DNA from: an uncultured Gemmatimonadales bacterium
GTDB taxonomy: Bacteria; Gemmatimonadota; Gemmatimonadetes; Gemmatimonadales; Gemmatimonadaceae
Assembly: GCA_963701965.1 (NCBI GenBank)
Contig: OY969695.1
Location: 1,568,001 to 1,632,000, forward strand
DNA: 64,000 nucleotides
Reading direction: 5' to 3'
Below are positions 1 through 64,000 of this stretch, one piece after another. Position 1 is the first letter of the stretch; every line of letters starts with the position of its first letter. The notes beneath the pieces were generated by a model. It was not told the origin of the DNA. It saw only the letters and a program-made list of their open reading frames with translations, and ran no database searches. Made by a program: the position numbers and the translations under genes.

Positions 1-427
1 CCGGGGCGGCCGTGATCTGCTCCGATGTGATGACGGGGTCGTACGTGGTCGCGTTCTTGGAAGAGATCAATGTCGCGACACCCGTGATGACCTGCTGCTC
101 GAGCTGCAGGACGTCGGGCGCCATGGCGACGGTATAGTCGGTGGTGCCCGCCACGAGGGGCACGACCTGCTGCTTGTAGCCGATGCGGCGGACGCTGACG
201 GTCTTGGCGTCCGATGGGACATCCCGCAGCGAGAACTTGCCGCTGTCCGTAGTGATGGCACCGAGGGACGTTCCCGGGACGGTGACCGTCGCCGAGGGGA
301 TCGGTGCCTTCGTGGTCTGGTCAAGCACGTGCCCAGTAATGCGTTGCGTCGTTCCTTGTCCCGACGCACTCTGTGCGACGGCGAGCGCGAGCGCCCACGC
401 CGACGCCATAGTCGAGCGTGCTCTCAC
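1..427 (-). CDS. susC: SusC/RagA-family TonB-dependent outer membrane receptor, N-terminal part (runs off the window edge)
   Basis: Not in the ORF track. GTG at 427 follows AAGGAG. Translation: signal peptide, then RITGHVLDQTTKAPIPSATVTVPGTSLGAITTDSGKFSL...VSVRRIGYK...LEQQVITG, the CarboxypepD_reg-like extension plus TonB-box region of SusC proteins. Confidence 0.8.
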   Translation of the reverse strand, partial: MRARSTMASAWALALAVAQSASGQGTTQRITGHVLDQTTKAPIPSATVTVPGTSLGAITTDSGKFSLRDVPSDAKTVSVRRIGYKQQVVPLVAGTTDYTVAMAPDVLQLEQQVITGVATLISSKNATTYDPVITSEQITAAP

Positions 428-516
428 AGCTACTCCTTTGTGATGGGAACGCGGTCCGGCTTCCCGCAAACATCAGATTACTATGGGATCCTCCTAGATT
501 CGTAGAGACAAGCGTG

Positions 517-545
517 TATCTATCGAACGGACAGCGCGCTGTCAA
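517..545 (-). promoter_or_regulatory. Putative sigma70 promoter of the partial susC with a palindromic operator over the -35
   Basis: Minus strand TTGACA (545-540), 17 nt, TAGATA. Perfect 14-bp palindrome GACAGCGCGCTGTC at 530-543. Confidence 0.5.
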
Positions 546-612
546 GAAATTGATCGCGCAGTGTTCGCTTAGAGCAGACCGGTCAGTTTTACTGAACCCG
601 ACCCTGCTGGCG

Positions 613-1065
613 CTATTTTGCTGGGGTCGAGGGGACCGAGGTGCCGTTGGAGGATCCCGCGCCCTTGCTGACGGCGATGGTCACGCCGGTCGCGAGGCCG
701 GCCACGATGGCCATCATCCCGAGGGTCCTGCCCTTCGATAACGTGCGCTCCTGCGTCACGTCGATGGCCCGAAAGGGGAACGTCACCAGTTCGTCGTTCC
801 AGGTCGCGTCACTGTTGTCGACGAGCGTCGTGCTGGTCACCGCGATCGTCACGCTGGCCGTATCGAACCCGCGAAGCCGGCCCATGACGGAACGCACGCC
901 GGTGCCAATCCGGCTGGCCATGACTTGGCGACCTTCGCTCGACAGCGTGAGACGCACCTGGCGTCCCGCAACCAGATCGCTCCGCGACACATCGGAATAG
1001 TTGTAGCAGCCCATCGCCGCGACGACGAACAACACGGGCGCATAGGGGCGAAATCGATCCAGCAT
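613..1065 (-). CDS. Hypothetical lipoprotein
   Basis: Start trimmed to ATG 1065 (MLDRFRPYAPVLFVVAAMGC, lipobox-like). C-terminal hydrophobic segment. Confidence 0.65.
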   Translation of the reverse strand: MLDRFRPYAPVLFVVAAMGCYNYSDVSRSDLVAGRQVRLTLSSEGRQVMASRIGTGVRSVMGRLRGFDTASVTIAVTSTTLVDNSDATWNDELVTFPFRAIDVTQERTLSKGRTLGMMAIVAGLATGVTIAVSKGAGSSNGTSVPSTPAK

Positions 1066-1092
1066 CGGAGTGAAAGCTCGAGAAAGTGTGAA

Positions 1093-1134
1093 GGCCCGGA
1101 GATCGGCGGCCGATCGGCCACCAACCCCCGGGCC
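1093..1134 (-). terminator. Probable intrinsic terminator after susD
   Basis: Minus-strand 19-bp stem GGCCCGGGGGTTGGTGGCC-GATC-GGCCGCCGATCTCCGGGCC, with all non-Watson-Crick pairs being G-U on this strand, followed by TTCACACTTTC. Confidence 0.6.
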
Positions 1135-1153
1135 ATCGCTCACGCGTCCGTTC

Positions 1154-2749
1154 TTACCAGGCCGCCGGCACCGACGAATAGGTCAGCGTCGGACACAGGT
1201 TCGGGTCGTTGGCGTTCTGCGATGTCGCGCCAACGCTCGGCGTGTTGGGGTCGGCACTGATCACCGTCTGGCCATAGGGAATACGCCCCGGAATGTTGGC
1301 CCGGGTCGCGGCCGATGTGGGACTCGACGGGGCCGCGGCCAACGACGGCATGCAGGTGCGCTTGTAGTCGTTGTAGACCTCCGGTGTAGCGAAGAGATCA
1401 ATGTACTTCTCCTCCATCACGTCTGCTAACGTCACGGGAATGGGGGGCTGCGCGGCGAACGTGCAATTGGATCCGTTGCAATTCGCGAGGCCGTCCAGCT
1501 GGTCGGCGCCATAGACCTCGTTGGCGCGCACGTTGTTGAGCGCCGTTTGCGCCGCCGCGGTCTGTCCGCCGTGCAGCGCGGCCTCGGCGATGATCAACTG
1601 TGTTTCCGTGTAGGTCACCTGCGGCTGACGAAACGAAGCGGCGCTGTTGAAGATGTTGAACGACGAGTTCTGGCCGCCAAACGGCAGCGCGGTATTGGCC
1701 CCCGGGCGCCACCCGGTGCATCCCTTGTCGGGGGCCAACGAATCAACGGTCAGCACACAGGGGTTGCCGGCGCCATCAAGGAAGTAGAACCCGAATCGGT
1801 TGTTGTCGATGTCCTTGCCGGCCAGGATGCGCGCTTTCATCAGGTGGATGATCGCCGCGCCCGGTGCGATGTCGCCGCGCGCGCCCATGAACGAGACCCA
1901 CTGATTGAGGCCGTTCGCGACGTTGGCGTACCAGTTCCAGTCGTGCGCCGACGCGGCGATGCCCAACTGGGCCTGTGCGAGCGCCAGCGGGTAGTTGGCC
2001 GGGTCCTTCTCGGCCATGTGCATGTAGTAGCGCGCCTTCAGCGAATGCGCGACCTCCTGGTAGACCTTCACCAGCGAGTCGGGAGGCAGCCCGGCGTAGA
2101 TGATCTCCGCGGAGCGCGCCACGCCTTCCGGCAGCACGCCGGTCGGGCCCAGGTTCGTCGCGCCCGTCGTCTTGCAGTTGAGATAGCGGATCGCCGAGTC
2201 CAGCGTCTGCTGCACCTCGGTGAACACGGTGAGCTGATCATCGAACTTGGGTGTCGGGAACTGCGCGGCGTCGAACGCCTGGCTGTAGGGGATCGCGCCG
2301 AAGATCGACGCCGCATTGCCGATGATCATCGCTTCCCAGACTTTCGCGATGCCGACATAGATCGAGTCGTGCTGCTCCTGCGCGATGAGCTGTACCTTGC
2401 GGGCATCCGCGGCGGCGCCGCCGCCGCCGCTCGTCGGCGGAAGCGCGGCGTAGAAAGCGGAGAACACGACGTCCGTCGCGCTGGTACCGACGACGTAGAG
2501 ATCGTAACCCTGCTGCTGGCGCGCCGCGCCCGAGATCTGCTGCGTGTACATGCCGAGGAAGCGCGCGAGCTGCGAGGTGTAGCTCTCCGCCTGCCCCGCC
2601 TCGAGGCCCACGTACAGCGGACCCGGGTCCTTGAGCCCGCTGATCGAGTTGGGGTCGTGCGTGCCGAGCCCAGGGCCCGACAGGTAGTTGCTGCACGCCG
2701 CGCCGCCGAGCAGCACGGCGCCGAGTGCGATCGCTTTGGCAATACGCAT
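1154..2749 (-). CDS. susD: SusD/RagB-family nutrient-binding outer membrane lipoprotein
   Basis: Lipobox LGGAAC; DPN motif; FGAIPYSQA; AHSLKARYYMH; ETQLIIAEA; EKYIDLF...EVYNDYKR; directly downstream of susC. Confidence 0.9.
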   Translation of the reverse strand: MRIAKAIALGAVLLGGAACSNYLSGPGLGTHDPNSISGLKDPGPLYVGLEAGQAESYTSQLARFLGMYTQQISGAARQQQGYDLYVVGTSATDVVFSAFYAALPPTSGGGGAAADARKVQLIAQEQHDSIYVGIAKVWEAMIIGNAASIFGAIPYSQAFDAAQFPTPKFDDQLTVFTEVQQTLDSAIRYLNCKTTGATNLGPTGVLPEGVARSAEIIYAGLPPDSLVKVYQEVAHSLKARYYMHMAEKDPANYPLALAQAQLGIAASAHDWNWYANVANGLNQWVSFMGARGDIAPGAAIIHLMKARILAGKDIDNNRFGFYFLDGAGNPCVLTVDSLAPDKGCTGWRPGANTALPFGGQNSSFNIFNSAASFRQPQVTYTETQLIIAEAALHGGQTAAAQTALNNVRANEVYGADQLDGLANCNGSNCTFAAQPPIPVTLADVMEEKYIDLFATPEVYNDYKRTCMPSLAAAPSSPTSAATRANIPGRIPYGQTVISADPNTPSVGATSQNANDPNLCPTLTYSSVPAAW

Positions 2750-2765
2750 TGGGGTCGGTCTCCGG

Positions 2766-5700
2766 TCAGCGGTTGAGTTGGAACGAGATCACGTAGGAGC
2801 GGTCCTGCGGGATGTTGAAGTAATCGATCCCCCGTACCGGTGAGGCGGAACCGAGGATGCTCGTCTCCGGGTCTACGCCGGTGTAGCTGGTCCACGTGTG
2901 GAGGTTGCGCCCGGAGAGACGCACCTCGATGCTGGAGAACGCGATCGCGCGCTGGAGCGCCGGCATGTCGAACGTGTAGCCGATCGAGACCTCACGGAGC
3001 TTGGCGAACCCGGAATGCTGGACCGCGTAGGAGCTGGCGCCCGAGAACACGCCGCCCTGATTCTGGAACCAGCTCTGATCGAGCGGCACGCTCTTGCCCG
3101 CGCCTTCGCCGGCCGCGCCCGCGCTCGTCGCGAAGTAGTTCTGGCCGAACTTCACCGTGCAGTTGCACTGCCGGTAGAACTGGGTGTCGCCCGACCGCCC
3201 GAAGTAGTTGAGCGCGAGCGACGTGCCGTTGTAACTATCGCCGCCGTTCTGCACGTCGAGCAGCGCACTGACCGAGAACTTCTTGATGTGAATGCTGGTG
3301 TGCAGCGAACCAATCCAGTTGCGGTTCGGATCACCGATCACGTATTGGGCGTTGTTGTCGACCTGCGGCAGGCCGCTGCCGTCGATGTAGAGCGCGCCCT
3401 TCTTGGCCCCTTTGCACTCGCCAGCGACCTGGTCGATGTTGACGCCGTTCACGATCGAGTTGTGGCCGCACCGCACGAAGTCCGTACCGTAGTACACGAT
3501 GGCGGGCTGGCCAACGACGGCCGCACCGGTGATCCCGCCCAGGCCCCCGGTGCCCCCGATGTCGACGAACTGCACGCCGGCCGGCAGGCTGGTCACCTGG
3601 CTGCGGTTGCGGGCCCAGTTCACGCCGACATCCCACGAGAGCAGTTTGGTCTGAATGGGTCGCAAGTTGAGCGCGAGCTCGAAGCCGCGGTTCCACAGAT
3701 TGGCCGCATTCTCGAACTCTTCCGAGAAACCGGTTGGTGCCGCCACCGGCACCGCGAAGATCGCGCCCGTGGTCGTCTGCCGGTAGTACGTGAAGCTGAT
3801 GTCGCCGAACGAATGGAGAAAGCCGATGTCGACGCCCGTCTCGAACTCCTTCTGCCGCTCACTCGTCAGATCCGGGTTCGGCGCGATCGGGTTCGTCGCC
3901 AGACCACCCTGGCCGTTGACGTTCCCCGTCGGAATACCGGTGGCGAAGCCGTCGCCGAAGGTCTGCGCACCAAACGTGGTACCGAGCACGTACGGCCGCG
4001 GCTGCGTGCCGCTCTCGCCGTACGCTGCGCGGAGCTTGACTGACGTCAGGATGTTGTTGCTGTTCGTGCCTTCCCGGATGACGTTCCAGGCGATGCTGCC
4101 CTTCGGGAAGAGGCTGAACTGCTTGTTCGGACCGAACGTCGACGCGCCGTCGTCGCGCAGCGCCGCGGTGAGGGACACCTGGTGCCACAGGTTCGCTTGC
4201 GCCTGCCCGAAGAACGACGCCAGCCGGACGTTGGACGTGTAGACGTTCGGCTGCTGAATGAGCGCCGTGTTGGACAGCGCGAACGGCGCCGGCGTGGATA
4301 GGCCGAATCCGGTCGTGGCCGACGTATTGTACTGCTTGACGTTGATGTTGTTACCGATCGTCAACGAGCCATCGAATGCCGACGAGAAGGTGTGGGTCGC
4401 CGTCCCGGTGATGGTCTGATCGATGGACCACGTCTTCACGAAACCTTGCGTCACCTGTCCCTGCGCGACGCTGCCATTGCCGGTCAGGCCGGCGCTGTTG
4501 CCCGAGCTCCACGGCTCACTGAACAAGCGCTCGTCGTTCGAGTAGTCCGCGCCGAGGAGCTCACTGAACCGGAGCCACGACACCGCTTGGTAGTCCGCGG
4601 TGACGTTCCCGTAGGTCCGCGCGACGTTGGCCGTATTGCGCTGCGTCTCCGCCACGAAGAACGGATTGTCGTAGATGCGGCTCAGGGCGTCCGTGTTCGC
4701 CGTCGGATTCTCGAATCGTGTCGAGCGGGGCTGGCCCGACGTCGGATCGAGATACGGCAGGTTGTTGAAGTTGGGTGGCGTGCGCCAGTCGCCGAGCAGG
4801 AGGCTCGACGTGCTGTTGCTGCTTTCGACGTACGCGCCGTTGGAGGCCGCGAACGCCACGTTGGCCCCGATCCGCAAGTCCGGGGCGATCTGTTGCGTGC
4901 CATTGAACCGCAGGGACGTCCGGCCGTACGAGTTGTTCGGACCGATGATCATCCCGCGATTGTAATTGTAGGCGCCCGACAGGTAGAACGTGGTCTTGTC
5001 GTTGCCGCCGGACGCGGTGATGGCGTTATCGTACACGTGCCCGGTCGTAAATATCTCGCCCGCATGGTCGAAGGTCGGCGTACCGGCGGGAATCACGGCG
5101 CCCCACGAGGCGCCGCGGGCCGGCGGTGAACAGTTTGGAATACCGGTGCACGACGAGGAGACGCCGCCCGACCCCATCGCGTAGGTCTGCTGGAGGAACG
5201 GCAAGTTGGAGACGTTGTCCCACGACGTGGAGCTCTTGAGCGAGTAGTGCGTCTGGCCGGCGTGCCCGTGCTTGGTCGTGATGAGAATGACGCCCTGGCC
5301 TGCGCGCGAGCCGTAGATGGCGCCGGCCGAGGGGCCTTTCAGAATCTCGACGTTCTCGACATCGTCGGGATTGAGGTCAATGGCCCGGTTCGGTTGCTGG
5401 GCGCCGCCGTTGGCCGCGGCGGTCATCCCCGGCGCGAACCCGGGCGTCTGCTCGATCGAGTTGTCGATCGGCACGCCGTCGACAACGATGAGCGGTTGGC
5501 CGTCGGACGCCGTGAGGGTCGTGAGCCCGCGGAGCTGGATGTAGGTCGAGACGCCCGGCTGGCCAGAGCTGGAGGTGACCTGGACGTTGGGCGCTTTGGC
5601 GGCCAGCGCGGTGATCAGATTGGACTCGTTGCTCTGCTGAATCTGCTCGGGCGTCACGTTGCTGCGCGTGGTCCCGAGTTGCTCGGCCAACGATGTGGTG

Positions 5701-6095
5701 CCGGCGCCGGTGACGACGATCGTCCCCAGCTGGAAGGGGTTGGAGATGAGCGCGAAGTTCTGCGTCACCGTGCCGCCGGCGAGGGTAACCGACGCCGAGG
5801 CGCTCTTGTAACCCACCAATCGCACCGAGAGCGTGACCGTCTGCCCCGCCACGCGGGACGACGGGATCACGATGGTGAACCGTCCGTCGCCACGCGAAAA
5901 GACGTTGAGATTCATCGTCTGGATCGAGACAGCGGCATCGGTCAGGGGGATGCCCGCGTCACTCGTCACCAAACCGGTGATGGTGACCGGCTGCTGCTGC
6001 GCGGCGACCCGCCCCGGGAGCGCGAGCGCGCTCAGCGTGGCGAGACCGAAGACCGCGGACCTGAGTGGCCAGGGGGCACTGCGCGGACTGGACAT
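2766..6095 (-). CDS. susC: SusC/RagA-family TonB-linked outer membrane protein
   Basis: Signal peptide; PLIVVDGVP; DLNPDDVENVEILKGPSAGAIYGSRAGQGVILITTK plug signature; C-terminal YTGVDPE...SYVISFQLNR. Confidence 0.95.
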   Translation of the reverse strand: MSSPRSAPWPLRSAVFGLATLSALALPGRVAAQQQPVTITGLVTSDAGIPLTDAAVSIQTMNLNVFSRGDGRFTIVIPSSRVAGQTVTLSVRLVGYKSASASVTLAGGTVTQNFALISNPFQLGTIVVTGAGTTSLAEQLGTTRSNVTPEQIQQSNESNLITALAAKAPNVQVTSSSGQPGVSTYIQLRGLTTLTASDGQPLIVVDGVPIDNSIEQTPGFAPGMTAAANGGAQQPNRAIDLNPDDVENVEILKGPSAGAIYGSRAGQGVILITTKHGHAGQTHYSLKSSTSWDNVSNLPFLQQTYAMGSGGVSSSCTGIPNCSPPARGASWGAVIPAGTPTFDHAGEIFTTGHVYDNAITASGGNDKTTFYLSGAYNYNRGMIIGPNNSYGRTSLRFNGTQQIAPDLRIGANVAFAASNGAYVESSNSTSSLLLGDWRTPPNFNNLPYLDPTSGQPRSTRFENPTANTDALSRIYDNPFFVAETQRNTANVARTYGNVTADYQAVSWLRFSELLGADYSNDERLFSEPWSSGNSAGLTGNGSVAQGQVTQGFVKTWSIDQTITGTATHTFSSAFDGSLTIGNNINVKQYNTSATTGFGLSTPAPFALSNTALIQQPNVYTSNVRLASFFGQAQANLWHQVSLTAALRDDGASTFGPNKQFSLFPKGSIAWNVIREGTNSNNILTSVKLRAAYGESGTQPRPYVLGTTFGAQTFGDGFATGIPTGNVNGQGGLATNPIAPNPDLTSERQKEFETGVDIGFLHSFGDISFTYYRQTTTGAIFAVPVAAPTGFSEEFENAANLWNRGFELALNLRPIQTKLLSWDVGVNWARNRSQVTSLPAGVQFVDIGGTGGLGGITGAAVVGQPAIVYYGTDFVRCGHNSIVNGVNIDQVAGECKGAKKGALYIDGSGLPQVDNNAQYVIGDPNRNWIGSLHTSIHIKKFSVSALLDVQNGGDSYNGTSLALNYFGRSGDTQFYRQCNCTVKFGQNYFATSAGAAGEGAGKSVPLDQSWFQNQGGVFSGASSYAVQHSGFAKLREVSIGYTFDMPALQRAIAFSSIEVRLSGRNLHTWTSYTGVDPETSILGSASPVRGIDYFNIPQDRSYVISFQLNR

Positions 6096-6159
6096 GGGCT
6101 GGTGGCACCTCGCGGTAAGGGAGGACTGAACGAGGAAACCATGCGGACCCCAGGCGACC

Positions 6160-6203
6160 TACTATTTCTATAGTACTATGATCGTAGTACTACACTCGTA
6201 GTC
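6160..6203. promoter_or_regulatory. Three tandem overlapping palindromes TACTAY-N4-RTAGT(A/C), putative repressor operator array
   Basis: TACTATTTCTATAGTA 6160-6175, TACTATGATCGTAGTA 6174-6189 and TACTACACTCGTAGTC 6188-6203; exact 14-bp period. Confidence 0.7.
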
Positions 6204-6217
6204 GTCGGGGTTCGGCC

Positions 6218-6246
6218 ACGTTACGTACCGCTTCTGTTTGTGTCAA
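6218..6246 (-). promoter_or_regulatory. sigma70-type promoter of susCD
   Basis: Minus strand TTGACA (6246-6241), 17 nt, TAACGT (6223-6218). Confidence 0.65.
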
Positions 6247-6366
6247 GAACGTGTCAGAGAAATGTTAAGGACTTGGCAGATGTGCAGAGGCCGTCGCAGG
6301 TGATAGGCGACGGCCTCTGGTGGTCCCGAAACGGTCTCGATCCTGTTGAGCCAGCTATCCCGGGCG

Positions 6367-6936
6367 CTAGGGCTTGGTCGAGAAATCCACCTTGGGTGCT
6401 TCCTGGGCCGCGGCCGTGGCGGTGAAATACGTGCGCGCCTTGGCGCCGCTCACCCGCGCCGTGATGGCCTGGGGAAACTGCCGGATATACGCGTTGTAGC
6501 TCTCCACGGCCTGGTTGTAGTCGGACCGCGCTGTCGCGATCCGGTTCTCCGTGCCGGTCAGCTCATCCATGAGCCGCTGATAGGCCTGGTCGGACTTGAG
6601 CTGGGGATACGCCTCGGTCACCGACCGGTTGAGGATCGTGATCTGCGACGACAGCTGCAGGTTCGCGTCGGCCTCGCGCGCCGGATCATGACTCTGCAGC
6701 GCGTCGGTCAGACCGGCCCGGGCCTGGGCCACGCCCTTGAACACGTCCAACTCCTGCTTCGACTGCCCCTTCACCGTCTCGACGAGGTTCCCGACCAGGT
6801 CGCTCCGCCGCTGCAACTGGACCTCGATATTCTTCTGCGCCTGCGCGGCCTGCTCGTCGTATTGCTGAATGGCGTTGTACCCGCAGCCCGTCAGCATCAT
6901 CAACCCGGTGATTACTACCGTCACCCTGTACCGCAT
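6367..6936 (-). CDS. lemA: LemA family protein
   Basis: Start trimmed to ATG 6936. Motifs GCGYN, QLQRRSDLVGNLVETVKG, EAYPQLKSD, ELTGTENRIATARSDYN, FP. Confidence 0.92.
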   Translation of the reverse strand: MRYRVTVVITGLMMLTGCGYNAIQQYDEQAAQAQKNIEVQLQRRSDLVGNLVETVKGQSKQELDVFKGVAQARAGLTDALQSHDPAREADANLQLSSQITILNRSVTEAYPQLKSDQAYQRLMDELTGTENRIATARSDYNQAVESYNAYIRQFPQAITARVSGAKARTYFTATAAAQEAPKVDFSTKP

Positions 6937-6938
6937 CG

Positions 6939-7466
6939 TCAAGCCCCCCGAAAGCTCATGTGCACGACGTATCGGCCAGCCTGGACTTCGCCGGGTCCGA
7001 GTTTCCACGCCTCCTTCGCCTTCTCGTTCAAACATTGATCCACCCGCGCGCCCGCGTCCTTCGCCGACCACGTGGAGTTGGCGACCTTGGCGTCCGTCAC
7101 ACCCGCCGCACCGACCGTCACCAGAATGGCCACCCCGCCATGCAACGAGGGGTCGAGCTTCTCCCCGTACTCCTCGAAACAGAAACGGGAAAACCCCGAC
7201 TCGCGATTCACCGAAGCCATGAGTGGCGGCGGCGCCGCCGCGTACTCGGCCTCGGCCTTGGCCGGTCGCGGTGGCGGCGGCGTGAACGTGTCGGGCGCGG
7301 CCGGCGGCAACGCGGTCTTAACCTGTGAAAGATCGACGGGGGTCGTATCGATCGCCTCCCTGACCGCCGCCGCCGGCTTGGCTGACGACTCGTGCCCGCC
7401 ACAACCGCACACGGCCGCGCCCGCTCCCGCGATCGCTACCGTGGCGAGGATCGCCAAAACCCTCAT
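6939..7466 (-). CDS. Exported or lipoprotein with Pro-rich linker and AgmX/PglI-type (TonB_C-like) C-terminal domain
   Basis: ATG 7466 overlaps the upstream stop (ATGA). C-terminus RFCFEEYG..DPSLHGGVAILVTV...TWS...DQCL aligns by eye with the C-terminus of 9343..10245. Confidence 0.7.
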   Translation of the reverse strand: MRVLAILATVAIAGAGAAVCGCGGHESSAKPAAAVREAIDTTPVDLSQVKTALPPAAPDTFTPPPPRPAKAEAEYAAAPPPLMASVNRESGFSRFCFEEYGEKLDPSLHGGVAILVTVGAAGVTDAKVANSTWSAKDAGARVDQCLNEKAKEAWKLGPGEVQAGRYVVHMSFRGA

Positions 7467-8179
7467 TCCTCGTAGGTGTCGAGATAGCCGATCAGGCGCT
7501 CGAGTCCAGCCAGATACCCGGACAGCACGTCGGTCGCTTCCCGACCGGCGAGCCGCGCCGACGATCGCACATGATGAATGGCGCGCAGAAATGGCTCGGC
7601 GTCGAGCCGCACCCGCGACGCGACGGCGCGCACCAATGCGTCGTTCTCGGCCGGCGGCGTGGCGCCGTGCAGGCGCTCCATGGCCCGAAACACGACCATG
7701 ACCTGACTGACGCTGTCGGCCAACACGTCGTGATGGGCCTCGCCGCCGACGGTCAGCAACCGGCGGCGCAAGCGCTGCAACGTCGACCGGGCCTGATGCT
7801 CGAGTTGGAGCCGCAAGCTGGCGGCGCTGACAACGACGCCCGCCACCGGCGACTCGCCGGCCAGGACGCGGTGGCGCGCCTGAATGTCCGCGTACTCCAT
7901 GGGAAAGGCGTCGGCCCCGGTCCGCCATTCGTCGAGCGTCATGATCTGGGGCGGAGGGTGCCCCGCCTTCCCCCAACCGCGCAGCGCGGCTTCGGTGGCG
8001 CGCAACCGGTCGAGGGGAACGGCATCCACGAGCACGAGCACGTTATAGTCGGACCGGCCGGCGATATGCTCGCCACCGGCGCCCGAGCCGTACAAGACCA
8101 CGGCCTTGAGCCCGCGCTCCCATACGCGCTCGAGCTGCTGGACCAGGTCGGTGAGCGCCGCGTCAACGTTCGGGGGCAC
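7463..8179 (-). CDS. Pol-beta superfamily nucleotidyltransferase-domain protein
   Basis: Start trimmed to GTG 8179. VVLYGS.A.G......SDYNVLVLV; the DxD motif reads DYN. Typical lemA/TPM neighbour. Confidence 0.8.
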   Translation of the reverse strand: MPPNVDAALTDLVQQLERVWERGLKAVVLYGSGAGGEHIAGRSDYNVLVLVDAVPLDRLRATEAALRGWGKAGHPPPQIMTLDEWRTGADAFPMEYADIQARHRVLAGESPVAGVVVSAASLRLQLEHQARSTLQRLRRRLLTVGGEAHHDVLADSVSQVMVVFRAMERLHGATPPAENDALVRAVASRVRLDAEPFLRAIHHVRSSARLAGREATDVLSGYLAGLERLIGYLDTYEE

Positions 8180-8187
8180 GCCGAATC

Positions 8188-9021
8188 TTACCAGCTCGAA
8201 CCGCCGCCGCCACCGCCAAACCCGCCGCCGCCGCCAAATCCGCCAAACCCGCCGCCGCCCCCGCCAGCGCCCCAGCCCCCACCACCCCCGCCCCAACCGC
8301 CGCCGCCACCACCACCGCCGAAGAAGATGGGGATGGGAATGCAGCCGCAGCCGCGCCCGCCGGCCATCGCCCGCAGGATCAAAAAGATCACGACGAACCC
8401 GATCAACAGCAGAACGGGCGAGATACCGGAAGGACGAGACCCGCCGCGGTCCGGGGACTCGGGCGGCGCCACGGCCAGCGACGTATCCAGCTCGAAGTGG
8501 AATTCGTCGGCGAAACGTTGCGCGGTTTGCGCGGTGACGAGCGTGAGCCCGGAGGAGTAGTCCTGTTGGCGAAAATAGGGCGTCGCGGCCCGGCAGATGT
8601 CGCCGGCGTCAGCGTCCGTGATGAAGCCTTCGGCGCCGCTCCCGGTCGCCACGAAGCAATGCCCGCGCCCGTCGCCGCTCGTCTCCTTCGGCACGAGCAA
8701 GATCACGGCGCCCGCGTTGCGCGTCGGGTCCCCAGGGTTCCCGATCTTCCCCACTTTCCACTGCCGGCCGATCTCCAACGACACCTGGGCGGGATCGCGG
8801 TCGCCGATATCGGGCAACGTCACGACCGCGATCTCGCCCCGGGACTTGGCGCGCACGTCGGCGGCGATCCGCTCGATCTTGGCCGATGCGTCCGGCGACA
8901 AGACGTGGGCGAAGTCGTTGACCAGGCCCACCGGCTGAGGAATCGTCAGTTGCGCGTGCGCCGGCGCCGCAATCGCAATAGCACGCACCAAGGCGAGCGC
9001 GACAGCCCCTCGGGCGATCAC
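8188..9021 (-). CDS. TPM domain (YgcG-like) membrane protein with Gly-rich tail
   Basis: VNDFAHVL, EIAVVTL, WKVG, G.GAEGFITD; TM helix; C-terminal FGGFGGGGGFGGGGGGSSW. Probable start GTG 9021. Confidence 0.88.
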   Translation of the reverse strand: MIARGAVALALVRAIAIAAPAHAQLTIPQPVGLVNDFAHVLSPDASAKIERIAADVRAKSRGEIAVVTLPDIGDRDPAQVSLEIGRQWKVGKIGNPGDPTRNAGAVILLVPKETSGDGRGHCFVATGSGAEGFITDADAGDICRAATPYFRQQDYSSGLTLVTAQTAQRFADEFHFELDTSLAVAPPESPDRGGSRPSGISPVLLLIGFVVIFLILRAMAGGRGCGCIPIPIFFGGGGGGGGWGGGGGGWGAGGGGGGFGGFGGGGGFGGGGGGSSW

Positions 9022-9034
9022 ATTACGCCCCACT

Positions 9035-9373
9035 ATGCGTGTCGCGGCCACACTGATCGCGGCGATGATGATTGCGTGCTCCGGCAAAGGGGCCAGGGAT
9101 GCATCGCCTGAAAAGCTACCCGAAAGCTCGGGGCCGGCGCGACCGCCCGCCCCACCCGTAACCGATTCTCTTGCCCGGCTCGAGGGCGTCTTTCAGCAGG
9201 AACGCGCCGCGATCAACGCCGAGGCTGCCGCCCTCGACTCGGCGCCTGCCGCCGCGCGATTCGCCGCCGCGTACGCGGCGCGATTCGACTCGCTCCGCGC
9301 GCGCACGATCCGCGCCGAGTCTTTGCGGGCGCGGCTCAAACGCTATCGTGTGAAGTTGAAGGAAAACTCGTAG
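9035..9373 (+). CDS. Hypothetical small lipoprotein
   Basis: MRVAATLIAAMMIAC lipobox-like start; helical body. The 3' end overlaps the convergent gene by 31 bp. Confidence 0.5.
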   Translation: MRVAATLIAAMMIACSGKGARDASPEKLPESSGPARPPAPPVTDSLARLEGVFQQERAAINAEAAALDSAPAAARFAAAYAARFDSLRARTIRAESLRARLKRYRVKLKENS

Positions 9374-10245
9374 GTCCCGGTCCCGGTCGTGGACGCGGGA
9401 AACCGCCAGCTCTTGGCGCGCTGCACAATGCAGGATTCGGTGGCATCGACGCCCGCGCCGCTCCACGTGCGGCCGGTGATCATCGCGTCGGACACGCCGC
9501 CCGGGCCGGTGAGCGTCAGTGCCACGGTGACGCTGCCCGCCAACGCGGGGTTGGCCGCAAGCCCATACTCGTCATAGCAGAACCGGAGCTGCGACTGGTG
9601 GTCGCGCACCTGCGTGCCGAGCTGGCCGACATCGCGGCCCGGCCCCGCGCCCGGTGCGTCAATGACCCGCGGCGCCGAGATCTTCACGGCCTGCACGCCA
9701 AACCGCCCGGTGCCACCCCCCTGCACGGCGCCGATCGACCCGGCGCCACCAGCGCCGAGTGTATCGCGGCCGGGCGTACGCGACCCTTGGCCGCCCTGGC
9801 CATAGGCCAACACCGCCTTGCCACCGGTCGCCGCGCCCACCGGCGCCGCGTTCGACGCCACGGCCACGCCGCGCAGCACGTTGGACACATCGCCCACCGG
9901 ACCACTCGCGGGCGCCGCGCCAAATGCCCCGGCGATGGCCGCGCTATTGTCCGGCCGCGCTGCCGCGGCGGCGGGTTTCCGCGCGGTTGGCTTGGCCACG
10001 GTTGGCGTGGGCGGAGGCGCGACCTCGGGTTTTGGCGGGGCCGGCGTCTCCTCGAATGTGACGGCGATCGGCAGGTCCTGCGCCGGCAGCAGATGCGTGG
10101 TCTCCGTGCGCGGCCCAAAGATCACCAGCAGCACCCAGGCGATCCCAAAGGCCGCCGACAGCGAGGACGAGGCGCGGAGTGCCCGTTCCTCATTTCCGGC
10201 CAGCTCGTGACGCAGGTTCCGCGTGAGGCTGATCTCTCCGCTCAT
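9343..10245 (-). CDS. AgmX/PglI (GltG-like) TonB/TolA-type energy transducer
   Basis: One N-terminal TM helix, Pro/Lys/Ala and Gly-rich linker, C-terminal QLRFCYDEYGLAANPALAGSVTV...ESCIVQRAKSWRFP...YEFSFNF. Confidence 0.8.
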   Translation of the reverse strand: MSGEISLTRNLRHELAGNEERALRASSSLSAAFGIAWVLLVIFGPRTETTHLLPAQDLPIAVTFEETPAPPKPEVAPPPTPTVAKPTARKPAAAAARPDNSAAIAGAFGAAPASGPVGDVSNVLRGVAVASNAAPVGAATGGKAVLAYGQGGQGSRTPGRDTLGAGGAGSIGAVQGGGTGRFGVQAVKISAPRVIDAPGAGPGRDVGQLGTQVRDHQSQLRFCYDEYGLAANPALAGSVTVALTLTGPGGVSDAMITGRTWSGAGVDATESCIVQRAKSWRFPASTTGTGTYEFSFNFTR

Positions 10246-10766
10246 ACGCGCTTTACCTGCAGCGAGATATTCTTGAACCCCGCCAAGCGCGCCGTCTGCA
10301 TGAGCCGCGACAGCAGGTCGTAGCGCATGGTCTTATCGCCTTGGATGGCCAGCGGCTGATCGACCGGCGCGCTGGCCGGCGTGCCCCGGTGCGCCCGGAT
10401 CGAATCGGCGCGCGCCTTGAGCGCCACGTACAGCGGCGGAATGAGCAGCGGCTCTCCGGGGACGTCCGACGCCGCCTGCGCCGCGTCGATGGTCCGCATG
10501 ATGGGCGTATTGGCCAGCGTGACCTGCGCCCCCACACCCAGCGTGAGTTGTTGCAGCGCACTGGCGCCGACGCGCGACTCGGGCAGCGTGACGCCGGGCA
10601 CTACGGGCGAGAGCTCGCCGACCAGGGCCGTCGTCAGGGCGAAGAAGACGATGGACACGAGGGTGTCGACGAGCGGCACGAGATTGAGCTGCACCATACG
10701 GAACTTGGCGAACTGCGCGCTGCGCCGCGCTTCCCGCAGCTGGCGGGCCCGGCTTCGCGAGGCCAT
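10242..10766 (-). CDS. exbD: ExbD/TolR-family protein (AglQ/AglS-like)
   Basis: LNLVPLVDTLVSIVFF TM helix with the channel Asp; IQGDKTMRYDLLSRLMQTARLAGF. Confidence 0.88.
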   Translation of the reverse strand: MASRSRARQLREARRSAQFAKFRMVQLNLVPLVDTLVSIVFFALTTALVGELSPVVPGVTLPESRVGASALQQLTLGVGAQVTLANTPIMRTIDAAQAASDVPGEPLLIPPLYVALKARADSIRAHRGTPASAPVDQPLAIQGDKTMRYDLLSRLMQTARLAGFKNISLQVKRV

Positions 10767-11269
10767 CAGCGGGCGCGGGTGCCGAGCGCGACGTTGGGAA
10801 ACCGCGCCATCTTGAGCCGCTCCAGCACGTGGACCACGTGGTCATAGTCGACGTCGTCCGCGGGCAGCACGAGCACGTCGCCGTTTTGGGGATACCGGCG
10901 CCGGATATCAGTCATCAACGCCTGCAGCGTATCCAGCGATGGCAGTCCGAGACCGGCGATCTCCCGGCGAAAACCGCCGGCGCCGGAGTGCTCGACGACG
11001 AGACGATCGTTGGACACGCGCACGGCGAGCAACAGGTTGAGCGCGGTCTTGTCCGGCGCCGGGGCCTGCGGGGCATTGATGACGACGGGTGGCAGGCTGA
11101 GATCGTACGACGTCAGCAGCGAGACGAGTCCCTGATAGCTGACGAGGCTGAAGAACACGATCGAGGTGAGGACGTCGACCAAGGGCACGAGATTGATACT
11201 GCCATGCCCCAGCGACCCCTGGCTCAATTCCCGGCGGCGAACTCTCGCTCTATGAAATCGACTGGCCAT
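10766..11269 (-). CDS. exbD: ExbD/TolR-family protein (AglQ/AglS-like)
   Basis: INLVPLVDVLTSIVFF; VLPADDVDYDHVVHVLE...FPNVAL. Confidence 0.88.
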   Translation of the reverse strand: MASRFHRARVRRRELSQGSLGHGSINLVPLVDVLTSIVFFSLVSYQGLVSLLTSYDLSLPPVVINAPQAPAPDKTALNLLLAVRVSNDRLVVEHSGAGGFRREIAGLGLPSLDTLQALMTDIRRRYPQNGDVLVLPADDVDYDHVVHVLERLKMARFPNVALGTRAR

Positions 11270-11891
11270 GCACGGTCAAAGCGCTGATCAACCGCACCGA
11301 AAACTCGTCGACTTGCTCGATGAGCTGCTCGGCCTGCGCCGAGAGATACGAATGCACGACGGTGAGCGGGATCGCGGTCAGGAGGCCGAATCCGGTCGCG
11401 TTGAGCGCGATCGCAATGCCCGCGGCCAATGTCTCCGACCGCTCGGCCGCCGACGCCAGCGACACGGAGGCGAAGGCGTGCTGCAACCCGAAGATCGTCC
11501 CGAAGAGACCGATGAGCGTCGCCACGTTGGCCAGCATCGGGAGATACTGCAGGCGGCGGGTGAGATGCGGGATCACCGAGAGCGACGCCGCGTCGGCGAC
11601 GTTCTGCAGCTCGCTCTCGTCGCGGCTGGGCGACCGCAGCAAGAGCAGGCCGATCGCGGGCAGCGTGGCCGCGGACTGGGCGCACAACCGCGCCGCTTCG
11701 TCGATCCGTCCCGCCCTGACTAATGACATGATCCGGTCGGTGAACACCGAGCCGCTCACGCCGCCGCGGGCCCGGTGGACGATCACGTACAGGCGCTCGA
11801 TCAAGATCGCCAGGCCGGCCAGCGCCACGGCCAGGATCGCGTACATGACCGGTCCGCCGTTCCGAAACCATTCCAACACACTGCGCAACAT
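11250..11891 (-). CDS. exbB: MotA/TolQ/ExbB proton channel protein (AglR-like)
   Basis: Start trimmed to ATG 11891. GGPVMYAI, IER, ANVATLIGLFGTIFGL, GIAIALNATGFGL. Confidence 0.92.
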   Translation of the reverse strand: MLRSVLEWFRNGGPVMYAILAVALAGLAILIERLYVIVHRARGGVSGSVFTDRIMSLVRAGRIDEAARLCAQSAATLPAIGLLLLRSPSRDESELQNVADAASLSVIPHLTRRLQYLPMLANVATLIGLFGTIFGLQHAFASVSLASAAERSETLAAGIAIALNATGFGLLTAIPLTVVHSYLSAQAEQLIEQVDEFSVRLISALTVHGQSIS

Positions 11892-11893
11892 GC

Positions 11894-12205
11894 CTATTCC
11901 CTCGGGACGTGAGGCGCGACGGTGGTGTCCGGCGCCACGTCCGGTGGACGATGCGGCGTCTCGCTCAGCAACGGCGGAGCCACGCGGTACGGCGAACGCA
12001 TGGCGTCGGCGAAATGCCGGTCGTACAACGCCGGCACCAGCACGTCCCGCGGATACTCGGGCACGGCCCGCGGACGCACGGTGACGACCTGCGGCGTCGG
12101 CACCTGCCCGCGGATCTCGACCGTCGGCGCTTGGGCCGCCGCTGGGCGGCTGGCGATGACGCACGCGGCGGCCGTGACTGCCGCCAAGAGTGTCTCGAGT
12201 CTCAC
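11894..12205 (-). CDS. Small exported protein, GltF/CglF-like
   Basis: GTG 12205 overlaps the upstream stop (GTGA). Signal peptide ending AAA-Q, then VEIRGQVPTPQVVTVRPR. Position between the TPR gene and exbB is the gltF position. Confidence 0.55.
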   Translation of the reverse strand: MRLETLLAAVTAAACVIASRPAAAQAPTVEIRGQVPTPQVVTVRPRAVPEYPRDVLVPALYDRHFADAMRSPYRVAPPLLSETPHRPPDVAPDTTVAPHVPRE

Positions 12206-15200
12206 TTGATCTCTGTATCCAAAGGCGGCCGCGCCGGCACGGTGCCTTGCGTGCCCTGCCGCGCGAGGTCGACCCATCCGTTGACGATGCCGTCCGGCGC
12301 CGCTTTGTCCACGAGCGCCTGCCACGTCTGCCGTGCCTGCGTATAGTAGCCTTGGGCCTGCTGCGCGGCGCCGCGCATCGCGGCATCGCGCTCGCTGTCG
12401 CTCAATCCCGCGGGCAGCGAGACGTGCGCCAGAAAATCGCCATACACCCATTGCGCGTAGCCGACATAGAATGACCCCGCGGCGAGATACCGGGGGTCGC
12501 CGGAGCGAATGGCCTTGGTGAACGTGCGCGCCACCGCCGCCAACATCTCCTGCTTGCGCGCCGAGGCCCGGCGCACACCCGCCGCGGTCAGCTCGGCGCG
12601 GGTCGGGATGACCAGCGCCACGTCCTTGTACTTCTGGAAGAGCGCCACCCCTTCGTCGAACGCCCGCCGCCCGGCCCGCGCCGCGCAGTCGCCTCTCAAC
12701 TCCGGCGGCGGCGCGACAGCATCACACAACGGATCGAGCGCGACGCGGGCGGCCGCGGTGTCGCCGGTCGCGCGCAGCAGGCGCACGCGCGCGACGCGCA
12801 CGCGGCCGATCCGCGGATCGCGCGGGAATCGCTGGGCGAACGTGCCGTACGCCTTGGCGCCGGCCACGGTATCACCGGCCTCGAGATAGGTCACGCCGGC
12901 ATTGTACTGGGCGTCGGCGGCCCGCTTATCCGCGGGATAGTCGGCCGCAAACTGCTCGTAGACCGCGGCCGCCTCGCGCCGCCGGCGCAGCGAGTCGAGT
13001 CGCACCGCGAGCTTGATCTCGGCGTCCGCGCGGCCGCGCCAACCGGGATTGTCGGCCACGACCGCGCGCAACACGGCGATCGACTGGTCGCTCTGCCGCG
13101 TCTCCAAGAGGAGATCGCTGTACAGCATCTGGTACTGCAGCCGATAGCGATACTGGGGATACTCGGTCACGAGGCGCTGGGCCAACGCCGCGGCCCGCGG
13201 CCGGTACGATGTGTCGGCCAGCAAGTACGTCTCGATCGCGTTCCGCAGCGCGTCGGCCGCCTGCTCCGTCCCGGGCGACCGGTCGGCGATCGGCACGTAC
13301 ACATCGCGCACGGCCTGATCGTACGCGCCGCGCTTGACCAACGAGTCGGCGTACGCGGTCGCGGCGCTGTGCTGCACGCCGGCGATCGAATCGGCGAATG
13401 CCGCCCGGCCCGTGGCCCGGGCCACGACCGCCGCCGAATCCCATTGCCGCTGCGCGTCCGGGTACCGCCCCTGTTTGTACAAAGCGTCGCCCACCTGCTT
13501 TGCGGCAGTGGCCGCGTAGGGATCGGTCGGGTACAGCGTGGCGTACCGCCGGAAGGTCTCGGCCTCGACGTCCCATTGTCCGCCATCCGCGGCCCGCCGC
13601 CCCTTGGCGATCAGCGCCTTGCGCGCGATGTCGGTGCGGGGATAGCGGTCGGCATAGCGATCGAGCGCCGAGAACAGCGAATCCTGGACGGCCCGGTCGG
13701 CTTTGTCGTGGGCGGTCACCGAGTCCCAGGCCACGATCGCGTTCTGCGCGGCCTGGGCATTCCGCGGATCCGTACTGTCCGATGGAAAATCGAACGCCGC
13801 ACGCCCATAGGCCGTGGCTGCTCCGCGATAGTCCTTGGCGCCGAACAGCGCGTCCGCGTAATGAATGTCCATGATCCGCGCGCTGTCGGCCTGGCCGTAG
13901 TCGGCCATGTACACCCGGTACAGTGACGCGGCAGAGTCATAGTGCGCCCGCTGATCAGGCGACGACTGGGCTTTAGCCAGCTGGAATTGCGCGCTCTGTC
14001 GGAGCGCGGCCTCGCGCGTGGCCGCTGCCTCTTTGGCGTACGTGGGATTCGCCGCGGTCCACAGCGCCCCGGGGGCGAATTTCTGCACCAGCGACAGGCG
14101 CGCGGCTTGGGCCTTCTCCGGCTCCAGCGTGTGGTTCTGGTAGAGATCGACGATGGCACGCGATGTCCCCAGCGCCGACGAATCGTCCGGGGCCGCGCTC
14201 AGCAGCTCCTGGTACGCGGCGACCGCCTTCGGGAAGTCGCCCTGGTCGCGCAGGCGCACGGCGATCTGGCGCAGCACGGGCACCTGCAGCCGCGCGCGGT
14301 CGGCCCGCGCGGCGAAGAACCGGTCGGCTGCCGCCGCCCCTCCGATCTGCGCGAAGGACACCGCCATGTACCCCAGCGCCTCTCCCCGCAGGCCTAAGCG
14401 CTGCTGGCGCTCGGGCGGCAAGGCGTCGTAGGCATCGACGAGGCGGCCGAATACATCGACGGCCTGGTTGTACCCGCCCGGGTCCTGCGCCGTCGCCGTG
14501 TTGTAGTGCGCCCAACCGAGCTTGTAGAGCGACAGAAAGTAGACGTCGCCGTCCTTGGGCGCGGCGTCGACCGCCCCTTCATAGGCGGTGATGGCCTTCC
14601 GGAGCGACGCCAGCCGGGGATCGCCGCGTTGGCCAGCGGCCATCTCGAACTGGGCGTCGCCGAGTCGGAAGAGCGCTTCCGGGCGCTGGGGCGCCTGGGG
14701 ATGCGCGGCGACCAGCTCGAACCTCGGGATCGCATTGGCATAGCGGTGCGCGAACGAGTAGAGCGTGCCCAGGGTGTACGCGGCGCCGGCGATCTCGGGA
14801 AACGTGGGGTAGCGCTTGACGAGCTCCTCGTAGCGCGCCACGGGCTCCGCGTAGTCGGGATGGGCCGACCCGGCGCTGTCGCCGCGCTGCGTGGCCGCGA
14901 ACCGGTCGTCGGCGCGACGGGTCAGGAGCTCGCCGAGCTCGTAGAGCGCGCCCGGGCGCAACGGGCTCTCGGGATAGCGCGCCAACGCCAATGTCAGCGC
15001 CGCGATCGCCGTATCGGGATTCCCGCGACTGGCATCCGCATACCGGAAGAACGCGGCGCTCGCGGCGCCAAACTCGGCCGCCATGAGGTCGCGGCGCCGA
15101 TCGGCAGCGAGGGCCGCGACGCGCGCCGCGAGCGCGCGGTCGACGATGGGCACGAGCCGCGCCACGGCGGCGTCGCGCCGGGACTGCGCCGCGGTGAGCG

Positions 15201-16770
15201 CCGCGCGCAGCGCGACGCGCTCGGGGGACGCGCCGGACTGTTCGCGGGTGATCGCGCTGTCAATGGCTCCCGTCGCACTGGCCCCGGCCACCCGCGTCTC
15301 CGCCAACAAAGTGCGAATGCGCGCGCCGCGCTTGCGCACGGAATCCTCCAACACGAACACGGGATGGCGCGCGATCGCCGAGTCGAGACCGGTCGCCGTC
15401 CGATCCGCCAACCGTCGATACCCTTGGGCGATGCCCTGCTCCCGCGCGAGGTACACCACATCGTCCGGCCGCGGCCCTCCCGGCATCGCCCGGCGTACCG
15501 TGTCGAGACGAGCCACATTCTCCTGGGACAAGTCGCGCATATCGGTAATCCGCGCCAACAAGAGCCGGTGCACCTTGGCGTGGTCCGCGTCCACCGTTGC
15601 CAGGACCCGGCTCAACGAATCGCCGGCGGTCGTGTCGCGGGGCGTGCGGATGCCGGCCTTGAGGCGCTGGAGATCGGCGACGCGCGCTTGGGCGCTCGCG
15701 CCCTGGCGCTGGATGGCCCGCTCCGCCAGCGCGACACCGACGTCCGCCGCCCGCACCGCCGCCAGCGCCCGCCCCAGCGAGTCCCGCGCGGCACTGTCCG
15801 GCGTTGTGCGAAAGACGGCTCGTGCCAGCCAGGGAGTTCCCGCCGCGGCGAGTCGCCGTCTGACCTGATCGATGGAGATCACCGAATCGGGCGCCGGCAC
15901 CGGTGGCGCCGCGGGCGCGCCGCCGCTGACGGCGGCGCGCAAGACGTCGATGCCCGACATCGCGCTGTCCGGAAACGCCACGGCCTTCCCGCCCGCAATG
16001 TCGCCCAGCAGCAGCAGATCGGCGGCCCGGGCCGCCACGAGCAAACGGCCGCCGTTCGGGGGGTCGGCCGGCGCCGAGGGCGCGTCGATCACCGCCCGGA
16101 ACGCGCGCGTCGCCTCGTCGTCGTGCCGCAGCGCGAGCGCGCTCTGGGCCTCGATCAGGCGCGCCTCGTCGCGTTCGGGCAGGTCCGGGTACGCGCGCGC
16201 GAACGCGCCGAACCGCTCGCCCGCCTGCGCGATCTTGCCGCTGCGATACAGCGCCCACGCCGCGGTGAGCGACGCCGCGGCGCCGAAGGGACCGTCGGCC
16301 CGCACCGAATCCGCGGCGGCGACCGCGCGGTCATAGTCCCCGGCCTCGTAGGCGTTCTGCGCGGCGCGCAGATGCGTCGGATCGGACGCGGCGAGCGCCG
16401 TCTCCAGTGGCCGCGTGCCGTCGCGATAACCGGCCATCTGTAACTGCGCCTGCAGCACGGGCTGCACCCGCGCCGCATCGGGAGTGTTGGCGAGAGCGGC
16501 GACGGTTGCCGCCAGGCTGTCGTCCATCCCCAGCCGGTAGAAGCACTGGGCGATCAGAAAGCCGCGGGCCGTGGGATCGGCCTTGGGGTCGATCGCCCGG
16601 AGCCGGGTCAGGGCCGCTACCGGACTGCCGGTGGTGAGGTCGAACAGCGCGGCCCGCAGCTCGGCATCGATGGCCCGCGTGTGGTCGAGTGGCGGGACAA
16701 CCGTGGTATCGGGTTGCGCCCGCGCCACGCCCGCCAATCCCGCGAAGAGAACCAGCCACGGAAACCGCAC
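12202..16770 (-). CDS. Giant periplasmic TPR protein (1522 aa) with GltD/AgmU-like C-terminus
   Basis: Signal peptide; many TPRs (ALYELGEL, AAYTLGTL, ALFRLGD, SLYKLGWAHY, AQYNAG). C-terminal LPAGLSDSERDA...QQAQGYYTQA...GIVNGW resembles the AgmU/GltD tail. Confidence 0.85.
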   Translation of the reverse strand: MRFPWLVLFAGLAGVARAQPDTTVVPPLDHTRAIDAELRAALFDLTTGSPVAALTRLRAIDPKADPTARGFLIAQCFYRLGMDDSLAATVAALANTPDAARVQPVLQAQLQMAGYRDGTRPLETALAASDPTHLRAAQNAYEAGDYDRAVAAADSVRADGPFGAAASLTAAWALYRSGKIAQAGERFGAFARAYPDLPERDEARLIEAQSALALRHDDEATRAFRAVIDAPSAPADPPNGGRLLVAARAADLLLLGDIAGGKAVAFPDSAMSGIDVLRAAVSGGAPAAPPVPAPDSVISIDQVRRRLAAAGTPWLARAVFRTTPDSAARDSLGRALAAVRAADVGVALAERAIQRQGASAQARVADLQRLKAGIRTPRDTTAGDSLSRVLATVDADHAKVHRLLLARITDMRDLSQENVARLDTVRRAMPGGPRPDDVVYLAREQGIAQGYRRLADRTATGLDSAIARHPVFVLEDSVRKRGARIRTLLAETRVAGASATGAIDSAITREQSGASPERVALRAALTAAQSRRDAAVARLVPIVDRALAARVAALAADRRRDLMAAEFGAASAAFFRYADASRGNPDTAIAALTLALARYPESPLRPGALYELGELLTRRADDRFAATQRGDSAGSAHPDYAEPVARYEELVKRYPTFPEIAGAAYTLGTLYSFAHRYANAIPRFELVAAHPQAPQRPEALFRLGDAQFEMAAGQRGDPRLASLRKAITAYEGAVDAAPKDGDVYFLSLYKLGWAHYNTATAQDPGGYNQAVDVFGRLVDAYDALPPERQQRLGLRGEALGYMAVSFAQIGGAAAADRFFAARADRARLQVPVLRQIAVRLRDQGDFPKAVAAYQELLSAAPDDSSALGTSRAIVDLYQNHTLEPEKAQAARLSLVQKFAPGALWTAANPTYAKEAAATREAALRQSAQFQLAKAQSSPDQRAHYDSAASLYRVYMADYGQADSARIMDIHYADALFGAKDYRGAATAYGRAAFDFPSDSTDPRNAQAAQNAIVAWDSVTAHDKADRAVQDSLFSALDRYADRYPRTDIARKALIAKGRRAADGGQWDVEAETFRRYATLYPTDPYAATAAKQVGDALYKQGRYPDAQRQWDSAAVVARATGRAAFADSIAGVQHSAATAYADSLVKRGAYDQAVRDVYVPIADRSPGTEQAADALRNAIETYLLADTSYRPRAAALAQRLVTEYPQYRYRLQYQMLYSDLLLETRQSDQSIAVLRAVVADNPGWRGRADAEIKLAVRLDSLRRRREAAAVYEQFAADYPADKRAADAQYNAGVTYLEAGDTVAGAKAYGTFAQRFPRDPRIGRVRVARVRLLRATGDTAAARVALDPLCDAVAPPPELRGDCAARAGRRAFDEGVALFQKYKDVALVIPTRAELTAAGVRRASARKQEMLAAVARTFTKAIRSGDPRYLAAGSFYVGYAQWVYGDFLAHVSLPAGLSDSERDAAMRGAAQQAQGYYTQARQTWQALVDKAAPDGIVNGWVDLARQGTQGTVPARPPLDTEIK

Positions 16771-17432
16771 TACGGCGCGACGTCCCGGCTCGTCCAGGTG
16801 GTCTGCGTCACTTGCCCGTTTCGCATGGCGAACTGCACGTAGGTCGTTCCGCCCGCTTGCGTCTCCACCCGCACGCTCGCGGTCCGTGGCTGGCCTCCGA
16901 CGAGCGCCGTGACGGCTACCTGGTGGGGCGCCGGCACGACCGTCGACCGGTACAGCTCATCGACCGCCCCGTTGGCCAGCGCCGAGTTCGCGTACGCCGA
17001 GTACCGGCGCCCCGCGGCCACCCCATCGTCGACGCGGAGACCCAGACTGTCGACGCGTTGACCCGGCGACGCGGAATCGGCGCGGAATTCGACGACCAAC
17101 ACGGCGCCGGCCGGCCGCCGGACAGCATTGGCGAGTGTCTGGAGGCGGGCCCGTTGGGCCAGCAACGCATCCTCGGACACGGTCATGACCGAGTCCAACT
17201 GCCGCAGGGCGAATGTCTCGCGGCTCATCATGAGCGCGATTGCCCGCTCCTCGGCGGCGGTGGCCGCCGCGGATTCCGCCTGCACATCGCGGCGCAGGCG
17301 TTCGACCCGCTGCTCGTCGATCTTCCGCTGGGACGGCGTGATGCTATCCGACTGCGCCGCGGCGACAGCCGATGAGAGGGCCAGCGCCGCGAGCGTCTTG
17401 CCGACCCAAAGATACGTCCGATAAGCTTTCAT
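16770..17432 (-). CDS. Exported coiled-coil plus beta-sandwich protein, first gene of the motor-like operon
   Basis: ATG 17432 follows GAGG. Signal peptide; VDSLGLRVDD...RRY...ALANGAVDELY...H. Stop overlaps the start of the TPR gene. Confidence 0.7.
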   Translation of the reverse strand: MKAYRTYLWVGKTLAALALSSAVAAAQSDSITPSQRKIDEQRVERLRRDVQAESAAATAAEERAIALMMSRETFALRQLDSVMTVSEDALLAQRARLQTLANAVRRPAGAVLVVEFRADSASPGQRVDSLGLRVDDGVAAGRRYSAYANSALANGAVDELYRSTVVPAPHQVAVTALVGGQPRTASVRVETQAGGTTYVQFAMRNGQVTQTTWTSRDVAP

Positions 17433-17456
17433 ACCTCTCAACTCCGACCCGGGATC

Positions 17457-18119
17457 ATGCGCGCTTCGTTCGATCGCCTATTCGTCTTGGTGGTACTTGC
17501 TTGCAACACGTCGAGCGGCGCCACCACACACAACGGGGCGACCGCGACGACGATCGCCGCCGCCGCTCCGGGCGACAGTCTCTCCCGCCGCCTCGACGCC
17601 GCGCGCATTCTCGGGGATTCCACCGCGAAAGTGTGGATGATCATGGTGAGCGATTTCCAGTGCCCGTATTGCAAAGAATGGCACGATGCGTCGTTCGCCG
17701 CGCTGCGCCGCGAGTACGTCGACAATGGCAAGGTCCGTCTCGCTTTCTATAACTTCCCGCTGAGCATGCATCCGAACGCCGTGCCGGCCGCCGAGGCGGC
17801 CATGTGCGCGGGGGCGCAGAACAAGTTCTGGCCAATGCACGACGCTCTTTTTGCCTCTCAGGCAACCTGGGCCCCCCGGCCCGATCCGGGACCGGTGTTT
17901 GATTCCCTGGCCACGAAAGTCGGCCTGACCATGTCGGCGTTCAACAGCTGCCGGTCGTCGCACGCCACGCTGCCCCTGATCAATGCCGACCAGGACCGCG
18001 CCAGCCGGGCCGGCGTGCAGTCGACACCGACGATCGTCATTGGGAACAAGTTGATCGCCGGCGCGCAACCGACGGACGTGTTCCGACGGGCCATCGACGC
18101 CGCCCTCGCCGCCAAGTAG
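17457..18119 (+). CDS. dsbA: DsbA-family thiol-disulfide oxidoreductase (lipoprotein)
   Basis: Lipobox VLAC; SDFQCPYC; FPLSMHPNA; GVQSTPT cis-Pro; GAQP. Confidence 0.9.
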   Translation: MRASFDRLFVLVVLACNTSSGATTHNGATATTIAAAAPGDSLSRRLDAARILGDSTAKVWMIMVSDFQCPYCKEWHDASFAALRREYVDNGKVRLAFYNFPLSMHPNAVPAAEAAMCAGAQNKFWPMHDALFASQATWAPRPDPGPVFDSLATKVGLTMSAFNSCRSSHATLPLINADQDRASRAGVQSTPTIVIGNKLIAGAQPTDVFRRAIDAALAAK

Positions 18120-18122
18120 CGG

Positions 18123-19412
18123 TTGCATCCACTTCTCCGACCCGCGTACGCCGGGGTCGCCACTCTGGCGACCGCGGCCGCGGGTGCACTTGGGACCTGG
18201 CACCCCACGGGCCCCAAGTGGTTGCGGGCGCTCGGCGCCCGCGCGGGCCTCGATGCCCGATATCGCGCCTGGGGCACCACATACCGTGATCGGGCGCGGC
18301 CGCTGGTTTGGATGCACGCGCCGTCCGTGGGAGAGGCGCTCCAAGCCCGCTCCGTCATCGAGCTCATCCGGGCGGAGCGCCCCTCCTTCCAAGTCGCCTT
18401 CACGTTCTTCTCGCCCAGCGCCGAGGCGCTGGCCAAAAGCCTGACCGAGCGCGGACTCGTCGACTTCGCGGATTACTTGCCGTTCGACGACACGCGGAGT
18501 GTGGACGAGGTCCTCGACGCCTTGGCACCGACCGCGCTGGTGTTCAGCAAACTCGACATCTGGCCGGTGCTCGTCGAGCGCGCGTCGCGTCGCGGGATCC
18601 GGGTGGGATTGATCAGCGCCACCATGAGCGCGACGTCGTCCCGGGGGCGACCCATGGCCCGGGCCGTCCTGGGCGACGCCTACGCGCGACTCGACGCGGT
18701 CGGGGCCATCGACGCCGCGGACGCGGATCGCTTGGTGGCCCTCGGCGCCCGGCGCGAGACAGTCGATGTCACCGGCGACACGCGCTACGACCAGGTGTGG
18801 CGCACCGCGACCGGTGTCGCGGCCGGTTCGTTTCCGCAGCTCGACGCGCGCTATACGTGCGTCGCGGGCTCGACGTGGCCGTCCGACGAGCACGTACTGC
18901 TGCCGGGATGGCTGGGGTCCGACTCCCGGTTGGTCGTCGCGCCGCATGAACCGACACCCGTACACCTGGCGCCACTCGACGCCTGGGCCGCGACCCATGG
19001 CGTCACCTCCGGACATCTGTCGACGCTCCATCACCGCGCCGATCTGGTGGTCGTCGACAGCGTGGGCATGCTGGGGAAGCTCTACGCCCGCGCCAATGTG
19101 GCGTACGTCGGCGGCGGGTTCCACGCGGCGGGACTGCACTCCGTCATCGAGCCGGCGGCCTTCGGCGTCCCGGTCTTGTTTGGCCCGCGACATCAGGGCA
19201 GCCGGGACGCGGGACTCCTGCTGGCGGCGGGTGGGGCGCGGGTCGTCGAGCGACCCGAGGACGTCCACCGGGATTTGAGCGAATGGGCCAGCGACCCGGC
19301 CCGCCGCCGCGCGGCCGGCGAAGCGGCGCGCGAGGTCGTCCGTCAGGGTCTCGGCGCCGCGCGACGCTCGTTGTCCCTGGTCGACCGACTCATGGGCGGC
19401 ACCGCGGGCTGA
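18123..19412 (+). CDS. waaA: 3-deoxy-D-manno-octulosonic acid (Kdo) transferase
   Basis: VWMHAPSVGE, YLPFD, GDTRYD, AGSTW, APHE, AYVGGGF...HSVIEPAAFGVPVLFGP. Confidence 0.93.
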   Translation: MHPLLRPAYAGVATLATAAAGALGTWHPTGPKWLRALGARAGLDARYRAWGTTYRDRARPLVWMHAPSVGEALQARSVIELIRAERPSFQVAFTFFSPSAEALAKSLTERGLVDFADYLPFDDTRSVDEVLDALAPTALVFSKLDIWPVLVERASRRGIRVGLISATMSATSSRGRPMARAVLGDAYARLDAVGAIDAADADRLVALGARRETVDVTGDTRYDQVWRTATGVAAGSFPQLDARYTCVAGSTWPSDEHVLLPGWLGSDSRLVVAPHEPTPVHLAPLDAWAATHGVTSGHLSTLHHRADLVVVDSVGMLGKLYARANVAYVGGGFHAAGLHSVIEPAAFGVPVLFGPRHQGSRDAGLLLAAGGARVVERPEDVHRDLSEWASDPARRRAAGEAAREVVRQGLGAARRSLSLVDRLMGGTAG

Positions 19413-20593
19413 TAGGTCATCACTTCGGTCGACCGATTGACGAAGAATCCCTGGACCAGATGCACGCCGAGTCCCTGAACGACGGCGAATTCTTCGGCAC
19501 GCTCGACGCCCTCGGCGATCATCTTGGCATCTTGCTCGTTGGCGAAGCGGACCATGGTCTCGACCAGGTTGCGCTTGGTGGCACTGGTATCGATGCCCGA
19601 GATCAGTGAGCTATCGAGCTTGATGAAGTCGGGCTCCAGGTTGGCGATCGACCCGAGGCCGGCGTAGCCACTGCCCGCGTCGTCGACCGCGACGCGAAAT
19701 CCGCGACTCCGGAACTCCTGCATCCGCTCGCGAAACTTGGGATAGTCCTTGATCGCCGTGCGCTCGGTAATTTCGAGCACGATGCGGCTGGCGTCGGCGA
19801 TGTTGTCTTCGCGAAACTCCGGATCGGCGAAGTCGTGCGGCTCGACGTTGAGAAACAGCAGCTGCCCCGGCGCCAGACGTCCGATCTGCTCCAATGCCCT
19901 GGCCCGGCACAGGCGACTCAGCTCCCACATCACGTGGGCCTCGGCCGCCACTTCGAACATCACCATGGGGTTCCGCAGGGTCCGGCGCATCCCCCGGGCC
20001 AGCGCCTCGTAGCCGAACACATCGCCGGACTCGGCGATCACGATGGGGTGAAAATCGACGTACACCGCGCGATCGCGAATGCTGGATTTGAGGTCGCCGA
20101 TGCGGCGCAGGCGCTCGCGCTGCTCGACATCGCCGGCGGCCTTGGCCGCCTCACGCATGGCCCGATAGACGAGGCGTTCCGGCCGCATCCGCGGTTCCAG
20201 CCGCACGCGCGACCGTCCCACGTACATCTCGGCCAACACCGCGATCTCTTCGCCGTGGGCGGCTTCGATACGGGCGGTCACCATGCGCTGCACGGTGTCG
20301 ACGAGCTCCTGACTTTCGCCGTCGCCGACCACGGGCACGTGTACGACGAGGAACCGGTCATCGTGCGGGAACGACGTCAGGGCCCGCGCCACGGTCAGGG
20401 CTCTGGTGGCGAGACACTCCTGGACCGCGCCCGCCGTGGTCTCGAGGACGGCGTCCACCTTTTCCCAGCCGTAGATCTCCTCGATCTTGCGGAAGCGCAC
20501 GAAGTCGAAGTACAGCACCACGAGCTCACCGCGCTCCTGCAACAGTGCGTTGATCTCGTCGATCGCTTCGGCGATCGTGGGAAGCACCGCCAC
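19343..20593 (-). CDS. EAL-domain c-di-GMP phosphodiesterase with degenerate GGDEF domain
   Basis: GYEALAR, LFLNV, LEITE, DDAGSGY, IKLD, AEGVE, QGF. The N-terminal GGDEF-like domain has PHDDRF at the signature position. Confidence 0.88.
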   Translation of the reverse strand: MAVLPTIAEAIDEINALLQERGELVVLYFDFVRFRKIEEIYGWEKVDAVLETTAGAVQECLATRALTVARALTSFPHDDRFLVVHVPVVGDGESQELVDTVQRMVTARIEAAHGEEIAVLAEMYVGRSRVRLEPRMRPERLVYRAMREAAKAAGDVEQRERLRRIGDLKSSIRDRAVYVDFHPIVIAESGDVFGYEALARGMRRTLRNPMVMFEVAAEAHVMWELSRLCRARALEQIGRLAPGQLLFLNVEPHDFADPEFREDNIADASRIVLEITERTAIKDYPKFRERMQEFRSRGFRVAVDDAGSGYAGLGSIANLEPDFIKLDSSLISGIDTSATKRNLVETMVRFANEQDAKMIAEGVERAEEFAVVQGLGVHLVQGFFVNRSTEVMTYQPAVPPMSRSTRDNERRAAPRP

Positions 20594-20594
20594 C

Positions 20595-21239
20595 CTATTT
20601 TCTCGCGCCCACCAACCCGAGCGGCGTCCACGCCACGGAGAATCCGATGCCGGGATCGTTGGGCAAATTGTTGGCGCCCCCGAACGTGCCGAGCAGGCGC
20701 AGCGCGAACTGGGGGGTCAGCTCGAAGTTGCCACCGATGTCGAACCCCACGCCGAGCTTGGTCGATCCATCGCCAAAGGACGAATGATCGATGGACAGGC
20801 GCGGCTCGACGAACGGCGTGATGGCCAGCTGGTTCTTCAACGGGAACCGGTGACCCACGGACAGACCGAACGGAATGCGCAGCACGTTGGCGTTGCCCGG
20901 CGCGTCATAGATGCCGCCCGTCAGCAAGAAATCGAGTGGCACCTCGGCGGATTCGCGGGCGATCTGGTAGCCCAGCGATCCGCCCAGCAGGGCGTGCGTA
21001 TCGTCGTGCGATGGGCTCACGAATCCGACTTCCAGCTCGCCCTGCAGATTGGGCGCGATGCCTTCCCGCCATTGCGCCAGGAGACCGGTGCCTCCGTCGC
21101 CGCCGTTGAAGACGGCGAAGTTGAATTCGCGGCTGACGACGCGGGGGGGCTGGAACGCGGGGTAGTTCCACGCCTGGCCCCAGGCGCGGAGTGGCAGCAA
21201 CAGGACACACACGAGCGGAAGACGAAAGCTGCGCATCAT
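20595..21239 (-). CDS. Hypothetical outer-membrane beta-barrel protein
   Basis: Signal peptide (AWG-Q); alternating beta strands; IGFSVAW near the C-terminus. Confidence 0.65.
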   Translation of the reverse strand: MMRSFRLPLVCVLLLPLRAWGQAWNYPAFQPPRVVSREFNFAVFNGGDGGTGLLAQWREGIAPNLQGELEVGFVSPSHDDTHALLGGSLGYQIARESAEVPLDFLLTGGIYDAPGNANVLRIPFGLSVGHRFPLKNQLAITPFVEPRLSIDHSSFGDGSTKLGVGFDIGGNFELTPQFALRLLGTFGGANNLPNDPGIGFSVAWTPLGLVGARK

Positions 21240-21865
21240 TCGGAATGGCTCCGGAGTTGGTACGAAAGGCCCGCGCCGAACAGGCCATGACGGCGACCGC
21301 CGATCTCGGCGCCCACGATCACGCCGAGACGCGGAGACATCGCCAGCTCGACGCCGGCGCTCACGCGGAACTCGCCGTAGGTGGTGCTCGGCGCGTCTCG
21401 CACGAGCGTGCGTTCGATAAGCAAAAATGGCGCGAGTGAGACGGCGATGCTACGGGACCCGCTCAATCCGGCGCGCCACCCGATCGCCGCGCCAATGGGA
21501 ACGTCGAGTGCTGTCGTGTCGCCCGACGCGCTGGTGCCGCCAATGCCCGCGAATGCCGCGGCGCCCCACGCGCCGCCGCGGGCCAGGAGTGGCAACGGCA
21601 CGGCAATGCGCGCACCGTACTGGAGCATTCGGGAACTGCTCGCGAACGTCGTGCCGGCGCCCGCGTTGAGTTGCCACGACGTCGACGGCGGGGCCCAGGA
21701 CGCGGCGCCCCCGAGAAAACCGGCGCTGCCCGAGCCCCCGGCATTGATGCCGACGCCAATGCCGGGCGCCACGAAGGGACTCTGCAGGACGGGGAGGAGA
21801 GGGATCTGCGCCCGCAGTGCCGGCGCGAGTGCGAGACTCGGGAACAGCACCCACAGGCTTCTCAT
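21236..21865 (-). CDS. Hypothetical outer-membrane beta-barrel protein
   Basis: Signal peptide (LRA-Q); Gly-rich amphipathic strands; FGAGLSYQL near the C-terminus; 4-bp overlap with the next gene. Confidence 0.6.
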   Translation of the reverse strand: MRSLWVLFPSLALAPALRAQIPLLPVLQSPFVAPGIGVGINAGGSGSAGFLGGAASWAPPSTSWQLNAGAGTTFASSSRMLQYGARIAVPLPLLARGGAWGAAAFAGIGGTSASGDTTALDVPIGAAIGWRAGLSGSRSIAVSLAPFLLIERTLVRDAPSTTYGEFRVSAGVELAMSPRLGVIVGAEIGGRRHGLFGAGLSYQLRSHSE

Positions 21866-21888
21866 CCTCGGAGGTCCCCCACGTCGCC

Positions 21889-22133
21889 CTAAGCCTCGCT
21901 GGCGCGCTCCGTAACGATGCGCACGTGGTTGTCGACGACTTGCAGGACGCCGCCCTCGACGGTGAACCGCTGGCTCGCCCCGAGTCGTAACACGCCGGTT
22001 CCCAACATGGTGACCATCGCCGCGTGGCGCGGGAGGATGCCGACTTCCCCGTCGAACGCCGGTGCCCGCACCGACTCGACTTCGCCCTCGAAGACGACGC
22101 GCTCGGGCGAGACCACGGACACGTGGAGTGGCA

Positions 22134-22134
<1 letters not shown>
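21889..22134 (-). CDS. atpC: F1 ATP synthase epsilon subunit, short 81-aa form
   Basis: ATG 22134 overlaps the atpD stop. LHVSVVSPER, GEVGILPRHA, VEGGVLQV. Confidence 0.92.
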
Positions 22135-24427
<2,293 letters not shown>

Positions 24428-24428
24428 G

Positions 24429-26012
<1,584 letters not shown>

Positions 26013-26054
26013 GATTTGGGGGGGGGTCGCAGGGTGCTCGAGTCAGCTACTACA

Positions 26055-26090
26055 GCTTGTGAAAAATATCACAAGCGGACGGTGTTGCAA
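26055..26090 (-). promoter_or_regulatory. atpA promoter with overlapping Rex-type (or CRP-family) operator
   Basis: Palindrome GCTTGTGA-AAAATA-TCACAAGC at 26055-26076, one mismatch to the Rex consensus TTGTGAAnnnnTTCACAA. Minus strand TTGCAA, 16 nt, TATTTT with extended TGn lies inside it. Confidence 0.75.
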
Positions 26091-26092
26091 CC

Positions 26093-26851
26093 CTATCGGA
26101 CGTATGACGCGCCATTTATGTCTATAGTCGTCCCTGTCGCGTGGGGCGCAAGGCCGGACGCGAGGAAGGCGACGACGTTCGCGACGTCCTGCGGGGGCGC
26201 CATGGTGCCCATGGGATTATCCCGCATGAGAGCTTCCATACCGGACAGTTGAATCGCCGGTTCGGCCATTTCGGTCCGGACCCATCCCGGCGCCACCCCA
26301 TAGGCCAGCACCCGGTCACGCCCGTAGCCGCGGGCGATGCTCTTGGTCAGCGCGACGACCGCGCCTTTTGACGCGGCGTAGTGCATATAGTGCGGCTCAT
26401 CGCCGCGGAACGCCGCCCGGCTCGACACATTGATGATCGTCCCGCCGCCCCGCCCCCGAAAATGCCCGATGGCTTCGCGGCAGAGATCGGCGACGGCGAC
26501 GACATTGATCCGCCACGTCATATCCCACGCCGCCCGCCAGGCGGCCGTCGGATCGTCCGGCCCCACGTCGATCGCCACCCCGGCGTTGTTGACCAAGACA
26601 TCGACGTGTCCCTTCCATGCGATCGCGGCCCGCCATAACGTCTCGCCGGCACCGACCGCATCGAGCGGCGCACCCACGGCGTGGCAGCATCCATCCCTTA
26701 ACTCGGACACGATCTTGTCCGCCGCGTCCCGGCGAGACCCGTAGTGGAGCACGACTTGGGCGCCGGCGGCGGCCACGGTCCGCACGATGGCCTCGCCAAT
26801 GCCGCGCGATCCGCCGGTCACGAGCACAACCTTCCCAGAGAGATCAATCAC
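26093..26851 (-). CDS. SDR family NAD(P)-dependent oxidoreductase
   Basis: TGGSRGIG, NNAG, YAASK, PGW. Confidence 0.93.
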   Translation of the reverse strand: MIDLSGKVVLVTGGSRGIGEAIVRTVAAAGAQVVLHYGSRRDAADKIVSELRDGCCHAVGAPLDAVGAGETLWRAAIAWKGHVDVLVNNAGVAIDVGPDDPTAAWRAAWDMTWRINVVAVADLCREAIGHFRGRGGGTIINVSSRAAFRGDEPHYMHYAASKGAVVALTKSIARGYGRDRVLAYGVAPGWVRTEMAEPAIQLSGMEALMRDNPMGTMAPPQDVANVVAFLASGLAPHATGTTIDINGASYVR

Positions 26852-26873
26852 GCCGAGGAGCTTAGGCGATCCC

Positions 26874-26902
26874 TTGCCGAATATCCACCGGCGACGTATG
26901 TT
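26874..26902 (+). promoter_or_regulatory. sigma70-type promoter of the cold-shock gene
   Basis: TTGCCG, 17 nt, TATGTT, about 60 nt upstream of the ATG. Confidence 0.55.
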
Positions 26903-26962
26903 CGCCCCCTTCCGTGGTGGTTAACTGTACGTTCGACACTTTTGCTTGACGGGTAGCGCACA

Positions 26963-27175
26963 ATGCGTACGACGGGCACGGTCAAGTGGTTCAACGACGC
27001 CAAGGGCTTCGGATTCATCACACCGGAGGGCGGACAGAAGGATTGCTTCGTCCACCATTCCGCGATTCAGGGCAAGGGCTTCAAGTCCCTCGCCGAAGGT
27101 GAGCGGGTGGAGTTCGAGATCGTTCAAGGTCAGAAGGGGCCCGCGGCCGAGAACGTGACGAAGATCGCACGCTAG
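26963..27175 (+). CDS. cspA: Cold-shock protein (CspA family)
   Basis: [29 protein letters not shown]. Confidence 0.96.
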
Positions 27176-27197
27176 CTCGGCCGACGGTCGTCCGTCG

Positions 27198-27764
27198 TCA
27201 CAGTTGGGCGTGGCGGAAGCACCGGAGCAAGTGATCATTCACGAGCCCGACCGCCTGCATGTACGAGTAGATGATCGTCGTACCAACGAACGAAAACCCA
27301 CGCGAACGGAGATCGGCGCTCAGCGCGTCTGACTGCACCGTTCGCGTGGGAACGTCGCCGATGGATCTCCGGCGCCGCGCGACGGGCCGGCCGCCCACGA
27401 ATGTCCATACATACCCATCGAACGTCCCAAATTCGTCTTGAATTTGGAGAAACGCGCGCGCGTTACTGATCGCCGACGCGATCTTCTGCCGGTTGCGGAT
27501 GATGCCGGGATCGGCCAGCAATCGCGCCGCGGTGCGCGGGGTGAACTTGGCGACCTGTTGCGGGTCGAAGTCCGCGAACGCGGCGCGGTAGGTATCGCGG
27601 CGCTTGAGGATCATCTCCCACGACAACCCCGCCTGCGCCCCTTCGAGGATCAGGAACTCGAAATGGGTCTGGTCCCAATGGACCGGCACGCCCCATTCCC
27701 GATCGTGGTACGCGATCATGCCCTCGGATCGCGCCCAAGGGCAGCGCGCGAGCTCAGTCGGCAC
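27198..27764 (-). CDS. tag: DNA-3-methyladenine glycosylase I
   Basis: Start trimmed to GTG 27764. RCPW, YHDREWG, LEGAQAGLSW, IIRNRQKI, FVG, MQAVGLVNDH...C. Confidence 0.95.
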   Translation of the reverse strand: MPTELARCPWARSEGMIAYHDREWGVPVHWDQTHFEFLILEGAQAGLSWEMILKRRDTYRAAFADFDPQQVAKFTPRTAARLLADPGIIRNRQKIASAISNARAFLQIQDEFGTFDGYVWTFVGGRPVARRRRSIGDVPTRTVQSDALSADLRSRGFSFVGTTIIYSYMQAVGLVNDHLLRCFRHAQL

Positions 27765-29187
27765 TGGAGAGAGGCGCGGCCACCGCTTCCAGCGGCCGCC
27801 GTTCGGAGCGGAGCCCCAAGACCATCTCGGTGCCGGCCGCGAGCACCATGAACGCCGCGCCGGCCAGATAGCCGTACACGATGGATGACCGTTCCCCGCT
27901 GGCGATGAGCCGCCCGAATATCCAGGGCGAGGCGACGCCGCCGAGCAGTGTGCCGGTGGCGTAGAAAACGGCGATCGCCTGGGCGCGAATTTCCAGGGGA
28001 AAACTCTCGCTGATCGTAAGGTATGCCGAGCTGGCCGCCGCCAATGCGAAGAAAAAGATAAGGGTCCACATCCCCGTTTGGGTGGCGGCCGTGAACGCAT
28101 CGCGCCCAAACAGAACAGCCGCCAGGGCCAGGAGCAGACCGGAGAGTGCATAGGTCCCCGTGATCATCGGCCGCCGGCCCAGCGTATCGAACCACCGCCC
28201 CAGGAGCAAGGGTCCCGCGAAGTTCCCCACGGCGAACGGCAACAAGTACCACCCGACGCGCGCCGCCGGCACGTCGTAGAATTTCGACAGGACGAGCGCG
28301 TAGGTGAAGAAGATCGCGTTGTAAAAGAAGGCTTGCGCCGCGATCAGGACCACGCCCAGGATCGTGCGCCGCCGATACGTGGTGAAGAGCGTGCGGGCGA
28401 CGGTGGCGAGCGACGCATGTCCGCGCAACGCCAGTCGGATCCGCGCCGTCACGGGCGCCAGCGCCGTGCCCGACGAGGCGACGACCCGCGCCTCGATCTC
28501 CTCAATGGATCGCTGGGCGTCGGCGACGCGTCCGTGCACCATGAGCCAGCGCGGGCTCTCGGGGATGAAGCGGCGGAGGGGGAGGATGCCCAGTCCCAGC
28601 AGCGCGCCCAATCCGAACGCGGTCCGCCAGCCAATGTCGGGCGGGAGGCGCCCCGGATGGAGCACGACCAGCGTGCCGGCGGCGCCCAGCGCGGCGCCGA
28701 TCCAGAAGCTGCCGTTGATGGCGATGTCCGTCCGGCCACGAAAGCGGGCCGGGATCAGCTCCTGGATCGCCGAATTGATCGCGGTGCCCTCGCCGCCAAT
28801 GCCGGCGCCCGTGATGAATCGGAACGCCGCCAGGCTCCAGAAATCCCACGAGAACGCCGTGGCGGCCGTCCCGATCAGGTAGACGCCGAGCGTCACCATG
28901 AAGAGCCGTTTGCGGCCCAGGCGATCGGTCAGCCACCCGAACCCCAGCGCGCCGGCCACGACCCCGAACAGGTAGGCGCTGGCCGTGGCGCCGACCTGCG
29001 TCGCATCGAGGTGCATCGTGGGGCTCTCGCGGAGCGCCGAGCCGACCGCGCCGGCGAGGGTCACCTCGAGGCCATCCAGGATCCACGTAATCCCCAAGGC
29101 CAGCACCACCAGGGAGTGGAACGCGCTCCACGGCAGCCGGTCGAGCCGGCCCGGAATATCCGTCTCGAACGCAGCGGCGCGGGGCAT
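27754..29187 (-). CDS. MFS transporter
   Basis: About 12 TM helices; GWLTDRLGRKR motif A; GAGIGGE; IPESPRWL; ESFPLEIRA. Confidence 0.93.
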   Translation of the reverse strand: MPRAAAFETDIPGRLDRLPWSAFHSLVVLALGITWILDGLEVTLAGAVGSALRESPTMHLDATQVGATASAYLFGVVAGALGFGWLTDRLGRKRLFMVTLGVYLIGTAATAFSWDFWSLAAFRFITGAGIGGEGTAINSAIQELIPARFRGRTDIAINGSFWIGAALGAAGTLVVLHPGRLPPDIGWRTAFGLGALLGLGILPLRRFIPESPRWLMVHGRVADAQRSIEEIEARVVASSGTALAPVTARIRLALRGHASLATVARTLFTTYRRRTILGVVLIAAQAFFYNAIFFTYALVLSKFYDVPAARVGWYLLPFAVGNFAGPLLLGRWFDTLGRRPMITGTYALSGLLLALAAVLFGRDAFTAATQTGMWTLIFFFALAAASSAYLTISESFPLEIRAQAIAVFYATGTLLGGVASPWIFGRLIASGERSSIVYGYLAGAAFMVLAAGTEMVLGLRSERRPLEAVAAPLSSAD

Positions 29188-29223
29188 GCAGCGTCGCCTG
29201 TGCACAGCTTATGCTAGGAGCCT

Positions 29224-31575
29224 ATGGACGCGTCGTTTCGGAGCATTGGCCGGCGCCTGACCCTCCGGCTGTTCGGTCTCTCGATCATCTGCTGGTGGGT
29301 GGTGGGGTTCACCTTCTCCGCCCTGTGGTGGCTGACGAACGCCTACCAGCTGGCGTGGATCATCTTCTGCTACGCCTGGGAAGTCCCGCTCGTCGGCTGG
29401 ACCGGCGTCGTCCTCATCCCGTGGCTCCGGTGGCGGGCCATCGGCCGCGCGCTCTCCGCGAACGACCCGCGATCCGTGCGACAACTCTCGCGGTACCCGC
29501 AGTTCCTGGGGACGTGCGCCATCGCCACGAGCAGTGTGGGCTACGCCATCGGCGCGGTGCAGCTCATCGTGTTCGCGCACATGCCCTGGGTCGAGTCCCT
29601 CAAGATGTGCGTGCAGGGCGTGCTCCTGGGCGCGGTCCTCGGTGCCGCGGTGGCGCTGGAGGCCGAACGCGCCACGCGCGCGGTCGCGCTGGGTGATGCG
29701 CTCCGGAGCGTCGCCACCTCCGATCCGATCCGCCATACGCTGGCGACCAAGATCCGATACTTCACGATCGTGATTGCCCTCGGGGCGGCGCTGCCGATCC
29801 TGCTCTTCAGCTTGTCGCTGGAGCAGCGGCGCCTGGAGGAGACGCGCGGCATCGCCCTCTCGCACGAGTTGGCGACGCGGCCGACGGTCGGCGCACTGCC
29901 GGCGTTCGGGCCTCACACCAGTGTGTTCGCGACGGGGCCCGTGCCGCGCAACGCGGCGACGATCGCCGTCGGCGACGTGGTGATCGACGCCGATCGGAGC
30001 CTGTCCGCCGATACCGCGGGGTGGTTCGCCAGCCGGTTCGATGGTCACCGGGTCGTCGCGTTCCGGCGCGAGGCGGGCGGGCTCCTGGTCGCCGTCTCTC
30101 CGCTCGCCGACTATAGCCAGGGGTTGGTGACGACGTTGGTGCAGGTGGGGAGCGTGTGCCTGGTGGCGCTCGTCATCGCGTATCTCCTGGCCTTGTCTTT
30201 CGCCCGGAGCTTGGTCGAACCGCTGCAGCGGCTGCAACACGCGGCCGCCGAGATGGCGGAGGGCAAGCGGGACGTCGGCGCGGTGGCGGCGTTGGGCGGC
30301 GACGAAGTGGCGGCGCTCACGCGGCGATTCGACGCCATGGCGGCGCGGGTGCGTGAGGACGAGGCCAGCCTTCGGGCCGCCCAGGATCAGCTGGTGCAGT
30401 CCGAGAAATTGTCGGCCGTCGGCCGGGTCGTGTCGGGCATCGCGCACGAGTTGAACAATCCGCTCACCGCCATCCTGCATTTCGCCGACAACCTGCTGAG
30501 CGAGAGCGGCCATTCGGCGGGCGATCGCGAGATGCTGCAGTCGGTGGGGACCCAGGCCCGCCGCGCGCGGGCCATCGTCCGGGACCTCCTCTCGTTCGTG
30601 CGCGCCCGCACGCATCCGCAGGAAGCCGCGGACATCCACGACGTCATCCGCGATGCCGCCCGGGCGGTGGCGCCGGCCGTCGCCGAGGCCGGCGCCGCGT
30701 TCGTGCTGGCCGGCGATACCGGCGTGCCGTTGGTGCGCATCGACGCGTTGGGTATCGAGCAAGTGCTGACCAACATCATCGTCAACGGCGCCCAGGCCGC
30801 CGGCGCGGGCGGTGTCGTCGGGGTCTCCGTGTCCGTCGACGGCGACCGGGTGCATCTCTCGGTCGCCGACAGTGGTCCCGGGATCCCGCCCGAGGTGATG
30901 CCGCGCATCTTCGAGCCGTTTTTCACGACCAAAGGCCCCGGCAAGGGTACCGGCCTCGGCCTCGCCGTCTCCACGGGGGTCGTCCAGCAGCACGGAGGCC
31001 GGCTCACCGCCGAGAACCGTCCGGGTGGCGGCGCGATCTTCACCCTCGATGTGCCGGTGCATCCCGACCAGGCCGCGGCCGCGATCGCGCTCCGCGACCG
31101 GCGGGAACGCCTCGCGCGGGAAGAGGCGGCGGCCCGGGCGGCGCGCGCGGCGCAGGAGAATGGCGCCCGGGGCCCGCGGGAGACGGTCATGGTGATCGAC
31201 GACGAGGAGCCGATCCGCACGGCGCTCCGCCTCTTTCTCGAGCGCAGCGGGTGGGCGGTCGAGGAAGCGTCTAGCGGACACGTGGCGCTGGCGACGCTGC
31301 TGTCGGCGCCGGCCGATTCCTACCGGGCCGTGATCACCGACCTCACCATGCCGGATATGACGGGCATGCAGATTCACGACACACTCGCCGCCATGCGGCC
31401 CGACCTGTGGTCGCGGCTCATCATCGCCACCGGCGAAACGGTGTCCGATGCCGTCGTGTCGTTTCGGGCCCGGTCGGGCCGGCCGTTCCTGGAAAAACCA
31501 TTCGAGTTCGACGCGCTCGGCGACATCTTGGCGCAGATGCCCGGAGCGACGTCACACGCACGCGACATGGCTTGA
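29224..31575 (+). CDS. Hybrid sensor histidine kinase (multi-TM, HAMP, HisKA, HATPase, receiver)
   Basis: AHELNNPL, DSGPGI, FFTTK, GTGLGL; receiver VIDDE...TDLTMPD...KP. Confidence 0.93.
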   Translation: MDASFRSIGRRLTLRLFGLSIICWWVVGFTFSALWWLTNAYQLAWIIFCYAWEVPLVGWTGVVLIPWLRWRAIGRALSANDPRSVRQLSRYPQFLGTCAIATSSVGYAIGAVQLIVFAHMPWVESLKMCVQGVLLGAVLGAAVALEAERATRAVALGDALRSVATSDPIRHTLATKIRYFTIVIALGAALPILLFSLSLEQRRLEETRGIALSHELATRPTVGALPAFGPHTSVFATGPVPRNAATIAVGDVVIDADRSLSADTAGWFASRFDGHRVVAFRREAGGLLVAVSPLADYSQGLVTTLVQVGSVCLVALVIAYLLALSFARSLVEPLQRLQHAAAEMAEGKRDVGAVAALGGDEVAALTRRFDAMAARVREDEASLRAAQDQLVQSEKLSAVGRVVSGIAHELNNPLTAILHFADNLLSESGHSAGDREMLQSVGTQARRARAIVRDLLSFVRARTHPQEAADIHDVIRDAARAVAPAVAEAGAAFVLAGDTGVPLVRIDALGIEQVLTNIIVNGAQAAGAGGVVGVSVSVDGDRVHLSVADSGPGIPPEVMPRIFEPFFTTKGPGKGTGLGLAVSTGVVQQHGGRLTAENRPGGGAIFTLDVPVHPDQAAAAIALRDRRERLAREEAAARAARAAQENGARGPRETVMVIDDEEPIRTALRLFLERSGWAVEEASSGHVALATLLSAPADSYRAVITDLTMPDMTGMQIHDTLAAMRPDLWSRLIIATGETVSDAVVSFRARSGRPFLEKPFEFDALGDILAQMPGATSHARDMA

Positions 31576-31610
31576 CGCGCCCGCCGGGGAGCGCATTGCT
31601 TCCAGGCCAT

Positions 31611-32225
31611 ATGCCGTTGCAATTCGATACCGCGGTGCCCGCCGGCACGCCGCCGGCGGCCTGCGTGGCCTGTCGCCAACCGGTGGGCGAGACCTACTTC
31701 ACCGCTGGAAAATCCGTCGTTTGCGCGCCGTGTAAGACGCGGATAGAGAACGCCCGCCCCACGAGCCCGGGACCCTTGCTGCTCCTCCGGGCGGTCGTGT
31801 GCGGCCTGGCCGGCGCCGCGGCCGGCGCGGTGCTGTATTACGCCATCCTGCGGGCCGGATTCCAGATCGCGTTTGTCGCGATCGCGGTCGGGTTCTTCGT
31901 CGGCCGCGCCATGCAGTTCGGCACGGGGGGCGCCCGAGGCCTCTCGCTCCAGATCATTGGCGTTGTCCTCACGTATGTGGGGATCGCCGCGGGCTACGCG
32001 ACCTGGGGATCGAGCCTGCTCCGCGGAGGGGCGATCGATCGCCTCGTGACGACCCTCGAGCTGCCGGTCCTGCTGGTGCTCGATGACCTACCCGGATCGC
32101 CGCTGACGGCGTTGCTGACGGCCGTCATCATCGGGGTCGGGCTCAGGCAGGCGTGGACGATGAACCGGCCGCTGCGCCGTCCGGCGTTCGAAGGGCCATT
32201 TCGCATGGCGGCTCCCACGGCATGA
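31611..32225 (+). CDS. Membrane protein with N-terminal CxxC...CxxC zinc ribbon
   Basis: Start trimmed to ATG 31611. CVAC...CAPC followed by about 4 TM helices. Confidence 0.7.
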   Translation: MPLQFDTAVPAGTPPAACVACRQPVGETYFTAGKSVVCAPCKTRIENARPTSPGPLLLLRAVVCGLAGAAAGAVLYYAILRAGFQIAFVAIAVGFFVGRAMQFGTGGARGLSLQIIGVVLTYVGIAAGYATWGSSLLRGGAIDRLVTTLELPVLLVLDDLPGSPLTALLTAVIIGVGLRQAWTMNRPLRRPAFEGPFRMAAPTA

Positions 32226-33205
32226 CGTGTGTCCGTTGCGGGACGGAGCTCGCGGCCACGCTGTTGAGCTGCCCGTCGTGTCACGCGCTCGTTCATGCCG
32301 AGACGCTCAAGTCGCTGGCCACCGACGCCGAGTCGGCGGAACGCGCCGGCAATGTCTCCCAGGCGCTGACGCACTGGCGCGCCGCGCTCGACTTGCTGCC
32401 GCCGGGAAGCGAGCAATACACGGCGCTCGCGGCGAAGACATCGGATCTCTCCATCAAAGCCGAGTCGGCGCCGGCCCGGCCGGACGCGCCGGTGTCGCGC
32501 AATCCGCTGAAGCGTGCCTGGGCGGCGATCGTGAGCGGCGTCCTGCTCGTGCTCTCCAAGCTCAAACTGCTCCTGCTCGGCCTCACCAAGCTCGGGACGC
32601 TGTCGACGATGCTGGTCTTCTTCGGCGTCTACTGGAAGCTGTGGGGTTGGCAATTCGCGCTGGGCTTCGTCATCTGTATCTACGTGCACGAGATGGGGCA
32701 CGTCGCGGCGCTCCGCCGGTACGGGATCGCCGCGAGCGCGCCGATGTTCATCCCCGGCCTCGGCGCGCTCGTCCGTCTCAAGCAGTATCCGGCGAGTGCC
32801 CGCCAGGATGCCCGTGTGGGCCTCGCGGGTCCGATCTGGGGCCTCGGCGCGGCGCTGGTCGCCTACGTCGTGTATCTGGCCACGCGCATCCACGTGTGGG
32901 CCGCGATCGCCCAAGTGGCCGCCTTTCTCAATCTGTTCAACCTGATTCCGATCTGGCAGCTCGACGGCGGCCGGGGATTTCGCGCGCTCTCGCGTCTCGA
33001 ACGATGGATCGCCGCCGGTATGTTGTTGGGCGCGTGGCTGCTGACATCCCAGGGCCTGCTGCTGCTCCTCGCGGCCGGCGCCGTCTATCGGGCGATCGGC
33101 ACCGACGCTCCGCGCGAACGCGACTGGGTCACGCTGGGCACGTTCACGGCGCTCATCGCCTGGCTCTCCTGGCTCTCGACGATCCGGGTGCCGACGGGCA
33201 GCTAG
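32222..33205 (+). CDS. Site-2 protease (M50) with N-terminal zinc ribbon
   Basis: ATG 32222 (ATGA overlap). CVRC...CPSC; HEMGH; GLAGP; NLIPIWQLDGG. Confidence 0.9.
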   Translation: MTCVRCGTELAATLLSCPSCHALVHAETLKSLATDAESAERAGNVSQALTHWRAALDLLPPGSEQYTALAAKTSDLSIKAESAPARPDAPVSRNPLKRAWAAIVSGVLLVLSKLKLLLLGLTKLGTLSTMLVFFGVYWKLWGWQFALGFVICIYVHEMGHVAALRRYGIAASAPMFIPGLGALVRLKQYPASARQDARVGLAGPIWGLGAALVAYVVYLATRIHVWAAIAQVAAFLNLFNLIPIWQLDGGRGFRALSRLERWIAAGMLLGAWLLTSQGLLLLLAAGAVYRAIGTDAPRERDWVTLGTFTALIAWLSWLSTIRVPTGS

Positions 33206-33212
33206 GCGGGTG

Positions 33213-33944
33213 TCAGATGTCGCGTTCCACGCGCGACAGCCGGGCATCGATCGCGTGCAACGCGGCCAGAAAGTCGGCCCGCACCGCCGGGACCATGGGA
33301 TTGAATGCCGCCATGTCCTCGAACAGCTCCTCGGAATCGTGACAGACGATGTCGACGATATCCATGAGCGCCTCGAACGTTCGCGTCGATAACATCAAGC
33401 GTTCAATGCCGGCGCGCACCGTCCCCCGCCCGATGAAGTGCGTCAGGAATTGCGTCCGCGCGATCTGCGCATCGTGCTCGACCGGCGTGCAGCGCACGAT
33501 GGTGAGGCCCAGGGTCGTACAGATCTCCTCGACGCGCGCCGCGGCATCGCGGTAGGCGCCAAGGCGGCACACGGCGATGCGCTGACCGGCGCAGCTCCCG
33601 GGGGCCGATTGCTCGCCAAACAAGGGATGCGTGCCCACGATCGGCCGCCCGGGCAGATACCGCTCCAGCAACGCGCACGGGATCATCTTGACCGAGCACA
33701 CGTCCATGACCAGCGTGTCCGCCGCCAGCGCGGCGCGCGTTTCCAGGATTGCCTCTTCCAGATGCCGGATGGGCACGGCGTAGATTACGATCGGCGAGGC
33801 ACACGCCCGCGCGCGCTTCTCCGCGCGCGCGGCGGGCGCATCGGTCGCGTCGGCGCGATGCACGGCGTACCCCACGCGTTCCAGCTGGCCGGCGAAATAG
33901 GCGCCGAAACGTCCGGCGCCAATGATTCCGATGTCTCCGCTCAC
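33213..33944 (-). CDS. tyrA: Prephenate/arogenate dehydrogenase
   Basis: GAGRFG, DVCSVK, THPLFG, EHD. Confidence 0.85.
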   Translation of the reverse strand: MSGDIGIIGAGRFGAYFAGQLERVGYAVHRADATDAPAARAEKRARACASPIVIYAVPIRHLEEAILETRAALAADTLVMDVCSVKMIPCALLERYLPGRPIVGTHPLFGEQSAPGSCAGQRIAVCRLGAYRDAAARVEEICTTLGLTIVRCTPVEHDAQIARTQFLTHFIGRGTVRAGIERLMLSTRTFEALMDIVDIVCHDSEELFEDMAAFNPMVPAVRADFLAALHAIDARLSRVERDI

Positions 33945-34016
33945 GCGCGCCCTCTTGCGCCCGCCACCCGGACTCTGCTCATTAGAGCCCTTCGCACAAC
34001 CTTACCGGAGGTCGTC

Positions 34017-34580
34017 ATGGTCTCTCTCGGCCAACTGTGGCTCCCGATCGTGCTATCCGCCGTGCTGGTGTTCATCAGCAGTGCGCTGCTCCACATGGTA
34101 CTAAAGTACCACAACGCGGACTATCACAAGTTCTCGAACGAAGACGAAGTCCGCGCCGCCATCAGCAAAGGCGCGCCCGCGCCCGGCCAGTACATCATCC
34201 CGTATTGCGCCAGTCCCAAAGACGCCGCCGACCCGGCCATGGCCGAGAAGTTCATCCAAGGTCCGGTGGGCCTGGTCTTCCTCCGCAAGCCCGGACCGAT
34301 GCAGATGGGCCCACAACTCGGCCAGTGGTTCGTCCTCGCGCTCGTCGTCTCCGCATTGACGGCACTCGTCGGCATCCACGCGCTGCCGCCGGGCTCGCCC
34401 TACCGCTTGGTGTTTCACGTGACGGCGCTCACCGGATTCCTCGGCTACGCGATGGCCCGCGCGCAGAGCGCGATCTGGCAGGGCGAACCCTGGAGTGTCA
34501 CACTCAAGACCATGTTCGACGGGCTCATATACGCGATGGTGGCGGCCGGCACGTTCGGCTGGCTCTGGCCCAAAGCGTAG
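34017..34580 (+). CDS. Conserved hypothetical membrane protein
   Basis: Start trimmed to ATG 34017 after GGAGG. About 4 TM helices; ends FGWLWP. Confidence 0.75.
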   Translation: MVSLGQLWLPIVLSAVLVFISSALLHMVLKYHNADYHKFSNEDEVRAAISKGAPAPGQYIIPYCASPKDAADPAMAEKFIQGPVGLVFLRKPGPMQMGPQLGQWFVLALVVSALTALVGIHALPPGSPYRLVFHVTALTGFLGYAMARAQSAIWQGEPWSVTLKTMFDGLIYAMVAAGTFGWLWPKA

Positions 34581-34656
34581 CGCCAACAGTCGGTATCGCT
34601 CGGTTGAAGGATGATGCAGTGTCATCGCATTCACTCCTTCTGCCGAGACAGTTCTG

Positions 34657-35190
34657 ATGCGACTCCTCTCTTTTGCTCTGCCCCTCGCGCTGGCGGGCGT
34701 GTCTCTTCCCGCCGGCGCGCAGGGCATGCAAGGCGGCGGCCCGCGTCCGGGCGTCGAGTTTCTCCTCGCCCATACGGGCTCGCTGCAGTTGACCGACGCG
34801 CAGGTCACGAAGCTGGCGGCGATCGCCCGGCGCGTCGCCGAGCGCCACCGCGCGCTCCGCGCCAGCATGGACTCATTACGGATGCGCCACCGCGCCGGTG
34901 GCGATTCATCGTCGGCGCGCCACCGCGGCGGACCGCCGCCGGCTGCATTTCAGCATGAGCGCGAGGCGGCGCACACGGATCTGCGCGACGCCATCGCCGT
35001 GCTCACGCCGGAACAGCAGGCGACCGCGTGGGAGATGGTGAGCCAACATCATCGGCGCGGCTTCGGCCGGCAACGCCCGATGCGCGGCGGCCGCGGCATG
35101 AGTCCGCAACGCCGGATGCAGGGATTCGAACGGCCGGACGGAGCTGATCCGGGCGACCCAATGGCGCCGGAGTCGGAGCCCGGCGACTGA
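34657..35190 (+). CDS. Spy/CpxP-like periplasmic protein
   Basis: Signal peptide; two LTxxQ motifs (LTDAQ, LTPEQ). Confidence 0.75.
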   Translation: MRLLSFALPLALAGVSLPAGAQGMQGGGPRPGVEFLLAHTGSLQLTDAQVTKLAAIARRVAERHRALRASMDSLRMRHRAGGDSSSARHRGGPPPAAFQHEREAAHTDLRDAIAVLTPEQQATAWEMVSQHHRRGFGRQRPMRGGRGMSPQRRMQGFERPDGADPGDPMAPESEPGD

Positions 35191-35226
35191 GGTAACGCGC
35201 CGGCACGACCCAGATCATATTGCGAT

Positions 35227-36753
35227 GTGATCTGGGTCGCGATTCCCGCCGTGGCGCCAATGGCCCTGGCGCCCTTGGCGGAGCCCGGAGCGACGGCGTG
35301 GTTGCTGGCCGCCTTCGCGATACTCGCGGGCACGGCGGTGGTCCTCGGCCGCGCCACCGAGCGGTTCGGGGTGTCGGTGGTCCTCGTCTTTCTCGCCGTC
35401 GGCATGCTCGCCGGCTCGGAAGGCGTGGGAGGTCTCTACTTCGACAACGCCGCCCTGGCGTTCCGGATCGGCACCATCGCGCTCGTGCTGATCCTGTTCA
35501 ATGGCGGCCTCAACACATCGGCGAATGCCCTGCGGCGCTACGCCGGACCGGCCGCTGCTCTGGCGACCGGCGGCGTGGTGGGCACCGCCGCGCTCACCAG
35601 CGTCGCCGCGCGGGCCCTGGGATTCGACTGGCCGCACGCGATGCTCCTCGGCGCGATCGTGTCGTCGACCGATGCCGCCGCGGTCTTCGCCGCGCTGCGC
35701 GGCAGTGGCATCCAGCTCAAGCGCCGACTCGGCGTCACGCTCGAAGCGGAGTCCGGCGTCAACGACCCGGTCGCCGTGCTGCTCACCACCGTGCTCACCG
35801 CCTATCTCCTGCATCCCGACGCCGTGCTCGGGTGGCCTCTGGCGGGCGAGATCGTCGGCGAGTTCGTCGTCGGCACCGTGGCCGGACTGGCGGTCGGCTT
35901 TGGGGGCCGCTGGCTGCTGCGCCGCGTCAGGCTGCCGGCGAGCGGTCTCTATCCCGTGCTCACCCTGTGCCTGGCGTGCCTGGCGTTCGGCGCCGCGACG
36001 CTCACGCACGGCAGCGGCTTCCTGGCCGTGTACGTCGCTGCCGTCGTGCTGGGCAACGGCGTCATGCCCTATCGCGCCAGCGTCCTCAGAGTCCACGACG
36101 CGCTGGCCTGGCTTGGCCAGGTCGGGATGTTTCTCATCCTCGGCCTCTTGGTATTTCCCGCCCGCCTGATACCGGTCGCGCCGATCGGGTTCGCGCTGGC
36201 GCTCTTTCTGGCGTTCGTCGCCCGCCCGGTCGTCGTCGCCGCCTGTCTCGCGCCCTTTGGATTCCCCTGGCGCGAGATTGTGTACGTCGGATGGGTGGGG
36301 CTTCGCGGAGCGGTCCCCATCGTCCTGTCGCTGATCCCGCTCTTGGCCGGCGCGCCCGAAGCCCAGCGCATGTTCGACGTCGTGTTTTTCGTCGTGGTGG
36401 TGAACGCGCTCATCCCGGGCGGCACCGTGGCGTGGGTGACCCGGCGGCTGGGACTCGAGGCGGATGCCCCGCCCCCGCCGCGCGCCGGCCTCGACATCGA
36501 CGCGCGCGAGCCCATGGATGGGGATCTCCTGTCGTTCTACATCAATGACGCGCTCGCCGTCGCCGGCCGCCACATCGCCGATCTGCCGCTCCCCGCCGCA
36601 TCGGCCGTCACGTTGATCGTCCGGGGTCGAACATTGGTCGCGCCCAAGGGGGTCACGATGCTCCAAACCGGTGACCATGTGTACGTCCTCACCCACCCCG
36701 CAGACCGGGCGTTCATCGAGCTCTTGTTCGGCCGCCCCGAGAGCGAGGCATAG
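35227..36753 (+). CDS. cvrA: Potassium/proton antiporter (CvrA/NhaP2) with TrkA-C domain
   Basis: GMLAGSEG, STDAAAVF, ESGVNDP, WVGLRGAVPI; C-terminal RCK-C domain. Confidence 0.9.
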   Translation: MIWVAIPAVAPMALAPLAEPGATAWLLAAFAILAGTAVVLGRATERFGVSVVLVFLAVGMLAGSEGVGGLYFDNAALAFRIGTIALVLILFNGGLNTSANALRRYAGPAAALATGGVVGTAALTSVAARALGFDWPHAMLLGAIVSSTDAAAVFAALRGSGIQLKRRLGVTLEAESGVNDPVAVLLTTVLTAYLLHPDAVLGWPLAGEIVGEFVVGTVAGLAVGFGGRWLLRRVRLPASGLYPVLTLCLACLAFGAATLTHGSGFLAVYVAAVVLGNGVMPYRASVLRVHDALAWLGQVGMFLILGLLVFPARLIPVAPIGFALALFLAFVARPVVVAACLAPFGFPWREIVYVGWVGLRGAVPIVLSLIPLLAGAPEAQRMFDVVFFVVVVNALIPGGTVAWVTRRLGLEADAPPPPRAGLDIDAREPMDGDLLSFYINDALAVAGRHIADLPLPAASAVTLIVRGRTLVAPKGVTMLQTGDHVYVLTHPADRAFIELLFGRPESEA

Positions 36754-36754
36754 T

Positions 36755-37183
36755 ATGGGCGGGATCCGGCCGTATCGAGCGTCCGATCGGAACGAGTGGC
36801 ACCGCATGCGGACCGCGCTCTGGCCAGAGCAGACGGAGGCCGACATGAATGCCTGGCTCGCCCGCGCCGACGCCACGATCTTCGTGGCCGAGGAAGGGCA
36901 CGCGCGCCTGCGCGGATTCGCCGAAGTCGCCGAGCGGCCGTACGCCAATGGTTGCGACACCAGCCCGGTCGCGTACCTCGAGGGCTGGTACGTCGATCCC
37001 GCCGCGCGGAGGCAGGGTGTCGGCACCGCCCTCGTGCGGGCCGTCGAGTCGTGGGCGCGGTCGCGCGGACACCGCGAACTGGCATCGGACACCGGGTTGG
37101 ACAACCCGGTGTCGCAGGGCGCCCACGAGCGTCTCGGGTTCACCGAGACCGAGCGGCTCGTGCTCTATCGCAAGGCGCTGTAG
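36755..37183 (+). CDS. GNAT acetyltransferase, AAC(6')-I-like
   Basis: ATG 36755. W..MR.ALWP, YANGCDTSPVAYLEGWYV, RRQGVG, ELASD, H..LGF.E. Confidence 0.85.
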   Translation: MGGIRPYRASDRNEWHRMRTALWPEQTEADMNAWLARADATIFVAEEGHARLRGFAEVAERPYANGCDTSPVAYLEGWYVDPAARRQGVGTALVRAVESWARSRGHRELASDTGLDNPVSQGAHERLGFTETERLVLYRKAL

Positions 37184-37191
37184 TATATCGC

Positions 37192-38013
37192 ATGCAACTC
37201 CTCCACTGGCTCGTGGCGTGCTGCCTCGCATTCGCCCCGCCGAGCTACGACGTCTATGCCGTGCGCTTCGCCGGCTATCACGACTTCCCGCTCGCCGCGC
37301 TCCTCTCCGGCGCCGACACGGTGCGACGCCAGGATCTCGCGTTCATGGTCTGGCTCATGAAGGGGCCAAACGGGCGGACGGTGCTGCTCGACGCCGGGTT
37401 CCATCACCCGGAGGTCTACCGTCGATGGCACCTCGCCGATTTCGAGACGCCGGCCGCGGCGCTCGGGAAACTCGGCGTCCGCCCGGAGGACGTCACTGAC
37501 GTCGTGATCTCCCATATCCACTGGGACCATCTCGACGGCGTCGATCTCTTTCCCAAGGCCCGCGTGTGGATTCAGCGCGACGAGTATCGCCACTACGTCG
37601 GCGCCGACGGGAAGCCGCTGGATCGCACGATCGACACCCTCAATGCCCGCGTGCTCGCCGGACTCTATGGCGCCGGCCGCGTCAGCCTGGTCGACGGCGA
37701 TGGCCGCGAGATCATACCCGGCATCACCGTCTATACCGGCGGGCGCCACACGTTCGCGTCGCAGTACGTCGGCGTGCACACCACGGCCGGCACCGTCGTG
37801 CTGGCGTCGGACAACGCCTATCTCTACGCCAACCTCGCCACCCACACGCCCATCGCCCAGACGTTCGCGCCCGGCGACACGACGTCCAACCGTCAGGCGC
37901 AGGAGCGCATGGAACACATCGCGACCGACCCGCGACTCATCATCCCGGGGCACGACCCGATGATCTTCGCGCGTTTCCCCACGCCTGGCGACGGCGTGGC
38001 GCATATTCAGTAA
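37192..38013 (+). CDS. Metallo-beta-lactamase fold protein, N-acyl homoserine lactonase family
   Basis: ATG 37192. LLDAG, SHIHWDH, GRHT, LASD, IPGHD. Confidence 0.85.
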   Translation: MQLLHWLVACCLAFAPPSYDVYAVRFAGYHDFPLAALLSGADTVRRQDLAFMVWLMKGPNGRTVLLDAGFHHPEVYRRWHLADFETPAAALGKLGVRPEDVTDVVISHIHWDHLDGVDLFPKARVWIQRDEYRHYVGADGKPLDRTIDTLNARVLAGLYGAGRVSLVDGDGREIIPGITVYTGGRHTFASQYVGVHTTAGTVVLASDNAYLYANLATHTPIAQTFAPGDTTSNRQAQERMEHIATDPRLIIPGHDPMIFARFPTPGDGVAHIQ

Positions 38014-38022
38014 CGCCGCGCC

Positions 38023-40659
38023 TTATTCCAGTCGGAGGGCAGTCACGGGATCGATGGCCGCGGCGCGGCGCGCGGCGAGCCAACAGGCGCCCAGCGCCGC
38101 GAACAACAGAATGCCCGTGACCGCCGCGATCGTCGGCGGATCCGTGGCCCGCACCGCGAACAGGGCCGACGCGAGCCACCGCGTACCGGAGAGCGCCACG
38201 GCGAGGCCGGCGGCCGCGCCCGCCAGCGCGTACGCCATGCCGCCCCACACGATCATGCCGACCACGCTCTCCCGCTGCGCGCCGAGCGCCATGCGCACAC
38301 CGATCTCGCGGCGCCGCGCGCTCACACTGTACGACAGCATGCCAAAGATCCCGACCGCGGCCAACGCCAGCGCGGCGACGGCGAAGCCGCCGAGGAGCGC
38401 CGCGTAGTGCCGCGGCTGAACGACGGACGCCGATAGGCGCTCCTCCATCGGCGCCGCGTCGTCGAGCGGCACGCCAGGGTCTACCGAACGCAGCGCGTCC
38501 TGCACCTGCCGCGTGACATTCTCCGGCGAGCCGGCCGTGCGCACGAACACGCTGATCGCTTGCGGCCATCCTTGGCTGACGGGTGCGTAGATGGCGTCGC
38601 CACCTTCGTTGAGTCCCTGGACCTTGATGTCACCAACGACGCCGACGACCGTCGTCGGCGGACAGGTCAGACATCCGCCGGAGATGAACCGCCGTCCCAC
38701 GGCGCGTTCGCCCGGATAGAAGCGCGTGGCCCAGGCCCGGCTGACCACGACGACCGGCGGCGCCGTCCCGCTGTCCGCCGGCGTGAACAACCGGCCCTCG
38801 AGCAGCGGAACGCCCATGGTCGCGAAGTACTCCGACGTCGAGGCGATCCACGGGGCCACTGGCTGGGCGCCGCCCGGCGGGACCGGCCGATCGAGCAGGT
38901 CGAAATTGTTCAAGTTGAGATCCGTCTCTCTCGGCGGGATTACTTCATTGAGGCCCGCGCTGGTGACGCCGGGGACGGCCCGGACCACCGGCAGGGCCCG
39001 CGCCCAATACGCCCCGATCGTCGTGTCGTTCGCGTAGCGCGCGCCCGGCAGCCCGACGCGCACGACCAACAAGTGATGCGGGTCGAACCCGGGGGTCACG
39101 CGCATCAGCCGCACGAAGCTGTTGAGCATGAGACCGGCTCCGGCCAGGAGCGGCAGGGTGAGCGCGAACTGCGCGATCACGAATGCGCCGCGGATGGCGT
39201 GCGCACGCCGGCCGCCGACGAGTCGGCTCCCTTGGGTCTCCGCGCTGGAGGAGCCGCCTTTGAGCAAGAGGGCAATCGGCGACGCGCCGACGATCGCGCC
39301 CACGAGCAGCGCCGTCGCGCCCGCGAACGCGACCATGGTCAGATCGGGTCGTGCATCGGCGAGTCGCGCGACGTGGGGGCCGAACGCGATCAGGAGCCGA
39401 AGACCAATCGCGGCCGCGGCGAGCCCGACGAGCGATCCGACGCCGGCGACGATGACGCTTTCGGTGATGAGCAGGCGGGCCAGCCGCGTTCGCGTGCCCC
39501 CCAGCACGGCGCGCACCGTGATCTCGCGCCAGCGGCCGGTGGCGCGCACCAGCGTAAGGCTGGCAACGTTGGCCACGGCGACCAAGAGGACCAGCGCGAC
39601 GGCGGCCGCGAACACCGCCAGCGTGCGGCTGGCGTCACCGATCATGATTTGCCGCAGCGGCCGCGGGGCGAGCCGCGCCGTGCGATCCTGAAAGCCCGCT
39701 GACCACAGGGGGAAGAGGCGCTGGCTCAAGCCTGTGAGGTCGCGGCTCGCCCCGTCCAGCGTCACCCCATCGCCGAGGCGGCCGATGCCGATCAACAGAA
39801 ACGGTCCGCGCCGGGCCGGCGTCGCCAGTTGGAGCGCCGGCCAGATCTGGCTCCGCAGCCGGCCGAGCTCCGTCCGTCCCGGCGCTAGCACACCGACGAC
39901 CGTGTAGGTCTTGCCGTCGATGACCAGGGGGCGTCCGAGCGCGGGCGCGGCTCCGCCGAACGTCCGGGTCGCGTACTGATCGCCAATGACCGCGACGGGC
40001 GGTGCGCCCAGCCGCTCATCGTCGGGGTCGATGGCGCGGCCGCGCGCGGGCGCCACGCCGAGCGCGCGAAAGATCCCGGACGTGACGAACCCCAGGTCCA
40101 CGCGCGCCGGCTCGCCGCCCGGCGCCATTACGGTCACCGTACCCGCTTCTTCGACGCCCACGGACGAGAAGCTGTGCTGCTGGGCTTCGAGGGCGCGATA
40201 GTCCACGGTCGACAGGTGCCAGCGCACGCCAGGGGTGGCGTTTTCCAGGGCGATATCGGTCAGACGCTCGTCGTGGGGATAGGGAAGGCTCGTCAAGAGC
40301 ACGGCGTGGATAGCGCCGAAGATCGTGGTGCAGGCGCCGATCCCCAGCGCCAGGACCAATACGGCCGAGACGGAGTACGCCGGACTCTTGCGCAGACTGC
40401 GCGCCGCGTAGCGCACATCCTGCCACAACTCCTCGACCCACCGCACCCGGCGCGCGTCGCGATGCGCTTCCTTGTACCGCTCGACGCCGCCGAACGCGAG
40501 TCGGGCCTGACGTCGCGCTTCGCCCGTGGTGAGCCCTTGGGCGCGCGCGAGGGCGTCCGCTTCCAACTGGAGATGCAGCTGCATCTCTTCGTCCAGATCA
40601 TGATCGAGCGCCGCGCCGTCCCGGAGCGCGCGCAGCCGACGCCGCCACTGGCGCATCAT
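38023..40659 (-). CDS. ADOP-family duplicated ABC permease (MacB/FtsX domains)
   Basis: ATG 40659 overlaps the padR stop. LDEEMQLHL, QDVRYAARSL, LALGIGA, RRREIGVRMALGA, ARRAAAIDP. Confidence 0.92.
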   Translation of the reverse strand: MMRQWRRRLRALRDGAALDHDLDEEMQLHLQLEADALARAQGLTTGEARRQARLAFGGVERYKEAHRDARRVRWVEELWQDVRYAARSLRKSPAYSVSAVLVLALGIGACTTIFGAIHAVLLTSLPYPHDERLTDIALENATPGVRWHLSTVDYRALEAQQHSFSSVGVEEAGTVTVMAPGGEPARVDLGFVTSGIFRALGVAPARGRAIDPDDERLGAPPVAVIGDQYATRTFGGAAPALGRPLVIDGKTYTVVGVLAPGRTELGRLRSQIWPALQLATPARRGPFLLIGIGRLGDGVTLDGASRDLTGLSQRLFPLWSAGFQDRTARLAPRPLRQIMIGDASRTLAVFAAAVALVLLVAVANVASLTLVRATGRWREITVRAVLGGTRTRLARLLITESVIVAGVGSLVGLAAAAIGLRLLIAFGPHVARLADARPDLTMVAFAGATALLVGAIVGASPIALLLKGGSSSAETQGSRLVGGRRAHAIRGAFVIAQFALTLPLLAGAGLMLNSFVRLMRVTPGFDPHHLLVVRVGLPGARYANDTTIGAYWARALPVVRAVPGVTSAGLNEVIPPRETDLNLNNFDLLDRPVPPGGAQPVAPWIASTSEYFATMGVPLLEGRLFTPADSGTAPPVVVVSRAWATRFYPGERAVGRRFISGGCLTCPPTTVVGVVGDIKVQGLNEGGDAIYAPVSQGWPQAISVFVRTAGSPENVTRQVQDALRSVDPGVPLDDAAPMEERLSASVVQPRHYAALLGGFAVAALALAAVGIFGMLSYSVSARRREIGVRMALGAQRESVVGMIVWGGMAYALAGAAAGLAVALSGTRWLASALFAVRATDPPTIAAVTGILLFAALGACWLAARRAAAIDPVTALRLE

Positions 40660-40982
40660 GCGGTCAGCACCTGCTCGACGGCCGAGGAGAACAACCGCCA
40701 TTGCGAACGCTCGGTGGCGAATTGTTTCCGGCCGTCGGCCGTCAGCGCATAGAACTTGGCGCGCCGGCCGGCCGGCCCTGTCCCCCACTCGGCGGCGATC
40801 CACCCCCGATCTTCCAGGCGATAGAGGGCGGGGTAGAGACTCCCCTGGCCCACGGCCAGAATGTCGTTGGAGAGATCCCGCAGCCGCTTGGAGATGCCCC
40901 ATCCATGCAGCGGCCCGAGCACGAGAGCTTTGAGGATCAGGAGATCCAGTGTGCCCTGGAGCAATTCGGCGCGTTGTGCCAT
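40656..40982 (-). CDS. PadR-family transcriptional regulator (acidobacterial type)
   Basis: Start trimmed to ATG 40982. LLQGTLDLLILK, HGWGI, GSLYPALYRLE, RRAKFYALT. Confidence 0.93.
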   Translation of the reverse strand: MAQRAELLQGTLDLLILKALVLGPLHGWGISKRLRDLSNDILAVGQGSLYPALYRLEDRGWIAAEWGTGPAGRRAKFYALTADGRKQFATERSQWRLFSSAVEQVLTA

Positions 40983-40987
40983 ACCTC

Positions 40988-41017
40988 GACAATCGACAAT
41001 GTATTGTCGATTGTCAA
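40988..41017. promoter_or_regulatory. Inverted repeat, probable PadR autoregulatory operator
   Basis: GACAATCGACAAT-GT-ATTGTCGATTGTC (perfect 13-bp arms) 5 nt upstream of the padR ATG; overlaps a minus-strand TTGACA (41017-41012). Confidence 0.75.
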
Positions 41018-41128
41018 GGTATGTGCGCTCACGGGACGCCGCGTCCCACCAGCGAACAACGGTTCGACGTAACTCGTTGATGCACAACATTGAGCTGCCG
41101 GCACGGCTTTTGGTTGTGTCTGGCTGTC

Positions 41129-41364
41129 ATGCAGACATTCCTGCAGGACATCCGCCTCGGGGCGCGACGGCTCGCCCGTAGTCCCGGCTTCACGACGGTC
41201 GCTCGCGACTGCTGCGCGGGCTCCTCTTCGGCGTCGCGCCAACGGACGTGCCGACCCTCGCCGCCACGTGCGTGCTCGTCATAGCGGCAAGCGTCGCGGC
41301 GACCTGGATCCCGGCGTGGCGCGCCGCCCGGATTGACCCGATCCAGGCGCTGCGCGCCGACTAA
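41129..41364 (+). pseudogene. ADOP permease remnant with large internal deletion
   Basis: N-terminus MQTFLQDIRLGARRLARSPGFTTV is joined out of frame (~41202) to the C-terminus SRLLRGLLFGVAPTD...PAWRAARIDPIQALRAD*. Confidence 0.85.
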
Positions 41365-41368
41365 CCAC

Positions 41369-42592
41369 TTACCGCGCGACGAGCGCCGTGGCCGCCAGGT
41401 CGCCCGTCACGTTGAGCACCGTCGCGAAGAGGTCGGGAATCGTGTCGACCGCGATGAGGATCCCGATTCCCTGAGCCGGCAGGCCGATGGCGAGGAAGAG
41501 CGGGGTCAGCATCAGGAACGCGCCGCGCGGCACGCCGGGCGCGGCGAACGTGAAGAACACGCCCGCGACGGCCACCGTCGCCAGTTCTTGCGGATGCAGC
41601 GTGACGCCGTAGAACCAGGCGACGAACAGGGCACCCACCGTCCACGAGATGGGCGTCGCGATCTTGAACATGGAGACCGCGAGCGGCACCACGAACCCGA
41701 CCACGCGCTCGGGCAATTCCAGATCGCGCTCGGCGCCCTCGATGAGCGCCGGCAGGGCGGCGATCGAGGAGCTGGAGCTGAACGCGATCATCTGGGCCGG
41801 GAACGCCGCCTTGGCAAAGCGCCGCATGGGGATCTTTCCGACCACAGCAACCACGGGGTACAAAAGAAGCGCGGCGGCCAGACTGGCGATCGAATAGGCG
41901 GCAATGTACACGCCGACCGCGCCCGCGAGGGCGGCGCCGCTCCGCGCCGCCAGTGGGAGAATCAACGCGAAGACCCCGATCGGCGCCGCGGCGATGACCC
42001 ACCGCACCAGCACCAGCATGGCATCGCGGAGCGCCGCGAAAAACCCGATCAGGCGCTCGCGCGCGGCCTCCGGGCTCCGGGCGATGGCCAACGCCAGCAG
42101 GAGCGTGAAGATGATGAGCGGCACGATAGCGCCGTTGGCCGCCGCGGCGATGGGATTGGACGGGATCAGCGACGTGAGCCACCCGCTGACCGACGGCGCG
42201 CCACCGCCGGCATCCAGCTGCGCGGCCGCCTCGGCGGCGCCAGCCGGCAGCGGCTGCAGGCCGGCGACCGAATGCGGCAAGGCGAAGAAGGCGAGCGCGG
42301 TGGCGACCGCGAAGATCACGGCCACGCCGCCGAGGAGCGCCACGAACACGGCGAGGGTCCGCCCGCCGATTCGTCCGATCGCTTTGAGATCGGTGGCCGA
42401 GGCGACGCCCGTGATCAGTAGCGCGATCACGAGCGGGATCACCGTCATGCGAATGGCGTTGACCCACAACGTCCCAATGGGGACGAGGATGTCGGCCGCG
42501 CGCAGCAACGTGGCGTTGCCCGAAGCGGCGATCGCGATTCCCAACGCGAGCGCCACCACGAGGGCCAGGAGCACTTTGGCACCGTCGGTCAT
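41369..42592 (-). CDS. Dicarboxylate/amino acid:cation symporter (DAACS)
   Basis: AIRMTVIPL, LIPSNP, APIGVF, AFSSSSSIAALP, PGVP, TVLNVTGD. Confidence 0.9.
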   Translation of the reverse strand: MTDGAKVLLALVVALALGIAIAASGNATLLRAADILVPIGTLWVNAIRMTVIPLVIALLITGVASATDLKAIGRIGGRTLAVFVALLGGVAVIFAVATALAFFALPHSVAGLQPLPAGAAEAAAQLDAGGGAPSVSGWLTSLIPSNPIAAAANGAIVPLIIFTLLLALAIARSPEAARERLIGFFAALRDAMLVLVRWVIAAAPIGVFALILPLAARSGAALAGAVGVYIAAYSIASLAAALLLYPVVAVVGKIPMRRFAKAAFPAQMIAFSSSSSIAALPALIEGAERDLELPERVVGFVVPLAVSMFKIATPISWTVGALFVAWFYGVTLHPQELATVAVAGVFFTFAAPGVPRGAFLMLTPLFLAIGLPAQGIGILIAVDTIPDLFATVLNVTGDLAATALVAR

Positions 42593-42610
42593 GGGGGTGT
42601 CAGTCGTGCG

Positions 42611-43366
42611 CTACATCATGAGGTCGCCGCCGTTGATATCGAACGACGCGCCCGTGATGTAGCCGGCCGCCTCCGAGGCCGCGAAGCAGATCAGGTCTGC
42701 GACTTCGAGTGCGGTGCCGAGTCGCGGCACCGGGTAACCCGCCGCCAAACGTTCGAGCAGGCTCTGATCCGCGCTCTCGCGCGTGAGCTCGGTGTCGATC
42801 ATGCCCGGGCAGACCGCGTTCACGGTGATCCCGAACTTGCCCAGCTCTTTGGCCGCGGCCCGCGTGAATCCCAGCAACCCCGTCTTGGACGTCGTATAAT
42901 GCGCGCCGCCGAGCGTGCTGACCATACGCCCGGCCGTCGAAGAGATGTTGATGATCCGGCCGTACTGCTGCCGTTTCATCGCCGGCAGGACGGCCTTGGT
43001 GAGCAGGAAGGGCGCCGTGAGGTTCACTTCCAGCGTCTCGCGCCATTCTTCGGCCGAGAGATCGTCGAACCGGGTGGTGCGCGCCGCGGCGGCGTTGTTG
43101 ATCAGGATGTCCACGCGGCCAAATCGCTCGAGGGTCTGCTGGACGATCGCCGCGGGCAAGCCCGGCGCGGCAATGTCGCCGGGCACCGGAAGCGCCCGTT
43201 CGCCGAGTGCGCGACACACGGCGACAGCCCGTTCGCGATCGCGCACGTTGACGGCGACCGCGGCGCCACGCTCGTAGAGACGCTCGCAGGCGGCGCGACC
43301 CAATCCCCGCGCGGCCCCGGTGACGATGGCGACGCGGCCGGCGAAATCCACCGGGGGATTACTCAC
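42611..43366 (-). CDS. SDR family oxidoreductase
   Basis: TGAARGLG, NNAA, YTTSK, DINGG. Confidence 0.92.
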   Translation of the reverse strand: MSNPPVDFAGRVAIVTGAARGLGRAACERLYERGAAVAVNVRDRERAVAVCRALGERALPVPGDIAAPGLPAAIVQQTLERFGRVDILINNAAAARTTRFDDLSAEEWRETLEVNLTAPFLLTKAVLPAMKRQQYGRIINISSTAGRMVSTLGGAHYTTSKTGLLGFTRAAAKELGKFGITVNAVCPGMIDTELTRESADQSLLERLAAGYPVPRLGTALEVADLICFAASEAAGYITGASFDINGGDLMM

Positions 43367-45203
43367 TCGCGTGCCGAAACACGAAGCGTCGAGTGGCGAT
43401 CTGGCTTACGGGGCAGCGGCCCACGAGTGCCGGTTGATAGAGGGCGGCGTTGAGCGAGTCGGCGGCGGCCACGGTGAGCGAGTCCATGTCCGCGGGCGAG
43501 CCGACGCGGTGGACGGTGGGAAGGACCGGGTGCCCGGTGTCATCCACGACGAACTCAATGAACGCCGTGTCGCCGGCGACCGGGGACGCCGGCGCGAGCG
43601 GCAGCGTCGGGCCGCGCGTCAGGAGCCAGGACGGCGCTTGCACGTGCGCAAAGGGGACGCTCGTCAGGGTGTCGGTCTCGGGGGTCGTCGAGACCGAGAG
43701 CATGACCGTCTGGTTCGCGAGGCTCTTCGACGCCGCCCCTCGCGCGGCCAGGGTCACGGCGCTATCGACATCGGACGAGAGCGACGTCGTGACCACGCGG
43801 ACGTCTTCCACGATGCCGCCCGCGTTGAGCGTGAGCGCATACCGGCCGAAGATGCCGGGAGAGACGCGGACCGCGCCGCGGCCCGCCGCATCCCGCGCCG
43901 AGGCAGGCGCGGGGTACCCGAACGTGTCGAGATCCAGCGTCGAGGGGAGCGACATGTGCGACTGGATCGACAGCAGCAACGATCGGGCGGCGGCCCCCCA
44001 TACCGCGGCATCCGCGCCGGGTGGTCGCAGCAGCGTGCCGGTGAAAGACTCGACGATATTCTGTGGGGGCGGCGGCGTGCACGCGCGCGTCGCGCTCGTG
44101 GCGAAGGTCGCCTGGGCCACGATGGTGTGGACCGTGGCCGCACCCGCGAGCGTGTCGTGGACCGACGGGTCGACCGGCGCCTCGCGAATGAAATTGTAGT
44201 CGACGACGCGCCCGTCTTCGATCGACTCGCCGCCGGGTTGCTGGACGATCGAGTGGAACGCTGCCGCGACGGGGACGAGGGGGACGACCTCGCGATACGT
44301 GGTCGAGTACGTCCAGTCCCGGATCCGCGCCTCGCGGGAGCGGGTGAGGTGGAAGACCGCGCGTTCCAGGATGTACTTGTCGGGATCCAAGTAGAGCGAG
44401 CCTTCAATGTCCGGGGTCGGGATGGACACCGCCGGCCGGAAATCGACTTCGATCGGCTGGCCCGGATCGTGGTCGGCGATCGTAAAGCAGTGGGTTTGCT
44501 CGAACTCCAGATCGCCAATGTCTTGGAACTGCACCAGGTGCATGAAGCTGGTCATGCCGCCGTGCCGGCCCATCCCCTCGGACACGACCCGACCGGGCTC
44601 GTACCGCTCGTCGCTCCAACTATCGATGTTGACCGTGTCCCCGTCGACGACATGGTCGCCGGTCGCATCGCGCGCCATCCACTGGTCGATCCGGTGATAC
44701 CGAAACGGGTACTCGGTCTCCAGGATGTGCAACCGTAGGACGTTCTCGCGGACCTGCGCGAAGATCTGGGCCAGCTCCGGATCGACCGTGCTGTCCGGCA
44801 CGCCCGGTTTGACGCAGTCGCGCGACCCCTTGGCGCGTACCGTGATACGCGCCAGGCGGGCGACATGCTTGAGGCGGACCGTCACCGTGGTGACGACGCC
44901 GGCGCGGACCTGGACCGTGGTATCCGCCGGCGAGTAGCCGATCTGGCGGGCGCGCACGTGATACGCGCCCGGCTCCAGGCGGGTGAAGATGAAGGCGCCG
45001 GCGCTATCGGCAAAGCGCGAACCGCCGGTGGGCGTCAGGGTCACCGTGGCGTACGGCACGCCGACTGGCTGGTCCTGAAACACCACGCGCCCCGCGAGAC
45101 TGCCCGTCGCGTCGGGACTGGATGGCGGCGTGCCCTGCGCCGACACGGTTGGTGCGGCCAGGAACAGGAGCACGAGCGGCGCGGCCGCGAGAGCACTTCG
45201 CAT
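43359..45203 (-). CDS. Exported protein with CarboxypepD_reg-like N-domain and TonB_C-like C-terminal domain(s)
   Basis: Signal peptide; GSLAGRV...ADSAGAF.F..LEPGAYHVRARQIGY; C-terminal FIEFVVDDTG...YQPALVGRCPVSQIATRRFVF. Confidence 0.7.
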   Translation of the reverse strand: MRSALAAAPLVLLFLAAPTVSAQGTPPSSPDATGSLAGRVVFQDQPVGVPYATVTLTPTGGSRFADSAGAFIFTRLEPGAYHVRARQIGYSPADTTVQVRAGVVTTVTVRLKHVARLARITVRAKGSRDCVKPGVPDSTVDPELAQIFAQVRENVLRLHILETEYPFRYHRIDQWMARDATGDHVVDGDTVNIDSWSDERYEPGRVVSEGMGRHGGMTSFMHLVQFQDIGDLEFEQTHCFTIADHDPGQPIEVDFRPAVSIPTPDIEGSLYLDPDKYILERAVFHLTRSREARIRDWTYSTTYREVVPLVPVAAAFHSIVQQPGGESIEDGRVVDYNFIREAPVDPSVHDTLAGAATVHTIVAQATFATSATRACTPPPPQNIVESFTGTLLRPPGADAAVWGAAARSLLLSIQSHMSLPSTLDLDTFGYPAPASARDAAGRGAVRVSPGIFGRYALTLNAGGIVEDVRVVTTSLSSDVDSAVTLAARGAASKSLANQTVMLSVSTTPETDTLTSVPFAHVQAPSWLLTRGPTLPLAPASPVAGDTAFIEFVVDDTGHPVLPTVHRVGSPADMDSLTVAAADSLNAALYQPALVGRCPVSQIATRRFVFRHASE

Positions 45204-45284
45204 GATTGAACCTTAAAATACGACTTCACGCGCCGCACGCCGATCGTTGGCGGCACACCCCAAGTCCAAGTACTACCCCGGCGC

Positions 45285-45316
45285 GCAGCCAACGGGCCGC
45301 GCGGTGCAGCCAACGG
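45285..45316. promoter_or_regulatory. Direct repeat, putative LytTR binding site
   Basis: GCAGCCAACGG at 45285-45295 and 45306-45316 (21-bp period) in the divergent region beside the LytS/LytTR pair. Confidence 0.65.
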
Positions 45317-45347
45317 AGGCGGGCCCGGGGGCGGCCGAGGGTAAGTT

Positions 45348-46436
45348 ATGAGTCACCCCACTATGCGTTCCCTACGCTCGATCGCCGGCATCACGGTGCT
45401 GTGGACAATTCCCGGCCTGACGTCGGCGCTGGAAACGAGCGCCTATGCGCGCGCCCTGGGGCGGCATGTGGCGCTCACGACGCTGCTTGCGCGCGTCACG
45501 CCGTGGTATGTCTGGGCGCTGGCCACGCCGATCGTCGTCGGGCTGGTCCGGCGCGCGGGTGTGTCCTGGCCGCCGCGGGCGCGCACGGTCGCCATCCATA
45601 TCGCGCTGGGATGCCTCATCGCCAGCGTCCATACGCTCGTGTATACGGCGTTGGTTCGCGCCGTGCCCCTCAACGGCCCACCCGCGCTGTCGTTCGGCCG
45701 GAACGTGGCCACGGAGTTCCTCGGCTGGGCCCCCGTGTCGCTGCTCGCGTACGCCGCACTCCTCGGCGTCGGCGCCGTACTGGTGCTGTCGGACCAGGCC
45801 GTCGAGACGGCGCGGCGGGCCGCGGCGCTGGAGGGCGCTTTGGCCACCGCTGAGTTGGCCGCCCTCCGTTCGCAAATCCAGCCGCATTTCGTGTTCAACG
45901 TCCTGAACACCATCGGCGCTTTCGTGCGCGAGGGGGATCAGCGGCGGGCCCTGCGGACGATCGAGCTGTTCGGCGATGCATTGCGCACGGTCTTGCGGAG
46001 CGAGTCCGCGCATCTCGTGCCCTTGGCCGACGAGCTCGCGGCCCTCCGCCACTACGTGGAAATCGAGGAGACGCGATACGAAGACCGCGTCTCCGTGCGC
46101 TGGTGCGTCGACCCGGCCCTCGGCGGCCATGCCGTCCCCGCCCTCATCTATCAGCCAGTCGTCGAGAACGCGTTCCGGCACGGCGTCGGCCGCCGCGTCG
46201 GCCCCTCGATCGTCGAGATCGGCGCCCGGACGGATGCTGGCCAACTGACCCTCTGGGTCCGCGAGTCCGGCGGGGCAGCCGATGCGCCCGCGATCGCCAA
46301 CGCCCTCGAGTCCAACGGCATTGGCCTGAGCAACACGGCGGCCCGTCTGCGGGCGCTCTACGGATCGGCCGGACGCGTCGTGCTGCGCGCCGAGGACGCC
46401 GGCAGTCTGGCCGAGATCCAGATCCCGCTCGCATGA
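45348..46436 (+). CDS. LytS/YehU-type sensor histidine kinase
   Basis: About 4 TM helices; ALRSQIQPHFVFNVLN; QPVVENAFRHG; GIGLSN. Confidence 0.92.
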   Translation: MSHPTMRSLRSIAGITVLWTIPGLTSALETSAYARALGRHVALTTLLARVTPWYVWALATPIVVGLVRRAGVSWPPRARTVAIHIALGCLIASVHTLVYTALVRAVPLNGPPALSFGRNVATEFLGWAPVSLLAYAALLGVGAVLVLSDQAVETARRAAALEGALATAELAALRSQIQPHFVFNVLNTIGAFVREGDQRRALRTIELFGDALRTVLRSESAHLVPLADELAALRHYVEIEETRYEDRVSVRWCVDPALGGHAVPALIYQPVVENAFRHGVGRRVGPSIVEIGARTDAGQLTLWVRESGGAADAPAIANALESNGIGLSNTAARLRALYGSAGRVVLRAEDAGSLAEIQIPLA

Positions 46437-47218
46437 GTACCGTCGTCTCGCGGGATCTGCGCGCGATCGTCGCCGACGACGAGCCGGCCGCGCGACGCGG
46501 GCTCGGCCAGGTCCTGGCTCAACTTGGCGTACAGGTCATCGCCGATACCGCCGACGGACCGTCCACGATCGAAGCCGTCATCGCGCATCGCCCCGACGCG
46601 CTCTTCCTCGACGTGCAGATGCCGGGCCTCACGGGCATCGACGTCTGCGACGCCCTCATCGCGCGCGGGGTGCCGATGCCGCGCCTCGTGTTCGTCACCG
46701 CGTACGACACGTTCGCCATTCGCGCGTTCGAGCTCAACGCGCTCGATTATCTGCTCAAGCCCATCGTCGAGGACCGCGTCCGGGCCGCGGTCGCGCGGTG
46801 CCGCGACGCGTCGGCCTCAGTCGAGGACCGCGATCTGCGCCTCCGCCTGGAGGCGCTCATGCGACCGGCCGCGCCCCCGCAGCGGCTGGTGATCCCCGAG
46901 GGCTCGCGCGTGGTGGTCGTGCCGGAATCGGAGGTCGTCTGGATCGAGGCCGACGACTATTACGTCACCGTGCACACCACCGCGCGCTCCCATCTCTGGC
47001 GGGAGTCGCTCTCGGCGCTCGAAGCCCGCCTCGACCCGATCGCCTTCGTCAGAGTCCACCGCTCGGCCATCGTCCGGATCGATCAGGTGCGCGAGCTGCG
47101 TCGGGCTGCCGATGGCGGCGCCGTCCTGCGCGTCGCCACCGGCCACTCCGTGCCCATCAGCCGCTCGCGGCGCGCCGAGGTGAAGGCCCGCTTCGGGCAG
47201 CTTCCGCGAAGACCCTAG
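46433..47218 (+). CDS. LytTR-family response regulator
   Basis: ATG 46433 (ATGA overlap). DDE, FLDVQMP, TAYD, DYLLKP, FVRVHRSAIV, ISRS. Confidence 0.93.
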   Translation: MSTVVSRDLRAIVADDEPAARRGLGQVLAQLGVQVIADTADGPSTIEAVIAHRPDALFLDVQMPGLTGIDVCDALIARGVPMPRLVFVTAYDTFAIRAFELNALDYLLKPIVEDRVRAAVARCRDASASVEDRDLRLRLEALMRPAAPPQRLVIPEGSRVVVVPESEVVWIEADDYYVTVHTTARSHLWRESLSALEARLDPIAFVRVHRSAIVRIDQVRELRRAADGGAVLRVATGHSVPISRSRRAEVKARFGQLPRRP

Positions 47219-47673
47219 CGGACAGTTTTTTCCGCGGGCTTGAACTCCGTGTGCTGCGAGTAGATCGCATGCCACGACCCGTGCTCCAGCACGAACACAT
47301 TGGCGCTCATCGACGTATCCGGCCGCTGGAACGTGGCGACGGCAATGGTCCCATGGATGACGACATTGGGCGTTTGGGACACTTGCGGCTCCGGATCATT
47401 ACGCGCCGCATGCTGCACGGCGTGATTCAGGATCGCGGCGCGATCGATGACGCCCCGGTAGCTGACGCTCCGATATTCGGGCAAGATCATCTGACGCAGG
47501 AACGCCGTGTCGCCGTGAAACTCGGCGTCGAGCCAGTGCTTTTCGACCTGCTGGACGGCGGCCACGTCAGACGGTGGATGCGCCGTCGCGCGCGCGCGGC
47601 TGGCGGCGATCACCGCCATCGGGACAAAGAGCGCCGTGAGCAGGCGCGGCTGAAAGAATGGGCTGAGAGTCAT
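47215..47673 (-). CDS. Exported NTF2-like (DUF4440) protein
   Basis: Signal peptide; E..W..A...GD..FL; VVIHGTIAV; VFV...GSW. Confidence 0.7.
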   Translation of the reverse strand: MTLSPFFQPRLLTALFVPMAVIAASRARATAHPPSDVAAVQQVEKHWLDAEFHGDTAFLRQMILPEYRSVSYRGVIDRAAILNHAVQHAARNDPEPQVSQTPNVVIHGTIAVATFQRPDTSMSANVFVLEHGSWHAIYSQHTEFKPAEKTVR

Positions 47674-47737
47674 GCCACGAACCCTACGTCGCGGGCCACG
47701 GCCGTCGTCTACGCTGGGCGACCGGTGCAGCGAACCG

Positions 47738-48664
47738 TCAACCCGGCGCCGACAGTGCAGCCGCGCGCGCCTCGGCTACGGTGGCCACGATCTCGGCGAT
47801 CACACGGGAATCGAGCAGTATGTCGTGCGGAGCGCCCGGCAGCTCGACCAAGTGGACGGCGACCCCGCGTGCCCGGAGCCGCGCGGCGTACGCCCGGCTC
47901 AACGACGGCGGCGCGAGGTCGTCCGCGGTGCCGACGACCACATGCACGATGGTCTTCGGATCGACCCCGTCGGCCAACGCTTGCGGTGAGAGACTCCACG
48001 CGGGGATGAACCACCACGGATTCTGCTGCAGCGCCGCCATGTGGCGTCGCCAGGGACCGAGGTCGCACGGACAGGAGACGAGCACGGCGGCATCGACGAG
48101 ACCGGGATGGCGGCCGATGATGTCGCCGGTAATCGCCGAGCCGCCGGAATGCCCGACCACGATGACATGCGCCGGCTGATAGGTCTGCTTGAGCGCAGCA
48201 ATCGCGCTGCTCAAAGCATCGACGATGGACGGCGTGTAATTCTCCCCGAGCGCCGCCCCGCGGCGCCCGCTGGATCGCCGCCCTTCGCTGTCCGTGTACC
48301 CCGGCCTGAGCAGCGCGACGCTCACGACACTGTCCGCGCCCTGGCTGATGCCGCGCGCGGCCGCATACTGGTAGCCGGGATTCACGAACGGCGCATCCCC
48401 GTGCAGCACGACGACGAGATCGGGATGCGCCCCCGGCGTCGCGCTGCGGTACGTGTGCGCCGCCAGACATTCGGCGCCCGCCTTGACCCAGAGATCCGTG
48501 ACTGGCTCCTGGCATGCCGTGGGATCGCTCGCCGCCCGATAGCGCTCCTTGGCGCCGAGCCACGCGACCTGGACGAGCACGTACGCGATGAGCGCGAGGC
48601 CAGCGATGCGCAAGACGATCCTGCGCCAGGCGCGCGGGCGCACCAGTGGGAGCTGCGGGGACAT
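47738..48664 (-). CDS. Membrane-anchored alpha/beta hydrolase
   Basis: N-terminal TM helix; VVLHGD, LRPGY, GHSGG nucleophile elbow, GTADD, H. Confidence 0.85.
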   Translation of the reverse strand: MSPQLPLVRPRAWRRIVLRIAGLALIAYVLVQVAWLGAKERYRAASDPTACQEPVTDLWVKAGAECLAAHTYRSATPGAHPDLVVVLHGDAPFVNPGYQYAAARGISQGADSVVSVALLRPGYTDSEGRRSSGRRGAALGENYTPSIVDALSSAIAALKQTYQPAHVIVVGHSGGSAITGDIIGRHPGLVDAAVLVSCPCDLGPWRRHMAALQQNPWWFIPAWSLSPQALADGVDPKTIVHVVVGTADDLAPPSLSRAYAARLRARGVAVHLVELPGAPHDILLDSRVIAEIVATVAEARAAALSAPG

Positions 48665-48670
48665 GGGGGC

Positions 48671-48710
48671 AAAAATACACGAAAGCCCGGGATCGCTCCC
48701 GGGCCTTCGC
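48671..48710 (-). terminator. Intrinsic terminator
   Basis: Minus strand GCGAAGGCCCGGGA-GCGA-TCCCGGGCTTTCGT then GTATTTTT; ends 6 nt before the hydrolase ATG. Confidence 0.8.
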
Positions 48711-48826
48711 TGGCTCGAACGAGTTGACCGTTACCCGGCCGCGCTTTTGCCGGTCTTGTCACTCTGATTTCTCAATGCGACAGGCGGTGCGCTCTCCGCC
48801 TTTCAACAGTCGGTTCTCGTCTCGCC
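48711..48826 (-). ncRNA. Candidate structured RNA (four-way junction), family not recognised
   Basis: Closing stems ACGAG/CUCGU and GACUGUU/AACGGUC enclose three hairpins, one with a GAAA tetraloop. TAAGAT -10-like box upstream; terminator downstream. Confidence 0.6.
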
Positions 48827-48892
48827 ATCTTAGACGTTAATCAAAGGTGATGTGCTCCACAAGCTCAGCCACGGGCTAGCGGCCTGGAGCGG

Positions 48893-49306
48893 TCACACGT
48901 AGCGCGAGATGGCCATGGAGATGACCGTGACCATGAGCAGCGCCGCGGCAGCCCGTTCGGCGCTGGCGATCCGCCGCCGGATCATCGACGCGTCCGTCGG
49001 GTTGGCCGCGGACGCCGCCAATCGCCGCGTGGCCGGCAGGACGACTGCCTCCTGCAGGCCGGCGGCGATGATCGCGCAGACGGCGCCGAGCGCTAGCACG
49101 GCCTCCGTCAGGTGAAAGCTATAGCGATGCACGAGGCCCCACATCACGAGCCCCGCAATAAGCGTCAACGTTGCCGCGCCCATTTGCGGCCGGGCCAGCT
49201 GTTCGGCTCCGGCTCCGCCGTTGCGCGCCAGCACGAACGTCGACCCAGCCCAGAACACCCCGGCCACGACGTGGACCGCGATCACGACACTAAGTAGGAT
49301 TTGCAT
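48893..49306 (-). CDS. Small 4-TM membrane protein
   Basis: Start trimmed to ATG 49306. HVVAGVFWAG; four hydrophobic segments. Confidence 0.75.
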   Translation of the reverse strand: MQILLSVVIAVHVVAGVFWAGSTFVLARNGGAGAEQLARPQMGAATLTLIAGLVMWGLVHRYSFHLTEAVLALGAVCAIIAAGLQEAVVLPATRRLAASAANPTDASMIRRRIASAERAAAALLMVTVISMAISRYV

Positions 49307-49350
49307 TGCCAATGAGTATAGCTCCTTTGTCGACGAGGCCAGGGCGCGCA

Positions 49351-51678
49351 ATGCCGTCCGACGAGCCGCTCCAACCCGAGGTGTTGTGGGGTTGGGACCC
49401 CACGCCCGCGATCGTCTCCGTCCACGCCCGCCCCGACGGCCGCGCCCTCGTGTGGCGGCGCCTCCCGGACGGCGCGCTGGTCCAGGAGGACGCGCGCTTT
49501 CGCCCCTGGCTCCTGCTGGCCCACCTCGACGATCTGCGCGATGGCGCCGGCGGCCCGAACGTACACCGCCGCGAGCTCGCGGGACCGGGCGCGTTGCGGC
49601 ATCTCGTCAGTGCCGACGATGGCCGCGCGCTGACGTCGGCTATTCTGCGCGGCGCATCGGAGCGGCATGGCCAGCATATCGGCCATCTCGGCGAGCTGAA
49701 TCGGCTGGAGCCCGGCACTGTCCTGTCCCTGCCGCCCGACGAGCAGTATCTCGTCGCCTCGGGACGCACGTACTTTCGCGACCTGCCGTTCGACCATCTG
49801 CACCGGCTCCAGTTCGACCTGGAGACGACGGGGCTCGATGCCCGGTGGGATCGGATCTTCATGATCGCGATCCGCTATCACGGCGGCGACACGGAAGTGC
49901 TGGAGGCGCTGGACGACAGCGACGCCGCGGAGGCGGCGCTCATCCGCCGACTCATGGAACGCGTGCGGGCCGCGGATCCGGACTCCATCGAGAACCACAA
50001 TCTGCACGGGTTCGATCTGCCATTTCTCGAGCGCCGCGCTCGCACGCTTGGCGTGCCGCTGGCCCTCGGCCGCATCGAGGGCCCCGGCCTTCGCACCCGC
50101 GCCTCGAGCACCCGCGGACACGATGACCGCCGCGTGCGATTCGTCGCGCCCGGCCGGGAGTTGATCGATACGTTGGACGCTGTCTGGCGCCACGACTTCG
50201 CCACGCGCGAGCTCCCGGGGCACGGTCTCAAGGCGGTGGCCCGCCATCTGGGGATCGCCCGCGCCGGCCGCGAGTACGTCCCCGGGGCCGAGGTCTACGC
50301 GACGTACCGCGCCGACCCGGAGCGCGTACGGCGCTACGCGACGGATGACGTCGAGGAGGTCGCGGCGCTCTCGCGGATGCTCGGCGGCGCGGCCTATGCG
50401 CTTGCCCAGATGGTCCCGCGCCGCTACGAGCAGCTGGCCGATGCGGGGCCGGCGACCGGCGTCATCGACCCGCTGCTGCTGCGCGCGTACGTGCGCGCGG
50501 GGATGGCGCTGCCCGCGCACGAGGCCGGGGATGGGACGCCGCACAGCGGGGCGGCGCTGCATCTCTTCGCATCAGGCGTCACCCACCGCGTGGTCAAGGC
50601 GGACGTGGCGAGCCTGTACCCGTCGTTGATGCGCACGTACCGGATCGGCTCGTCGCGCGATCGGCTCGGCGCGCTCCTCGCTCTCGTCGACGGCCTGGTC
50701 GAGCGTCGCCTGGCGGCCAAGACGCTGGCCCGCACCGCCCCGCCAGGCTCGGCGGAACGGCACACGCACGAGGCCATGTCGGCGGCGCTCAAGATCGTCG
50801 TCAACTCGGCATATGGCTATCTCGCCGCGGGCGGCCTCACGCGCTTTTCCGACGTCCATGCCGCAAACGAGATCACGCGGCGGGGACGCGAGGTCCTGAC
50901 CCTCCTCTGCCGGGAGCTCGCTGCGCGGGGTGCGACGCTGATCGAGGCAGACACCAATGGCGTGTACTTCGCGGCGCCGGATGCGTGGGACGCGGACGAC
51001 GAACGGCGGGTCGTCACCGAGGTGGCGGCCCTCTTGCCGCCGTTGGTACAGCTGGAGCTCGAGGGCCGCTACGCCGCGATGTTGTCGCACGAGCCCAAGA
51101 ACTACGCGTTGCTGGGATACGATGGCGCGTTGCGCCTCAAGGGCGTGGCGTTCCGCTCCAGCCGCTCGGAGCCATTCGGCGACGCGTTCCTCCGCCAGGC
51201 CCTCGCCCGCCTGCTCACGGGCGACATCGTCGGCGTCCGCGATGTGTATCTCGACATGACGCGGGCGATCCGGGCGCGCGAGATCTCGACGCACGACGTC
51301 TCGTCGCGGGTGCGACTCACGAAGACACCGGACGAATACCAGGCGGCGCGCGAGCGCCGGCGCGAGCTCCCCTACGAGGCCGCGCTGGCCGGGGGCAGGG
51401 CCACCTGGCGGACCGGGGAACGCGTGCGGGTCTATCGCAAACAGGGCGGCGACGGAGCCCTCGTCGGGGCGGACGTGCGCGACTACGACACGGACTACTA
51501 CATCGCGCTCCTGCGCACGTCCTACGCCGAACGGCTGGCCCGGGCGTTCACGCCGGACGACTTCGCGGCCCTGTTTGGCGATGCGGACCAACTGTCACTG
51601 TTCACGCCGTCCATCGGCGCCATCCAGCCGATCCTGACGATGATTCCGGGTACCGTCAACAATATTGTTGACGATTAA
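49351..51678 (+). CDS. polB: Family B DNA polymerase with 3'-5' exonuclease domain; polymerase motif C altered (DTN)
   Basis: ExoI FDLET, ExoII HNLHGFD, ExoIII YATDD; motif A DVASLYPS; motif B KIVVNSAYG; motif C EADTNG; KNYA. Start uncertain (49306, 49312 or 49351). Confidence 0.88.
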   Translation: MPSDEPLQPEVLWGWDPTPAIVSVHARPDGRALVWRRLPDGALVQEDARFRPWLLLAHLDDLRDGAGGPNVHRRELAGPGALRHLVSADDGRALTSAILRGASERHGQHIGHLGELNRLEPGTVLSLPPDEQYLVASGRTYFRDLPFDHLHRLQFDLETTGLDARWDRIFMIAIRYHGGDTEVLEALDDSDAAEAALIRRLMERVRAADPDSIENHNLHGFDLPFLERRARTLGVPLALGRIEGPGLRTRASSTRGHDDRRVRFVAPGRELIDTLDAVWRHDFATRELPGHGLKAVARHLGIARAGREYVPGAEVYATYRADPERVRRYATDDVEEVAALSRMLGGAAYALAQMVPRRYEQLADAGPATGVIDPLLLRAYVRAGMALPAHEAGDGTPHSGAALHLFASGVTHRVVKADVASLYPSLMRTYRIGSSRDRLGALLALVDGLVERRLAAKTLARTAPPGSAERHTHEAMSAALKIVVNSAYGYLAAGGLTRFSDVHAANEITRRGREVLTLLCRELAARGATLIEADTNGVYFAAPDAWDADDERRVVTEVAALLPPLVQLELEGRYAAMLSHEPKNYALLGYDGALRLKGVAFRSSRSEPFGDAFLRQALARLLTGDIVGVRDVYLDMTRAIRAREISTHDVSSRVRLTKTPDEYQAARERRRELPYEAALAGGRATWRTGERVRVYRKQGGDGALVGADVRDYDTDYYIALLRTSYAERLARAFTPDDFAALFGDADQLSLFTPSIGAIQPILTMIPGTVNNIVDD
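51654..51673. promoter_or_regulatory. Perfect 20-bp palindrome, probable ArsR operator
   Basis: CGTCAACAATATTGTTGACG, AT-rich, just upstream of the ArsR gene and inside the last polB codons. Confidence 0.75.
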
Positions 51679-51681
51679 CGG

Positions 51682-52032
51682 TTGCCGACGTACCTTCGAG
51701 GAGTGCCGCGAACGTCACGCCGGGTCGGGCCCGTATTCGAGGCGCTGGCGAATGAGCCTCGGCGTCAGATCGTGGCCCGTCTGGCGCAGGGCGCCATGAG
51801 TACGCCGGAGATTGGTCGGCAGTTCGGCTTCAGCCGGCAGGCGCTCAACCGGCATGTCGGCATTCTCGAGCGGGCCGGCCTGGTGCGGCGGACCATGCAC
51901 GGGCGGATGCACGAGTTGCGCCTCGTGCCGGCGCCGCTGGACGAAGTCGTGGAGTGGGTCGCGATTCTGCGTAGGGGATGGGAAGGCAACCTTGACCGCT
52001 TGGGCCATGTGCTCGGGAGGGACGATGCGTGA
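51682..52032 (+). CDS. ArsR/SmtB-family transcriptional regulator
   Basis: VFEALANEPRRQIV, SRQALNRHVGILERAGLV, W...LDRL. Confidence 0.88.
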   Translation: MPTYLRGVPRTSRRVGPVFEALANEPRRQIVARLAQGAMSTPEIGRQFGFSRQALNRHVGILERAGLVRRTMHGRMHELRLVPAPLDEVVEWVAILRRGWEGNLDRLGHVLGRDDA

Positions 52033-52444
52033 GTCAGTCACCCTCGTGCGCGACTATCCGCTCCCGCCAGCCCACGTGTTTCGGGCGTGGACCGACGTCG
52101 AGTTGCTCGGCCGATGGTTCGGGTGTGGTCCCGACATGCTGTGGACCATCCACGAGTGGGATGTGCGTGTCGGCGGCGCCATCCACGTGAGCCTCCTATT
52201 CGACAAAGGACCGTATGTCGTGCGCGGCGAGTTTCTGATCGTCGATCCGCCGCGCCGTCTGCGCTATCGATTTGGCGACGCACACATCGTCGATGTGACG
52301 ATCGAGGCGCACGGCGCGGGCAGCCGCGTCACGGTGCGCAACGAGGGCCTCGACACGCCGGACATGCGCGCGACCATCGAGGCCGGCTGGACCAGCGGGT
52401 TGGCGCAACTCGGGGCGTTGGTCGCGACGGCTCCCGTCTCATAA
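52025..52444 (+). CDS. SRPBCC/AHSA1-domain protein
   Basis: ATG 52025. VFRAWTD..LLGRW, DVRVGG, GEF..VDPP.RL, GW...L..L. Confidence 0.88.
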   Translation: MRESVTLVRDYPLPPAHVFRAWTDVELLGRWFGCGPDMLWTIHEWDVRVGGAIHVSLLFDKGPYVVRGEFLIVDPPRRLRYRFGDAHIVDVTIEAHGAGSRVTVRNEGLDTPDMRATIEAGWTSGLAQLGALVATAPVS

Positions 52445-52839
52445 TGCCCGCCAAGAAAGCGGCCAAAAAAGCGGCCAAGAAAACGAGCGTCCCCCCGGAC
52501 CAGATGCGACTCTACGAGCAGCTCGTTGCCGCGGCCGGCATCGATGTCAAATCAAACTTCGGATCCGGATACACGGCCGTGAACGGGAACATGTTCTCGA
52601 TGATCTCGAAGTACGGGGTCGTCGGCATCCGCCTGCCCGATGCCGATCGCGCCGCATTTCTCGCGAAGTACGACGCCGAGATTTTCCGGGCCGATCCGAA
52701 ATGGCCGCCGAATCCCGAGTACGTCGCGGTGCCCGCCGACCTCCTGGCGAATACGCGGGCGCTTGCGCCGTATCTGTCGCGGGCGCACCGCTACGCGCTC
52801 GGCCTGCGCCCGAAGGCGACCAAGACGACAAAATCGTGA
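52444..52839 (+). CDS. TfoX-N-like small protein with AKKA-repeat N-terminus
   Basis: ATG overlaps the upstream TAA. YTAVNGNMF, EYVAVP, L.PK. Confidence 0.65.
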   Translation: MPAKKAAKKAAKKTSVPPDQMRLYEQLVAAAGIDVKSNFGSGYTAVNGNMFSMISKYGVVGIRLPDADRAAFLAKYDAEIFRADPKWPPNPEYVAVPADLLANTRALAPYLSRAHRYALGLRPKATKTTKS

Positions 52840-52927
52840 GGTTGTTGGCCCCCACATCTCACCAATTCCTAACATTGAGCGCACGTCACACGCTGGTTTC
52901 GGCGCGCTTTCAGAATTAGCATAGCGG

Positions 52928-55345
52928 GTGCTCCTGGTTCCCTTGGTCGTCGTCGGCGCCGCCTTGCACCTCGCGGCGCCGTTCGTTTCCGACACCGATT
53001 CCACGGCCTATCGTAAGGCCGTGACGCCACGCGTCGCCGCGCAGCCCAACGTGTACGACGGGCGCGCCGGCCAGCTCTCGGTGCCCATCCCGCGCATCAA
53101 CGCCCAGATTCCCGTGGACGGCACGCTGTCGGCCGAAGTGTGGGGACGGGCGGCGCTGCTCACCGGGTTTTCCGAGTATCAGCCAGTGGATGGGCGCCCC
53201 GCGGAAGACTCCACCGAGGTGCTGGTCTGGTATTCCGCCGACGCCATCTATTTCGGCATCCGGGCGTTCGAGCTCCACGGCGCCGCGCACGCGACCATGG
53301 CCAACCGGGACAAGATCGACGGCGATGACAACGTCCAGTTGATCCTGAGCCCCTTTGTGCACTCGCATCAGGCGCTCGTCTTCGCCGTGAATCCATTTGG
53401 CGCGCAGGAAGACGGGACGATCACCGAAGGCGTCGGACGGTCGCGGGGGTTCGGCGTGAATAACGTGACCGGTCCCGATTCGACCGACTTGAGCCCGGAC
53501 TTCGTGTACGAGTCCAAGGGACAGGTCACGCCTTTCGGTTATCAGATCGAAGTGCGGATCCCGTTCCGCAGCATCAAGTTCCCGGCGAAATCGCCGCAGG
53601 ACTGGGGGATCAACATCCTGCGGAAGATCCAGCATTCCGGGCACAGCGACACCTGGTATCCGACGAAGTTGGCCGCGTCGTCATACCTCGATCAGGCGGG
53701 CACGCTCACCGGGCTCGCCGATCTGAGCGCCGGACTCGTGCTCGATCTGAACCCCATCGTCACCGAGAAGGCGATCGGCACGCCCACGTTCGGGTCGGGG
53801 CCGGGATGGCGCTACGACGCCGATCGCCCGCAGTTCGGCGGAAACGTCCGCTGGGGCATCACCAACAGCCTTTTGCTCAACGGGACCTTTCGCCCCGACT
53901 TCGCCGAAGTCGAATCCGACGCGACGCAGCTCGTCCTCGATCCGCGCGCCGCCATCCTGTACCCCGAAAAGCGCCCGTTCTTTCTCGACGGACTGGAACA
54001 GTTCAACACCCCGTCGAATCTGATCTACACGCGGCAGATCGAAGCGCCGATCGGCGCCACGAAACTCACGGGCAAGGTTGGGGACGTGTCGCTCGCCTAT
54101 CTCGGCGCGGTCGACAATGAGCCGGCCACAGGCCTCGAGGGCGGCCACCCCGCGTTCAACATCCTGCGCGTGCGCGAAGACTTCACGCAGGGCTCGGAGA
54201 TCGGCGCGGCCGTAACCGACAAAGAGATTGGCGGCAGCTTCAACCGCCTGGCCAGCGTCGATACCCGGCTGACCTTCGGGAAGCTCTATACGCTCTCCAT
54301 GCAAGCCGCCGGGAGTACCACGCGCGATGGCGGATTGTCCACCGCCGGCCCGCTGTGGGCGGCGAACTTCTCGCGCGCCGGCCGCTCGTTCATCATGAAC
54401 TACAATCTCTCGGGCATCGATCCCGAGTTCGTGGCGGCCAGCGGATTCATCTCCCGCGCCGGCGTCGCCAACGCATCGGCGGACTGGCGATATACGTTCT
54501 ATCCCAAGCACACGTTTCTGGACACATTCGGGATCGACCTGCTGATCAACGACACCTGGGTCTATCGCGACTTCACATCGGGCCACGCCCCGGAGGATCG
54601 CCGCTACCATATCACGTGGCTGGCCACGCTCCACGGCGGATGGCAGTTCCTGTTCGGGCTGTACGCCGAGGGCTACGGGTACGACCCGTCGCTGTACGCG
54701 AACTACTATCTGGGGCACATCACGGCGCACGACACGACGTACACGCACTTTGTCGGGAGTCCGGTGATTCCCAACACGGATTACGTGCTGCAGGTCAGCA
54801 CGCCCGTGTTCTCCAAATTCGATCTGTCGCTGCTCCAGCTCGCGGGACGGGACGAGAACTTCTTCGAATGGGCACAAGCCGATATCAGCGTCACGGAGTT
54901 GACGCTCAACTATCGCCCCACCGACCAGCTCCGCGTCCAGCTCATGTACAACGCGCAGATCTACTGGCGGCACGACGACTACTCGATCGCCGCCAAGACG
55001 CTGATTCCCCGGCTCGACATCGAGTACCAGCTCTCGCGACCCATCTTCTTCCGGCTCATCGCCCAATACGACGGCGCCTACCAGAACAACCTGCGGGACG
55101 ATTCGCGGACGAACTTGCCGATCTTCTTCTTGAATCCGGGAACCACGACCTTTACCCGCGCCGCGGCGTTCCAGTCCAACCAGTTGCAGCTGTCGGGACT
55201 CTTCTCCTATCAACCGATCCCGGGCACGGTCGCGTTTCTCGGATACGGCAATACGCTGGACGAACCGAACGGCTTTCAGTTCAATCCGCTCCGGCGCATC
55301 GCCGACAATTTCTTCGTCAAGTTCAGCTACCTGTTCCGTCTCTAG
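52928..55345 (+). CDS. DUF5916-type outer membrane protein with CBM9-like N-terminal domain
   Basis: VDGTLSAEVW, FAVNPFGAQED, EVRIPFRSI, PDFAEVESD, YPEKRPFF, YTRQI; ends FFVKFSYLFRL. Confidence 0.85.
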   Translation: MLLVPLVVVGAALHLAAPFVSDTDSTAYRKAVTPRVAAQPNVYDGRAGQLSVPIPRINAQIPVDGTLSAEVWGRAALLTGFSEYQPVDGRPAEDSTEVLVWYSADAIYFGIRAFELHGAAHATMANRDKIDGDDNVQLILSPFVHSHQALVFAVNPFGAQEDGTITEGVGRSRGFGVNNVTGPDSTDLSPDFVYESKGQVTPFGYQIEVRIPFRSIKFPAKSPQDWGINILRKIQHSGHSDTWYPTKLAASSYLDQAGTLTGLADLSAGLVLDLNPIVTEKAIGTPTFGSGPGWRYDADRPQFGGNVRWGITNSLLLNGTFRPDFAEVESDATQLVLDPRAAILYPEKRPFFLDGLEQFNTPSNLIYTRQIEAPIGATKLTGKVGDVSLAYLGAVDNEPATGLEGGHPAFNILRVREDFTQGSEIGAAVTDKEIGGSFNRLASVDTRLTFGKLYTLSMQAAGSTTRDGGLSTAGPLWAANFSRAGRSFIMNYNLSGIDPEFVAASGFISRAGVANASADWRYTFYPKHTFLDTFGIDLLINDTWVYRDFTSGHAPEDRRYHITWLATLHGGWQFLFGLYAEGYGYDPSLYANYYLGHITAHDTTYTHFVGSPVIPNTDYVLQVSTPVFSKFDLSLLQLAGRDENFFEWAQADISVTELTLNYRPTDQLRVQLMYNAQIYWRHDDYSIAAKTLIPRLDIEYQLSRPIFFRLIAQYDGAYQNNLRDDSRTNLPIFFLNPGTTTFTRAAAFQSNQLQLSGLFSYQPIPGTVAFLGYGNTLDEPNGFQFNPLRRIADNFFVKFSYLFRL

Positions 55346-55376
55346 TAGTTGGCTTGGGCATCCGTGTCATCATGAC

Positions 55377-55844
55377 ATGACCATAATCCTCTCCGCCCTC
55401 CTCGTCGCCGGCGCGCTGGCGGCCAACGTGGCGCACGCCCAGACGACCGAGTCGACGCCAGAGCGCCAGATCCGGCCGCTCATGGATGAGCTGATGCTGG
55501 CCGCGAACGCCCACGACACGGATCGCTACCTCAAGCCGTTCGTGCACGACTCGTCCCTGCTCTTCGTCTTCAACGGGATCGTGGTCAACGGGTATACCAA
55601 GCTGCGGGAGCTCCAGTACAAAGCCTGGAACAGCCCCAAGACCAATGCCGTGTACACCCTTCGCGGGCCCGACGCCTACACCGTTCTGGATTCCCGCATG
55701 GTCATCGTCACCAGCCTCCTGTCCTCCCGGCGGACGATGCCGACCGGCGAGACCAAGAGCGGCGACCTGGTGATCACCATCCTCTGGCAGATGCGCCCCG
55801 ACGGGTGGCACATCGTTCACGCGCACGAATCGACGTTGCGCTAG
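55377..55844 (+). CDS. Exported NTF2/SnoaL-like protein
   Basis: Signal peptide AHA-Q; ends TILW....DGWHIVHAHES. Confidence 0.8.
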   Translation: MTIILSALLVAGALAANVAHAQTTESTPERQIRPLMDELMLAANAHDTDRYLKPFVHDSSLLFVFNGIVVNGYTKLRELQYKAWNSPKTNAVYTLRGPDAYTVLDSRMVIVTSLLSSRRTMPTGETKSGDLVITILWQMRPDGWHIVHAHESTLR

Positions 55845-55926
55845 GAACACGTGGTGCGGGCGGGGAATCGGCGACATATTCGGAGTCGCCACCCAATGTC
55901 GCGGTGGCCTCCTCCCTCCCCCGCCC

Positions 55927-57792
55927 ATGCTACGTTCTCTAGTCGTTGCGGTACTGTTGTCGCTCGTCGCATCGCCCGCGATCGTGCGTGCCCAGGGCCA
56001 GCCCCAGACCGCGTCGGTTCGCTCGACGCGATGGGCGCCCATCTCCAACGTCGTTTATGACGTCACCGTGGATTCGGCGCGTACCGCGGCCCGGTCGCTG
56101 TCCGTGGCGATGCACTTTCGCGTCGCGGGGCCCGGGCCGGTCGTCCTCGCCCTGCCCGCGTGGTCTCCGGGCCACTACACGCTGCTATGGTTCGCGCGCC
56201 GGGTGTCGCACTTTGCGCCGACCAGCGGCGACCGGCCGGTCGAGTGGCACCAACTCGATTTCGAGACGTGGCGCCTCGATGGCCTGACGCCCGGCGCCTC
56301 GGTGACCGTCGGATTCGACTATCGGGCCGACACCATCGATCGGGCCGTCGCCTGGACGCAGCCCGACTTCGCGTTTTTCAACGGCACGAATCTCTTCCTG
56401 TACCCCGTGGGCCAGGGCTTCGACTGGGGCGCCCAGGTGCGTGTGCACGCGCCGGACGGTTGGCGCGTCGCCACCGGGATGACGCCGGGCACGGCGCCGG
56501 GCGTCTTCACGGAATCCAACTATCACGACCTGGTCGATTGCCCGTTCTTCGTCGGCCACTTCGACCTGGATAGCGTCGCGGTCAGTGCCACGCCCGGCGG
56601 ACCCAAGGATCACTGGGTACGCGCCGCGAGTTATCCGGCCGGCGCGGTTACCGGCGCGCACCTGACGCGCTGGATGGATTGGCTCGCCAAGATCGCTCCC
56701 GCGCACGCGGCCGTCTTCCACGACATGCCGTGGAAGACGTACACGGTGCTGCAGGTGGCCGACCCGCATCCCAACGGCGGAGGACTGGAGCACCATGATT
56801 CCCAAATGGACGAGATCAGCGCCGAGTGGCTCGATCTCCCGTTTCTGCCGGGGCTGTACTCACACGAGATGTTCCACGCCTGGAACGTGAAGCGCCTGCG
56901 CCCCGCGGACCTGGTGCCGTACCGCTATGACGATGCCCAGCCAACGCCGTGGCTCTGGGTGAGCGAAGGCATCACCGACTACTACAGCAACATCGGCATC
57001 GTCCGGAGCGGGATCGGCGACTCCACGGGATTCTTCTCGGCCATGGCGGTGGCGATGACGTCGGTCGTCACCGCGCCGCCCACCGCGCTCGCCGACGCGT
57101 CGCTGCGTTCGTGGATCGACCCGACGGACGGCTCATCGGGCCTCTATTACCCCAAGGGATTGGCCGCCGGGTTCCTGCTCGACATCCTGATTCGCGACGC
57201 GAGCGACAATCGGCATTCGCTCGACGACGTCATGCGCGCGGTCTACGACTCGACTTACAAACATGGCCGCGGCTTCACGCCGGTCGACTGGTGGACGGCC
57301 GTGGCCCGGGCCGCGGCGCCGGGAACGCCCCGGATCTCGTTCGCCGACGTGCGGCGGCGGTTCATCGAGGGACGTGACGCATTCCCGTGGGAGACGATCC
57401 TCCCGCTCGCCGGCCTGCGCATCACCCGGGACAGCGCCCGCGTGGTCACCCTCGGTCTCGCGACCAGACCGGACTCCGCTGGCCGCGCGCGCGTCGCGTT
57501 CGTGGCGCCGCATAGCGCGGCGGAGCTGGCGGGCATCAAGGCGGGCGATGTCTTGACGCAATTCGGCGACGTGGTCTTCCATGATCCGTCGCAACTCGAC
57601 GCGGCCCGACGCCGATACGGCGGCGCCGAGGGCACGACGGTCGACGCCACAGTCGTGCGCGCCGGCCAAACACTGACATTGCCCGTGGGCATCCGGACGA
57701 CGGTCGAGACACACATCAGGGTAAATGCCGATCCAGCGGCGTCTCCCAAGGCGGCCAGGATCCGCCAGGGGATTCTGACGGGAAGCACCTGA
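55927..57792 (+). CDS. M61 glycyl aminopeptidase family metallopeptidase with PDZ domain
   Basis: LPAWSPG.Y, GGLEH, HEMFHAWNVKRLRP, LWVSEGITDYY, YYPKG; PDZ motif SAAELAGIKAGD. Confidence 0.92.
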   Translation: MLRSLVVAVLLSLVASPAIVRAQGQPQTASVRSTRWAPISNVVYDVTVDSARTAARSLSVAMHFRVAGPGPVVLALPAWSPGHYTLLWFARRVSHFAPTSGDRPVEWHQLDFETWRLDGLTPGASVTVGFDYRADTIDRAVAWTQPDFAFFNGTNLFLYPVGQGFDWGAQVRVHAPDGWRVATGMTPGTAPGVFTESNYHDLVDCPFFVGHFDLDSVAVSATPGGPKDHWVRAASYPAGAVTGAHLTRWMDWLAKIAPAHAAVFHDMPWKTYTVLQVADPHPNGGGLEHHDSQMDEISAEWLDLPFLPGLYSHEMFHAWNVKRLRPADLVPYRYDDAQPTPWLWVSEGITDYYSNIGIVRSGIGDSTGFFSAMAVAMTSVVTAPPTALADASLRSWIDPTDGSSGLYYPKGLAAGFLLDILIRDASDNRHSLDDVMRAVYDSTYKHGRGFTPVDWWTAVARAAAPGTPRISFADVRRRFIEGRDAFPWETILPLAGLRITRDSARVVTLGLATRPDSAGRARVAFVAPHSAAELAGIKAGDVLTQFGDVVFHDPSQLDAARRRYGGAEGTTVDATVVRAGQTLTLPVGIRTTVETHIRVNADPAASPKAARIRQGILTGST

Positions 57793-57875
57793 TTATCCGG
57801 CGGTTTCGGGCCTATCTGTCCGGCCGTTCGCAGGTCAGATTAGGCCCGTCACCCTGACCCTCCACCGTCGCGCCC

Positions 57876-58502
57876 ATGCCCGTTGTCCTGGTTCTCGCCA
57901 TCGCCGCCCTCACCGCGCTCGGACCGGGTGATTCGGCGAAGAAGACCGCGCCCGAAACCAGCCTGCCGATCCTGCCGACCCGGCACACGCAGTTCACCAC
58001 CGACGAAGGCACGTGGATGTCGCTCGACGTGTCGCCCGACGGTCAGAACGTGGTGTTCGATCTGGTGGGCGATCTCTACACGGTGCCGATCACCGGCGGC
58101 AAAGCGACGCGGATCACGTCGGGCATGGGATTCGACGGTCAACCGCGCTATGCACCGGACGGCAAATCGATCGTGTACGTGACCGATCGGAGCGGATACG
58201 AGAATCTGTGGCTGGTCGACCCGGATGGAAAAAATCCGCGCGCCCTGACCAAAGACCATCTCGCCCGCGTGGGCGCCCGACGGGCACTACCTGATCGTCT
58301 CCCGGACCAAGGCCGGCATTCTGCGATGGCCTTTCTCGCGTCCCGGGCGCTGCGCGCCATGCTCTACGGCGTGAGCGCCAGCGACCCGCTGCTTATGGCC
58401 GGCGTGCCGGTCGTCTTTTCCCTCGTCGCCTTGGCGGCGACGTGGGCTCCGGCGCGCCGCGCCGCCAGCGTGGATCCCGTCGTGGCGATCAAGACCGAGT
58501 AG
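57876..58502 (+). pseudogene. Chimeric remnant: TolB/PD40-repeat protein N-terminus fused to ADOP permease C-terminus
   Basis: FTTDEGTWMSLDVSPDG...PRYAPDG. The next PD40 repeat (ISPAWAPDGHYLIVS) sits in another frame from ~58258. The ORF ends MLYGVSASDP...PARRAASVDPVVAIKTE. Confidence 0.8.
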
Positions 58503-58520
58503 GCGCCTGTCAGGCCAGAG

Positions 58521-60302
58521 TCAAAACCCTTCCGCGGCACCGTGGACGCGCGGGTCGGGCATGCCGGAGACGCCGTTGGCGTTTCGCAGAATCGACGCGC
58601 CGATACCGAGGCCTCCCCGGGCCGGCTCCACGGGTTGGTGCATCGCCTGGAGCGCCGCGATCGCGTCATCGCGCAGCCCGTTCGGCTCGTAGAGCAGCGT
58701 GTCGGGGAGATGCTGGTGGTGCACGCGGGGGGCGCTCACCGCGGCGTTGATGCCCATGTCGTAGTCAATGACGTTGGACATGACCTGGAACACGGCGGTG
58801 ATGATCCGACCGCTGCCGCTGGCACCGGTCACCAGCATCGGCGTGCCGTCCTTCCCCAGCACGATAGTCGGCGTCATCAATGAGAGCATGCGCTTGCCGG
58901 GGGCGATCGCGTTGGCCTCGCCTTGCACGAGTCCGGCGCTGTTCGGCACTCCGGGCTCGGCGGTGAAGTCATCCATCTCGTTGTTGAGCAGGAACCCCGC
59001 GCCCCCGACGGTGGACGCCGAGCCAAACCCGGAGTTGATCGTCGTCGTGAGCGCCACGGCGTTGCCCTGACCATCGACGACCGAGAAGTGCGTCGTGTGC
59101 ATGCCCTCGGTGCCGGCGCCCGTCGGGAACGCGACGGCCGCGGATGGCGTGGCGCTGTCCGGACGGATGCTGGCCGACAGACTGTCAGCAAACGACTGCG
59201 ACAGGAGCCTTGCCGTGGGGATAGTGACCGCGTCCGGGTCGCCCAGGAAGTGATTCCGCACGGCGAACGCTCGGCGCATCGATTCGGCCAGCAGATGGAG
59301 CTCGGCCGGCGAGTGCCACGCCAACGCATGCAGATCGCGATCCTTGAGCATGTCCGCCATGAGCGCGATCGTCAGGCCACCCGACGACGGCGGCGGCATC
59401 GAGATGACGTGATAGCCGCGATAGTCGAATGTGACCGGCGTGCGCCATTTCGCGTGATAGCCCGCGAGATCCGCCTTGGTGATGATCCCATGCCCGCGCT
59501 TCATCTCGGCGACGATCGCATCGGCGGTCGGCCCGGAGTAGAACGCGGTCGGCCCCTTGGCCGCGATCCGCTTGAGCACCGCGGCCAAGTCGGGATTCCG
59601 CCACCGATCGCCGGGATGGAGCGGTTGGCCATGGGGCAGGAACAGGGCGGCGCTCGCCGGGAATCGCGAAAGCCGGGCACTGTCCGCGTGCGTGTTGCGC
59701 GCGAAGTCCGAGTCCACGACGAATCCCGTGTCCGCCAGGGCGATCGCCGGGGCCAGGACGTCGGCCCACGGCTTCGAGCCGAAGCGATGATGCGCTTCCC
59801 ACAGTCCCGCGACCGAGCCCGGGACCCCCGCGGCAAGATCACCGGTCACCGACCGGTCGTCCGGCTTCCCCGAGCTCCCAATGTACATGTCGCGCGTGGC
59901 CGCCGCGGGCGCGGTCTCCCGGAAGTCGAGCGCCACGGGATCACTGCCCGCCATCTTGGCGACGAAGAATCCCCCGCCACCGATGTTGCCGGCCGCCGGG
60001 AACACGACCGCCAGCGCAAAAGCCGTCGCCACCGCCGCGTCCACCGCGTTGCCGCCCGCCCGCAGCACCTCGGCACCGACGTGGGTCGCCAACGGCGCGT
60101 CGGTGGCGACCATGCCGTGCGGCGCCGTCACCGCTGGCGCCGTGAGTGGGAATGGCCAATTCGCGGGGACCGCGTCTCCCGGCGACGCCGGCGTGCCGCC
60201 AGCCGTCCCGCGGTCGGCGCCCGCACTGGAGTGACAACCAACAGCGGTCGCGACCGCGACCACCAGCGCTGATGTCCACATTGTCCCACGGCCGACCGGC
60301 AT
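58521..60302 (-). CDS. ggt: Gamma-glutamyltransferase (lipoprotein)
   Basis: ATG 60302 follows GGAGGAG. GGNAVDAAVA, DFRETAP, VPG, PPPSSGG, HTTHFS (catalytic Thr), LNNEMDDF, PGKR. Confidence 0.95.
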   Translation of the reverse strand: MPVGRGTMWTSALVVAVATAVGCHSSAGADRGTAGGTPASPGDAVPANWPFPLTAPAVTAPHGMVATDAPLATHVGAEVLRAGGNAVDAAVATAFALAVVFPAAGNIGGGGFFVAKMAGSDPVALDFRETAPAAATRDMYIGSSGKPDDRSVTGDLAAGVPGSVAGLWEAHHRFGSKPWADVLAPAIALADTGFVVDSDFARNTHADSARLSRFPASAALFLPHGQPLHPGDRWRNPDLAAVLKRIAAKGPTAFYSGPTADAIVAEMKRGHGIITKADLAGYHAKWRTPVTFDYRGYHVISMPPPSSGGLTIALMADMLKDRDLHALAWHSPAELHLLAESMRRAFAVRNHFLGDPDAVTIPTARLLSQSFADSLSASIRPDSATPSAAVAFPTGAGTEGMHTTHFSVVDGQGNAVALTTTINSGFGSASTVGGAGFLLNNEMDDFTAEPGVPNSAGLVQGEANAIAPGKRMLSLMTPTIVLGKDGTPMLVTGASGSGRIITAVFQVMSNVIDYDMGINAAVSAPRVHHQHLPDTLLYEPNGLRDDAIAALQAMHQPVEPARGGLGIGASILRNANGVSGMPDPRVHGAAEGF

Positions 60303-60325
60303 ACGACTCCTCCGAGACTTGGAGC

Positions 60326-61123
60326 TTACACCGCGAAGTGTTTCAGATACAGGTACACGCACGGCGCCACCAAAAGCACGCTGTCGAACCGGTCGAATGC
60401 GCCGCCGTGCCCCGGCAGGAGCGCCGAAGAATCTTTGACCCCGGCATCCCGTTTCATGAGGGATTCGACCAGGTCGCCGAGCTGTCCGATCGTCCCCACA
60501 ATGGCGCCGAGGACGAGCGCGCCGCTCACGGGCAGAAAATCCAACACCAGATACTTCGCGGCCAGCGCCGCCGCGAACGCGCCCATCAGCCCGGCGATGG
60601 CCCCTTCCCAGCTCTTTTGCGGGCTGACGCGCGGGAGGAGCTTGTGCTTCCCCCACGCGACGCCTACGTGAAACGCCGCCGAGTCGCAGATCCAGATCGT
60701 CGCGAAGATCGAGATCACGAGGTAGCCATTCCAGAGCTCGCGGATGCCGATCAACGTCCCGAAGAAGAGCGAGACATAGAGCACGCCAAAGAGCGTGGTC
60801 GACAGATCAAGCAGCGCTGATCCCCGGCCCCGAAACAGCGCCCACAGGCTCGAGGCGATCACGATCGCGATCAGGACGACGGACAGGTCGGGCGAGACCG
60901 GCGATCGGTAGAACGACAGATTGACGAAGAATCCCCCGGCGAGACCCACGATCGCCAGGGGCTGGGCGCCTTTGGCGCGGGTCAGCCCGTACAACTCGCG
61001 GAGGGCCACCGCGGAAGCGACCGCGATGAACGTGAAGAAGTACAGGCCCCCCGCCATGCACAGCAGGAGGACAAGCGGAATGCCGACGACGCCGACGGCG
61101 ACGCGCTGCGCCAGATTGCTCAC
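60326..61123 (-). CDS. cdsA: Phosphatidate cytidylyltransferase
   Basis: Start trimmed to GTG 61123. DSAAF..G, VSPQKSWEG, GDLVESLMKRDAGVKDS..LPGHGG.FDRFDS. Confidence 0.95.
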   Translation of the reverse strand: MSNLAQRVAVGVVGIPLVLLLCMAGGLYFFTFIAVASAVALRELYGLTRAKGAQPLAIVGLAGGFFVNLSFYRSPVSPDLSVVLIAIVIASSLWALFRGRGSALLDLSTTLFGVLYVSLFFGTLIGIRELWNGYLVISIFATIWICDSAAFHVGVAWGKHKLLPRVSPQKSWEGAIAGLMGAFAAALAAKYLVLDFLPVSGALVLGAIVGTIGQLGDLVESLMKRDAGVKDSSALLPGHGGAFDRFDSVLLVAPCVYLYLKHFAV

Positions 61124-61149
61124 GACGCGTGTGCCGGCCGGTGTCGCGG

Positions 61150-61761
61150 TCAGCTGCGGGGCTCTTGGAGTGACGCCGCCCGGGAGGCCACCGTGTCGAG
61201 GTCGCCGCCCAGGGCATCCATGGTGCGCTGGAACTGGCAGTCGATGATGAGGAGGCCGATCACGTACCCAGCCAGGTTCGCCGCGAAGATGACCTTGAAC
61301 ACCAGGGTATAGGGAAACCAGATCCCGAAGTAGAGCGCGAAGCGCTTCAGGCCCGGGTCGAACCGGGCCCGGCCCGCGACCGTCGTGAGGAGTCCGATCG
61401 CGACCAGCGCGAGCAGCACGAGCGCCAGCGGCACCAGGCCGGCGGCGGCGAACGCCAGGAAGATCACCGCTTCCGACGCCCGATCGAGCACGTCGTCGAG
61501 TCGCTTGCCGGCCTCCGACACCAGACCGAACTCGCGGGCCATCCCGCCGTCCATGCCATCGAGCACCTGGCCCAGCGCCATCAAGGCGAGACCCGCGCCG
61601 GTGCGTCCGATCGCGATCGCGCCCGCCGCCAGCACACTGACGGCAAAAGCCGACCACGTCACTTGCGTGGGCGTCACCCCAAGCTTGAGGTGGAGGAACC
61701 GCAGCGGCGGCCTGACGATCGTATCCGAGAGCCGGCCCAAGACCGGCAGGCGTTCATGCAT
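61150..61761 (-). CDS. CDP-alcohol phosphatidyltransferase family protein
   Basis: [15 protein letters not shown]......[10 protein letters not shown] signature. Confidence 0.9.
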
Positions 61762-62197
61762 GCAGCCAGCGGAGATAAAACGCCGCGTTGAGGACGAGCA
61801 GCACGGTGAACAGCACCCGCTCCTTGGTCTTGTCCGAGACGCTGGTCAGCCAGCCCCGGGTCACGCGCCGCGAGTATGGGTAGAACGGCATCTTCTCGAA
61901 GCTCACGCTGTAGTCCATGGCGACGTGGACCACGAAGAAGAGCGCCGGGACAATCGTGTGCAGAAACGTGCAGACAGGCAGGACCCACAGCAGCGCGACC
62001 GGCTCCTGGAGCGATGAGCGCCAATAATACCCGCGCTTATCCTGGAGACCCACGGCGGAGAGGTAGAACGGCGCCTTCACGAGATGATCGACGTCGACCG
62101 CCATCCCGAACGTGTAGGCCAGCAAACGCTCGTGGCCCGTGAGCCCGAGCGCCTGCACCCCCAGTGTCGTGGCCAGAAAGTGCGTGCCGATTTTCAT
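61754..62197 (-). CDS. Small membrane protein, possibly YdjM-like metal-dependent hydrolase
   Basis: TH, DVDH, HVAMD and PFYP motifs with TM segments; overlaps the next gene. Confidence 0.6.
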
Positions 62198-62373
62198 GGT
62201 AGACGCTGCACCCCTGGCTCGTTGCCCAGCAAGGTTTGTGTACCCCCCGCGTACCGGTCCCGCAAAATATGCAGCGGTGCGTGGACCGCCAATATCGGCG
62301 ACGCGAAAGCCGGCGCCGTGCCGGCGCCCGCCACTTAACTCGTTGTTTCGCCGTTAGATAGCGAGCGCGCGCC

Positions 62374-62805
62374 TCAGCGCGGGGCCGCGACGACGACGTA
62401 CGTGGTGTTCGTACCCGAGAACGGGGCTGGTACCACGTGCTGCCGCACTGCTGGTACGCCAGCCCGTTGACGATGACGCTCGTGCACGACGGCGGCACAC
62501 TGGAGACAACGGAGCCAATCACCGCGGCGGTTCACCACCGCCGTCGCCGTCACGGCGGCGGCCGTCGCGACCGGATGGTAACAACACGCCGCGTAGTACC
62601 CGCCGCCGTAATAGCCGCCGTGGACGTCGACGTCGTTGTGCACATTCACGTTGACGTTGCGGTTCACATTCGTGTTGCGGTTGACGTTCGTGGTGTTGTT
62701 CACGTTCGTATTGCGATTGACGCTCGACCGCGCGGTACTGCGCGGTGCCGCCGAGGCACCACCGCCGCCGCGACGCTGCGCACCGGCGCTCATCGCCAGG
62801 ACCAT
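62374..62805 (-). CDS. Asn/Val/Arg low-complexity protein with two compensating frameshifts
   Basis: NRNTNV repeats. A protein-like segment (VIGSVVSSVPPSC...NGLAYQQCGSTWYQP) lies in a shifted frame between ~62531 and ~62422. Confidence 0.65.
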   Translation of the reverse strand: MVLAMSAGAQRRGGGGASAAPRSTARSSVNRNTNVNNTTNVNRNTNVNRNVNVNVHNDVDVHGGYYGGGYYAACCYHPVATAAAVTATAVVNRRGDWLRCLQCAAVVHERHRQRAGVPAVRQHVVPAPFSGTNTTYVVVAAPR

Positions 62806-62841
62806 AGGGACGCACGGACGGGCACGCCATGCGACCTTGGT

Positions 62842-63690
62842 CTACGGAACACGCCGCGTGCGCCACACCCGGTATGGGATGGTGGCCACGGCGCTGACCA
62901 GCAGGTACAGCACGACCGCCGCGGCGGCGAGTTTTTGCTGTGGGGCGTTGGCGGCCGCGATCGCGATGGCCATGCCCGGGTGGCGCGCGGCGGTGGAGAA
63001 GGCGAGCACGGTGCGATCGTCGGGCTCTGGTCCGCCGAGCCAGTGGCCGGCAATGAGGCCCACGATCACAAAGCCCAGCAACGCGACGATTGCACCTTCG
63101 CCGACGAGCGACATCATCGCGGGCCAGAATGCGACGATGATCGCCAGCGCACTGGCGACCAGAACGATCGTGGCGACGGCGTTGAGCGGCTTGGCGGCCG
63201 CTTCGGCAAATCGGGGGGCAAAGTGGCGTACCGCGATCCCGACCACCAGCGGGGCGAGGACGCTCGCCACGACGAGACGGGCCACGGCGGACGCATCCAT
63301 GTGGGCATCGACGCGGAAGACCAAGCCCAGCACGTCGATCGCGACCGGGATGAAGACGATGGCCAAGAGCGACGCCGCCGCCAGGAGGCCAATGGCATAC
63401 GCCTCGGATCCACCGGCCTTGACCGCTTTCCTGGGAAGAATGGGCGGTACGGGGGACACCGACAGCGTGAGGAGCGCCACCTTGACCGCCGCATGCATCG
63501 GATACCACGCGACCATCGCGACCGCGAACAACGGCACAATGACATCCATGGCGATGAGCGACCGCACGAGCTTGGCCGGGTGCGCGGCGAGGTAGATGGC
63601 GTCGCGTGCGGTCGCCTGAAGCCCGAGGGCCAGCACCGTCATCATGATGCTGGCCTTGAGCGCCAACAGGAGGATCGCTTGGAGCGCCAC
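62842..63690 (-). CDS. Bile acid:sodium symporter (BASS) family transporter
   Basis: Probable GTG 63690. ALGL, SPVPPILP, GHWLGGP, STAARHPGMAIAIA. Confidence 0.85.
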   Translation of the reverse strand: MALQAILLLALKASIMMTVLALGLQATARDAIYLAAHPAKLVRSLIAMDVIVPLFAVAMVAWYPMHAAVKVALLTLSVSPVPPILPRKAVKAGGSEAYAIGLLAAASLLAIVFIPVAIDVLGLVFRVDAHMDASAVARLVVASVLAPLVVGIAVRHFAPRFAEAAAKPLNAVATIVLVASALAIIVAFWPAMMSLVGEGAIVALLGFVIVGLIAGHWLGGPEPDDRTVLAFSTAARHPGMAIAIAAANAPQQKLAAAAVVLYLLVSAVATIPYRVWRTRRVP

Positions 63691-63761
63691 CCGGGACAGT
63701 CTACAGCGCGCATCGGCCGCGACTACGTGGACCTTGGTCGAACCCTCCCTCAATGCGTCGA

Positions 63762-64000
63762 CTAGTACGGATCGATCGGCTCGCCGCCGATCAGGCACAT
63801 GGGCCCATCCGTCAATCCACCGCGGCTTTGGCACTGGGCCGCCCACCGCGCCTGCTGGGCCGCCGCCGCGCCCTCCATCCGCATGCCCTTGGCCTCCATC
63901 TGCGCGTAGCGTTGGCCGAGGGTCCCGGCTTTGTCCAAGAGGGCGAGCGCCTTCTGGAGATCCTGGGGGACGCCGCGGCCCCACTCGTTCATGAGGCCGA
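63762..64000 (-). CDS. Sel1-like repeat protein, C-terminal part (truncated by the window)
   Basis: GLMNEWGRGVPQDLQKALALLDKAG...AQ. Confidence 0.6.
   Translation of the reverse strand, partial: GLMNEWGRGVPQDLQKALALLDKAGTLGQRYAQMEAKGMRMEGAAAAQQARWAAQCQSRGGLTDGPMCLIGGEPIDPY

Follow-up and report, generated by a model that had tools for sequence, protein, structure and literature searches.

What kind of machine is encoded by seven consecutive minus-strand genes (g1 to g7) in a 64,000-nucleotide stretch of a Gemmatimonadota chromosome (hereafter the window)? A first-pass annotation called the locus Agl-Glt gliding-motor-like. What the Agl-Glt core complex originally did, a question standing since 2011, bears on the evolution of gliding. 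Judged from its sequence, the operon is a relative, in Gemmatimonadota, of the conserved core that gave rise to the gliding motor of Myxococcus. As to its function, we favour, with about an even chance of being right, a core-complex homologue that is predicted to pull on outer-membrane cargo in the manner of TonB or Tol, not to drive gliding, and that is present here in reduced form, without barrels and under relaxed selection.

Genes of the operon

The operon consists of seven intact open reading frames with coding-like GC3. Their junctions, read from the sequence from g1 to g7, are a 1-bp overlap, a 4-bp overlap, a 2-bp gap, a 20-bp overlap, a 1-bp overlap and a 4-bp overlap, which bears out the earlier description of co-directional genes with overlapping or 2-bp junctions. 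The arrangement reflects more than chance, because the gene order is conserved in relatives, as a synteny check proposed with that description found. A 24-bp gap (17433..17456) separates g1 from a divergent dsbA-like gene; in same-genus relatives this site is occupied by two outer-membrane barrel genes of about 2.5-2.8 kb.

The first gene, g1 (16770..17432, 220 aa), encodes an exported protein with a coiled coil, whose first helix is shortened compared with relatives, and an Ig/transthyretin-like beta-sandwich, for which the best fold comparison (Z 8.5) is not decisive. It is a homologue of the 'extra gene' of the gammaproteobacterial core complex (hhalign probability 98.6, E 1e-15), a gene often mis-annotated as AraC family. 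The second, g2 (12202-16770, 1522 aa), is a TPR protein made of two parts. Its N-terminal part (15025..16770, about residues 1-582) is a GltC-like TPR/helical scaffold, which holds the same position in the locus as gammaproteobacterial GltC and finds in it its best match (hhalign probability 97.5, E 7e-12, 284 columns), with weaker matches to GltD and GltE (E about 5e-6). It does not match the myxobacterial GltC model NF033756, which two gammaproteobacterial GltC tested also miss. Fused to it is a GltD-like TPR scaffold (12202..15024, about residues 583-1522) that aligns with gammaproteobacterial GltD over 851 columns (probability 100, E 6e-60), so that the GltD similarity expected by the first-pass annotation was found; in many relatives this part has a gene and a signal peptide of its own.

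The small exported protein g3 (11894..12205, 103 aa) is the positional equivalent of the GltF-like gene. The GltF similarity that had been proposed for it is weak: an hhalign match to the gammaproteobacterial F-like gene (p=0.025) pairs its invariant strand motif, I-x-x-Q-x-P-x-P-x-VVTVRPR, with the motif I-x-G-x4-P-x4-I/V-x-P-W, and the myxobacterial CglF model NF033764 matches neither g3 nor the gammaproteobacterial F-like genes. We consider g3 a candidate TonB-box-like ligand. The motor subunits follow. The AglR-type MotA/TolQ/ExbB subunit g4 (11250..11891, 213 aa, PF01618) has three TM segments, keeps T132, T166 and P175, and matches gammaproteobacterial AglR with E 8e-42. Two ExbD/TolR subunits (both PF02472) occupy the AglQ and AglS positions: g5 (10766..11269, 167 aa), whose best match is the first gammaproteobacterial ExbD (E 9e-16), and g6 (10242..10766, 174 aa), whose best match is the second (E 1e-21). 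Both retain the TM aspartate, as had been noted (Asp32 in g5, Asp34 in g6; kept in 7/7 sequences of each orthologue set).

The last gene, g7 (9343..10245, 300 aa), encodes a GltG-like TonB-type transducer with a 24-residue cytoplasmic N-terminus, a TM segment at residues 25-43, a Pro-rich linker, a conserved Gly-rich segment and an AgmX/PglI (TonB-C-like) domain (NF033768, 57 bits, cut-off 40). It aligns with gammaproteobacterial GltG (hhalign E 9e-15), and its relatives match positions 454-645 of the GltG model. Against the model NF033760 it reaches E 1e-9, far under the equivalog cut-off, which gammaproteobacterial GltG likewise does not reach. Beyond the seven genes, a lipoprotein-like minus-strand gene (6939..7466) carries a second AgmX/PglI-type (TonB-C-fold) C-domain (NF033768, E 7.5e-4; E 5e-59 to relatives). 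It is an eighth co-inherited gene: it occurs with the operon, directly after g7 in four loci, and was absent from all five empty-site loci examined. This gene, the fusion in g2 and the identity of g1 had been missed by the first-pass annotation.

A core complex apart from the canonical motors

In Gammaproteobacteria, Geobacter and Fibrobacter, the core complex comprises aglR, aglQ, aglS, gltC, gltD, gltE, gltG and one extra gene; it occurs in non-gliders and is not enough for motility, and Gemmatimonadota was not among the phyla of the survey (Luciano et al. 2011, PMC3169522). The core was later proposed to be a basal transport machine (Wartel 2013). Compared with 28 fetched gammaproteobacterial loci plus HdN1, the operon is collinear (extra, C, D, F-like, R, Q, S, G), and the profile matrix against the core families is diagonal (g1 with the extra gene, E 1e-9). 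Shared with non-myxobacterial cores are the single-cluster organisation and the extra gene, and with the gammaproteobacterial core an FHA-less GltG of about 300 aa. The operon differs from the latter in lacking gltE and in the added TonB-C-fold lipoprotein, and most family members add a pair of paralogous barrels, of 12-strand type and with a coiled coil at the C-terminus. In the window as in relatives, the GltD-like part is followed by g3 with no gene in between, and the GltE profile NF033758 gives generic TPR matches elsewhere only, none above cut-off. Among the gammaproteobacterial loci, gltE was not detected in three, and GltC and GltD are fused in three.

The gliding and spore-coat machines of Myxococcus xanthus (Agl-Glt and Agl-Nfs; PMC3169522, PMC3858216, PMC11761067) share with the operon an AglRQS-type motor whose two ExbD-like subunits differ, TPR scaffolds and the TonB-C-like domain of GltG and GltJ, here in g7. 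The upstream position of the barrel pair relative to the GltC-like gene in relatives likewise recalls nfsAB upstream of nfsC. In contrast, the Myxococcus genes lie in three clusters, here in a single operon, and neither the cytoplasmic FHA domain of GltG nor the ZnR-GYF domains of GltJ were found; only 24 residues precede the TM segment of g7, and the N-termini are short in relatives as well. Profile searches for myxobacterial parts covered GltC, GltE, CglF, GltG, GltJ and OMP_myx_plus. The GltC, CglF and OMP_myx_plus models had no match here, and the GltJ model NF033761 gave nothing meaningful in this genome, which is 95% complete. The family barrels of seven relatives do not match the myxobacterial outer-membrane protein model TIGR04565, which we take to be the model for GltA/B.

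Is the operon instead an ordinary Tol-Pal or TonB locus? It belongs to the same motor superfamily, with the conserved TM Asp, Thr and Pro residues and a single-pass Pro-rich transducer with a TonB-C-like fold. However, in a tree of 51 ExbB-like sequences, assembled without myxobacterial AglR, the family g4 clade groups with the gammaproteobacterial core AglR (support 95/90) and the canonical TolQ/ExbB clade is set apart (99/98), as a proposed phylogenetic check had anticipated; an AU test against grouping g4 with TolQ/ExbB was marginal (p=0.047). The operon motor subunits score far below the TolQ, ExbB and TolR cut-offs (g4: 70.7 bits against 221 for TolQ, TIGR02796, and 45 against 206 for ExbB, TIGR02797). 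The genome encodes each of the canonical systems at another site, as a tolQRA...ybgF locus (C1:4564350-4569125) and a tonB-exbB-exbD-exbD operon (C1:4488398-4490787), beside a separate MotAB flagellar motor locus. We therefore reject a Tol-Pal identity on the TolQ score, the absence of tolB and pal from the operon and the separate Tol-Pal locus, and an ordinary ExbBD-TonB identity on the ExbB score, the separate clade and the separate tonB operon. The earlier reading of an Agl-Glt-related trans-envelope motor without tolB or pal thus agrees with loci, tree and profiles alike. Its hallmark of one TolQ with two TolR homologues is not diagnostic, because the ordinary tonB-exbB operon of the same genome also has two exbD genes.

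Some TonB systems have accessory TPR proteins, as in the Vibrio TtpC/TtpD type, and the operon could be such a system, a specialised energiser of nutrient import that opens TonB-dependent receptors, for instance the product of a SusC-like gene at 6095-2766. The TonB architecture of g7 (with weak TIGR01352 matches in relatives) and a SusC/SusD pair 3 kb downstream would fit such a role. We nevertheless judge it very improbable: the genome already has its canonical tonB operon, SusC-like genes flank the site in operon-negative genomes too, g4 groups neither with ExbB nor with the long TtpC-like sequences in the tree, and the operon has its own candidate box protein, g3.

Barrels and flagella across the family

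Of 200 family genomes, about a third carry the system, at one and the same chromosomal site and mostly with two 12-strand-type barrels upstream and the TonB-C-fold lipoprotein downstream. The family extends the known cores to a further phylum, with another kind of outer-membrane module and a distribution clearly complementary to that of flagella: FlgI is present in 5/71 carriers (g7 or barrels) and in 71/129 non-carriers, genomes being counted without correction for kinship, which is not independent of habitat here. By genus, 5 have operon and FlgI, 24 the operon only, 23 FlgI only and 12 neither. The pattern recurs within the mixed genera g15 (3 operon only, 1 FlgI only, 1 both, 1 neither) and g8 (1, 3, 1 and 1, respectively). 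Since PilT is found in 199/200 genomes, genome incompleteness does not explain it.

This distribution raises the alternative that the family independently completed a gliding machine of its own, which replaced flagella; in it, the two barrels would act as GltA/B, the lipoprotein would, like GltJ, contribute a second TonB-C domain, and the motors would move and pull on surface adhesins. The present genome would then have switched to swimming and be shedding the machine. Barrels co-occur with g7 in 56/60 genomes, in the nfsAB-like position, and among same-genus genomes only this one combines flagellar genes (0/4 in the others) with lost barrels (kept in 4/4). However, four flagellated carriers keep both barrels and five non-flagellated carriers lack them, 58/200 genomes have neither operon nor FlgI, the literature searched gave no report of gliding in Gemmatimonadota, and the missing FHA and GltJ, the short g7 N-termini of relatives and the TIGR04565 result speak in the same direction. 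We hold the gliding machine to be unlikely, though not far-fetched. That much of this one family glides by such a machine, with its own barrels and TonB-C lipoprotein in place of flagella, with a switch back to swimming here and the copies as a deletion series, seems rather doubtful; were it true, barrel-less and fused copies would map the parts needed by the ancestral core against those needed for motility. For the present copy, gliding is unlikely because both barrels are lost and flagellar genes are present. The wording 'gliding-motor-like' is not supported: the system is of the non-gliding core type known since 2011, here without FHA, GltJ, GltE or barrels, and beside a flagellar gene cluster.

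The reduced copy and a putative mechanism

Among carriers, this genome is an exception, with a flagellar gene cluster, deleted barrels (not found anywhere in the genome) and a shortened scaffold. Relative to same-genus orthologues, in-frame deletions remove about 20 aa from g1, 133 aa from the N-terminal and 83 aa from the C-terminal part of g2. The dN/dS of the operon genes is 0.17-0.43, compared with 0.04-0.14 between two relatives (KdtA control: 0.22 and 0.18), and the g4 end branch measures 0.26-0.29, compared with 0.01-0.06 in same-genus genomes. Rate acceleration is significant for g4 in 3/4 triplets and for the C-terminal part of g2 in 4/4, for g1 and the N-terminal part of g2 in 2/4 only, and was not seen in g5, g6 and g7.

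These values, together with the loss of the whole cassette from the same site in 5/5 operon-negative genomes examined, could indicate a decaying relic whose genes drift after barrel loss in a complex without useful work. We consider this improbable, as about 8 kb remain free of stops and frameshifts although dS is near 1, every deletion keeps the frame, the junctions, the fusion and the Asp, Thr and Pro residues of the proton path are intact, dN/dS stays below 0.5 for every gene, and three genes are not accelerated. Barrel-less copies, with dsbA adjoining g1, persist in several lineages (this genome, four genomes of genus g124 and genome G203), which argues that the machine is retained even where barrels are missing. 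Since the copy here is reduced and the cassette is missing from the closed or nearly closed flagellated genomes examined, there may be no tractable carrier in culture.

How could a pulling machine of the core type work? By analogy with a model published for Myxococcus (PMC11761067, PMC9389320), an AlphaFold prediction for that other organism, we speculate that a g4 pentamer would surround g5 and g6 and that proton flow would move g7 via its TM helix. With its Gly-rich segment, g7 would embrace the GltD-like half, and with its TonB-C domain it would bind the conserved g3 strand, so that force would cross the wall and reach the GltD-GltC scaffold. In relatives, the two barrels would be the docking site of this scaffold, probably via the coiled coils of g1 and of the barrels; here, the lipoprotein would be the remaining candidate outer-membrane anchor. 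Probably, the machine would export surface material, polymer or protein, or redistribute it, which would suit an attached, usually non-flagellated life. The avoidance of flagellar genes, which a motility role explains more easily, counts against this explanation.

Lineages with and without barrels, and with fused or split scaffolds, yield structural predictions, e.g. binding of the g1 coiled coil to those of the barrels. The first helix of g1 is decayed in two of three barrel-less lineages, with the sandwich kept: its identity to the barrel-positive consensus is 0.11 and 0.17-0.19, compared with 0.36-0.75 in barrel-positive rows, whose scores are raised because the consensus was built from them. 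Genome G203 is barrel-less and yet keeps the helix (0.42).

Homology to the Agl-Glt core complex

The seven co-directional genes called by the first-pass annotation, g1 to g7, are all real, lie on the minus strand (17432..9343) and meet at junctions that are in every case an overlap or a 2-bp gap. In Pfam and NCBIfam, g2 matched TPR repeats, g4 the MotA/ExbB family and both g5 and g6 ExbD, and no family matched g1 or g3. The AgmX/PglI C-domain read in g7 was recovered by NCBIfam (57 bits against a cut-off of 40), the GltG match being weak, and the transmembrane aspartate is indeed present in both ExbDs; g4 keeps T132, T166 and P175 at alignment positions that are conserved in TolQ. Atlas matches of g1 and g3 were unnamed clusters with Gemmatimonadota as the commonest taxon, the g3 score (<0.9) making it a lead only. 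It is on these Atlas taxa that our placement of the DNA in this phylum depends. A fold search with g1 gave a generic beta-sandwich that is not decisive (best Z 8.5), the ExbB alignment matched only TolQ/ExbB among PDB sequences, and in a plasmid collection g7 had no match and g4 matched distant ExbB only. Between g1 and a dsbA-like gene, which start divergently, lie only 24 bp (17433-17456), so that the promoters must overlap coding sequence.

Searched against 1.84 billion representatives, a g1 profile reached proteins of ~170-290 aa, one of them named 'AraC family transcriptional regulator [Burkholderiales]'; hhalign of g1 with the proteins reached gave a probability of 98.6. One homologue belongs to the gamma proteobacterium HdN1 and lies in a cluster of a large TPR gene, a TPR lipoprotein, a small exported gene, ExbB, two ExbD, a TonB-like gene, the g1 homologue and a second TPR gene. 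This content agrees with the core complex that Luciano et al. 2011 describe (PMC3169522): aglR, Q, S, gltC, D, E and G with one additional gene, forming a cluster in non-deltaproteobacteria. HdN1 is absent from the genomes which that paper lists. The extra gene, i.e. the g1 homologue, occurs in 44 of 250 genomes of HdN1's class, and the 28 gammaproteobacterial loci fetched usually read extra, gltC, gltD, gltE, small gene, aglR, aglQ, aglS, gltG, with gene names that we assigned by content and order.

When nine alignments of the family were compared as profiles with nine of the gammaproteobacterial loci, the matches fell on the diagonal: g1 with the extra gene (E-value 1e-9), the N-terminal part of g2 with GltC (7e-12) and its C-terminal part with GltD (6e-60), g4 with AglR (8e-42), g5 with AglQ (9e-16), g6 with AglS (1e-21) and g7 with GltG (9e-15). 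Thus, of the GltD, GltF and GltG likenesses first proposed, those to GltD and GltG hold, and that to GltF stays weak, g3 and the small gene sharing a single strand motif (p=0.025). The operon contains no GltE. Myxobacterial GltC and CglF models did not match the operon, but they missed the tested gammaproteobacterial genes as well, so that these misses do not discriminate. A search for the long myxobacterial GltG/GltJ gave six proteins, all of them unrelated VIT/TPR ones. Six metagenome contigs of another lineage, for which Atlas suggests Eisenbacteria (L087-L092), carry ~290-aa g1 homologues; downstream of these lies a large TPR gene in fused form, and some of the contigs have a small gene resembling an outer-membrane barrel upstream.

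Is the operon separate from the housekeeping motors? Four genes of the source genome belong to the MotA/ExbB family: g4, flagellar motA, one in a tolQRA...ybgF locus and one in a tonB-exbB-exbD-exbD operon. The set is therefore distinct from the TonB and Tol motors, encoded at their own loci, as the first-pass annotation held; its two exbD genes, however, prove nothing alone, since the TonB operon has two as well. The careful tree, a subset of 51 sequences with no myxobacterial one among them, places the g4 clade of the family as sister to the gammaproteobacterial core AglR (95/90), with the TolQ/ExbB clade apart (99/98), so that g4 does not group with canonical ExbB or TolQ; an AU test narrowly rejected such a grouping (p=0.047). 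Support was 87 in a quick tree of 85 rows, before which 17 of 101 ExbB-like rows had been dropped as fragments, MotA-like rows or near-duplicates. That the operon would instead energise nutrient import ranks last among the readings compared and appears to us highly improbable. A further clade of ~220-aa ExbB-like proteins from other Gemmatimonadota families (L010-L030, L155, L157) is well supported and separates from the core as well as from TolQ and ExbB.

Distribution and the empty site

Close g4 orthologues (60-77% identity) occur in 8 of 38 same-family genomes, matches in other families being 27-37% identical; g1 was found in 8/38 same-family and 0/162 other-family genomes. In the 200-genome family sample, 67 genomes have a g7 match, a count that takes in a few solo paralogues (e.g. 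in genomes G230 and G339), 60 have the two outer-membrane barrel genes and 56 have both. One unpublished genome, G157, is included in the g4-orthologue, gene-order, g7, genus/FlgI and PilT counts. The synteny check proposed at first reading found the operon gene order conserved in relatives. Of the first eight of these, three have the large TPR gene split, four have it fused and one has it truncated at a contig end, which identifies g2 as a GltC-GltD fusion.

Where the flanks are in view, the cassette has dsbA on its upstream side and, in most cases, a TPM gene on its downstream side. In operon-negative genomes dsbA adjoins TPM (5/5), and these empty sites point to vertical inheritance of the cassette with repeated loss. 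The gene for a lipoprotein of TonB-C fold (7466-6939), whose counterpart directly follows g7 in four loci, is gone there too and is thus part of the system. TPM, nucleotidyltransferase-like, LemA and SusC genes were rejected as members, since all stay at the empty site (5/5 genomes). The block of TPM-domain, nucleotidyltransferase-like and LemA genes (9087-6367, minus strand) is conserved also in operon-negative genomes, and pairs similar to the SusC-like TonB-dependent receptor and SusD-like lipoprotein (6095-1154, minus strand) lie beside the site in several relatives.

A reduced copy in a flagellated genome

Relatives carry two paralogous barrel genes upstream of g1. An AlphaFold model (mean pLDDT 68) predicts a beta-barrel followed by a C-terminal coiled coil; its nearest matches are 12-stranded barrels such as KdgM (Z 17.3, rmsd 1.9, 159 aligned) and FapF (Z 17.2). 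The barrel domain of the host-family pair matched no Pfam family, and TIGR04565 left the barrels of seven genomes unmatched. In another family, f7, the distant homologues are outer-membrane proteins that stand alone, and one of them appears to carry an OmpA-type C-domain; the pair was thus probably recruited from a native family. Stand-alone homologues with other C-terminal domains (L051-L056, L058, in f7 and the family f5) occur in 20/23 f7 genomes.

Barrels are present in 4/4 same-genus genomes, and none was found in the source genome, where collinearity with the relative G272 breaks (~155 bp vs 2.8 kb). In-frame losses there remove ~20 aa from g1, ~133 from the N-terminal and ~83 from the C-terminal part of g2. 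Its operon genes show dN/dS of 0.17-0.43, compared with 0.04-0.14 for a pair of relatives and 0.13-0.22 for controls; with dS near 1, these values are rough. Relative-rate tests were significant for the C-terminal part of g2 in 4/4 triplets, g4 in 3/4, and g1, the N-terminal part of g2 and the lipoprotein in 2/4, and never for g5-g7. We speculate that these changes could mark a decaying relic, a reading that ranks after gliding and that we consider improbable; the residues described for g4 and the ExbDs are retained. Contiguous barrel-less copies exist elsewhere, in four genomes of the genus g124 and in the genome G203. The first helix of g1 is decayed in the source genome and g124 and kept in G203, a sequence pattern that lends moderate support to a docking of g1 on the barrels.

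The flagellar marker FlgI occurs in 5/67 g7-positive vs 71/133 g7-negative genomes (5/71 vs 71/129 when scored by g7 or barrels), raw genome counts in which kin are not independent. By genus, 5 have both operon and FlgI, 24 the operon only, 23 FlgI only and 12 neither. PilT is nearly universal (199/200 genomes) and hence uninformative. The source genome has a flagellar and chemotaxis cluster at ~3478000-3522000 of its contig C1, with flgE apparently frameshifted and split after 204 codons; FlgI was found in 0/4 sampled same-genus genomes. The cluster may have been regained by transfer, have been retained or be decaying. We rejected the idea that flagellated carriers are generally barrel-less: 4/5 other such carriers keep barrels, so that the loss of barrels is no simple consequence of having flagella.

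Proposed function

As a kind of system, the Agl-Glt core complex is already known. Our literature search found no description of it in Gemmatimonadota, most subscription journals being outside the searched set, and the accessible parts of PMC13104615, PMC12505986 and PMC4316618 do not mention it. The window adds three things: a reduced version of the system in a genome with flagellar genes, a lipoprotein gene inherited along with it, and the evidence from empty sites.

In the Myxococcus AlphaFold model (PMC11761067), AglR5-Q-S grips the transmembrane helix of GltG, a GltG segment lies around GltD, a GltF strand pairs with the TonB-C domain of GltG, and GltC docks on barrels; a review likens the mechanism to TonB/Tol pulling (PMC9389320). 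All parts needed for this chain have counterparts in the source genome except the barrels and GltE. By analogy, the operon complex would pull on surface cargo. The sequences themselves show the homology, the gene order, the losses and the residues; force transmission, an anchor and the cargo are what we infer. A gliding machine ranks second, and we regard it as doubtful: the cytoplasmic FHA/GYF links from gliding motor to platform are missing in the source genome, the core was judged insufficient for motility (Luciano 2011, PMC3169522), and transport or secretion was suggested by Wartel 2013 (PMC3858216) and by a 2020 preprint (10.1101/2020.07.22.216333). On these grounds we prefer the reading of a machine that pulls on surface cargo, to which we give about even chances.

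A second AgmX/PglI C-domain gene of the source genome, on contig C1 (4348374-4349339, plus strand), stands alone with an Ala/Pro-rich linker and no nearby motor genes, and several relatives likewise have solo paralogues of g7 (L063, L070, L075-L078, L184).
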